The notes beneath the pieces were generated by a model. That model was not told where the DNA came from and searched no databases. It saw nothing but the letters and a program-made list of their open reading frames with translations. Position numbers and translations under genes: made by a program. Positions 1 to 32,300 of a stretch of DNA of 32,300 nucleotides are shown piece by piece (position 1 is the first letter of the stretch; every line of letters begins with the position of its first letter). This stretch comes from Colwellia polaris. GTDB taxonomy: Archaea > Nanohalarchaeota > Nanosalinia > Nanosalinales > Nanosalinaceae. The DNA is taken from positions 1-32,300 of the forward strand of contig JBLGBK010000009.1 in NCBI GenBank assembly GCA_047617785.1, in the 5' to 3' direction.

Positions 1-76
1 TCCCTAGAAAAACTCCTGCATACTTCTTATTTTCCTCAAGAGTATTCTGTACACTTTGGAGTTCTAATTTCTTCAT
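1..76 (-). CDS. 5' end of a hypothetical, probably membrane-anchored protein that runs off the window
   Basis: ATG at 76 opens a frame with no stop to position 1 (MKKLELQSVQNTLEENKKYAGVFLG...). It lies 39 bp downstream of the 116..382 gene on the same strand. Confidence 0.5.
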   Translation of the reverse strand, partial: MKKLELQSVQNTLEENKKYAGVFLG

Positions 77-115
77 TTTACTCAAATGTAGAGGAGTTGC
101 TTACTAGATTATATT

Positions 116-382
116 TTAACAACCTAGTACTCTGTAATCTGTACTATTTGAACTAGTATTGTCTTCATAGGCCTGCAGTTTCTGAGTGTTTTCATCTATT
201 TGAGAGGAAATTTCTTTAGGCGCACTTCCTTCAAGTTGAGAGTCATCGAAACCTGTATCTCCCAAGTCTTCAGAAAGTTGCATCGGCTGCATAACAGTGT
301 AAGAAATTACAGCTACACCACCCACAACTGCAGCGGCAATATAAGCTAACTTTTCTCTAAAAGCCTGCAATACCTCTCTCAT
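116..382 (-). CDS. Small hypothetical protein with an N-terminal transmembrane helix and an acidic tail
   Basis: 88 aa. Hydrophobic stretch LAYIAAAVVGGVAVISYTV followed by a D/E/S-rich region. AT-rich TTAAAAA box ~25 nt upstream on the minus strand. Confidence 0.65.
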   Translation of the reverse strand: MREVLQAFREKLAYIAAAVVGGVAVISYTVMQPMQLSEDLGDTGFDDSQLEGSAPKEISSQIDENTQKLQAYEDNTSSNSTDYRVLGC

Positions 383-453
383 ATCTCACTATATGGAATT
401 ACTGGTTTTTAATACCAAAGGTTTTTACTCTCTTAGGAAAAACCTCTTGATGT

Positions 454-1002
454 ATGAGCAACCACCCTATATTGAAATCGCTATTTTTCTTGGCTATTAT
501 ATCCGCACTATTGGTGGGAGGAGCCAACTACCTCAACTTTAACTTGCCTTTCCTGCAAGAAGATAGAGAATTCTATGTAGACGCAGCTAGAGAAAATGTC
601 AGCGCGGAAGACCTAAATGTTACGAGGTTTGAGTCAGGTGAAAATAATTATGTGCACTTTCAAAACGGCACCTCTAGAATTGAGGTAAGAGTTGATGACG
701 ATGGAAACATCGTAAGTAAAGCGATAAGAAGTTCGCCCGGCGATTCTTCACAAGGTTTTGTTTTAAGCCAAGAAGAAGCTCTTAATAGAGCTAATGAATA
801 CTTACAGGACTCCTCCTGGAGGTTGGTTGAATCAAGCAAAGTAAATGGTAATTACGTATTTGAAATGGCCAAACAATACACTCACGCACGTATCTGGGTC
901 GACGGGTCAGAAGGTGACATAGTTTACTATTACAGGGATTATCAGAGTAATGAACAAGAAGATGAACCCTATGAAGATTCAGATGGCAGAACCAGTGACT
1001 AA
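454..1002 (+). CDS. Membrane-anchored exported protein with tandem PepSY-like modules
   Basis: N-terminal TM/signal segment. Motifs 'IEVRVDDDGNIV' and 'LSQEEALNRA...ARIWVDGSEGDIV' match the PepSY pattern (IS.EEA...A; V.IDA.TG.I). Confidence 0.6.
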   Translation: MSNHPILKSLFFLAIISALLVGGANYLNFNLPFLQEDREFYVDAARENVSAEDLNVTRFESGENNYVHFQNGTSRIEVRVDDDGNIVSKAIRSSPGDSSQGFVLSQEEALNRANEYLQDSSWRLVESSKVNGNYVFEMAKQYTHARIWVDGSEGDIVYYYRDYQSNEQEDEPYEDSDGRTSD

Positions 1003-1050
1003 GTTAATTTCTAAAACGCTTATTAACATAGATTAAAAAGTCCTTAATAC

Positions 1051-3906
1051 ATGAAAACCTGGATCTCGTTAAGCGTACTGCTGACACTACTACTAATATT
1101 GTCCAGTGCTGGAATAGCAAAGGATCATGGAAGCGTATATGTAAACCACCATGCACATCACCATGGTGAAGGTGTAAGCGGAGGAGAAGCATATCAGGAC
1201 TGGCACGCCACATTTGGAAGCAACCGTTGCCGAGGACAGAGCTGTTCTGGAAGCCCGGACGGCAGCGTTGATGAAATTGTAATATCTGATGATGACGGTA
1301 ACTCCGCAACTGAGAGTTCCGGTCAAAATTATAGAGTATGGACAAGCGACTACTCGTGGCTTGAAGGTGGAGAAAATGTCTGTGTATACTTTAAAGACGG
1401 CAGTTTGAACACTAACGAACAATGTAATTATATGCCTGAAACCAATTCTCCGCCTAATCAGCCTAGCAATCCTGAGCCTGCAGAAATAACCGATACAAGC
1501 CCGGTATATAATACTCATCCTGAACTCCGTTTTCAGGTTTCAGATCCTGATGATGAACCGGTAGATATACAGATTTACAATGGCTACTCCGGTACTTGGG
1601 ATTTCAATACCTGTGGTTCTTCAGGCAGTAGCGGACCTTCACAGTATCAATGTGATAACTCTTACTCTGGAACAACTCTTGACAACGAAGTCAATGTAGT
1701 CAATCCAGGAATTCAAGAATGGACGGTGCCAAGAGATGGTGAATATCGGATAAGAGCAGCAGGAGCTTCCGGAAATTATGGAGACGGCGCAGTAATGGAA
1801 GGAACTTTCTCGCTTAACGCAGGAACTACATTACAGATACTTGTAGGACAACGATCGCCTGATGAAGGAGGAGCCGGAGGAACATTTGTAGCAAGAGGAG
1901 GCTCTCACACCTCAGCTAGTCCGCTGGTTGTAGCAGGCGGAGGTGCTGGAGGCGATGGAGGGAGTACAAGTGCTTCTGCCGGCGCAACACATACTTACGG
2001 ACAAGACTCTCCAACCGGTCCAAATGGAGGTAACAATGGATATGGTGGAAGTGGCGGTGATGGAGGAGGGGGTGCCGGATTCTATGGAAATGGTGGCGGA
2101 GGATCTGATGGTCAGGGAGGAGAAGCTTTCCAAAATGGTGGCGAGGGAGGTTCCAACAGTGCAAGCAATGGCGGATTCGGTGGTGGAGGTACTGCTGAAG
2201 ACGCTGGTGCTGACGAAGCCGGAGGTGCTGGAGGTTACTCTGGTGGAGGAGCTGCTGAAGACGGAGGCTGCGAATGTGCTGGTGGAGGAGGTTCGTTTAT
2301 TGATTCAAGCGCCGTTTCAGGGGCAACACACACAGGAAGCTTTACCGATAGTTCTACAAATGACAACGGTTACTCTGGAGCAGTATCTGACCTAGGCGGC
2401 TCCAATTCTGGTTCAGGTTATGTTACAATTGAATCTGAAGGCAATCTCTTGAAAAGCGAAAATAATGTGCCTAATGGGAACACCTACTCATGGGAATGGA
2501 CTAATAGAAATATAGGTCAAACATATGATTGGTATGTACAAGCCTGCGATGATGATAACGAGTGTTCGACATCACCTCTATGGACATTTGATGTGGAACA
2601 AGGGCCTTTAGATCCATATAATCCGGAACCTTCTGATGGTGTTGTAGTTAACTCAAATACAGTTGATCTTAATGCTCAATACAGACATCAAGGGGGTAGT
2701 GGTTATGATGGAACACTGAGATTTTACGATGCAAGTAATGACAATGAAATGTATAGCTGCAGTGTATCTAACCAAGATAAATGTGACAGTCCATATTCCT
2801 GGGATGTGGATTCAGGAGAAACATACAACTGGTACGCGGTTGCTGAATCTAATGGTGCTTCGGAGACAGGACCAACTTGGAGTTTTACCGCCAACACACC
2901 TCCTAATGAACCCTCTAATCCGTCACCTTCAGATGGTTCAACAGGAATAGATTATAATAGCGGTAGCCTAGAGGCTTATGTCAATGATCCTGACGACCAT
3001 GATATGAGTGTAACATTTAATGCTCAGAGCTCTAGTGATACCTTCAGTAAAACTACTGATGTTTCCGGAAGCGGAACTGCATCGGTAAGCTACTCCAATT
3101 TAGAGCCGGGAGAAATTTACGAATGGACCGTTACAGCAGAGGATGAATACGGTGCCTCAACATCAAGCGATACCTGGGAATTCACTACAAATTACAAGCC
3201 AACGATAGCTAATCCTGACCCTGTTGATGGGGACTTTGTCAACGATGATTCAGTTGAGGTGAGCGTTGATGTTTCAGACAATGATGGTGATGAAACCGAT
3301 GTACAAATTTACGATGAGGACGGAAATGAGATAGCAAGTGAAACAACTCCTGACGGTTCTTCTGTTGTAGTAGAAGGAGACTATAGCGGGTTAGTTTACG
3401 GAGAGGATTACACCTGGACGGTCGAAGCAAGTGATGCTTACGGACAAACATCTCGCAACTACAACTTTGGCGTTATAGGGTCAAGTAGTTTCAGATCTTC
3501 CTCCGGAATTGACTACGAATACAGTTCTATCGTTAAATCCAGCGATCAATCTCGATACTTTGAATATACGGTTACTAATGAAAACGTAGATGATAAGGAA
3601 CTTGAGACCCGGCTAGAAGGCGCCGAAGCAGAGTTCCAGAGCCATTCAGGAAGTTCACATACTTATACTCTCGATTCGGGTGAGACTGAAGAATTTACTA
3701 TAGAGGTAACTGAAAGTCAGGTAGGAAAACACACTCTTGACGTAATTACTGAAGACCGCAGATTAGGCGCGGAAAATGTAGATTCCCTCCCTATTCTCGT
3801 ACGTGAATATGATGCAACTAATATTCAAGAAGTACCTGGATTAATGTGGATGCAGGTACTGTCTCTTGCCGCAGCTGCTACAGTTCTTTATTCTGCTTTA
3901 CTCTGA
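1051..3906 (+). CDS. Large cell-surface protein: signal peptide, His-rich N-terminus, ALK/LTK-like glycine-rich domain, ~4 Ig/FN3-like repeats, C-terminal PG-[F/L]-TM anchor
   Basis: 951 aa. Signal peptide MKTWISLSVLL...GIA. Repeats of the form P.NP.P.DG...V.D.D......Y.W.V.A.D. Glycine-rich block FNTCG...GIQEWTVP...LQILVGQ...PLVVAGGG...GYVTI. C-terminus VPGLMWMQVLSLAAAATVLYSALL. Confidence 0.85.
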   Translation: MKTWISLSVLLTLLLILSSAGIAKDHGSVYVNHHAHHHGEGVSGGEAYQDWHATFGSNRCRGQSCSGSPDGSVDEIVISDDDGNSATESSGQNYRVWTSDYSWLEGGENVCVYFKDGSLNTNEQCNYMPETNSPPNQPSNPEPAEITDTSPVYNTHPELRFQVSDPDDEPVDIQIYNGYSGTWDFNTCGSSGSSGPSQYQCDNSYSGTTLDNEVNVVNPGIQEWTVPRDGEYRIRAAGASGNYGDGAVMEGTFSLNAGTTLQILVGQRSPDEGGAGGTFVARGGSHTSASPLVVAGGGAGGDGGSTSASAGATHTYGQDSPTGPNGGNNGYGGSGGDGGGGAGFYGNGGGGSDGQGGEAFQNGGEGGSNSASNGGFGGGGTAEDAGADEAGGAGGYSGGGAAEDGGCECAGGGGSFIDSSAVSGATHTGSFTDSSTNDNGYSGAVSDLGGSNSGSGYVTIESEGNLLKSENNVPNGNTYSWEWTNRNIGQTYDWYVQACDDDNECSTSPLWTFDVEQGPLDPYNPEPSDGVVVNSNTVDLNAQYRHQGGSGYDGTLRFYDASNDNEMYSCSVSNQDKCDSPYSWDVDSGETYNWYAVAESNGASETGPTWSFTANTPPNEPSNPSPSDGSTGIDYNSGSLEAYVNDPDDHDMSVTFNAQSSSDTFSKTTDVSGSGTASVSYSNLEPGEIYEWTVTAEDEYGASTSSDTWEFTTNYKPTIANPDPVDGDFVNDDSVEVSVDVSDNDGDETDVQIYDEDGNEIASETTPDGSSVVVEGDYSGLVYGEDYTWTVEASDAYGQTSRNYNFGVIGSSSFRSSSGIDYEYSSIVKSSDQSRYFEYTVTNENVDDKELETRLEGAEAEFQSHSGSSHTYTLDSGETEEFTIEVTESQVGKHTLDVITEDRRLGAENVDSLPILVREYDATNIQEVPGLMWMQVLSLAAAATVLYSALL

Positions 3907-4069
3907 CAATGTATCCTGCTACGCGGTTTCTCAGTCTCTTTGATGAGAACTCTTCTGTATCTTTAAGTGCTTCTTTGTTCTCGTCGAAATCTTCTGAGAA
4001 CTTTTCTTCATCTGCGTCTACTAGGTCGCGTGCAAGTCTTTTGACATAAGTCTGTCTTACTCTTCCCAT
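3878..4069 (-). CDS. rps17e: 30S ribosomal protein S17e
   Basis: MGRVRQTYVKR...FSEDFDENK...SKRLRNRVAGYI is the S17e signature. The likely start is the ATG at 4069, not the ORF-track start at 4132. Overlaps the convergent surface-protein gene by 29 bp. Confidence 0.95.
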   Translation of the reverse strand: MGRVRQTYVKRLARDLVDADEEKFSEDFDENKEALKDTEEFSSKRLRNRVAGYIVRVKQNKEL

Positions 4070-4190
4070 AGTAATTCCATAACTTGTTATAAAGTTTATT
4101 AAACCCCTTTGTCTCGAAGTTTTTCTCAACAAATAAGCAGGCAGAGATCATGTTTCTTATTTAAATGTAGACGGCCAGTTAGTTGTTATC

Positions 4191-4199
4191 AAGGAGGTG
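4191..4199 (+). promoter_or_regulatory. Strong Shine-Dalgarno sequence of csp
   Basis: AAGGAGGTG lies 10 nt upstream of the ATG at 4210. A TTTAAAT TATA-like box sits at ~4160. Confidence 0.7.
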
Positions 4200-4209
4200 T
4201 TTTTCTAGT

Positions 4210-4401
4210 ATGCAAGGTACAGTAAAGTTCTTTCACGATCAGAAACAATATGGATTTATAGTAACTGAAGATTTCGACGACGACCTTTTCTTCCACATCA
4301 GTGATGTAGAAGGAGATGAAATTGAAGAAGACGACGAAGTAGAATTTGAACAGGAAGAAGGCGACAAAGGACCAAAGGCCGCAAAAGTCGAAGTTCAGTA
4401 A
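4210..4401 (+). CDS. cspA: Cold-shock domain protein (CspA family)
   Basis: MQGTVKFF...QYGFI (RNP1)...DLFFHIS (RNP2)...GDKGPKAAKV. Start chosen from the Shine-Dalgarno position. Confidence 0.93.
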   Translation: MQGTVKFFHDQKQYGFIVTEDFDDDLFFHISDVEGDEIEEDDEVEFEQEEGDKGPKAAKVEVQ

Positions 4402-4470
4402 ACTTCTAGGTTTTTAACCTGAAGTTTCTTCACAACTAGTTTTTCTCTCTTATTTTAATTTTCTATTTAG
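4400..4470 (+). terminator. Hairpin plus T-rich tracts after csp
   Basis: AAACTTC-T-AGGTT/TTT/AACCT-GAAGTTT (4400-4427), followed by several oligo-T runs. Confidence 0.5.
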
Positions 4471-4516
4471 TTTCTCAACCAAAAGACACACATAGTTTTG
4501 TAGATAAATCTCTCAT

Positions 4517-5236
4517 ATGACCGACCTACTATACTATCCAGATAATGAGTATGAGAAAGAGTTCAAAGCTGAAGTCACTAAATCAAAGGAAACAGACGGC
4601 TACATTTGCCTTAATAAGACACTTTTCTATAAGGAGGGTGGCGGCCAGCCAGCGGATCACGGAAGAATTTCCTGGGATGGCTGTAAAGCAGAAGTAACCG
4701 ATGTAAAGAAGAAACACGGCGAAATAAGACACTATATTGAAGGGGATATTCCGGAAGCAGATACGCGTGTACATGGCAGAATTGACTGGGATCGAAGATA
4801 CAAGCATATGAGGATGCATACTGCTCAGCACATCGTTTCGTGGGTGGTGCTCAATATGTACGATGCATCAACTGCAGGAAACCAGATACACGAGGATTAC
4901 AGCCGTATCGACTTTGAGCCCGCAGCTTTCTCAGATGAAGAAGTTGAAAAGATCGAGAAAGCCGCTAATGCTTTAATTGAAAAAGAGCTTGAAGTCGAGA
5001 AGAAGGAGATGGATCGTGAACTGGTTGAAGAACGGGTTCAGGAAGGTAGAACCAACCTAGATATTATTCCAAACGGTATCGATCCTCTTAGAGTTGTTAT
5101 CGTCGGTGAGGAGGATCTCTGCCCGTGTGGTGGTACGCATGTTGACAACTTGAAGGAGATTGGCCGTATCGATATACAGGAGAGAAAGAGCAAAGGTGCA
5201 GATGTAGAAAGGCTGATCTTTGAACTTGAAGAATAA
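4517..5236 (+). CDS. alaX: Alanyl-tRNA editing protein AlaX (AlaX-M type)
   Basis: FYKEGGGQPADHG, plus Zn ligands HTAQH (HxxxH) and CGGTH (CxxxH). 239 aa stand-alone editing domain. Confidence 0.92.
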   Translation: MTDLLYYPDNEYEKEFKAEVTKSKETDGYICLNKTLFYKEGGGQPADHGRISWDGCKAEVTDVKKKHGEIRHYIEGDIPEADTRVHGRIDWDRRYKHMRMHTAQHIVSWVVLNMYDASTAGNQIHEDYSRIDFEPAAFSDEEVEKIEKAANALIEKELEVEKKEMDRELVEERVQEGRTNLDIIPNGIDPLRVVIVGEEDLCPCGGTHVDNLKEIGRIDIQERKSKGADVERLIFELEE

Positions 5237-5249
5237 TATCCTCTATTTT

Positions 5250-5996
5250 TTACATTTCATTATACATTCTTTCTGCGATAAAGCTGTCGCTGTACCAATC
5301 AGAGACTTTTACTGCGTTGCTGTTCCCGTCCTTTGCTGGTAGATACGCTTTCTGCCAGTCCCAGTATTTTGCTCTTCTGTCCCCGGTGTTGAATTTCACG
5401 CTTTCTACTGCTTTGTATGCAGGTATTACTAGTTCTCCTACGAGAAAGGTTTCGGCGACTTTACCGTCTTCTTTCTTAATTATGTCTCTAAGAGGAAGAT
5501 CTAAGTCGTCCTTAACTTGTTCAGAGTATTCATCTCGTGGCTGGTGAATTATTGTATGTAATAAACCTTCCTTAGGTTGTTCAGTCATCTCATAATCCTG
5601 TGTTTCCGGATTATAGGTTGCTCCAGCGAGTTCGCCCATTGCAGGTCCTTTCATGTAGATTCCCCCATCTGATGTTCTTTCGCCTCTGCTTGCGACACGT
5701 ATAGCGCATTTTGACTGTACGGGAAGTCCTTCAAATACGCCATCGGTAATTCTCAGGTCAACTTCACCATCATCTATAATCTCCATGTTGTAGGTTTCCT
5801 CCAAATATTCCTCTCCCATTCTGCCGATAGCATCGGTATGATGTGAGAAATTCATCCTGCTATCTACGTTCTCAACTCTCTCTAAAGCTGAATGAGCGGG
5901 ATGCCAGTTGCGCGGTTCCCCGCCTAGAGCGACAAATATATCGTTAAAACTGAGAGGCTCTGAATTTTCGGTTCTTGATTTTTCTACCTGTCTCAC
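5250..5996 (-). CDS. Hypothetical protein, putative PD-(D/E)XK-superfamily nuclease (paralogue A)
   Basis: GTG start with a TATA-like box ~25 nt upstream. IGRMGEEY...GEVDLRI...PVQSKCA gives the E...D...Q-x-K arrangement. Paralogous to 6034..6792. Confidence 0.6.
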   Translation of the reverse strand: MRQVEKSRTENSEPLSFNDIFVALGGEPRNWHPAHSALERVENVDSRMNFSHHTDAIGRMGEEYLEETYNMEIIDDGEVDLRITDGVFEGLPVQSKCAIRVASRGERTSDGGIYMKGPAMGELAGATYNPETQDYEMTEQPKEGLLHTIIHQPRDEYSEQVKDDLDLPLRDIIKKEDGKVAETFLVGELVIPAYKAVESVKFNTGDRRAKYWDWQKAYLPAKDGNSNAVKVSDWYSDSFIAERMYNEM

Positions 5997-6033
5997 AGAT
6001 ATTACTTCGGGTCAAAAATTTAAGTCGTATTTT

Positions 6034-6792
6034 CTAGTACTGAGTGATATCATGGCTAGGATCTATTCCTTGATCTTCCATACTTCGTGAACGAACTTCC
6101 TGATATACAGGGCTTTCCCAGGGATTAACTCCGAATACCTCATCCCAGTTCAACTCGTACTCTCTACTTCGATACCACGCAGAATCTTCATCTTCTGGAG
6201 GCTTCGTTAGATCGGCTTCTATACTCTCTTCCAGAACCTGCTTAGGAACAAGCATCTTACCGTGAAGCTCCAGATACATTTCCTTAACCCCTTCATCAGC
6301 ATCCTCTTCTAGATGCAGCGTATCGAAACCGTTCTCCTGTGGCTGGTGCGCAGGATTGTAGATGTTAAAGTCGATAAGTGAGCGATCAGGAAGATCCTTG
6401 TAGTTATGATGTCTTATCTTGAAAGCTCCACGCCTGAAAGCAGGGTTGCCATTCGAATCTTCTCCAGCCTTTCTGTAAAGCGCTGCAGACTTTACCTGTA
6501 CAGGCCAACCCTCAGCACGATCGCTGAAGCCTATCCGGATATCGACTTCACCTTTATCTTCTAATTGCGCTCCGTAGTCTTGCGCAGCATATCGTTCAAA
6601 TATATTTCCTATCTTTGATACTTCATCTCGATTGATGTGTTCTCTACTAGTAGATTCCTCTCCGGAAACTTGTGCTGCTTGGCTAGGATGCCAGTCTGGT
6701 ATATTGCTTCCGGCAAGCGCTGCAAAATCATCGGGTGTTTCAATTTTATCGCCGTTCAGAAATCTGTTTACTGCTTCGCCCCAACTCCCCAT
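6034..6792 (-). CDS. Hypothetical protein, putative PD-(D/E)XK-superfamily nuclease (paralogue B)
   Basis: IGNIFERY...GEVDIRI...PVQVKSA...RRGAFKIR. Shares an N-terminal F.AL.G...WHP motif with paralogue A. Confidence 0.62.
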   Translation of the reverse strand: MGSWGEAVNRFLNGDKIETPDDFAALAGSNIPDWHPSQAAQVSGEESTSREHINRDEVSKIGNIFERYAAQDYGAQLEDKGEVDIRIGFSDRAEGWPVQVKSAALYRKAGEDSNGNPAFRRGAFKIRHHNYKDLPDRSLIDFNIYNPAHQPQENGFDTLHLEEDADEGVKEMYLELHGKMLVPKQVLEESIEADLTKPPEDEDSAWYRSREYELNWDEVFGVNPWESPVYQEVRSRSMEDQGIDPSHDITQY

Positions 6793-6850
6793 AACTATCT
6801 CAGTGATTCAAAGACTTAAATCAGAAATCGTGTGAGAAACCGCCGAACAG

Positions 6851-7753
6851 TCAATCATGATTCAGATTCATTTCAAGGTACTCATCTAGAAAGGCCATAG
6901 GCGAGTAACCATATCCGGCGTCTTTGTGCCAGTCTAGGTCAAAGTACTCCTCAGGTCTTACCCAATTATACTTCTCATGTTCATCTGAAAGCACTACTTC
7001 GCCGTTCCAGTCATCAGGTCTCAATAAGATAATATAGACATCTACAGTGTTCTCTTCTTCAATCTCTTCACGTACAATATCTGTGCCTCCTGAAACTTCA
7101 ATATCAAGTTCTTCCTTAAGTTCTCGCTTAAGAGCCTCAAAACGATTTTCGTCTTTCCTCTTTCCGACTCTGCCTCCTGGAAGTTCCCATTTACCGCTCA
7201 TATCACCGTACTTCTTGAACCTCTGACCTGAAGAAATTTTTTCGATAACTGACTTCTTTACAGCCAGGAAATTACCTTTTTCATCCTGTATCAAGGCCTT
7301 GACTACTGCGATCTCCATCCCTGATCCGTAGTTTCGTTTTTCTTCCAGATACTTCTTAGAGTATCTTCCAGGGGGAAGAATATAGGCTGAGTCTCTGTGC
7401 CATTCCAGCTCCGAGAACTCTTCAGGTCTTACCCAATTATACTTCTCATGTTCATCTGAAAGTTCTATTTCTCCAGAAAAATCTGAGCTATGCATAACAT
7501 AGCAGTTGATATGGTTCTCATCCTCTATTTCAATCCTTACAAGATCTTTCGAACCTTCGATTTCAAGCCCTGTCTCTTCTTTTATTTCTCTTTTCAGAGC
7601 CTCAAATCGGTCTTCACCTTCTTCTATTTTTCCGCCAGGTTGCTCCCATTTTCCAGCCGTGAAATCGTAGTCCTCAGCCTTCTTAAGCATAAGGAACTCT
7701 CCATCTTGGTTTTCTATAAGGCCTTTAGCGACAGGGATTTTTTCCTTTTCCAT
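6851..7753 (-). CDS. Tandem (two-domain) Nudix hydrolase
   Basis: Canonical Nudix box GGKIEEGEDRFEALKREIKEETGL and a second box GGRVGKRKDENRFEALKRELKEELDI. Both halves contain LSDEHEKYNWVRPEE. Confidence 0.9.
   Translation of the reverse strand: MEKEKIPVAKGLIENQDGEFLMLKKAEDYDFTAGKWEQPGGKIEEGEDRFEALKREIKEETGLEIEGSKDLVRIEIEDENHINCYVMHSSDFSGEIELSDEHEKYNWVRPEEFSELEWHRDSAYILPPGRYSKKYLEEKRNYGSGMEIAVVKALIQDEKGNFLAVKKSVIEKISSGQRFKKYGDMSGKWELPGGRVGKRKDENRFEALKRELKEELDIEVSGGTDIVREEIEEENTVDVYIILLRPDDWNGEVVLSDEHEKYNWVRPEEYFDLDWHKDAGYGYSPMAFLDEYLEMNLNHD
6951..7462. repeat. Exact 41-bp direct repeat (6951-6991 and 7422-7462) inside the Nudix gene
   Basis: TCAGGTCTTACCCAATTATACTTCTCATGTTCATCTGAAAG occurs twice, 471 bp apart. 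Confidence 0.95.
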
Positions 7754-7849
7754 AACTCTGTTGTGTTGTCCTAGGATTTATGCCTTGACCGTTTGCTTTT
7801 TACGAGTTGAATGATTTTTGATTTTATACGTACGGTAGAGATAGTTCTT

Positions 7850-7888
7850 GGGAGCCTGAGGCCGACTGGGAATAGGTCGGAGGTTCTT
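7850..7888 (+). ncRNA. Possible structured 5' leader or small RNA hairpin
   Basis: GGGAGCCT/AGGTTCTT outer stem (with G·U pairs) encloses a CCGAC/GTCGG inner stem. A TTTTATA box lies ~25 nt upstream. Confidence 0.35.
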
Positions 7889-7932
7889 TAACTGAAACAG
7901 ATACTGAAAATGTTAAGAGGCAACTAAATCAT

Positions 7933-8190
7933 ATGGCTTATACCGAGATTACTTATCCAGAATCGGATTCAGGCACTCAGGAAATGGATCCTGATTTAGC
8001 AGAGTATTACGACCGGTTGATCAAGTTCAATAGTGGTTCTGAAGGAGTTACTCAGTATATGGGGATTGATGGAAAAGATTTGAAGGTCGCCATAGAGAAA
8101 GAAGATGATTTGAAATTCCATATTGAGGCATACGAAGAAGTAGGAAGTAAGATTCCAGGATTTAACATGGGATTAAGCACTCTAACTTAG
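7933..8190 (+). CDS. Small acidic hypothetical protein
   Basis: 85 aa ORF with genome-typical acidic composition that fills the intergenic space. 4-bp convergent overlap with the SDR gene. Confidence 0.6.
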   Translation: MAYTEITYPESDSGTQEMDPDLAEYYDRLIKFNSGSEGVTQYMGIDGKDLKVAIEKEDDLKFHIEAYEEVGSKIPGFNMGLSTLT

Positions 8191-9107
8191 ATTTCGAAGT
8201 CTATTCCTGTGAGTTCTTCGCTGACCCTCCACAGCTTTTCAGCAGTTCCTTCATCATAAGACTCTTCCGAGGATTCCTGTTTCTCAGGATAACCTCTCAT
8301 ATTCTTGAATCCGTTAGGTCCGATATAGTCTCCACTCTTCGCTCTTTCACTGGTAGCTGCGTAAAGCATCGGTAAGGTGCCTTTCTCTGCGCTCTGTGCC
8401 AGCACTTTGTTAGCTGCTTTCATCATGTATTTCTTCAGCGTAGAACCTTCTTTTTCAGGCCCTCTTGACTGCAGATTAGTTGCTGCATATCCAGGATGAC
8501 AGGCAAGAGCTTCAATATCGGTATCTGATAGTTTGCGATCAAGTTCGTATGTGAAGAGAACGTTTGCGAGCTTAGAGTCCCCGTAGACCTTCATAGGCTC
8601 GTAGCTCTCTTCGTGCATCAGATCGTCGAAGTTCAGTTCCCCACGTTCATGCAAGGCAGAGCTCTGATTTACTATGCGTGCTTCATTAGCTTCTTCAAGT
8701 GCTGGTATCAGTTGTGCAGTCAGTGCAAAGTGTCCAAGGTGGTTTACACCAAACTGTTTTTCAAAACCGTCTTCTGTTTCCTCTCGCGGTATTGCCATGA
8801 TACCTGCGTTGTTACACAATATATCTAGTTCTTCATTATTAGCTTTGAACTCTTCAGCGAAGTCTCTCACTGATTGAAGGCTAGCAAGATCCATTTTTTT
8901 GACCTGCAGATCAGCGTCTTCAAATTCTGCTTCAATATCCTGTTTGGCATTTTTTCCTCTTTCAATACTTCTGCATGCCATTACTACCTGTGCCTGTTTT
9001 TGTGCAAACTTTTTCGTGGCTTCAAATCCGAGTCCGGAGTTTGCTCCTGTTACTACTACGGTTTTTCCCTTGAGGTCTGGCATATCATCTGCGGTCCAGT
9101 TTATCAT
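8187..9107 (-). CDS. Short-chain dehydrogenase/reductase (retinol-dehydrogenase/WWOX-like)
   Basis: TGANSGLG, NNAG, FGVNHLGHF, catalytic YGDSK (YxxxK) and HPG motifs. Confidence 0.93.
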   Translation of the reverse strand: MINWTADDMPDLKGKTVVVTGANSGLGFEATKKFAQKQAQVVMACRSIERGKNAKQDIEAEFEDADLQVKKMDLASLQSVRDFAEEFKANNEELDILCNNAGIMAIPREETEDGFEKQFGVNHLGHFALTAQLIPALEEANEARIVNQSSALHERGELNFDDLMHEESYEPMKVYGDSKLANVLFTYELDRKLSDTDIEALACHPGYAATNLQSRGPEKEGSTLKKYMMKAANKVLAQSAEKGTLPMLYAATSERAKSGDYIGPNGFKNMRGYPEKQESSEESYDEGTAEKLWRVSEELTGIDFEI

Positions 9108-9149
9108 AAGAAGTAAGTGATAGCCAACTGTTGTAGGTCTTTCGGTTAT

Positions 9150-9392
9150 CTATAGATTGACGGTTTCGCCATCCAGTTTGATTTCTGCGTCTTCTTGAAG
9201 CATCAGTGAGAACTCGTCTTTGAACAGCCCGATCAGGTATGCGTTCTCCCATTCAAGCCCTTTGTCTTTCATTTCAAGCTCTAGTTTCTCTTCAGGATCT
9301 TCTGCTTCCGAAAGTTCCTCAGTGTCAAGATTTGCATGTATGAATACGATGTCTTCGTCTCCACGACTGAAGTCGATATTGGATTTATCCAT
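9150..9392 (-). CDS. Small, very acidic hypothetical protein
   Basis: 80 aa. Starts 6 bp after the ABCE1 stop codon, so it is probably co-transcribed. Confidence 0.65.
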   Translation of the reverse strand: MDKSNIDFSRGDEDIVFIHANLDTEELSEAEDPEEKLELEMKDKGLEWENAYLIGLFKDEFSLMLQEDAEIKLDGETVNL

Positions 9393-9398
9393 TAATTA

Positions 9399-11189
9399 TC
9401 ATTTCTCGTAGTATTCGCCATCCTGGCGTTGTTCACGGTCCTTCTGACTTCCTGGTTTGTTGGCTCGTGGCCTTCCTGTATCAGGGTCTTTTCTGAATGT
9501 GATGTTGACTTCTTCTAAGAAACTGTCCATAGCATCCCCGATTTTCACGGGTTCTGCTGTTTTTCCGTTTTCTCCTGGTTCGCCTTTGAATACCATTCCA
9601 CGATCTGCTATGTAATCAAGCAGTAAAAGGTCGTGATCAATAACCATCAAAGGCTTCTCGGATTTACGCGCGAAACGTTTCAGCATACGACCGAGCTCTA
9701 CACGTGCTTCAACGTCAAGGTAAGCTGAAGGCTCATCCAGTAGGTAGACATCTGCGTCACGTGAGAGACAGATTGCAATTCCTACTCTCTGTAGTTCTCC
9801 TCCTGAAAGTTCTTTCAGGTCCTGCTCGTAGAGTTCTTCAAGTTTGAGAGGGTTCTCGATCCGGTTCTCGAATCTCTTGCTGTTAAGGTTGGCGTGCTGG
9901 CTTACTGCGTCCCGTACTGTGCTGTTGCTGGCTTCTAGGTACTGTGGTTTATATGAGATTGATAGATCGCTGGATTCTCCTTCATCAGGTTCTATAGCGC
10001 CAGCAAGTATTTTGGCAAAGACTGTTTTTCCAAGTCCATTCTCTCCGAAGATTGCCAGTATTTCTTCTTCGTGGAGCTTGCCGGGGGCTGTTTCCAGTTT
10101 GAACTCTTCTTCTCCAAAGTCTTTCTTGAATTCTGGGAAGCTTAGTACAACAGGTTTGTTTTCTACCTGGCTTCTCTTAGTCCTGTCGAACTTGATTTTG
10201 TTGCTTCTGAACCTTATGTTGTCAGAGGGCAGGTAGCCGTCTAGGTAGTTGTTGATTCCTTCTTTCGTGGATTGTGCGTCAGATACCATTCCGTAGCTTC
10301 CAGGTTCTCCGTAGAAGATGTGTATTCCATCTGAGATAAGATCGAGTGTTGCCAGGTCGTGCTCTACGGCCATGGCTTTTTCCTCTTCTCCGAGGTCTCT
10401 TATCTCTTCTCCGACTTTCAGCCTCTGTTTTACGTCCAAGAAGGATGATGATTCGTCGAACATGTATAGTTCGGCGTCTTTCAGAAGTGTTGCTGCGATT
10501 GACACTCTCTGTAGTTCTCCTCCTGAAAGGTGCTGTATTTCTCTGTCTAGTAAGTGTTTGATGTCAAGTTTTTCTGCGGTTTCTTCTAGTTCTCCGCGTT
10601 CATCTGCCTTTTCAAGCAGTTCCCGTACTTCACCTTCGTATCGGTCAGGTATTCTTTCTACCTGCTGTGGTTTGTATGCGTAGTCAACTCCTTCTTCCTC
10701 CAGTTTCTGGAAATGGTTCTGGAGTCCGGTTCCACGGTATTTCTTTAGTATTTCTTCCCATTCAGGCGGGTTTTTCCATTTGCCGAGGTTGGGGGTGATC
10801 TGTCCGCTAAGTATTTTGAGTGAGACGGATTTTCCAATTCCGTTCTCTCCAATTAGTCCTACTACGCGGCCTTGGTCAGGTGCTGGCATGTCGTATAGAC
10901 GGAAGCTGTTTTCGTCGAACTGGTGGACTTTTTCTCCTTCTTCTGCAGGAAGTTGTATCATTTTGATGGCGTCTTCGTATGGGTATTTGTTTATTGCCAT
11001 CTTGTGGGCTTCCATGACGTCTTGGTCGTCGATGTGCAGTTCTCCTTCTTCGTTGAGGTAGAATCCGCCTTCTTTTCCTGCACGGTTTAGTGGATCGTAG
11101 TTTATGACTGTTTCTCTTGCCAGGTCTGGTTCGATCTTGTCCTGGTCGATCACTACGATGAACTTGTTGGAGTTTTTACCCGATGCCAT
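9399..11189 (-). CDS. rli1: Ribosome recycling ATPase ABCE1/Rli1 with an N-terminal Fe-S domain lacking cysteines
   Basis: Two ABC cassettes (GENGIGKS, GENGLGKT, LSGGELQRV twice), FRLY..P.P, and the ABCE1-specific C-terminus ITFRKDPDTGRPRANKPGSQKDREQ...GEYY. Confidence 0.95.
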   Translation of the reverse strand: MASGKNSNKFIVVIDQDKIEPDLARETVINYDPLNRAGKEGGFYLNEEGELHIDDQDVMEAHKMAINKYPYEDAIKMIQLPAEEGEKVHQFDENSFRLYDMPAPDQGRVVGLIGENGIGKSVSLKILSGQITPNLGKWKNPPEWEEILKKYRGTGLQNHFQKLEEEGVDYAYKPQQVERIPDRYEGEVRELLEKADERGELEETAEKLDIKHLLDREIQHLSGGELQRVSIAATLLKDAELYMFDESSSFLDVKQRLKVGEEIRDLGEEEKAMAVEHDLATLDLISDGIHIFYGEPGSYGMVSDAQSTKEGINNYLDGYLPSDNIRFRSNKIKFDRTKRSQVENKPVVLSFPEFKKDFGEEEFKLETAPGKLHEEEILAIFGENGLGKTVFAKILAGAIEPDEGESSDLSISYKPQYLEASNSTVRDAVSQHANLNSKRFENRIENPLKLEELYEQDLKELSGGELQRVGIAICLSRDADVYLLDEPSAYLDVEARVELGRMLKRFARKSEKPLMVIDHDLLLLDYIADRGMVFKGEPGENGKTAEPVKIGDAMDSFLEEVNITFRKDPDTGRPRANKPGSQKDREQRQDGEYYEK

Positions 11190-11246
11190 GATATTTTCTT
11201 TGACCTTAACACTCTTAACTTATCTTTGAAAAATTGTTCTTTGTCT

Positions 11247-11849
11247 ATGATGCTGACCACGCATATCTTGGCAGGGGCTTCTCTTGGTCTGTTATTTCTA
11301 TCTTCTGATCCGGAAGTTGTTTTTCCTGTTATGATTGTAGGGCTTTTTGGAAGTATTTTTCCGGACTTAGATATGTTTGCAGAGCATAGGAAGACTCTTC
11401 ATAGACCTTTCCAGATGCTTATAGTCTCTGCTTTATTTGCTCTGGTCTTCACAGTATATTCGGTTCAAGCTATTCTTCTTGCCGCGGTTTTCACATTTTC
11501 CATGTCTTTGCACTGTTTCATGGATATCCTTAGTAATGGGAAGACCATGCATCCACGGACTGATCCTGACGATCGCGCAGTTTACAATAGAGTGACAGAT
11601 TCGTGGATAGAGCCTAGAAGGTTTGTACTAGATGGTTCGGTTCCCGATATGATTTTGACAATCGTCTTTGGTATCATATTAGTAGTTCTTCTTCCAAGTT
11701 ATTCTATGGTTTTTTACACTTTCATGGGTGCAGGCGTGTTATATACGCTCTTGACTTTTCGCTTAAGAAATCGTTATGCAGATTATGATAGGTACTCTCA
11801 GATTATACAGAAGAAGGTTGGTTTAGGGCCTGAAGTGTCTCCTGATTAG
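11247..11849 (+). CDS. Membrane-bound metal-dependent hydrolase (YdjM-like)
   Basis: MMLTTH...GSIFPDLD...HRKTLH...SLHCFMD motifs with multiple TM helices. The start is probably ATG 11247 or 11250. Confidence 0.8.
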   Translation: MMLTTHILAGASLGLLFLSSDPEVVFPVMIVGLFGSIFPDLDMFAEHRKTLHRPFQMLIVSALFALVFTVYSVQAILLAAVFTFSMSLHCFMDILSNGKTMHPRTDPDDRAVYNRVTDSWIEPRRFVLDGSVPDMILTIVFGIILVVLLPSYSMVFYTFMGAGVLYTLLTFRLRNRYADYDRYSQIIQKKVGLGPEVSPD

Positions 11850-11923
11850 AAATAGTTTTTTCTGACCGATTTCGGTTCTGTAGTCTTCAAATGAAGAAAA
11901 TGGTGGAGAAGAGGAAAAAGGTG

Positions 11924-12427
11924 TTACTCGAAGGAGAGTTCGTATTCTTCGCCGGTTATTTCCTCTACAACGTGTTCGAATTCTTCGTTGCTCATGTTGA
12001 TCTTTCCTTCGTATTCCTCATCTACAACGATTTTCTTGCTCTGTCCATCAGGCTTGAAAACTGTGTTGATTGATTGGATCTCTGCTGGACTGAGTAGCCC
12101 TTGAATAACTTCTCTGTTGTCTTCTGATTTCTCAACAATTCTGATTGACTTGTCGACTTGGCTTGCGATCTCTTTGACGATTTCTCCGCCCTTTCCTACG
12201 ACTTTAGCTCCGTCGCCTTGTGCTGTGACGATTACTATAACGTTTTCTGTATCGATTGCTTTGATGATCTCGCTGTCTCGAAGCGATCCATAGTCGTTGC
12301 TGAGATCGTGTAGAATTCTTGAGATTTTTATGTCGAGTTCTGTTATCTCGTCGTTATCGAGCTTCTCCTGACATCCACTGCACAGGACGTCGCTCTTTAG
12401 ACATACGTTACATATTGGTGCCTTCAT
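11924..12427 (-). CDS. Archaeal NusA-like KH-domain protein with an N-terminal Cys4 zinc motif
   Basis: PICNVCLKSDVLCSGC plus the KH GxxG loop VVGKGGEIVKEIA...KSIRIVE. Confidence 0.85.
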   Translation of the reverse strand: MKAPICNVCLKSDVLCSGCQEKLDNDEITELDIKISRILHDLSNDYGSLRDSEIIKAIDTENVIVIVTAQGDGAKVVGKGGEIVKEIASQVDKSIRIVEKSEDNREVIQGLLSPAEIQSINTVFKPDGQSKKIVVDEEYEGKINMSNEEFEHVVEEITGEEYELSFE

Positions 12428-12489
12428 ACATAGGAAGGGTTAGTGAAAAATTAAATACCTGAGCCCTATTACCTGTTTTTCTGTGGCTT

Positions 12490-12999
12490 CTAGAATTGTT
12501 TCTTTAGATCTGTTGCTTTGATTATTAGTTCGGCTTCCTGGTAAACTGCTACTATCACTATCAGTAGCACTCCCCAGAATCCGAAATGAGGGTTGAGACC
12601 TGAGATAAGCAGGGTTATAGAAGCTATAAGACCTAATTCTACGCTTTCAAAACTCAGCTTGTACGTTTTGTTTAGCTGATTCCTAATCCCTAGTTTAGTT
12701 AGTAGGAGCAAGCTGAATGAGAACAAGCTGATAACGCTTAGGTATAGAGGTACTGTTGGTATTGTGGCTGCGGTAGCTACAAGTCCGAGAAAAAGGATGT
12801 TCTCTTGCAGTATAAGTGATACTTTGGTATATCGGTCACGTCCCTGCTTATTTGCGATCGATAGTGTTTTTCTGTATATTACTATGGCTGAGATAGCAGT
12901 GATTCCTGCAGCAGTTAGATTTACAGTTGAAAGTACAACCGTGCTTATGAATGCAAGAAAGGTCGTGATGTATAAACCAGTAAATCTGTTTCCAGCCAT
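12490..12999 (-). CDS. Hypothetical integral membrane protein (~5 TM helices)
   Basis: 169 aa, predominantly hydrophobic, with no confident family motif. Confidence 0.65.
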   Translation of the reverse strand: MAGNRFTGLYITTFLAFISTVVLSTVNLTAAGITAISAIVIYRKTLSIANKQGRDRYTKVSLILQENILFLGLVATAATIPTVPLYLSVISLFSFSLLLLTKLGIRNQLNKTYKLSFESVELGLIASITLLISGLNPHFGFWGVLLIVIVAVYQEAELIIKATDLKKQF

Positions 13000-13105
13000 T
13001 AAGTTATTACTTACAAGTTAAACCTAATAACGCTTACCATAGAGAGTCTTGTCCGAGAACTTGGCCAGAGTGTAAATGTTAGTTAAAGAAAATAGGAAAA
13101 ATTCT

Positions 13106-13206
13106 CCAGGCAGAAAGGTGACAGAGCCCTCGCTCTGTTCGAAAGGGGGGGAGGGGAGTTTTCGATTTAGCAAGAGTTTGAGAGCTCTGCCATCCTTTCC
13201 ACCTGG
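13106..13206 (-). ncRNA. Putative rod-shaped structured RNA immediately 3' of ftsZ
   Basis: 26-bp stem with four G·U pairs and one bulged A that forms fully only on the minus strand. Inner UCGAAA/UUUCGA stem with a C-rich loop. Followed by U-rich tracts. Confidence 0.65.
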
Positions 13207-13226
13207 TAGCATAAATTACTAGGTGC

Positions 13227-14294
13227 TTATTCTAGCACCTCTAAACCTAAGTCGTTTACGTTGCCGGAAACCTCTGTTTCTTCCTGATCTTCGATATCGC
13301 CCAGTACGTATGGGCTTTCTACTCCGGTAACGATTGATATAACCTGTAGCTTACCTTTCAGCTCTTCCTTGATTCGTGCACCCCAGATAACCTGTGCGGA
13401 AGTGTCAAGCTTGCCTTTTACTCTTTGACCTACATCGTTGATTTCATTTAGTGTCAGGTCTTGTCCGCCTGCTACGTGCAGGAGTGCTCCGTTTGCTCCG
13501 TCGAACTCTACGTCGAGGAGTGGGTTGGATAGTGCTTCATGGATCGCTTCTTCTCCTTTGTTGTTTGTATCTGATTCTCCGTATCCTACTACTGCGACTC
13601 CTCCTTCGTTCATGATTGCTTGGACGTCTGCGTAGTCAAGGTTGACTAGTGAAGGCTTGCTGATGGTTTCTGTGATTCCTTTGATCATTGTGGTGATAAG
13701 TTCGTCCGCTACTCCGAATGCCTGATCGAGGGGCATGTCGCCTGCGATGTCAAGTAGCTTGTCGTTTTCGATCACGATTGCTGTGTCTACGTGTTGTCTT
13801 AGTTTGTATAGGCCTTCTTCTGCTTTGCTCATTCGTGCGCCTTCGATTTCGAAAGGCATTGTTACTGTTCCAATCACGATGCAGCCTTCTTTCTTTGCAA
13901 TCTCTGCTAGGACTGGTGATACTCCTGTTCCTGTTCCTCCTCCAAGTCCTGCGGTGAGGAATACCATGTCTGCGTCTTTGAACAGGTTACGTAGTTCTGC
14001 ACGGTTTTCTTCTGCTGCTCGTGCTCCTTTTTCTGGGTGTCCTCCTGCTCCAAGTCCTTTTGTTAGGTCTCGGCCGACCAGTATTTTACGGTCTGCGGAA
14101 GACATCTGAAGGTGCTGCTTGTCCGTATTAATTGCGACAGTTTCAGCTCCTTCTACTTCTTTATTTTGGATTCGGGTGACCTGGTTGTTTCCAGCTCCTC
14201 CGGCTCCTACTACTATGATTTTAGCATCTTTTACGTCTTCGAGGTTCTGTGTTTCAGCTCCCTCGTTGCCAGCGTTGTCAATTATGGATTCCAT
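13227..14294 (-). CDS. ftsZ: Cell division protein FtsZ
   Basis: [13 protein letters not shown], tubulin signature [15 protein letters not shown] and VIWGA. The likely start is ATG 14294 (MESIID...). Confidence 0.97.
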
Positions 14295-14374
14295 TGGGTG
14301 TATCAGCCTGCGGTGTAGTTGCACCTAACCTTTTTAAGTCGGTATAGGTAATTCTACCTTAGAACAAAGTCAAA

Positions 14375-14520
14375 CGTCTTTTGCCCAAAAGACGAATAAT
14401 TCGATACTTGATTTCGAGTTTGCCCAAACTCGATTTGCCCGATTGACCTTGAATCGAACTCGTGCCCGCGAGTCGAAAGGTCGTGAACTTCGAATCATGT
14501 GCCCGCATGATCTAAAGTTC
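14375..14520. ncRNA. Array of stem-loops sharing a TGCCC(A/G) loop (putative ncRNA or ftsZ leader)
   Basis: Hairpins at 14375-14394, 14414-14433, 14458-14473 and 14494-14511 have different stem sequences but the same GCCC loop. A fifth TGCCCG occurs at 14436-14441. Confidence 0.7.
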
Positions 14521-14582
14521 GGACGAATCTTCTATACTAACTTATTCTCGAAAGCTGTTTATAAATGTTTGCACGGTAGGGT

Positions 14583-14601
14583 GACTGTTCACGACTGTTC
14601 A
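14583..14601. promoter_or_regulatory. Tandem GACTGTTCA direct repeat (10-bp period) near a TTTATAAA box
   Basis: GACTGTTCA at 14583-14591 and 14593-14601. Palindromic TTTATAAA at 14558-14565 in the divergent ftsZ/gatC region. Confidence 0.3.
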
Positions 14602-14686
14602 TTGCACTACAATACAATTGTCTCAAGAGCTCGACCATCTTCAAAGGTTAGTTGTATAAAGAATTTCCTTCTCAAACATGTTTGTA

Positions 14687-14965
14687 ATGGTAGATGCTGA
14701 AGACGTAAAAGACGTGGCAGAGAACGCCAGAATCAACCTGGAAGACGACGAAGCCGAAGAATTCGCAGAAGAATTCGAAGACATACTCGACATGTTCGAA
14801 ACACTTGATGACGTCGATACAGAGGACGTAGAACCATCATTTCATCCTATAGAAGTATCACCTCAAACTAGGAAAGATGAGGTAGAGGAAACACTAGATG
14901 AAGACGAAGTGTTCCAGAACACCGATAACGAAGAAGACGGAATGTTCAAAGGACCTTCAGCCTAA
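14687..14965 (+). CDS. gatC: Asp/Glu-tRNA amidotransferase subunit C
   Basis: EDVKDVAENARINL...LDDVDTEDVEP...RKDEV...EDGMFKGP is the GatC pattern. Lies upstream of gatA and gatB. Confidence 0.92.
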   Translation: MVDAEDVKDVAENARINLEDDEAEEFAEEFEDILDMFETLDDVDTEDVEPSFHPIEVSPQTRKDEVEETLDEDEVFQNTDNEEDGMFKGPSA

Positions 14966-15000
14966 AAACTTTCTAAACTCTCTTTCTACAATCTCTGTAC

Positions 15001-15501
15001 ATGAAGCTGGGAATAGTATCAGATACACATGATAACCTGGAAAAAGCCAGAGCAGCAGTCAAATTCTTCAACTCAGAAAATATAGGTAACGTCATTCACT
15101 GCGGAGATATTGTCTCACCTTTTACCGCAGGAATCTTCGATTCGAACTTTGATTTCCACTACGTAAGAGGAAACAACGATGGCGAATGGAACCTCAAACA
15201 GGTAATACAGGAGTTCGGAAACTTCTATAACAATATCGCAGAACTGCAGATCGACGGTAAAAACTTTGCAGTATACCATGGTACAGAAGGGGAAATAGTC
15301 CAAGCGCTAGTTGAATCAGGAAACTATGACTACGTTCTCAGAGGACATACACACAAGAGAAAACATGAAGAACACGAAAATACTGTAGAGATAAACCCTG
15401 GCGGCATCCAGCTACCTGATCAGGATGAACAGTTCTCTGTAGCAATACTTGACACAGATACAGGAGAGGTAAACTTCCACAATTACAGCCAGATAAAATA
15501 G
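15001..15501 (+). CDS. YfcE/MJ0936-family metallophosphoesterase
   Basis: SDTHDN, HCGD, VRGNND, YHG, GHTH and INPG motifs. Confidence 0.92.
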   Translation: MKLGIVSDTHDNLEKARAAVKFFNSENIGNVIHCGDIVSPFTAGIFDSNFDFHYVRGNNDGEWNLKQVIQEFGNFYNNIAELQIDGKNFAVYHGTEGEIVQALVESGNYDYVLRGHTHKRKHEEHENTVEINPGGIQLPDQDEQFSVAILDTDTGEVNFHNYSQIK

Positions 15502-15557
15502 ATATATCCGGAGCTCCACCGGTTGAATTTTTAAGATTCCTCTAGAACCCATTTTGT

Positions 15558-16931
15558 ATGACTGTGGAGGAAATTGTAAAAGGCGAAAAAGAGATAGACC
15601 ACAAACAATTCTACCAAGAACTCAAGCGGGTGAACGACGAACTCAACCTGCTCAGAGAAGTAAAAAGAGGAGAGAACCACGAAGGCGAACTCAACAACAT
15701 ACCGTTCGTCGCCAAAGATGCCATCGCGACCGAAGGAGTTACAACTTCCGCAGGCTCAAAGATACTGGAAAACTACAAACCTGTATTCGACGCCACAGTC
15801 ATAGAAAGATTGAAAGATGCCGGAGCACGATTCTACGGCAAAACAGAACAGGACGAATTCGGTTTCGGAACATTCTCCACAAACAACGCATTCACAACAC
15901 CAAAAAACCCGCACGACTCTGAAAGAGTAGTCGGTGGTTCAAGTGGTGGAGCAGGAGCAGTAGTCGCAGCAATAGACCAGCCGGTAATTTCACTGGGGGA
16001 ATCAACAGGAGGATCTATAACTAATCCTGCAGCATACAACGGAGTAGTAGGAATAACACCTACATATGGCCGTGTCTCACGTTACGGGCTGGTAGACTAC
16101 GCAAACAGTCTTGACAAAATAGGAATACTAACTAAAACAGTTTATGGAGCTGCAAAAGGACTACAGGTAATCGCCGGCCACGATGAAAACGATCAGACAA
16201 CAGCAGACCGTGAAGTGCCGGAATACGCAGAGAAACTGGAAGAAACGGAAGGAAAACTGGCCGTACCGGAACAGTACCTCGAACTGGATGGAGTCGAAGA
16301 AGGAGTAATGGAAAACTTCTTGGAATCAATCGAAGAACTCAAGGAGCAAGGTTACGAAGTTGAAGAAGTTGATATGCCGCTTCTCTCAGCTGATGTCGCA
16401 GTACCAGCATACTATGTGCTCGCGATGAGCGAGGCATCAACCAACTTGGCCAAGATGAGCGGTATGCGTTACGGTCTAGAATTCGATCCGGAGAACTACG
16501 AGGACTTCAACGACTACTTCTCAGAGGTCAGGACCGAAGGATTCGGTGAGGAGGCTAAACGCAGAATACTGCTAGGAACGTATACACGTCAGGCAGGATA
16601 CAGAGACCAGTACTATATCAAAGCTGCAAAGGTCCGCACCAAGATCATCAACCAGTACAAAGAAGTATTCGACGAATACGATGCAGTAATCAGTCCTTCA
16701 ATGCCGAACATCGCACCAAAGATCAAGGAAGCGGAGGAGATGAAACCTTCCGAAATATACGCTATGGACACTCTGACTGTCGGACCGAACCTGGCAGGAA
16801 TGCCGATGATCTCAGTACCGAACGGAACTTCAGAGGATATGCCGACCGGACTCCATATTGTAGGAAACCATTTCGAGGAGCAGAAAATACTTGATATCGC
16901 TTACAGCTTTGAAAGAGGTGAAAAACAATGA
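15558..16931 (+). CDS. gatA: Asp/Glu-tRNA amidotransferase subunit A
   Basis: Amidase signature AKD...GGSSGG...TGGSI, and the GatA-specific RYG...RTEGFGEEAKRRILLGT. Confidence 0.96.
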   Translation: MTVEEIVKGEKEIDHKQFYQELKRVNDELNLLREVKRGENHEGELNNIPFVAKDAIATEGVTTSAGSKILENYKPVFDATVIERLKDAGARFYGKTEQDEFGFGTFSTNNAFTTPKNPHDSERVVGGSSGGAGAVVAAIDQPVISLGESTGGSITNPAAYNGVVGITPTYGRVSRYGLVDYANSLDKIGILTKTVYGAAKGLQVIAGHDENDQTTADREVPEYAEKLEETEGKLAVPEQYLELDGVEEGVMENFLESIEELKEQGYEVEEVDMPLLSADVAVPAYYVLAMSEASTNLAKMSGMRYGLEFDPENYEDFNDYFSEVRTEGFGEEAKRRILLGTYTRQAGYRDQYYIKAAKVRTKIINQYKEVFDEYDAVISPSMPNIAPKIKEAEEMKPSEIYAMDTLTVGPNLAGMPMISVPNGTSEDMPTGLHIVGNHFEEQKILDIAYSFERGEKQ

Positions 16932-18349
16932 GCGACGAAGATGTAGACGTAATGATCGGACTGGAAACTCACGTACAGCTCGATACAAATACCAAGCTGT
17001 TCTGCGGATGTCCAAACCAGCCTGACGCAGAACCCAATACAAACGTATGTGAAACGTGCCTGGGCCATCCCGGCAGCAAGCCAAGGATGAATGAAAAAGT
17101 GGTTGAACAGGCAGTAAAGGTTTCAGAAGCACTGCAGTGCGATGTAAACCAGGATATATTCTTCTCACGGAAAACATACTTCTACCCGGACATGAGCAAG
17201 AACTACCAGATCACACAGTATGAGGTGCCGGTAGGAGAAGCAGGAGAAGTAGAGATTAAAGTCGGAGACAGAAAGAAAGATATCGGAATAACAAGACTAC
17301 ATATTGAAGAGGATCCAGCGAAGACAGAGCACGCAGGCGGATCAATCCAGCAATCAGCATATACAAAAGTAGACTACAACCGTGCAGGAACACCTCTACT
17401 GGAGATCGTTACTGATCCTGACTTTGAATCGCCGAAAGAAGCACGAGCGTACCTGAAGCAGCTTGTTCAAACGCTTGAGTATCTCGGGGTTTACAGTTCT
17501 GATTCCGAGTACGCTATCAAGTCAGACGCGAATATCTCGATCGAAGGTGGAGAAAAGGTTGAGGTAAAGAATATTACAGGGACCGCTGGGATTGAGAAAG
17601 CTCTCAGTTATGAAATAACCCGACAGAAGCAGCTGAAAAAACGTGGAAGAGATGTAGAGCAGGAAACACGTAACTACGACGCAGGACAGGAGATCACAAC
17701 CAAGCTGCGAGAGAAAGAGACAGAAGAGGACTACGGATACATCTTCGATCCTGACCTTACACGCCAGGAAATTGATCAGGAGTACAGGAAACGATTGAAG
17801 GATGAAGTACCGGAGTTACCGCATGAGAAGTTCGAACGCTTCCAAGATGAATACGGTCTATCAGAGAAAGCAGTAGAAGCCCTGATTGTAGAACCGCAGC
17901 TGGCTGACGACTTCGAGGAGCTGGCGGAAGATCATGATACTCAGATCGTTTCCTCTATTCTGACTGGTGAGATGAGAAAGGTACTGAACTACAACGACCT
18001 GACTTACACTGCATTCGACGCACCTATCAACTGGATCGGATACGTGGTTGAACTGGTTGAAGACGATAAAATCTCCGACAGGAACATGGAAATGGTTCTG
18101 CGAGAAATGGTTGACCAGGACAAGGATCCGCGTGATATTGTTGAGGAAGAAGATCTTCTGAAGGCTGAAGACGATGAAATCGATGAGTTCGTTGAACAGG
18201 TTATCGATGATAATCCAGAGGCCGTTGAGGACTACGAATCCGGTGAAGAAGGAGCAGTTAACTTCCTTGTAGGACAGGTTATGCAGAAGTCTCAAGGAAA
18301 AGCCGATCCGAAGACTGCACGTGAAAAAATCAAGGAACAGCTTGACTAA
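16928..18349 (+). CDS. gatB: Asp/Glu-tRNA amidotransferase subunit B
   Basis: IGLETHVQL, FSRKTYFYPD, RLHIEED, DYNRAGTPLLEIVT, VEVKN and a C-terminal Yqey tail. ATGA overlap with gatA. Confidence 0.97.
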   Translation: MSDEDVDVMIGLETHVQLDTNTKLFCGCPNQPDAEPNTNVCETCLGHPGSKPRMNEKVVEQAVKVSEALQCDVNQDIFFSRKTYFYPDMSKNYQITQYEVPVGEAGEVEIKVGDRKKDIGITRLHIEEDPAKTEHAGGSIQQSAYTKVDYNRAGTPLLEIVTDPDFESPKEARAYLKQLVQTLEYLGVYSSDSEYAIKSDANISIEGGEKVEVKNITGTAGIEKALSYEITRQKQLKKRGRDVEQETRNYDAGQEITTKLREKETEEDYGYIFDPDLTRQEIDQEYRKRLKDEVPELPHEKFERFQDEYGLSEKAVEALIVEPQLADDFEELAEDHDTQIVSSILTGEMRKVLNYNDLTYTAFDAPINWIGYVVELVEDDKISDRNMEMVLREMVDQDKDPRDIVEEEDLLKAEDDEIDEFVEQVIDDNPEAVEDYESGEEGAVNFLVGQVMQKSQGKADPKTAREKIKEQLD

Positions 18350-18357
18350 GACTCAGT

Positions 18358-19257
18358 ATGAAAGCAGACACCTATCTGGACGAAAAAGATTTCAACTACA
18401 CCGAGGTTGTTCAAGACAAGCCAACAAAGAGCTGTGACGATGCAGCAAAGGAACGCGGCCTAGAAACACGTCAGATAGTCAAATCACTCATAATAGAATC
18501 CGACGAGCAGAAATACCATATCCTTCTTCCTGGTGATAGAACCCTTTCTGAAAGCAAGTTCGGCGCTGAGTACCGAATGGTGCCCCCGGAAGACTCCAAG
18601 GAACTCACAGGATTTGAATCAGGAACAGTACACCCATTCTCCACAGAACTGAAACATGTAGTTGATGAAAGAATATTCGAGAACCAAGAAGTATCGCATA
18701 CAGTTGGAGAAACTCAGCGAGGCCTTATAATCGATGCTGACAATTTTAGGGAAGCGCTAGATGAGGCTAATTTCTCATTTGAGGTACGTGATATCGCTGT
18801 CTCTACAGAAAATGACTACGAAGAACTGGAGAAGAAAGGTTTAGATGAGAAACAGGCCAAGTTCGTAGTAGAGAAAGGTAACAGGAAGGCATACTTGGAT
18901 TTGGAAACTGATTACTCCAATTCAGATATTATTACGCTCTTCAAGGGGGTTGGAAGACATGAAATGGAAGTAGATACACAGTTAGCTGATAAGATACTTG
19001 ACCGAGCTGAGAACCAGACACATATACAGAGACTTGTAGAATCTTACTCAGAGGACGGAGAACTGCCTGATCAGAAGGATTTTGATATAGAAGAACAGGT
19101 CGAAGAAGTGATTGAAGATAATCCTGATGCAGTTGAAGATTACCGAAGTGGTCAGGACTCGGCTGTCAACTACTTGATTGGACAGCTTATGCAGCAGACC
19201 AACGGCCGTGCGGACGCCGGTAAGGCACAAGAACTTGTGCTGGAGGAACTTGAATGA
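18358..19257 (+). CDS. YbaK/ProX-type aminoacyl-tRNA deacylase domain fused to a GatB-like C-terminal (Yqey) domain
   Basis: N-terminus has QIVKSL (conserved Lys), LPGD and TGFESGTVHPF (GxxxP loop). C-terminus DNPDAVEDYRSG...AVNYLIGQLMQQTNGRAD matches the adjacent GatB tail. Confidence 0.85.
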   Translation: MKADTYLDEKDFNYTEVVQDKPTKSCDDAAKERGLETRQIVKSLIIESDEQKYHILLPGDRTLSESKFGAEYRMVPPEDSKELTGFESGTVHPFSTELKHVVDERIFENQEVSHTVGETQRGLIIDADNFREALDEANFSFEVRDIAVSTENDYEELEKKGLDEKQAKFVVEKGNRKAYLDLETDYSNSDIITLFKGVGRHEMEVDTQLADKILDRAENQTHIQRLVESYSEDGELPDQKDFDIEEQVEEVIEDNPDAVEDYRSGQDSAVNYLIGQLMQQTNGRADAGKAQELVLEELE

Positions 19258-19955
19258 CAGAGATAACTGAAGAGTTCGTTGAAGAACGGGTTAACAAGCT
19301 TAAGCAGGAAGATGATGTTAAAGCAGTGGCGGTGGTCGGAAGCTACGCCAGAAACCAGGATTCCGATCACAACGATCTTGATTTATTCATACTAGTTGAT
19401 GGCGATTACAGGAAACGAGAAACAGAAGAACTAGATGGTATAGTTGTTGAAAAGTTCTACAACTCACGTGAATGGTGGGATCATTACTTGGACGAAGATG
19501 ACTGGTGGAAGAACTACCACTGGTACAAGAACGCCGATGTAAGATATGATCCGGATTCAGTTTTCGAGGAACTAGAGAAGAAAGCCGAGCAAGTAAAGGA
19601 CGAGAAGCTTGATCTGTCTGAAAATGAGAGGAAGGAGATAAGCTACTATATATGGGATTTCCAGCAGGATATCGAGTCTAAGGATGTGGCTCAGAAGCGT
19701 TTCATGATGAATCAACTGTTCGAGCATCTTCTACAGAAACAGTACTATCTCAAGGATCAGGTGCCTGTTAAGAGGAACTACCGTTTGCAGAGGCTCAAAG
19801 AGTTTGACGGCTACATGTACAAGCTAGCTCAAGAATTCTTGAACTCGTCATCTACGATGAAGAAAGAGCGTAAGCTTGAGAAAATAGTTGAGCATGTTTC
19901 CCGTAATCTGCCGGAGATCAGCCCTGAATGGGAAACAGAGAAAGAAGAAAGATAA
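19254..19955 (+). CDS. Pol-beta-family nucleotidyltransferase (MNT-like domain plus helical C-terminal domain)
   Basis: VVGSYAR...HNDLDLFILV (GS, DxD) with a third acidic residue in IVVEKF. ATGA overlap with the upstream gene. Confidence 0.82.
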   Translation: MTEITEEFVEERVNKLKQEDDVKAVAVVGSYARNQDSDHNDLDLFILVDGDYRKRETEELDGIVVEKFYNSREWWDHYLDEDDWWKNYHWYKNADVRYDPDSVFEELEKKAEQVKDEKLDLSENERKEISYYIWDFQQDIESKDVAQKRFMMNQLFEHLLQKQYYLKDQVPVKRNYRLQRLKEFDGYMYKLAQEFLNSSSTMKKERKLEKIVEHVSRNLPEISPEWETEKEER

Positions 19956-19960
19956 AATTT

Positions 19961-20167
19961 TTAGTCTTCTTTTTTAGGGAACTTCAAGGCAATTTCCATC
20001 CCGCTATCATCTGAAAATACGCGGGCAAAGATTTCCTCACCGAGCGTCTGGTATACTTTCCAGTCATCACCATCGAGAGCTACTTCGCCGTCTTCTATAG
20101 AGTCGGCGATATCACGGAGGAAATCCGCTGCAGCCTCATCATCCATCCGGAACTGCTTGTCAACCAT
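19961..20167 (-). CDS. Amphi-Trp-like small protein
   Basis: Amphipathic helix EAAADFLRDIADSIEDG. The final strand MEIALKF has Phe where the family usually has Trp. Confidence 0.65.
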   Translation of the reverse strand: MVDKQFRMDDEAAADFLRDIADSIEDGEVALDGDDWKVYQTLGEEIFARVFSDDSGMEIALKFPKKED

Positions 20168-20181
20168 TGCTGATCAACTTT

Positions 20182-21411
20182 TTACGCAAACATTTCGTTT
20201 GGATGTTTTGCTTCGTCAGCTAGGAAGTCCTTCTCCATTCCAACGTTTCCTTCCTTCAAGTCCTGTACTGCTTCAATGAAGTCTTCAAGGCTTACCTTGG
20301 CAGTACTCATGTCTTCAGAGTTGTCAAGTGCATTGATTGCTGCCTGCTTGACAATCTGCTTGATATCTCTTCCTGTGAATCCTTCCTCAAACTCTTCGAC
20401 AACTGCGTCGAAGTTGATTCCGTCTTCAAGGTCAAGCTGTCTTGTGTGTACCTTGAGGATCTGCTTCTTGGCTTCGTGATCCGGTACAGGGACTTCAAGT
20501 GCGGAGCATCTGTTCAGGATTGCTGGATCCATTACATCTGGTTTGTTGGTTGCGAATATACTGATTACGTTCGAGTTCTTGCCCGTATCCAGTCCGTCAA
20601 GTTCGGATAGGAGTTGGCTCATCGTACGTTCTACTTCTTCGCCACCGTGTCTTCTATCATCGAGTCGTTTCTTGGCGATTGCGTCGATTTCATCGATGAA
20701 GACGATTGCTGGCTTGTCGCTTTCACGGGCCTGTTCGTAGAGTCTTTTGACTTTCTTGGCTCCTTCTCCAATAAATTTCTCTACGAGCTGTGGTCCGTTG
20801 ATCATGAACATGTCAGCGTCGTATTCGTTGCTGACCGCTTTGACCATGTGTGTTTTACCTGTTCCAGGTTTTCCTACTAGTAGTATACTTTTGTCGAGGT
20901 CCATACCCCATTCCTGAATCTTCTCTCTTTTGTCAGCTTCTAGCTGCGCTCCTACGTTGGATCGCAGGCTTTTGATTACGTGGTCGAGTCCTCCAACGTC
21001 TGAGAAGGTTACGTCTGTGTCGATGGAGTCGAATTCTGCGTCTTTTCCTCTTTCTACAATATCTGTTACTTTGAAGCTGTTTGGATCTAGTGCAACTTCT
21101 GTTCCTGGCTGGAACTCTTCAGGGTTGTAGCCGTCTGGTACTTCGACTCCATATCGGCCTTTCATGTTTCCTGAGGCTTCAACCCATACACGATCTCCGT
21201 CAAATTCGGAGACTACTACTCCTCTGATTACAGGAGTTTTCAGGTTGGTACCGTTAGGATTGTCGTTTCCAGCGCGTTTTTTCTGCTGGAAATACTGTGG
21301 GAACTGTACTTTCTGGCTCTTCCCATCTTTCTGCTTCTCTTCTTTTTCGTTATTTTCTTCCTGTGACTTGTTATCTTCTTTAGCCTTCTCTGAGAAATCT
21401 TCTTCAGTCAT
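20182..21411 (-). CDS. Divergent proteasome-activating nucleotidase (PAN)-like AAA+ ATPase
   Basis: OB-like PGTEVALD, VTFSDVGGL, Walker A GKPGTGKT, pore loop KFIGEG, Walker B VFIDEID, EVERTMSQLLSELDG and a C-terminal MFA. The likely start is ATG 21411. Confidence 0.8.
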   Translation of the reverse strand: MTEEDFSEKAKEDNKSQEENNEKEEKQKDGKSQKVQFPQYFQQKKRAGNDNPNGTNLKTPVIRGVVVSEFDGDRVWVEASGNMKGRYGVEVPDGYNPEEFQPGTEVALDPNSFKVTDIVERGKDAEFDSIDTDVTFSDVGGLDHVIKSLRSNVGAQLEADKREKIQEWGMDLDKSILLVGKPGTGKTHMVKAVSNEYDADMFMINGPQLVEKFIGEGAKKVKRLYEQARESDKPAIVFIDEIDAIAKKRLDDRRHGGEEVERTMSQLLSELDGLDTGKNSNVISIFATNKPDVMDPAILNRCSALEVPVPDHEAKKQILKVHTRQLDLEDGINFDAVVEEFEEGFTGRDIKQIVKQAAINALDNSEDMSTAKVSLEDFIEAVQDLKEGNVGMEKDFLADEAKHPNEMFA

Positions 21412-21583
21412 TTTAACCACCCAATGAACAGCCCGGTCTAGCAGCTTTCGCAGTTTAACTATTGGGGCGTTCACTGTATCCGGAAAATGGGCTTCTTATC
21501 TTTATAAATCAATTTCAATTGGATGCCTCAAGGAAACCGTTTTTAAGCCTGCGGAAGCTAACAAAACGAAGTGAGCAAATAAA

Positions 21584-22987
21584 ATGAAACATACTAAGAT
21601 TGTATCAACTATAGGACCTGCAACCAACACAAAGAAGAAGATAGAGCAACTGGTAGACGCAGGCGTAAATGTGATACGACAGAACTACTCTCATGTAGAT
21701 CACGAAACACACGGCGAAATATTCGACCGTATCCGCGATGTATCTGAGAAAACTGCTGTAATGGCAGATACCAAAGGACCGGAAATTCGGCTTCGAGAAG
21801 TAACGGAAGATACAGTTCTACACGACGACCGGACTGTGAAACTGACAACAAAGGAAACTACAGGTACTGAAGAAAAACTATCGGTAAACTATGACAACTT
21901 CATCGAAAATATTGCAGTCGGCGACGAAGTAAGAATCGACGACGGAAAACTCGAACTGCAAGTTATCAATATAGAAGACGGAGAAGCAGAATGCAACATC
22001 ATTCACGGAGGACCTGTCTCCAGCAGAAAAGCAGTCAATGTACCAGGAAAAGACGTCGGACTCGCCGCACCAACAGAAAAAGACGTTAAAGACATCGAAT
22101 TCGCAGCAGAGAAAGGCTACGACTTCGTATCATTATCCTTCGTCAAACATGCTGAGGATGTAGAAAACGTCCGGGAGATACTAGAAGAACATGGGTCTGA
22201 CATGCACATTATCTCCAAGATCGAGCATGCAAAAGCAGTAGAAAACTTTGATGAAATACTGGATGCTTCTGACGGGATCATGGTTGCTAGAGGGGATCTA
22301 GGAGTGGAGCTTCCGCCGGCAGAACTACCGATGCTGCAGAAAGAAATGATCGAAAAATGCAATAAAGCCGGAAAACCGGTTATCACGGCTACACAGATGC
22401 TTGAATCGATGACAGAAAACCCGACAGCTACACGCGCAGAGATTTCAGACGTGGCGAACGCGGTAATGGACGGAAGCGATGCAGTCATGCTTTCAGGAGA
22501 AACAGCAATAGGCGAGTATCCAGTCAACACTGTTGAATTCATGTCCGATGTTATAGAAGAAGCAGAATCGCATATCAAGGAACAGACGCATCACACGGTC
22601 AAAGATAAGCCGCGGAACACGCGTGAAGTCATTACAAAGAATGTCTGGCAAGCATCACGCGACAGCGACGCAGACTACATTGTAGCCCATACAACCTCGG
22701 GAAGTACAGCACGTAACGTCTCTAAGCACCGACCTGAAACGCCAATAATTGCTTTCACTGATGAAGAAATAGTAGAGAGACAGCTACAGTTGGCTTGGGG
22801 AGTCAGATCTTACTATGAAGAATTCCCTGAAGCTGTAGAGGGAATGATGAAGGCTTCTGCCAAACGCATGAAAACACTTGGTTTTGCAGATGAGGGTACG
22901 GAAATGGTTCTTTCCGCCGGGATACCTACCTCTGTTACAGGAACCACCAATATGATGCAGATCAGGAAAGCAGAAGAACTACTGTAG
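21584..22987 (+). CDS. pyk: Pyruvate kinase
   Basis: TKIVSTIGPA, DTKGPEIR, IISKIE, DGIMVARGDLGVE, TATQMLESM and AVMLSGETA. Confidence 0.98.
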   Translation: MKHTKIVSTIGPATNTKKKIEQLVDAGVNVIRQNYSHVDHETHGEIFDRIRDVSEKTAVMADTKGPEIRLREVTEDTVLHDDRTVKLTTKETTGTEEKLSVNYDNFIENIAVGDEVRIDDGKLELQVINIEDGEAECNIIHGGPVSSRKAVNVPGKDVGLAAPTEKDVKDIEFAAEKGYDFVSLSFVKHAEDVENVREILEEHGSDMHIISKIEHAKAVENFDEILDASDGIMVARGDLGVELPPAELPMLQKEMIEKCNKAGKPVITATQMLESMTENPTATRAEISDVANAVMDGSDAVMLSGETAIGEYPVNTVEFMSDVIEEAESHIKEQTHHTVKDKPRNTREVITKNVWQASRDSDADYIVAHTTSGSTARNVSKHRPETPIIAFTDEEIVERQLQLAWGVRSYYEEFPEAVEGMMKASAKRMKTLGFADEGTEMVLSAGIPTSVTGTTNMMQIRKAEELL

Positions 22988-23138
22988 CACCCCTCTTTTT
23001 CCCCTCTTTACCTACGAGAGCTAGTTAGCTCTTCGATCAATTACCTCATGAATTATTACAGCGCTAAAGTCAACAAGACAAAAATTTCAACATTCAGATT
23101 ACCTGCAGGAAGCTGATTGAGAAAGATAAGGCGAGATG

Positions 23139-23213
23139 CGAGCTCGCAGGGATTTGAACCCTGGACCTAGCGGTCCGAAGCCGCTCGCTCTGTCCAAGCT
23201 GAGCTACGAGCCC
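23139..23213 (-). tRNA. tRNA-Arg(UCG), intronless, CCA not encoded
   Basis: Cloverleaf: acceptor GGGCTCG/CGAGCTC, D-arm GCTC/GAGC, anticodon arm AGCGG-CT-TCG-GA-CCGCT, T-loop GGTTCAAATCC. TATTTAA box upstream on the minus strand. Confidence 0.95.
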
Positions 23214-23304
23214 ACAGTCAAGTTGTCGTGATGGAATTCTTAAATAAGGTTTACCGGAGACCGACCCGTGGGATTATTATTCCGGCTCTCAAATTAGTTG
23301 TGTT

Positions 23305-24894
23305 ATGAGCCGTTCAGTAGCATACTTCTCAATGGAGATAGGGATAACACCAGAGATCAAAACCTTCAGCGGAGGACTAGGAATTCTAGCAGGTGACACA
23401 CTGAAGGCAGCAGCAGATCATGGGCTTGACTTCACTGCTGTAACAATGCTGTACAGAGACGGCTACTTCAAACAGGTAATTGAGGACCAAAAACAGGAAG
23501 AATTCAAACAGGACTGGAACTACCAGGAAATACTCGAAGATACAGGCAAGACCGTACATGTAAACCTGCGCGGAAGCGACATAGAGGTAAAGATCTGGAA
23601 ATACACGTGGAAAGGAGCAAAAGGAGAAATAGATATCTACTTCCTTGACACAGGGCTAGAAAGCAATAAAGAAGGAGATCAACAACTTACATCTCAGCTC
23701 TACATGGGCGGCCAAGAGACACGCCTATGCCAGGAAGCAATCCTTGGAATCGGAGGAACAAGAGCGCTACAGGAACTAGAAATAGACGTAGATTTCTTCC
23801 ACATGAACGAAGGGCACTCATCGCTTCTGACAACAGAAGCCGAAGGAGAAAAAGTATTCACAACACATACTCCCGTAGCAGCAGGACATGATACCTTCTC
23901 AAGAGAACTAGCAGAAAAAGTACTTCCAGAACCAACCTTAGACCGACTAGACTTCGGAAACACACTGAATATGACTGAGCTGGCCCTGAAACATTCCAAA
24001 TACTGCAATGGCGTATCGGATAAACATGCAGAAGTATCACGGAAAATGTTCCCTGAATACGAATTTGATGCAGTTACAAATGGAGTTCATTCGGCTACTT
24101 GGACTGCAGAGCCGTATCAGCGCCTGTATAACGACAATATTTCAAAATGGAGGATCGACCCGGCGCGATTAACAAAGGTAGCTGGTATCTCAGATAGCTC
24201 TATCTGGCAGGCGAAGAAAAGCTGTAAAGAAGAGCTTGCTAAACGAGTTGAGGAAAATACGGGGAAGAAACTTGATGAAAATGTATTCACAATAGGCTTC
24301 GCACGCAGAAGCACAGGATACAAACGACCTACATTAATATTCAAGGACGTTGAACGGTTAGAGGAGCTTGCAAATACATATAATGGTCTTCAGATTGTTT
24401 TCGGAGGAAAAGCGCATCCAGACGATCAACATGGGAAAGAACTGATTGGACAGGTTCTGAAATATTCGGAGATGTTGGAAAACGTAGATGTATACTTTAT
24501 AGAGGACTACAGTATGGAAGACTCGCTTTACATGCTAGCAGGATCTGATTTATGGCTAAATAATCCGATAAGAGGGAAAGAAGCTTCCGGCACTTCCGGA
24601 ATGAAGGCTGCACATAACGGGACTCCACAACTCTCTACGCCAGATGGCTGGTGGCTTGAAGGACATATCAAAGATATAACAGGATGGAACATAGGAGAGG
24701 ACTATGTAGAAGGAGAAGATGAAGATCGTGTAGACAGCGTTTCAATGTACGAAAAGCTAGCGCACATCCTTGCTACATACCATAACGACAGAAAGCAATG
24801 GATCAAAATTATGAAACACTGTATAACACTGAACGCATCACACTTCAACGCTGATAGAATGCTTAAAGAATACCTAGCTAAAGCATACACCTGA
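23305..24894 (+). CDS. glgP: Alpha-glucan (glycogen/maltodextrin) phosphorylase, compact form
   Basis: AYFSME, SGGLGILAGD, HMNEGH, FTTHTP, GFARR, GKAHP and the PLP-lysine motif EASGTSGMK. Confidence 0.96.
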   Translation: MSRSVAYFSMEIGITPEIKTFSGGLGILAGDTLKAAADHGLDFTAVTMLYRDGYFKQVIEDQKQEEFKQDWNYQEILEDTGKTVHVNLRGSDIEVKIWKYTWKGAKGEIDIYFLDTGLESNKEGDQQLTSQLYMGGQETRLCQEAILGIGGTRALQELEIDVDFFHMNEGHSSLLTTEAEGEKVFTTHTPVAAGHDTFSRELAEKVLPEPTLDRLDFGNTLNMTELALKHSKYCNGVSDKHAEVSRKMFPEYEFDAVTNGVHSATWTAEPYQRLYNDNISKWRIDPARLTKVAGISDSSIWQAKKSCKEELAKRVEENTGKKLDENVFTIGFARRSTGYKRPTLIFKDVERLEELANTYNGLQIVFGGKAHPDDQHGKELIGQVLKYSEMLENVDVYFIEDYSMEDSLYMLAGSDLWLNNPIRGKEASGTSGMKAAHNGTPQLSTPDGWWLEGHIKDITGWNIGEDYVEGEDEDRVDSVSMYEKLAHILATYHNDRKQWIKIMKHCITLNASHFNADRMLKEYLAKAYT

Positions 24895-24920
24895 GAAAAA
24901 TCCGGTAAATGATGAGTGCG

Positions 24921-26951
24921 CTAGATTTTCGATAGAATCTCCTCCATAAACCTATCTTCTTCTATTTCTTCAACATTTTCTTTCTCCGCCTGTTCCCTCT
25001 TTGACTCGCCAGGTTTCTCTCCGACAACCAGATAATCGGTCTCCGAACTGACAGAAGAGGTGACATCAGCGCCGTGTCGTTCCAGCACCTCGGTCAGTTC
25101 TTCACGCGTAAATCGTTCTATACTTCCTGTGATCGCCATCTTCAGACCTTGAAGTTCTTCTCCAGTCTCAGTTCTCTTTGGCTTTACACCTTCTTCCAGC
25201 AGCTGTTCGACTTGTTTTCTACCGGCTCCTTCAAAGAATGATTCGATGTTCTCTGCGACCTCCGGCCCGATATCCTCCAGCGCCATCAACTCTTCTTTAG
25301 AGGCCTTTTCCAGTTCTTCCAGAGTATATTCTTCTGCCAAATCTCTCGCGGTCTCCTTTCCGACATGTCTTATTCCCAGTGCAGTGAGGAAGCTGGCTAG
25401 GTCGATTTCTTTCGAGTTCTCGATTTCGTTCAATAGGTTTTCAGCGGATTTTTCGGCAAACTTCTCCATTTCCAGTAAATCTTCTTTCTCCAGTCGGTAG
25501 AGGTCCGGTATTTTCTCTATCAATCCTTGATCGACGAGCTGTTCCGCTACTTTTTCTCCTAGGCCGTCGATGTCCATTGCTTCTTCTGATGCGAAGTACT
25601 GGAGCTTTCTTTTGAGCTGTGCAGGGCAGGAGATTCCGCCGGTGCAGAAGTGGTGTTCTTTCTCTCCTACAACTTCAGAGCCGCAGACAGGGCACTCTTC
25701 CGGTATTTCAAACACTTTTTCACCTTCCTCAACTACTTCTTGTACCTGTGGGATGACGTCGCCTGCTCTCTCCACTTTGACTTTTGCGCCTGGAGAGATC
25801 CCGAGTTTCTGGGCCTGTTTCTCGTTGTGAAGTGATGCACGGGAGATCGTTACTCCTTTCACATCTATCGGTTCCAGTAAGGCTACGGGTGTAAGTTTTC
25901 CTGTTCGGCCTACCTGTACTGCTATATCTTGTACGGTTGTCGTCCCTGTCTTTGCTGGGAACTTGTAGGCGAAGGCCCAGCGAGGATGAGCCGAAGTCTT
26001 TCCAAGAACTTCTCTTTTCTCAAAATCGTTGACCTTCGCGATAACACCGTCGATATCATAGTTAAGATCTTCACGCCGTTCTATCATTTCGTTGCGGTAG
26101 TCTATGAACCGCTCGATATCATCTACCATCTCGTTGTATTCGTTTACCTTCAGTCCGCATTCTTCCAGCAATTCCATGGCTTCTACCTGACTCTCCGGTT
26201 CTGCTGAAGTCTCCATTATATCGTAGAAGAAGACGTCCAGAGGCCGTTTTGCTACGACTGATGGATCGAGTTGACGTACTGTTCCTGCGGCTGCATTACG
26301 TGGGTTGGCGAAAGGTTCTTCTCCACGTTCAACTCGTTCCTTGTTGATCTCCTGGAAGCCATCCCGCGGCATGTAGACCTCTCCACGTACAACAAGTGTT
26401 TCAGGAGCGCTGTGCAGCTTCAAAGGCACAGAACCGATAGTCCTAATATTCTCCGTTATATCATCACCTTCTACTCCGTTCCCACGGGTTACAGCGGCTT
26501 CTAGCTCCTCGTTCTCATACACAAACTCTACTGAAAGTCCGTCGAACTTCGGTTCAAGATGGTACTGTATGTTTCCTGCTTTCTGTTCTACCCTATCTGC
26601 GAAGTTGCGGACTTCTTCTGCTTCGTCGGATGCGTCGATGCTCAGCATTTCTTTAACGTGTTCACGCGACTCAAGCTGGTTCAGAGTTTCTCCGCCAACA
26701 CGCTGTGTAGGAGAGTTCTCCGTCTGCAGATCAAATTTCCACTCCAGCTTCTGAAGACTGTTAAACAGTCTGTCGTAGGCCTTGTCGGATATCACGGGAT
26801 TGTTTTCTACATAGTACCTGTAGTCATGGTATTCTACTGCTTCTCTGAGAAGTTCTACCTGTTCCTCTGCTTCTTCCTCCGTTAGTTCTTCTGCGTCCTG
26901 GAAATCTAGTTTCGGGTTGCGGATGTACGGGTTGTTCTCCGGTTTTTTCAT
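24921..26951 (-). CDS. ligA: NAD+-dependent DNA ligase
   Basis: HDYRYY...ISDKAYD (domain Ia), EPKFDG, TRGNG, ANPRNAAAG, AYKFP, Cys4 zinc finger, HhH motifs and a C-terminal BRCT domain. Confidence 0.97.
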   Translation of the reverse strand: MKKPENNPYIRNPKLDFQDAEELTEEEAEEQVELLREAVEYHDYRYYVENNPVISDKAYDRLFNSLQKLEWKFDLQTENSPTQRVGGETLNQLESREHVKEMLSIDASDEAEEVRNFADRVEQKAGNIQYHLEPKFDGLSVEFVYENEELEAAVTRGNGVEGDDITENIRTIGSVPLKLHSAPETLVVRGEVYMPRDGFQEINKERVERGEEPFANPRNAAAGTVRQLDPSVVAKRPLDVFFYDIMETSAEPESQVEAMELLEECGLKVNEYNEMVDDIERFIDYRNEMIERREDLNYDIDGVIAKVNDFEKREVLGKTSAHPRWAFAYKFPAKTGTTTVQDIAVQVGRTGKLTPVALLEPIDVKGVTISRASLHNEKQAQKLGISPGAKVKVERAGDVIPQVQEVVEEGEKVFEIPEECPVCGSEVVGEKEHHFCTGGISCPAQLKRKLQYFASEEAMDIDGLGEKVAEQLVDQGLIEKIPDLYRLEKEDLLEMEKFAEKSAENLLNEIENSKEIDLASFLTALGIRHVGKETARDLAEEYTLEELEKASKEELMALEDIGPEVAENIESFFEGAGRKQVEQLLEEGVKPKRTETGEELQGLKMAITGSIERFTREELTEVLERHGADVTSSVSSETDYLVVGEKPGESKREQAEKENVEEIEEDRFMEEILSKI

Positions 26952-28636
26952 CGTAACTTCTCCTTCAGTTCTTCTAGAGGCAGTGTATTGAGTATGTTTT
27001 CCTTTTCACACCAACCACGGCGTGCCTGAGAGACTCCGAGATGCATGTATTCAATTTCCGAAGGAGAATGTGCGTCAGTAGACACCACATAGTCGACCTT
27101 GTCACGGTACTCTTTCACGTCACGCCACGGAAGATCAAGTCTGGCCGGCTGCGAATTTATCTCCAAAGCAATGTTCTCCTCAGCCGCAACCTCCACTATC
27201 TTATCTAGGTCCACGTCCAGAGGTTCTCTACTACTTACCTTCCGGTTCAAGGGGTGAGCCAGGATGTCTACAGGATACTCTTTCAAGGTCTTGACGATGC
27301 TTTCCGTCGGATTTTCGATCTTGTTATGCAGCGCTGCGACAATCAGGTCAAGTTCCTCGAGCTTCTCCTTCGAGATATCCAGTTGGCCATTGTCATCGAT
27401 GTTGGCCTCTACGCCTTGTAGCACTTCGACATCTAACTCTTGGTTAACTTCATCTATCTCTTCCCTCTGTTCTTCCAGTTCTTCCTCATCTACTCCGCTT
27501 GCAATCTGAAGCGATGATCCGTGATCCGTTACAAGTATGTATTCATAGCCAAGCTCTTCGGCCTTCTCAGCCATTTCTCTGATTGTGTTCCGGCCATCGC
27601 TGTAATCTGTATGCATCTGCAGATCGCCTTTAATCTCGTCTTTTTCTACAAGATCTGGGAGATTGCCTTTCGAAGCAGCTTTAACTTCTCCTGTATCTTC
27701 ACGTAGCTCTGGTTCTATATAGTCAAGCTGAAGCTTTGCATAGATTGAATCCTCTGTATTTCCTGCTAGCTTGTTGTCACCGGAGTCAAATAGTCCGTAT
27801 TCGTTTAGTTTCCAGTCCTTATTTGCCGCTATTGTTCGCAGGGTTACATTGTGGTCCTTAGAGCCTGTGAAATACTGCAGAGCCGCTCCATAACTGTCTT
27901 CGTCGACTATACGCAGATCGACCTGGAGACCACCAGATATAATTATTGAGGACTTGGTCTCCCCCTCTCCAAGAACTTCCTTAACATCACTGCCTGAAGT
28001 GAATTCTTCCATGGCTTCTTCGGCGTCGACAGCAGTTGCCAGTATATCGATATCGCCAACTGTAGGTCTTCTCCGCCTGAAAGACCCTACAATAGTTACC
28101 TGGTTGAAATTTTCCGATTCTTCAAGTTCTTCTCTTAGATTTTCAGCTATAGGGAAGGCCTTCCCTATCAGCATTCTTTTCTCCCCCTTCCTTGCTGTTT
28201 CGATATGGTCAAGGATGTTCTGCTGCGTTTTCTCGCCGAATCCTTCTATATCAGCTATTTTACCGTCCCCTGCAGCCTCTTCCAATTCATCTAGATTGGT
28301 TACGCCGGTTGCCTGGTAGATCTCCTTCACTCTCTTCGGACCCAGTCCTTCTACCGCGGTTAAGGCCTCGATATCGACAGGAAGCTCCACCTTCAGCTCT
28401 TTGTAGTACTGCATTTCGCCGGTTTCCAGGTACTCAGCGACTTTGTTCTCGATGTTCTCGCCTACTCCTTCTATTTCGCCGAGCTCTCCACGCTCATGTA
28501 TGTCTTCAATACTTTCGGATAGGCCTTCGATGTTTCTAGCAGCTTTCCGGTAGGCTCGTGGCTTCCATTCCACATCCTGCATTTCGAGGTAGTCCGCGAT
28601 CTCGTATAGAATATCTGCTACCTCTTTGTTTTTCAT
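26948..28636 (-). CDS. polX: DNA polymerase X with C-terminal PHP domain
   Basis: GSFRR, GDIDIL and QVDLR (three catalytic Asp intact), YFTGSKDHN, and PHP motifs DLQMHT, TDH, AHP, EIN and TDAH. Confidence 0.96.
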   Translation of the reverse strand: MKNKEVADILYEIADYLEMQDVEWKPRAYRKAARNIEGLSESIEDIHERGELGEIEGVGENIENKVAEYLETGEMQYYKELKVELPVDIEALTAVEGLGPKRVKEIYQATGVTNLDELEEAAGDGKIADIEGFGEKTQQNILDHIETARKGEKRMLIGKAFPIAENLREELEESENFNQVTIVGSFRRRRPTVGDIDILATAVDAEEAMEEFTSGSDVKEVLGEGETKSSIIISGGLQVDLRIVDEDSYGAALQYFTGSKDHNVTLRTIAANKDWKLNEYGLFDSGDNKLAGNTEDSIYAKLQLDYIEPELREDTGEVKAASKGNLPDLVEKDEIKGDLQMHTDYSDGRNTIREMAEKAEELGYEYILVTDHGSSLQIASGVDEEELEEQREEIDEVNQELDVEVLQGVEANIDDNGQLDISKEKLEELDLIVAALHNKIENPTESIVKTLKEYPVDILAHPLNRKVSSREPLDVDLDKIVEVAAEENIALEINSQPARLDLPWRDVKEYRDKVDYVVSTDAHSPSEIEYMHLGVSQARRGWCEKENILNTLPLEELKEKLR

Positions 28637-28640
28637 CTTT

Positions 28641-29063
28641 CTAGTCCTCTTCTCTTTTGACGGTGAGTACCGGTGCGGAGGTAGTTCTTAGTACTTTTTC
28701 TGTTACGCTTCCGAGAAGGAAACGGTTCAGCCCTGAGCGTCCGTGGCTTCCCATTACAACCATGTCTATACCGTTCTCTTCGACGTATTCGTTGATTTCT
28801 TGGTGAGGTAGCCCTACGGTCACGTGTGTTTCTACATCTAGATTTTCAATTTGTTCAGCTGCTTTTTCTGCTGTTTCTTCCCCGAAATCCTTCATTTCGC
28901 CTAGGCGGGATTGGAAGGCTGGATCTCCTACACCTTGTGTGATGTCTACTACATGGATTATATGGATTTTGGAATCGAACTTTTCAGCTAGTTCTTTTGC
29001 GTGGTTTATAGCTTCTTCAGCTTCTTCGCTTCCATCTGTTGGCAGTAGTATGTCCTTATACAT
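28641..29063 (-). CDS. Universal stress protein (UspA family)
   Basis: MYKDILLPTDGS...VVMGSHGRSGL...LLGSVTEKVLR...PVLTV. Confidence 0.95.
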   Translation of the reverse strand: MYKDILLPTDGSEEAEEAINHAKELAEKFDSKIHIIHVVDITQGVGDPAFQSRLGEMKDFGEETAEKAAEQIENLDVETHVTVGLPHQEINEYVEENGIDMVVMGSHGRSGLNRFLLGSVTEKVLRTTSAPVLTVKREED

Positions 29064-29152
29064 TTTGACCCTCTCGTTTCACCTACTATTTTCGGTTTGA
29101 CCGTTAAAAGCCTCAATCATTTCTTTAAGTTCTTGCCGTTCAACTTCGTTAC

Positions 29153-29653
29153 GTGAAATCGGAAAAAGCCGTCTTTCTAGGACGCTTTCAACCTTTCCAT
29201 AAAGGCCATCATGAAACTGTGAAGGAGTATAAAAGGAAGTACGAAGAGTTCGTAGTTGCGATCGGAAGTGCTGCTAAATCAGGGATTGAGAGAAACCCGC
29301 TCAGCTTTCAGCAGAGAAAAGAAATTTTGGAATCCTGCTATCCGGAGATTAAGATTGTAGCTATAGAAGACGAGGATAGAGGGGAAGAAGGGTATCAGGA
29401 CTGGATAGAAAGATTTATTGAGAAGACAGATCCTGATGTAGTTATCACTAGGAACGATCTTGTACAGAGGCTGGTTCGACAGTACTCCGATGCAGAGATT
29501 GAAGAACAGGAACTGTACAAACCTGATACATTCTCTGGAACCAAGATTAGGACAAGGATAAGAGAAGAGAAAGATTGGCGTTACATGGTTCCTGACTGTG
29601 ATGAGGAAAAGATAGAAGAGTATAAACACATAATTGCTGAAACAGGCCGGTAA
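29153..29653 (+). CDS. nadM: NMN/NaMN adenylyltransferase (archaeal NadM type)
   Basis: GRFQPFHKGH (HxGH), IGSA...RNPLS, SGTKIR and W..MVP. Sits directly upstream of nadE. Confidence 0.88.
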   Translation: MKSEKAVFLGRFQPFHKGHHETVKEYKRKYEEFVVAIGSAAKSGIERNPLSFQQRKEILESCYPEIKIVAIEDEDRGEEGYQDWIERFIEKTDPDVVITRNDLVQRLVRQYSDAEIEEQELYKPDTFSGTKIRTRIREEKDWRYMVPDCDEEKIEEYKHIIAETGR

Positions 29654-29659
29654 AAACTC

Positions 29660-30424
29660 ATGGACTACGAAAAAGTGGCCGATAAAGTACACAGATTTCT
29701 ACAGAACAAACTTGAGGAAACAGGTGCAGAAGGCTACGTAATAGGTGTAAGCGGAGGCCTGGACTCTGCAGTTGGTGCAAAAATGGCGGTTGATGCAGTA
29801 GGATCTGAGAATGTTTACGGCTGGGTGATGCCGGGAGATCCTAGCAACTCAGAGAACATGAAGGATGCGCGGCAGCTCTGCGACAAACTAGATCTTAACT
29901 ACCGGGAAGTTGATATAGAGAAGGTTGTAGAAGATTTTACTGGAACAGCTCCGATCTCAACAGGAGGCGTAACTGAAGGGAATATCAGAGCGCGTGTAAG
30001 AATGATTTACGAATACATGGATGCTAATAAAAACGATCTTCTCGTTCTTGGAGCAGGAAATAAAACTGAGATAAAAACAGGTTACTTCACCAAGCATGGA
30101 GACGGAGCAGTCGATGTAAGACCACTAGCTGATTTATACAAGACAGAAGTTAAAGAACTCGCTAAACACATAGGCTTGGGTCAGAATTTCATTGAAAAGC
30201 AGCCGACCGCAGGTCTCTGGGAAGGACAGACTGATGAAGGCGAGCTAGGAGCTACATACTCCAAGATCGACACGATAATGGAACATATACTCGAAACAGA
30301 TCTAGATATAGAGAGGATAAGCGATAAGATAGGTATAGAAGAGTCGGAAGTTGAAAGATTCAAGCAGATGTATGAAAAATCCAGGCATAAAAGGCAGCAA
30401 CCGCCTTCACCAAGCCTAAGGTAG
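29660..30424 (+). CDS. nadE: NH3-dependent NAD+ synthetase
   Basis: SGGLDS PP-loop, GNIRARVRM, GYFTKHGDG, LYKTEV and PTAGLWEGQTDE. No glutaminase domain. Confidence 0.96.
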   Translation: MDYEKVADKVHRFLQNKLEETGAEGYVIGVSGGLDSAVGAKMAVDAVGSENVYGWVMPGDPSNSENMKDARQLCDKLDLNYREVDIEKVVEDFTGTAPISTGGVTEGNIRARVRMIYEYMDANKNDLLVLGAGNKTEIKTGYFTKHGDGAVDVRPLADLYKTEVKELAKHIGLGQNFIEKQPTAGLWEGQTDEGELGATYSKIDTIMEHILETDLDIERISDKIGIEESEVERFKQMYEKSRHKRQQPPSPSLR

Positions 30425-30431
30425 GATAAGT

Positions 30432-31451
30432 ATGCCTTACCAAAAAATAATAGAAAAAATAGATGATCTGGAGGAACTTTCTGCTGTAGGGTTTCCTGAT
30501 GGCAGCGTCGATAACTACTGCAGATTCGAAAAAGGAAAAGGCCGGTACATGGAGAGTAAAGATGAGGTAGCAGAGCGGATAGAAAGCAATGATTCTAGTT
30601 CCTTCCGGCTTGAACGTGAAAAGCAGGAGCCTGGCGGTAAATCTCTCAATATGTCTATGCAGTGTAACAGCCTAGGTTTAGATACAGCTCACTATGGCTT
30701 TCTGGACCACGAACTTCTGGAAAACCTCGATTTTGAGACCTATTCTATGGGTGAACCTGCACAGGTTACGATCGGGGAGTTTGAGCAGGGTTCAATCCTT
30801 CTAGCGCATGAAAACAAGGAGCTCATGGACTGGAGTCTTGAATCTATGAAGCAGTTTTCAGGTGACATAGCAGAGCTGATTTCAGCTGATGTAGTCGGCT
30901 GCGCCAACTGGATCAGTCTCCGCCACATGAACGAAGAACTGAAGGAAATTGCCGAACTAGATTTTGAAGCTGAAGTATTCAACTTCGATCCCGGCAACCT
31001 TACCGATGTACGCCCTGAAATAGTGAGGGAGATGTTTGAAACACTGGAAAAACTTTCCGAAGACTACCAAGTTCTGGTACATGCAAACACTGATGAAGTA
31101 GAAACTACCGCTGAAATATACGGAATAGAAGGTAGCATAGAAGAGAAAATAAACCTTATTCAGGAGCAAACAGGAGTGACTGCATACATCCTCCACAATA
31201 AACCGCGCGCAGTGGCAGGCACAGAAGAAGGGAGATTCGAAGTGGAAAACTTGGTTACGGAGCACATTGAGACTCGTACAGGTGCGGGCGATAGATTTGA
31301 CGCAGGTGTCGCGTCTGCACGTGCCGCTGGCTGGAGATGGGAAGAATCGCTTGCTCTAGGAAATCTGTGTGCCGTACATTATGTGGAGAATAATGAAACT
31401 GCGACGCCTAGTGATCTAAGAGAACAAGTTGAAGATAAGGTTAAGAATTGA
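30432..31451 (+). CDS. PfkB/ribokinase-family kinase
   Basis: PGGKSLN, FDPG, AN..E and the anion-hole motif RTGAGDRF. Confidence 0.85.
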   Translation: MPYQKIIEKIDDLEELSAVGFPDGSVDNYCRFEKGKGRYMESKDEVAERIESNDSSSFRLEREKQEPGGKSLNMSMQCNSLGLDTAHYGFLDHELLENLDFETYSMGEPAQVTIGEFEQGSILLAHENKELMDWSLESMKQFSGDIAELISADVVGCANWISLRHMNEELKEIAELDFEAEVFNFDPGNLTDVRPEIVREMFETLEKLSEDYQVLVHANTDEVETTAEIYGIEGSIEEKINLIQEQTGVTAYILHNKPRAVAGTEEGRFEVENLVTEHIETRTGAGDRFDAGVASARAAGWRWEESLALGNLCAVHYVENNETATPSDLREQVEDKVKN

Positions 31452-31454
31452 TCC

Positions 31455-32300
31455 TTAGAATGTCTTCAATTCGTTGTTCAGGCATTTTTCAGTTATCGCA
31501 TCGATGTTATCTAGATGGCGCTGGATTATTTCTTCAAATTCGTTTCTCTTGGCTGGTGTTTCAACTTCTACCAGTTTTGGATCGTTGATAGGCGCTCCGA
31601 TCTGTGAGAGTAGCTTGACTTCTGCGAACTCTCCTGTTTCCTGGTGGATGCTTTTTGCGATTTCCCGTGAAAGCAGGTTGTAGATCTTTCCGACGTGTGT
31701 TACAGGGTTTTTACCGGATGCAGCCTCCATGCTCATCGAGCGGTGCGGTGTGATAACGCCGTTTACACGGTTTCCCCGTCCGACCGATCCGTCGTCCCCC
31801 ATCTCTGCACTGGTTCCGGTAACTGTTACATAGACTTCATCTTCTTCGATATCGTCAGCTGTATTGACGTGTACCTCTGGCTCAAGATTGTTCTTCCTCG
31901 TTACTTCCTCTGCCGTTTCCTTAACCTTTGCCAAGTGCTCCTTGTATTCTTTCATAGAATGCATGCGGCTGGAGATACCTGGTGCTGCTACTGTTATCGT
32001 TAATTTGTTGTCGTGGCGGAATCCCATGACTTTGACGTCTTCTCCAGTTTCGTGAAGCTGTCTAACCTTTTTTTCAACCTGTTTGACTGTTCTCTCTGTC
32101 GGTGAGGACGGTGCGTGACCTACTCCAAAGCTTGTATCGTTTGAAAGCCGTGGACCTTCTCTTTCATACACTGCTTCTAAGTCTGTAGAAGTTTCCCCAA
32201 CCTTGGATTCCAGCTCGACCTGTGAGCTATCCAGTTCCTTGAAGTTGGAGTTGATGTATTCTTTTGCAGCGTTCAGCGCTATACGATCTACAGGTATTTC
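31455..32300 (-). CDS. mat: Archaeal-type S-adenosylmethionine synthetase (3' part; the 5' end lies beyond the window)
   Basis: [33 protein letters not shown] and [17 protein letters not shown]. The frame stays open from 32171 to the window end. Confidence 0.95.

Follow-up and report, generated by a model that had tools for sequence, protein, structure and literature searches.

A cysteine-free homologue of the iron-sulfur domain in the single-copy ABCE1 of a Nanohaloarchaeon

The ABCE1 gene and its ATPase cassettes

The window, i.e. the whole stretch of 32,300 nucleotides that was analysed, belongs to a Nanohaloarchaeal genome of 787 kb that is 96.5% complete, and it carries an ABCE1/RLI gene whose parts are collected in Table 1. 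The 596-residue protein scored 722.7 bits against the equivalog model NF009945, for which the cut-off is 469, and residues 11 to 595 matched profile positions 4 to 589 of 592, covering the nucleotide-binding domains (NBDs) and hinges end to end. Matches to PDB chains reached E = 3.1e-166 (3bk7_A) and 3e-131. Pfam ABC_tran was found in two stretches (E = 1.1e-40), and each cassette shows four sequence motifs, with the signature LSGGELQR in both. By sequence both ATPase cassettes are intact, as they had looked in the original prediction.

Table 1. Features of the ABCE1 gene and of its N-terminal domain, in coordinates of the window
Feature	Position	Strand	Basis
ABCE1/RLI gene, 596 codons and stop	9399..11189	−	open frame; NF009945; 3bk7_A
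N-terminal domain, residues 1-81, homologue of the FeS domain with 0/8 ligand Cys	10947..11189	−	alignments; dN/dS 0.035, 0.045
Site of the lost first Cys motif (CX4CX3CX3C-P register): I19-x4-A24-x3-V28-x3-D32	11094..11135	−	ungapped against 6tmf_d C11/C16/C20/C24; MAFFT
D32-P33-L-N-R36-A37-G38, equivalent to C24-P25-V-D-R28-S29-G30 of S. solfataricus ABCE1	11076..11096	−	alignment
Site of the lost second Cys motif (CX2CX2CX3CP): V58-M59-E-A-H62-K-M-A65-I-N-K68-Y69-P70	10980..11018	−	alignments
Cantilever strand A74-IKMIQLP-81, equivalent to S. solfataricus A65-ISIVNLP-72 (M77 = I68, Q79 = N70)	10947..10970	−	alignment
Y-loop I region VHQFDENSF, residues 88-96	10902..10928	−	consensus HRYGVNAF (PMC11190730)
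Linker and NBD1, residues 82-330	10200..10946	−	Walker A GENGIGKS 114-121, signature 221-228, Walker B LYMFDE 241-246, H-loop VEHD 275-278
NBD2 and hinge 2, residues 331-596	9402..10199	−	Walker A GENGLGKT 382-389, signature 461-468, Walker B VYLLDE 481-486, H-loop IDHD 517-520

A genome-wide profile search returned this gene as the only match above the NF009945 cut-off in the genome (G000). The original prediction had named a second, cysteine-containing ABCE1 elsewhere in the genome as the observation that would speak against it; a canonical copy was sought in G000 and none was found, the runner-up scoring 76.4 bits against the cut-off of 469. The gene is a genuine single-copy ABCE1 of a Nanohaloarchaeon from the family of Nanosalina, Nanohalobium and Nanohalococcus. 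The partners aRF1 and aPelota are encoded as well, by two genes with an eRF1_3 domain (96.4 and 76.5 bits), one aRF1-like and one Pelota-like.

An ABCE1 with missing ligands could also arise from errors in sequencing or assembly, or from a pseudogene in decay. We found nothing in support of this reading and give it practically no weight. All 596 codons are open, the whole-gene dN/dS is about 0.06 to 0.07, and the trait is shared by 120 homologues. Contigs of four other public sequencing runs cover the stretch and are identical or differ synonymously only; within the N-terminal domain the single difference is a T>G at position 10980 in run X13, synonymous by codon reading (Pro70).

The N-terminal domain and its ligand positions

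The first 113 residues of the protein contain no cysteine at all, and C474 in NBD2 is the only one in the entire chain. The absence of cysteine from the first 81 residues, to which positions 10947 to 11189 correspond exactly, was the central observation of the original prediction and is borne out. When the ligand positions were set by an ungapped register against 6tmf_d, the ABCE1 of a relative (G016) and the homologue P0290, the eight cysteines were found to be replaced by I19, A24, V28, D32, M59, H62, A65 and Y69. The replacements assigned by hand in the earlier work (I, A, V, D, V, A, A, Y) were right at six of the eight positions and wrong at the fifth and sixth ligands, which are Met and His. 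Gapped HMMER alignments shift the fifth ligand to V58 and, against 3bk7, the third to I29; both assignments are register-dependent. The RLI family of Pfam (PF04068) and the Fer4 families were absent from the 15 Pfam matches of the protein at E ≤ 1. Judged by its residues, the domain is unable to ligate [4Fe-4S] clusters by way of cysteine. It is also acidic, with 16 acidic and 9 basic side chains in residues 1 to 81 and a net charge of −7.

The scaffold of the FeS domain, described as kept in the original prediction, could be recognized by both phmmer and hhalign, which identify the domain as a homologue. With the first 101 residues alone as query, the PDB matches below E = 0.8 were all ABCE1 chains (6tmf_d, E = 3.1e-5, phmmer), and an hhalign comparison of 35 cysteine-free with 8 canonical domains gave a probability of 97.9% (E = 3.6e-13) over 83 columns. 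The cysteine-free domain has the length of an FeS domain, and its register is unchanged up to G38. Also kept are the prolines that follow the former ligands (P33 and P70), the P-x-x-R-[A/S] motif, the lysine before the last ligand and the cantilever strand. In S. solfataricus ABCE1, residues P25, R28 and S29 of this motif contact the ribosomal protein uS12, a role has been described for I68 and N70 of the cantilever strand (both PMC7196836), and K60, the counterpart of K68, cross-links to uS12 (PMC5105147).

The replacing residues are themselves conserved. Among the 120 nearest homologues, which are 64 to 100% identical and all without cysteine in their first 100 residues, I19, V28, D32, H62, A65 and Y69 are present in every sequence, as are P33, R36 and P70; A24 and E60 are found in 118, M59 in 119 and K68 in 116, and position 37 is Ala in 91 and Ser in 29. 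Over 35 cysteine-free domains from two families, 16 columns are invariant, and in the adjacent Y-loop I region H89 and N94 are invariant in 35/35. Compared with two genes of the same genus, at dS values of 0.8 to 1.4 that are near saturation, dN/dS was 0.035 and 0.045 for residues 1 to 81, 0.081 to 0.105 for NBD1 and 0.049 to 0.051 for NBD2. The N-terminal domain is under purifying selection no weaker than that acting on the ATPase core.

Iron-sulfur assembly and the distribution of cluster loss

It had been proposed that the cysteine-free domain lets a reduced symbiont recycle its ribosomes with no Fe-S biogenesis at all. The genome content contradicts this. One SUF cluster on contig C3 encodes SufB (290.6 bits), SufD (191.7 bits), a class-V cysteine desulfurase (SufS, 464.2 bits), a NifU_N/SufU scaffold and a SufC-like ABC ATPase, and Fe-S client enzymes are present as Elp3 (radical SAM), Dph2 (206.5 bits) and an XPD-type helicase, so that both SUF genes and other Fe-S proteins, two of the things to look for according to the original prediction, occur in the same genome. 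Of 44 further genomes from the family, 42 have SufBD. In favour of the proposal, the Fe-S proteome is very small: the CX2CX2CX3C motif is found in no open reading frame of at least 80 residues, Fer4_7 has no match in the whole genome at E ≤ 1, and there is one radical-SAM protein. Moreover, a family of the same order, f2, is mostly without SufBD (3/10). The relative G016, however, keeps a canonical eight-cysteine ABCE1 and yet returned no SufBD match. With SUF next to a cysteine-free ABCE1 here and the opposite combination there, the loss of cysteines does not track SUF, and we consider recycling without Fe-S biogenesis very improbable. PriL gave a weak match of 17.7 bits, below the cut-off.

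The absence of ligand cysteines is a clade-wide trait. Among 38 loci of families f1 and f4 that were read, the N-terminal domain is cysteine-free in 37, and the remaining one has a single cysteine at a non-ligand position. Partial ligand sets were found as well. P0290, 66% identical, retains the first, second, third, seventh and eighth cysteines and has Asp and His at positions 4 and 6. P0271 to P0289 retain the first three and the eighth, with Asp, Met and His at positions 4 to 6 in 19/19, and eight of them have the seventh in addition. The one-cluster forms can be divided into those that keep Cys 1-3 and 8 (P0290, P0271-P0289 and L059/L062) and those that keep Cys 4-7 (L063, L066, L068, L071, L073 and P0150). 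By their ligand patterns, some Woesearchaeota have lost one or the other cluster independently. A one-cluster form general to the Halobacteria was ruled out by the eight-cysteine ABCE1 of Halorussus halophilus and H. marinus, which limits the one-cluster claim to P0271-P0289 plus P0356.

In trees built from the NBD columns, the cysteine-free sequences and the intermediates fell on one side of a branch with an SH-aLRT value of 99. These were quick searches with SH-aLRT support only, on 51, 63 and 64 chosen rows of about 360 proteins, and P0140 was left out of one tree giving 99. Without the long branches P0124 and P0132, the groupings received 97 and 98. An artefact of acidic composition was considered for the grouping of P0271-P0289 plus P0356 with Nanohaloarchaeal sequences. 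The canonical, equally acidic ABCE1 of Halorussus was placed elsewhere, with Geoglobus (99), which speaks against composition as the sole cause of this placement.

Taken together with the ligand patterns, the loss of clusters looks stepwise. The ferredoxin-like cluster would have been lost first, a state that survives in P0290 and a Halorutilales-labelled group, where Asp and His already occupy the fourth and sixth ligand positions. Loss of the ABCE1-type cluster would have followed, probably twice, leaving I, A, V, Y in family f1 and V, V, A, I in family f4. In the sister family f2, ABCE1 was found in 0/10 genomes, and aRF1 and Pelota are present. With a sister family apparently devoid of ABCE1, the requirement for this enzyme in the order may be unusual. 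As a tentative scenario, to which we attach less than even credence, ABCE1 would have lost its two clusters one after the other within a single order, an invariant set of Asp, Met and His standing in for one of them, and a sister family would have dropped the enzyme and kept aRF1 and Pelota. If true, the Fe-S clusters would serve ABCE1 as a scaffold that can be replaced, and archaea would also possess a way of splitting ribosomes that is independent of ABCE1.

Working of the domain and comparison with known systems

We consider it probable that the gene encodes a functional ribosome-recycling ATPase, the only ABCE1 of the cell, in which the former FeS domain is now a protein module devoid of clusters. 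The cofactor-less structural mimic of the original prediction fits this picture, the domain being conserved as a domain in profile comparison and under selection. The two separate clusters to which Cys 4-7 and Cys 1, 2, 3 and 8 were reportedly assigned by Barthelme et al. in 2007 provide the frame. A small hydrophobic core of I19, A24, V28 and Y69 would occupy the place of the ABCE1-type cluster (Cys 1, 2, 3 and 8), and D32, M59, H62 and A65 that of the ferredoxin-like cluster (Cys 4-7); we infer that the domain folds without a cofactor. D32 and H62 would most likely be joined by a hydrogen bond or a salt bridge, the Met serving as packing.

A rather unlikely alternative is that D32, H62 and M59, perhaps with E60, coordinate one metal ion (Zn, Fe, Mn or Cu), which would take over from the ferredoxin-like cluster. 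Asp, His and Met are classic metal ligands. D32, M59 and H62 are invariant in 35/35 domains of two families, E60 is almost so among the homologues, the Asp and His are already in place in the one-cluster intermediates, and by ferredoxin geometry the three side chains would converge on one cluster in canonical ABCE1. On the other hand, position 5 is Thr and not Met in P0225, in P0290 and in the Woesearchaeotal one-cluster forms, and Ala, Ile or Ser stands at the fourth position of such a site. The conservation can be accounted for equally, with no metal involved, by an Asp-His pair that is buried and packed by Met.

On the reading as a protein-only module, the enzyme would bind the aRF1- or aPelota-loaded ribosome as usual, and ATP-driven closure of both NBDs would swing the N-terminal domain into the h44/uS12 cleft, upon which the subunits would separate. 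Some residues that contact rRNA in S. solfataricus are changed (R2 to F10, K15 to L23 and E19 to T27), which could also mean that the domain has lost its role as a wedge and that the protein performs a partial job, such as small-subunit binding or anti-association, or has changed function. Family f2, with aRF1 and Pelota and without ABCE1, points in the same direction, since the enzyme may not be strictly required for the splitting of subunits in this order. We nonetheless regard a lost wedge role as improbable: constraint within the protein is highest on the N-terminal domain, the uS12 motif, K68 and the cantilever strand are kept, and the NBDs and hinges match the equivalog throughout. As a putative selective reason, loss of the clusters would free an essential translation factor from a cofactor sensitive to oxidants, copper and iron supply, in a cell whose Fe-S proteome is very small. 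In line with this, the dependence of Rli1/ABCE1 on Fe-S supply has been proposed as a main cause of growth arrest by oxidants and copper (PMC3442406).

The only ABCE1 of the cell is devoid of ligand cysteines while the cell still makes clusters; the clusters therefore appear dispensable for this enzyme. That they are structural rather than redox-active, as the original prediction had taken to be implied, agrees with the data and is already the working view of the field (PMC3442406), so that the present case provides natural corroboration and not a new idea. A search of openly accessible main texts found no description of an ABCE1 that is naturally cysteine-free or of the one-cluster type, nor of archaea lacking the enzyme. 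The natural zero-cluster enzyme and both kinds of one-cluster form make up a ready-made experimental series that bears on whether a protein-only domain can do the job of the wedge. This question is directly testable, since members of the clade can be grown in co-culture, e.g. Ca. Nanohalobium constans, and Haloferax volcanii offers genetics. ABCE1 is reported to be essential in the latter species (PMC3828320). Finally, the loss of a cofactor from one protein is here separated from the loss of Fe-S biogenesis, a distinction of importance for judging from a reduced genome whether its owner is independent of Fe-S clusters.

Among known systems, the ABC-F proteins (EttA, Lsa, Msr) share with the window protein the character of soluble ribosome ATPases with twin NBDs and no Fe-S domain, but they do not have its N-terminal domain and hinge architecture. 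Membership of this group was rejected, the scores lying far below cut-off (161.6 against 380 for NF000355, and 107 against 599 and 807 for the EttA models). The canonical archaeal ABCE1 (P. abyssi, 3BK7; S. solfataricus, 6TMF) has in common with it the twin NBDs, the hinges, the Y-loop, the length and register of the N-terminal domain, the P-x-x-R-S/A motif for uS12, the lysine before the eighth ligand and the cantilever strand. It differs in having eight ligand cysteines where the window protein has none, and the latter has an acidic N-terminal domain in which R2, K15 and E19 are not conserved. In yeast, the Rli1 mutant C58A, with one ligand removed and a [3Fe-4S] cluster, is described as viable and as sensitive to oxidants and copper, the other ligands being "mostly essential" (PMC3442406). 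The mutant shows that the loss of a cluster ligand is tolerated by ABCE1; C58A is a laboratory mutant lacking one ligand, whereas in the window protein all eight are gone naturally, with compensating residues. Further counterparts are the natural one-cluster forms, which are the same protein with partial ligand loss and differ in retaining a full set of four cysteines for one cluster.

Identity, ligand positions and constraint of the cysteine-free domain

The window's ORF is orthologous to ABCE1/RLI. It matched the NCBIfam equivalog NF009945 with 722.7 bits (cut-off 469) over residues 11-595, and its PDB matches included 3bk7_A (E=3.1e-166) and 6tmf_d (E=3e-131). Pfam detected two ABC cassettes, and the usual N-terminal marks, RLI (PF04068) and Fer4, were not among its matches even at E<=1. 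Walker A, signature, Walker B and H-loop were located by sequence in both cassettes and are normal, in agreement with the original prediction of an intact ATPase core. The predicted lack of cysteine at the ligand positions also holds: none precedes the first Walker A and C474 is the only cysteine of the protein, so that cysteine ligation of a cluster in this domain is not possible. A second, canonical ABCE1 was sought as evidence against the prediction in the own genome, whose 22 contigs total 787,359 bases at 96.55% completeness; one match exceeded the ABCE1 cut-off and the next best reached 76.4 bits. The gene is present in 17 runs, and 10947-11189 is covered by contigs from four runs unmarked as possible sources, with a sole difference: one run has T>G at 10980, read from the codon as a synonymous change at Pro70. 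The gene is genuine, neither an artefact nor a spare copy. The genome also encodes aRF1-like and Pelota-like proteins (both A-site partners), which is consistent with, but no proof of, a working splitting factor.

Coordinates of the genes and loci discussed
Feature	Location	Strand	Description
ABCE1/RLI gene	window, 9399..11189	minus	ORF, 596 aa
N-terminal domain, first 81 codons	window, 10947-11189	minus	part of the 596-aa ORF
DNA ligase	window, 24921-26951	minus	NAD-dependent, LigA architecture
SUF cluster	own genome (G000), C3:7000-19000 (L058)		SufC-like ABC ATPase; NifU_N/SufU scaffold (88 bits); class-V cysteine desulfurase (464.2 bits); SufD; SufB; Fe-S proteome survey locus
Fe-S proteome survey locus	G000, C6:28868-30442
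Fe-S proteome survey locus	G000, C1:103421-104446
ABCE1 of G016	L047, 228..1955	plus	canonical, 8-Cys
ABCE1 match, same-genus bin	G060:C55:139-1926
ABCE1 match, same-genus bin	G060:C64:106-1698

Two side observations concern gene content. The ABCE1 gene shares the window with a bacterial-type DNA ligase in an archaeal genome (adenylation, OB, Zn finger, HhH and BRCT domains). The same-genus bin G060 holds two ABCE1 matches, each 90% identical to the window's protein, one full length and the other beginning at residue 66; they are probably two strains binned together.

When the N-terminal 101 residues alone were used as query, ABCE1 chains were still retrieved from the PDB, the best being S. 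solfataricus ABCE1 in 6TMF (E=3.1e-5; residues 11-38 ungapped). Together with a MAFFT comparison to 110 other ABCE1s and BLASTP against the 66%-identical P0290, this alignment assigns I19, A24, V28 and D32 to the ligand positions of the first motif and M59, H62, A65 and Y69 to those of the second. The hand alignment of the original prediction agreed at six positions; its V at position 5 should read M59 and its A at position 6 should read H62. Gapped HMMER alignments placed C5 alternatively at V58, and C3 at I29 against 3BK7; we prefer the ungapped CX2CX2CX3CP register as the simpler reading. Among the 120 nearest homologues I19, V28, D32, H62, A65 and Y69 were found in all, M59 in 119 and A24 in 118. 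Family f4 of the same order carries replacements unlike those of f1, the window's family: V, V, A, D, M, H, I, I.

Thirty-five Cys-free N-domains from two families were combined in one profile (A1), which hhalign aligned over 83 columns with a profile of eight canonical ones (A2) at 97.9% probability (E=3.6e-13). Of the A1 columns, sixteen show no variation, among them D32, P33, L34, R36, G38, M59, H62 and P70. Nei-Gojobori dN/dS against two same-genus genes, at dS of 0.8-1.4 and thus near saturation, was 0.035 and 0.045 for residues 1-81, compared to 0.105 and 0.081 for NBD1 and 0.051 and 0.049 for NBD2, which argues that the N-domain is constrained at least as strongly as the ATPase core. 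Judged from these alignments, the domain is a homologue of the FeS domain under strong constraint.

Excerpts of PMC7196836 describe a 2.8 A post-splitting complex in which R2, K15, N17, E19 and K59 of the S. solfataricus FeS domain contact rRNA, P25, R28 and S29 contact uS12, and I68 and N70 lie in the cantilever; an excerpt of PMC5105147 reports ABCE1 K60 cross-linked to uS12 K40 following a 160-degree swing. Mapped via the 6TMF alignment, the uS12 contacts correspond to P33 and R36 (both 120/120) and A37 (A or S), the cross-linking lysine to K68 (kept in 116/120), and cantilever N70 to Q79, in the kept or conservatively changed class. The rRNA contact N17 is changed to R25, and R2, K15 and E19 are not kept (F10, adjoined by K9; L23; T27). 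By this mapping the uS12-facing motif and the cantilever are retained.

Distribution and history of cluster loss

None of the 120 homologues among the matches listed (64-100% identity) has a cysteine in its first 100 residues, and the precomputed Pfam annotation gives neither PF04068 nor Fer4 for any of them; their sources include Ca. Nanosalina sp. VS9-1, Ca. Nanohalobium constans, Ca. Nanohalococcus occultus and Nanohaloarchaea archaeon SG9. In a sample of 70 genomes of the phylum, all of one order, ABCE1 (E<=1e-60) was found in 46/49 of f1, 7/8 of f4, 1/1 of f3, 0/1 of f5 and 0/10 of f2. The N-domains read from f1 and f4 were Cys-free in 37 of 38 cases, the exception (L034) having a single cysteine at residue 9, a non-ligand position. 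The sole f3 genome, G016, encodes a lysine-rich ABCE1 with all eight cysteines. In the ten f2 genomes (G014, G017, G018, G024, G028, G031, G033, G034, G051 and G056; 80-93% complete), neither the window's protein nor NF009945 at its 469-bit cut-off found an ABCE1, the best NF009945 matches (<=104 bits) being single NBDs in ORFs of ~240 aa. A 596-aa ORF in G014 was rejected as ABCE1, since it is a TMD-NBD exporter. Genes with an eRF1_3 domain (aRF1/Pelota) were present in the four f2 genomes tested (G014, G017, G018, G028). Archaea without ABCE1 would be remarkable, if true.

A broader survey took proteins clustered at 50% identity and covered the 150 best representatives. Among the 95 of 540-640 aa, ligand cysteines numbered eight in 79, seven in one, five in one, four in three, three in one, one in one and zero in two, and seven had no alignable N-terminus. 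Separately, the ABCE-like P0169, P0171, P0191, P0202, P0210, P0211, P0237 and P0268 show a different reduced pattern, e.g. C....CC.C with Arg at ligand position 7, and may be a paralogue group of their own.

Intermediate forms were also found. The 344-aa fragment P0225 keeps C1-3 and C8, with D, T, H and S at positions 4-7. Its nearest relatives, P0271-P0289 (labelled Halobacteria archaeon, Halorutilales archaeon Cl-col2-1, Haladaptatus sp. F3-133, Halobacteriales archaeon or Halobacteriota archaeon), have C1-3 and C8 with D, M and H at positions 4-6 in 19/19, and four cysteines in eleven or five, including C7, in eight. P0290, labelled Ca. Nanohaloarchaea archaeon and aligned with the window's protein over 586 residues, keeps C1, C2, C3, C7 and C8. 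In the 2007 work of Barthelme et al., the ferredoxin-like cluster is said to be held by Cys 4-7 and the ABCE1-type cluster by Cys 1, 2, 3 and 8; on this assignment all these proteins would have lost the ferredoxin-like cluster and be left with one. That two such kinds of cluster exist is confirmed by a review (PMC8153317). In the typical haloarchaea Halorussus halophilus and H. marinus none of the eight ligands is missing, which argues that a salt-in, acidic proteome alone does not remove cysteines. As a separate observation, P0271-P0289 and P0356, with labels of Halobacteria, Halorutilales or Haladaptatus sp. F3-133, are 52-56% identical to Nanohaloarchaeal ABCE1 versus 50% to that of Halorussus and group with f1 in the tree; the cause could be transfer of the gene, deep kinship or wrong labels on the bins.

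For the trees the N-domain was removed and the columns of the NBDs and hinges alone were used, in quick searches with SH-aLRT support and no root set. In the first (51 rows, LG+G4), all Cys-free sequences and P0225 lie on one side of a branch with support of 99. The second (63 rows, site-heterogeneous model) splits at 99 into 27 rows (20 Cys-free, six Halorutilales-type and P0290) and 36 rows, comprising all 8-Cys forms and the Woesearchaeotal variants. In the third (64 rows, Halorussus added, two long rows omitted), Halorussus joins Geoglobus at 99, and f1 groups with P0290 and the one-cluster forms (18 rows, support 97), a set that grows to 26 rows (98) when f4 is included. This topology and the differing f1 and f4 replacements suggest two separate losses of the final cluster, starting from a one-cluster ancestor.

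In named genomes, relatives of P0351 come from Woesearchaeota, Nanoarchaeota or 'Nanobdellati' bins, some with automatic Methanosarcinales labels. Of 18 loci read, 15 had an N-domain and formed a mosaic: eight canonical, two with C1-3 and C8 only (L059, L062) and five with C4-7 only (L063, L066, L068, L071, L073). In the second tree those with lost cysteines are interspersed with canonical Woesearchaeotal ones, a pattern that suggests several independent losses, of one cluster or the other, in these bins. Both clusters were lost in Nanohaloarchaeal lineages only.

Iron-sulfur biogenesis, mechanism and significance

The original prediction explained the Cys-free domain as a way to recycle ribosomes without Fe-S biogenesis and called for a search for SUF genes and other Fe-S proteins. 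Both were found. The own genome has two SufBD-core genes (E=5.0e-88 and 2.0e-57); 42/44 other f1 genomes have such genes too. The cluster on C3 includes desulfurase and scaffold genes, a MatE transporter gene lies between SufD and SufB, and an XPD-type helicase adjoins. Elp3 is the one radical-SAM protein, and Dph2 (206.5 bits) has cysteines at 71, 178 and 305, a spacing that fits the three cluster ligands. Neither a ferredoxin-type motif nor a ferredoxin-type domain was found in this genome, and PriL gave a sub-threshold match only (17.7 bits). The Fe-S proteome is very small, with clients that are few but real. Conversely, G016, with its 8-Cys ABCE1, had no SufBD match at 93% completeness. 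These data contradict the proposed explanation; the presence of SUF genes and clients argues that the genome makes clusters and that ABCE1 simply no longer receives them.

The N-domain would fold like the FeS domain, with the hydrophobic side chains of I19, A24, V28 and Y69 occupying one cluster site and the Asp32-His62 pair with Met59 the other. Alternatively, D32, H62 and M59 may bind a single metal ion instead of a cluster. The domain would still swing between the subunits upon ATP-driven NBD closure.

The gene is routinely annotated as RLI, and a search of the open literature, with most subscription journals and supplements outside it, found no paper describing a natural ABCE1 that lacks the ligand cysteines or carries a single cluster. 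The Cys-free form is of clear interest to the ribosome-recycling and Fe-S fields, with a weight that depends on biochemical confirmation. By analogy with yeast, an essential factor may have been freed of its Fe-S supply, which would be an advantage where few other clusters are needed: excerpts of PMC3442406 describe Fe-S supply to yeast Rli1 as the step with the highest sensitivity to oxidants and copper, and state that its FeS domain 'appears to have structural function'.

What the first reader, a model, noticed from the sequence alone, without database searches (positions are those of the whole stretch)
14340..14565. Array of stem-loops with unrelated stems but an invariant GCCC loop, upstream of ftsZ
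Seen: the ftsZ/gatC divergent gap holds four clean hairpins: CGTCTTTT-GCCC-AAAAGACG (14375-14394), TCGAGTTT-GCCC-AAACTCGA (14414-14433), ACTCGT-GCCC-GCGAGT (14458-14473) and ATCATGT-GCCC-GCATGAT (14494-14511). Loop spacing is 39, 42 and 37 nt. The last two are extended by outer stems (GACCTT/AAGGTC and GAACTT/AAGTTC), and a fifth TGCCCG lies at 14436. Different stems, an identical loop and a closing pair alternating U-A/U·G on the plus strand suggest selection on structure rather than recent duplication. Inference: a multivalent protein-binding RNA, architecturally like CsrB/RsmZ sponges but with a different loop, or a long regulatory ftsZ leader (loops read YGGGCA on the minus strand). TATA-like boxes flank it on both sides (TTTTTAAG 14331-14338; palindromic TTTATAAA 14558-14565), so the strand is unresolved. 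I recognise no known RNA family for it.
Basis: partly seen in the sequence, partly recalled or inferred. Interest (0 to 1): 0.85.

Follow-up and report, generated by a model that had tools for sequence, protein, structure and literature searches.

The report
Conserved hairpin array between ftsZ and gatC
Between the cell-division gene ftsZ and the gatCAB operon, salt-loving nano-archaea keep a single array of small hairpins that differ in their stems but all display the same six-letter loop, which looks like an undescribed structured RNA with several docking sites for one unknown partner.

Summary
The four GCCC hairpins sit at the stated coordinates. They are the only such cluster in the 787-kb genome. 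They match no Rfam family.

The same array lies upstream of the orthologous ftsZ in four of the five families sampled in the phylum. Their named relatives are Nanohaloarchaea MAGs. It is always a single locus. The conserved unit is a 5-9 bp stem with the hexaloop GCCCAA (UUGGGC on the other strand), plus unpaired copies of the motif.

Stems covary strongly: 88.5% of cells are paired against 58% in shuffles, and 117 cells changed on both sides against 41. All loops of a genome share one variant. It is GCCCAA in most genomes and TCCCAA/TCCCAC in three genera. The one family-f5 genome has CGCCAA hairpins instead. This points to one trans-acting reader.

Two TATA boxes face inwards across the array, each with a conserved initiator at the expected distance.

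The transcribed strand, the partner and the function remain unshown, because no RNA data were available. My best reading is a new multivalent structured RNA, either an sRNA or a long ftsZ leader. The rivals are a kissing-loop antisense pair and a DNA-level element.

The parts
14331..14338 (.). TATA box 1 (TTTTTAAG). Read on the plus strand it fits this genome's promoter consensus TTTWWA. In most relatives it is TTTTTAAA, which fits in both directions.
   Evidence: Promoter consensus from 80 leaderless-type upstream regions. The box is invariant in the alignment of 31 loci.
14339..14365 (.). Highly conserved 'anchor' block (TCGGTATAGGTAATTCTACCTTAGAAC). It holds a T-A initiator-like step at 14360/14361, 29/30 nt from the start of TATA box 1, and a CGGTATAG motif that recurs at 14311-14318 and, inverted, at 14532-14538. 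It is probably an operator, a promoter core, or both.
   Evidence: 80-100% identity over the first ~41 nt of the query, 14325-14365, which spans TATA box 1 and this block, across genera. TA at offset 29/30 in 29 of 31 loci. Inverted repeat I1.
14375..14394 (.). Hairpin 1: 8-bp stem, GCCC loop (GCCCAA motif with its AA paired).
   Evidence: orthologues with compensated stems.
14414..14433 (.). Hairpin 2: 8-bp stem, GCCC loop (GCCCAA motif).
   Evidence: CM hit.
14436..14441 (.). Unpaired copy of the motif (TGCCCG). Relatives carry one to three unpaired GCCCAA copies.
14445..14482 (.). Hairpin 3: inner stem ACTCGT/GCGAGT with loop GCCC and outer stem GACCTT/AAGGTC. It is the orthologue of the most conserved hairpin, AACTCG-YGCCCAAR-CGAGTT.
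14485..14520 (.). Hairpin 4: inner stem ATCATGT/GCATGAT with loop GCCC and outer stem GAACTT/AAGTTC.
   Evidence: I3.
14532..14545 (.). Conserved block (CTATACTAAC...; CTAACATTT in relatives) at fixed spacing from TATA box 2. Read on the minus strand it is an A-rich promoter-proximal stretch followed by a T-A initiator at 14536/14535.
   Evidence: TA at offset 29/30 on the minus strand in 28 of 31 loci, against 8 of 31 on the plus side of the same box. No indels in this block in the alignment apart from a 2-nt insertion in the window's genus (L001-L003) and in L033.
14558..14565 (.). TATA box 2, the palindrome TTTATAAA.
   Evidence: Exact in 30 of 31 loci, 181-245 nt from the anchor.
14583..14601 (.). 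Context: tandem GACTGTTCAC x1.9 (ACTGTTCA boxes with a 10-bp period). Relatives add TGTTCA-N7-TGAACA palindromes. It is a likely DNA operator, not part of the hairpin array.
14651..14660 (+). Context: gatC's own proximal TATA-like box, about 32 nt before the conserved start ATGGTAGAT at 14686.
   Evidence: relatives have TTTAAAGA or TTACAAAAAG at the same distance.
13227..14294 (-). Context: ftsZ (Tubulin plus FtsZ_C domains). The conserved start is ATGGAATCC at 14294.

Best explanation
The ftsZ-gatC gap of Nanohaloarchaeota encodes an undescribed structured RNA element of about 175 nt. It has three to six hairpins with free-to-vary stems. Each displays the same loop: YGCCCAAR on the window's plus strand, and a UUGGGC hexaloop on the minus strand. 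Up to three unpaired copies of the same motif accompany them.

I infer that the copies are equivalent docking sites for one trans-acting factor, most likely an RNA-binding protein. The element would then work as a multivalent platform. It could be a stand-alone sRNA that titrates the factor (CsrB-like in logic), or the long 5' leader of ftsZ through which the factor sets FtsZ synthesis.

Transcription would start at one or both of two inward-facing promoters: TATA1 to about 14361 on plus, and TATA2 to about 14535 on minus. Conserved operator-like DNA motifs flank these promoters.

Shown: the anatomy, single-locus conservation across the phylum, stem covariation, concerted loop variants and promoter-like geometry.

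Inferred: that it is RNA, the strand (I lean minus, towards ftsZ, about 45:35, with both strands about 20), the nature of the partner, and the regulatory outcome.
For: 1. Structure under selection. I found 110 hairpins (87 unique) in 31 loci, with 665 Watson-Crick pairs, 24 G-T pairs and 34 A-C pairs. On the CM-made alignment of 56 units, 88.5% of cells are paired against 58.2% in shuffles (0/500). Cells changed on both sides number 117 against 41 (0/500). Sliding the partner gives 22-38%.

2. Motif and stem go together only here. Inside the cores, 81 of 120 motif copies have a stem of 5 or more Watson-Crick pairs. Outside, 1 of 32 does.

3. Single locus. The unit model R1 hits only this locus in the window's own genome (2 hits at E<=10). 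It hits one place per genome in 29 of 70 genomes, except G049, which has two contigs. The triple-GCCCAA pattern matches 33 of 70 genomes; every match listed lies in one place per genome. The reversed control pattern gives 3 matches in 2 genomes.

4. Breadth. 39 of 50 family genomes match by BLASTN. The array is also upstream of the orthologous ftsZ in families f3 and f4, and family f5 has a variant.

5. Concerted loops. T-type loops occur in all copies in L017 (5/5), L029 (5/5), L035 (6/6) and L033 (3/3), and in L134-L137. CGCCAA hairpins occur in f5. Elsewhere the loops are G-type; 104 of 148 copies are GCCCAA.

6. Promoters. This genome's promoters are TTTWWA at -30 with T-A at offsets 29/30. 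That step is present inwards from TATA1 in 29/31 loci and inwards from TATA2 in 28/31. Outwards from TATA2 it is present in 8/31.

7. Loop spacing ranges from 8 to 59 nt without helical phasing, which argues against a phased duplex-DNA site array.

8. No Rfam match.
Against: - There is no transcript evidence of any kind.
- The strand tests conflict. Stem wobble counts are nearly symmetric: 24 plus-type against 34 minus-type. Closing positions show 7 U-G against 21 C-A in plus sense.
- The minus strand has the lower folding energy in 30 of 31 loci, but the plus strand has the better z-score in 27 of 31.
- Such symmetry is what a DNA-level palindrome or a two-strand system would give.
- No run of five or more T follows the array in either direction.
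- No candidate partner was identified. No RRM and no CsrA were found. The neighbouring NusA-like KH gene is syntenic only within family f1.
- The anchor block is so invariant that its T-A step is not independent evidence of a start site.
Confidence: 0.5

Rival explanations
1. Cis-antisense pair. Both strands are transcribed from the two convergent promoters. Each RNA folds into the hairpin array, and the complementary loops (GCCCAA against UUGGGC) nucleate loop-loop 'kissing', as in plasmid copy-control systems. This would couple ftsZ-ward and gatC-ward transcription or translation.
For: - Inward-facing promoter geometry on both sides.
- Stems are almost purely Watson-Crick with symmetric rare wobbles, as expected if both strands must fold.
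- 116 of 148 motif copies read UUGG on the minus strand, which is a YUNR motif.
- A passage of PMC4485353 states that a YUNR U-turn is found ubiquitously in a recognition loop of loop-loop antisense systems.
- The f5 variant is CGCCAA/UUGGCG. That is the hexamer named in the title of Asano et al. 1998, which I saw only in reference lists.
Against: - Complementarity of a cis-antisense pair is automatic. It gives no reason for all loops of a genome to be identical, or to switch together between lineages.
- 23 of 148 copies (the CCCG type) lack the U-turn motif.
- No transcript data exist.
Confidence: 0.2
2. DNA-level element. The inverted repeats and their GCCCAA centres act in the shared upstream region of the divergent ftsZ and gatC promoters. 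They could be binding sites for a DNA-binding protein, or small cruciforms or hairpins that extrude under the negative supercoiling of divergent transcription.
For: - Symmetric wobble statistics.
- The location between two TATA boxes, alongside evident DNA operators: CGGTATAG copies and TGTTCA boxes.
- ftsZ and gatC each have a proximal TATA-like box of their own.
Against: - The stems share no half-site, so a duplex-reading dimer cannot explain why arbitrary sequences stay complementary.
- Stems of 5-9 bp are short for cruciform extrusion (general knowledge).
- Loop spacing shows no helical phasing.
- Unpaired copies of the motif also occur.
Confidence: 0.12
3. Base-pairing RNA. A plus-strand sRNA uses its C-rich loops as seeds against G-rich targets (RsaE/RoxS-like logic, recalled). 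A more exotic version has it pair with the anticodon loop of tRNA-Pro(UGG), whose positions 32-37 read UUUGGG, complementary to the CCCAAA of the commonest loop form.
For: - The CCC core sits in loops and in single-stranded copies.
- The tRNA-Pro(UGG) anticodon loop is TT[TGG]GA in the five genes read, from four genera.
- The gatCAB operon downstream ends with a YbaK/ProX-type tRNA-editing domain fused to a YqeY domain.
Against: - TTGGGC and TTGGG are not enriched around start codons (8 and 34 hits spread over -60..+60 of 867 ORF starts).
- Position 38 of tRNA-Pro(UGG) is A in both G-type and T-type genera, so it does not covary with the loop's first base.
- Any CCC loop trivially contains a proline codon.
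Confidence: 0.08

Closest known systems
CsrB/RsmZ-type protein-sequestering sRNAs (bacteria)
   Same: Several hairpins with unrelated stems present one short loop motif, and extra single-stranded copies of the motif occur. The inferred logic is the same: many equivalent sites for one reader.
   Different: The loop is GCCCAA/UUGGGC, not GGA. There is no CsrA in the genome. The host is archaeal, and the locus is fixed between ftsZ and gatC. Binding and titration are untested.
Kissing-loop antisense RNAs with YUNR / 5'-rUUGGCG-3' recognition loops (ColIb-P9 Inc RNA, R1 CopA/CopT class)
   Same: On one strand the hairpin hexaloop reads UUGGGC in most genomes and UUGGCG in family f5. Both contain the YUNR motif. 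Promoter-like elements sit on both strands.
   Different: Those systems are plasmid copy-control systems with one or two recognition loops, whereas this is a chromosomal array of 3-8 identical motifs. Two-strand transcription is not shown here. I saw the literature only as one passage (PMC4485353) and as titles in reference lists.
Nucleolin recognition element: hairpin loop (U/G)CCCG(A/G) in eukaryotic pre-rRNA (recalled, no call)
   Same: The loop consensus is nearly the same, (G/U)CCC(A/G)(A/C), and it is displayed on short hairpins present in several copies.
   Different: No RRM_1 domain was found in this genome. The resemblance is recalled, not tested.
REP/BIME and other dispersed palindromic repeats
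   Same: Small intergenic hairpins.
   Different: Those repeats are dispersed in many copies with conserved stems. This element is one locus per genome with variable stems and a conserved loop.

Membership tests
Any Rfam 15 family | Score at or above the family's gathering threshold | tested here: not met
   The only hit in the window is a tRNA at 23139-23213. The permissive scan of 14200-14750 gave one chance-level SAM-II hit inside ftsZ (14.9 bits against 44).
CsrB/RsmZ sponge | GGA (A/UCANGGANGU/A) motifs in hairpin loops | tested here: not met
   The loops are GCCC(AA) / GGGC.
CsrB/RsmZ sponge | A CsrA/RsmA partner encoded in the genome | tested here: not met
   PF02599 gave 0 hits in G000 (96.55% complete). 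The control search rang in E. coli, B. subtilis and T. maritima.
REP/BIME dispersed repeat | Many dispersed copies per genome | tested here: not met
   Single locus.
Type III toxin-antitoxin RNA / CRISPR-like tandem repeat | Near-identical tandem units | tested here: not met
   TRF finds no tandem array over the hairpins, only GACTGTTCAC x1.9 at 14583-14601. The stems are unrelated.
Archaeal SRP RNA / RNase P RNA | Being the genome's copy of that RNA | tested here: not met
   SRP RNA is at C5:33053-33325 (132.7 bits). An RNase P-like RNA is at C2:8965-9353 (63.5 bits, below the cut-off).
Replication origin (ORB/DUE next to orc1/cdc6) | Adjacent orc1/cdc6 gene and origin recognition boxes | tested here: not met
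   The only Cdc6_C hit is on contig C14. The skew in the window follows gene strand.
Kissing-loop cis-antisense system (YUNR loops) | YUNR motif in a recognition loop | tested here: met
   116 of 148 motif copies read UUGG on the minus strand.
Kissing-loop cis-antisense system (YUNR loops) | Both strands transcribed across the hairpins | not testable with these tools
   Only promoter-like geometry is available: TA at offset 29/30 in 29/31 and 28/31 loci.
T-box-like tRNA-sensing leader | Specifier-anticodon match that covaries with the tRNA | tested here: not met
   The tRNA-Pro(UGG) loop is identical in G-type and T-type genera.

The most novel reading that the evidence does not exclude
This is the first phylum-wide regulatory RNA of a DPANN lineage. 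An archaeal multivalent hairpin-array RNA forms the long 5' leader of ftsZ, or is an sRNA next to it. Through it, one dedicated loop-reading protein sets cell-division protein synthesis in these host-dependent nano-archaea. The protein and the loops co-evolved in three alloforms: GCCCAA, TCCCAA/C and CGCCAA.
Probability: 0.3. Interest if true: 0.85.

Novelty: new variant of a known kind. Interest (0 to 1): 0.72.

Why it matters
Almost nothing is known about gene regulation or non-coding RNA in Nanohaloarchaeota or other DPANN archaea, whose genomes are small and compact. An element of about 175 nt kept at one place next to ftsZ in four of the five families sampled must do something important. 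It shows clear stem covariation and a loop that changes in all copies at once.

The element offers a defined, testable entry point. It has a handful of identical loops, natural 'allele swaps' between lineages, and two candidate promoters. Work on it could reveal how these symbionts control division, or the neighbouring tRNA-amidation operon. It could also show whether archaea use multivalent decoy or platform RNAs of the kind known from bacteria.

Tried and rejected
**Known RNAs and repeat classes**
- Rfam, at gathering and permissive thresholds, gave nothing.
- SRP RNA and RNase P RNA lie elsewhere.
- It is not an origin of replication: cdc6 is on another contig and there is no skew turn.
- It is not a dispersed repeat.
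- It is not a tandem repeat.

**Strand tests: none decisive**
- Wobble asymmetry is 24 against 34.
- The closing pair is mixed.
- The minus strand has the lower MFE in 30/31 loci, but the plus strand has the better z-score in 27/31.
- T-runs reach at most 4 in either direction.
- The MAFFT plus RNAalifold run on whole cores recovered only one hairpin, because the stems were misaligned. A first unit alignment was frame-shifted by MAFFT, so I replaced it with a gapless seed of 21 of the 50 units.

**Partner searches**
- tRNA-Pro(UGG) does not covary with the loop type.
- G000 shows no tRNA-Pro(UGG) in the assembly.
- The complementary motif is not enriched at start codons.
- There is no RRM and no CsrA.
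- The NusA-like KH gene lies within ~2.5 kb on the same contig in 17 of the f1 genomes where both positions were listed. Two f1 genomes are exceptions: in G001 and G022 the KH gene is on a different contig from the array (C55 vs C13; C63 vs C32). Outside f1 it is unlinked or ~5 kb away, although arrays exist there.

**Expression**
- No RNA holder was listed by the look-up of sequencing runs (24 runs, all DNA-type metagenomes).

**Literature**
- I made four searches. None of the listed papers I looked at describes this element, so I found nothing in print on it.
- PMC7002113 (passages read) names a conserved 266-nt intergenic sRNA of a nanohaloarchaeon (STRG.4577.1, Fig. S6A and Data Set S1). 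Supplements are closed, so I could not see whether it is this element. It may bear directly on the expression question.
- PMC11001535 (passages) reports directional RNA-seq of a consortium with Ca. Nanohalococcus occultus, but says nothing on this locus.

**Collection scans**
- The metagenome-contig scan returned 19 contigs, which I did not examine further.

Full report
**1. The observation**

There are four hairpins with a GCCC loop, at 14375-14394, 14414-14433, 14458-14473 and 14494-14511. Loop spacings are 39, 42 and 37. Hairpins 3 and 4 have outer stems. An unpaired TGCCCG lies at 14436. TTTTTAAG is at 14331-14338 and TTTATAAA at 14558-14565.

The flanking genes are ftsZ (13227-14294, minus strand; Tubulin and FtsZ_C domains) and gatC (conserved start at 14686, plus strand). 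After gatC come a YfcE-type phosphoesterase, gatA and gatB.

The window is contig C9 of a 787,359-bp, 22-contig genome. In that genome there are 259 perfect hairpins with a stem of at least 6 and a loop of 4. With G-U pairs allowed, 16 hairpins have a GCCC or GGGC loop and a stem of at least 5. Four of them are these, and no other cluster exists.

**2. It is not something already described**

- Rfam finds only a tRNA in the window and nothing in the gap.
- The genome's SRP RNA and an RNase P-like RNA lie on other contigs.
- The only orc1/cdc6 gene is also on another contig.
- There is no tandem repeat over the hairpins.

**3. Comparative anatomy**

BLASTN of the gap matched 18 of 41 relatives, counting G000, and 39 of 50 genomes of the family. 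Strikingly, only the first ~41 nt were alignable between genera. This stretch is TATA box 1 plus the block GGTATAGGTAATTCTACCTTAGAAC, at 80-100% identity.

Reading the loci showed why. Every relative has the same layout, but with different stems. The layout is:
- ftsZ, pointing away;
- the anchor;
- up to three unpaired GCCCAA copies;
- three to six hairpins whose loop is GCCCAA;
- a block CTAACATTT;
- TTTATAAATGTT;
- TGTTCA boxes;
- gatC.

In 31 of the 32 loci searched the anchor could be placed. TTTATAAA followed 181-245 nt later and was exact in 30 of these 31.

An exact 18-mer of the anchor retrieved 24 records from the species-representative collection. Eleven are archaeal: eight are titled Nanohaloarchaea or Nanohalarchaeota MAGs and three 'uncultured archaeon'. 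The other 13 are bacterial, about the number expected by chance for an 18-mer.

**4. Structure is selected**

I extracted 110 hairpins (87 unique). Their stems hold 665 Watson-Crick pairs, 24 G-T pairs and 34 A-C pairs. Inside the cores, 81 of 120 motif copies carry a stem of 5 or more Watson-Crick pairs. Elsewhere in the same loci, and on the other strand, 1 of 32 does.

I built a covariance model from 21 gapless units. It found 56 units in 32 loci. Fifty-five lie inside the delimited cores and in the same sense. The 56th is in L032, where I had not delimited a core.

On that alignment 88.5% of cells pair, against 58.2% in shuffles (0 of 500 reach it). Cells changed on both sides number 117 against 41 (0 of 500). 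Sliding the partner by 1-3 columns gives 22-38%. One caveat is that the alignment was fitted to the model. The independent counts say the same.

**5. One locus per genome, across the phylum**

The unit model hits only this locus in the window's own genome. At E<=0.01 it hits one place in each of 29 of 70 genomes, with G049 on two contigs. The pattern GCCCAA-N10-40-GCCCAA-N10-40-GCCCAA matches 33 of 70 genomes; every match listed lies in one place per genome. The reversed control pattern gave 3 matches in 2 genomes.

The 70 genomes are all that the collection holds for the phylum. Genomes missed by these narrow queries still have the array. I read the region upstream of the orthologous ftsZ in other families. 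Families f3 (2 of 2 read) and f4 (2 of 2 read) have GCCCA/GCCCG hairpins followed by a TATA box (TTTATAAA, or TATATAAA in G031). gatC-like coding sequence followed in three of these four loci (not in G027). Family f5 (1 read) has hairpins whose loop is CGCCAA.

**6. Concerted loop variants**

Within a genome the copies are uniform. Of 148 motif copies in 31 loci, 104 are GCCCAA. In genus g19 all copies are TCCCAA, TCCCAC or another TCCC form (5/5, 5/5 and 6/6). The same holds in L033 of genus g2 (3/3). Three further g2 genomes and one g13 genome are also T-type (5 of 5, 4 of 5, 5 of 5, and 3 of 3 intergenic copies).

Hairpins with unrelated stems cannot homogenise by simple gene conversion of whole units. 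A loop letter that is the same in all copies, and that switches in all copies between lineages, is the signature of co-evolution with a single reader. This is the main reason I keep the multivalent-partner idea as the best explanation.

**7. Promoters**

From the genome's own genes, promoters are TTTWWA starting 30 nt before a mostly leaderless ATG. They have an A-rich stretch at offsets 18-23 and T-A at offsets 29/30.

- TATA box 1, read on the plus strand, fits the consensus and has T-A at 14360/14361. This holds in 29 of 31 loci.
- TATA box 2 is a palindrome. Read on the minus strand it is followed by the conserved AAATGTTAG block and by T-A at 14536/14535, in 28 of 31 loci.
- Read on the plus strand, TATA box 2 has T-A at that offset in only 8 of 31 loci.
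- Read toward ftsZ, TATA box 1 has no conserved initiator (0 of 31 with T-A). The ftsZ ATG follows 33-53 nt later, preceded by a semi-conserved GGNTGATAC.
- gatC has its own TATA-like box about 32 nt before its ATG.

So the array sits between two promoter-like elements that point at each other. This geometry fits three models: a plus-strand sRNA, a minus-strand RNA that may continue into ftsZ as a leader of about 240 nt, or both.

The blocks may instead, or also, be operators. A CGGTATAG motif flanks TATA box 1 and recurs inverted near TATA box 2. TGTTCA boxes follow TATA box 2.

**8. Which strand?**

I could not decide.
- Stem wobbles are nearly symmetric (24 against 34).
- At the loop-closing position the plus sense has C-G 13, U-A 7, U-G 7, A-U 3 and 21 unpaired. 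Read against the unit sequences, the unpaired ones are mostly C-A. This favours a uniform minus-strand hexaloop closed by U-G in most genera. The window's genus is more uniform in plus sense.
- The minus strand folds more stably in 30 of 31 loci (mean difference -6.9 kcal/mol). This reflects its G/U-rich composition. Against dinucleotide shuffles the plus strand has the better z-score in 27 of 31 (means -4.4 and -3.0).
- For the whole gap of the window, z is -2.85 on plus and -3.06 on minus.

**9. Partner hunting**

- The minus-strand loop UUGGGC contains the YUNR motif, in 116 of 148 copies. A review-like passage says this motif is ubiquitous in recognition loops of kissing antisense RNAs (PMC4485353).
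- The f5 variant equals the 5'-rUUGGCG-3' loop named in a 1998 title that I saw only in reference lists. This motivates the antisense-pair rival. That model does not explain the uniformity of loops within a genome.
- The plus-strand loop contains CCCAA(A), complementary to positions 32-37 of tRNA-Pro(UGG). That tRNA's loop is identical in G-type and T-type genera, so there is no covariation.
- The complementary hexamer is not enriched near start codons.
- No RRM and no CsrA are encoded.
- A NusA-like KH protein gene lies within ~2.5 kb on the same contig in 17 of the f1 genomes where both positions were listed (two exceptions), but not in f3 or f4, which also have the array.

**10. Verdict**

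The finding is a real, deeply conserved, single-copy structured element with no described family. The best-supported reading is an RNA that offers several identical loops to one trans-acting factor, encoded beside and possibly upstream of ftsZ. What is missing is any transcript or binding evidence. No RNA-type sequencing run was listed (see Tried and rejected).

I rate it as a new variant of a known kind, the repeated-loop regulatory RNA. There is a fair chance that it is something more novel for archaea.

Noticed in passing
window 14583-14601 (and relatives, downstream of TTTATAAA): A direct repeat ACTGTTCA-CG-ACTGTTCA with a 10-bp period is conserved across genera. Many relatives add TGTTCA-N7-TGAACA palindromes. 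The half-site sequence is conserved, so this is a likely transcription-factor operator between TATA box 2 and gatC.
   Followed up: partly
window 14311-14318, 14340-14348, 14532-14538: A motif CGGTRTAG flanks TATA box 1 on both sides and recurs in inverted orientation near TATA box 2 (inverted repeat I1, 75% over 20 nt). It may be a shared operator for both promoters.
   Followed up: partly
window 18358-19257 (+): The last gene of the gatC-yfcE-gatA-gatB string fuses a YbaK/ProX-type aminoacyl-tRNA editing domain (PF04073) to a GatB/YqeY tRNA-binding domain. This is an unusual trans-editing protein riding with the amidotransferase.
   Followed up: partly
window 15001-15501 (+): A YfcE-family metallophosphoesterase gene is inserted between gatC and gatA.
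   Followed up: no
G000 C2:8965-9353: The RNase P RNA candidate scores 63.5 bits, below Rfam's gathering score of 84. It is a divergent RNase P RNA in this lineage.
   Followed up: no
whole genome G000: Promoters appear as TTTWWA starting 30 nt before the ATG, so most genes look leaderless. ARAGORN finds only 26 tRNA genes (32 when introns are allowed) and no tRNA-Pro(UGG), although four relatives with complete genomes (G008, G012, G019, G054) have both GGG and UGG isoacceptors; in the fifth, G020, only the UGG gene was read. The gene is probably in an assembly gap.
   Followed up: partly
window 12490-12999 and 13024-13212 (-): Two small ORFs directly downstream of ftsZ have no Pfam family. 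The 169-aa one has a weak, sub-threshold SecE-like stretch. They are followed by a NusA-like KH-domain gene (11924-12427) that lies within ~2.5 kb on the same contig in 17 of the f1 genomes where both positions were listed (two exceptions).
   Followed up: partly
G049 (contigs C12 and C63): This genome bin carries two copies of the array locus on two contigs. That could be strain mixture or a duplication.
   Followed up: no
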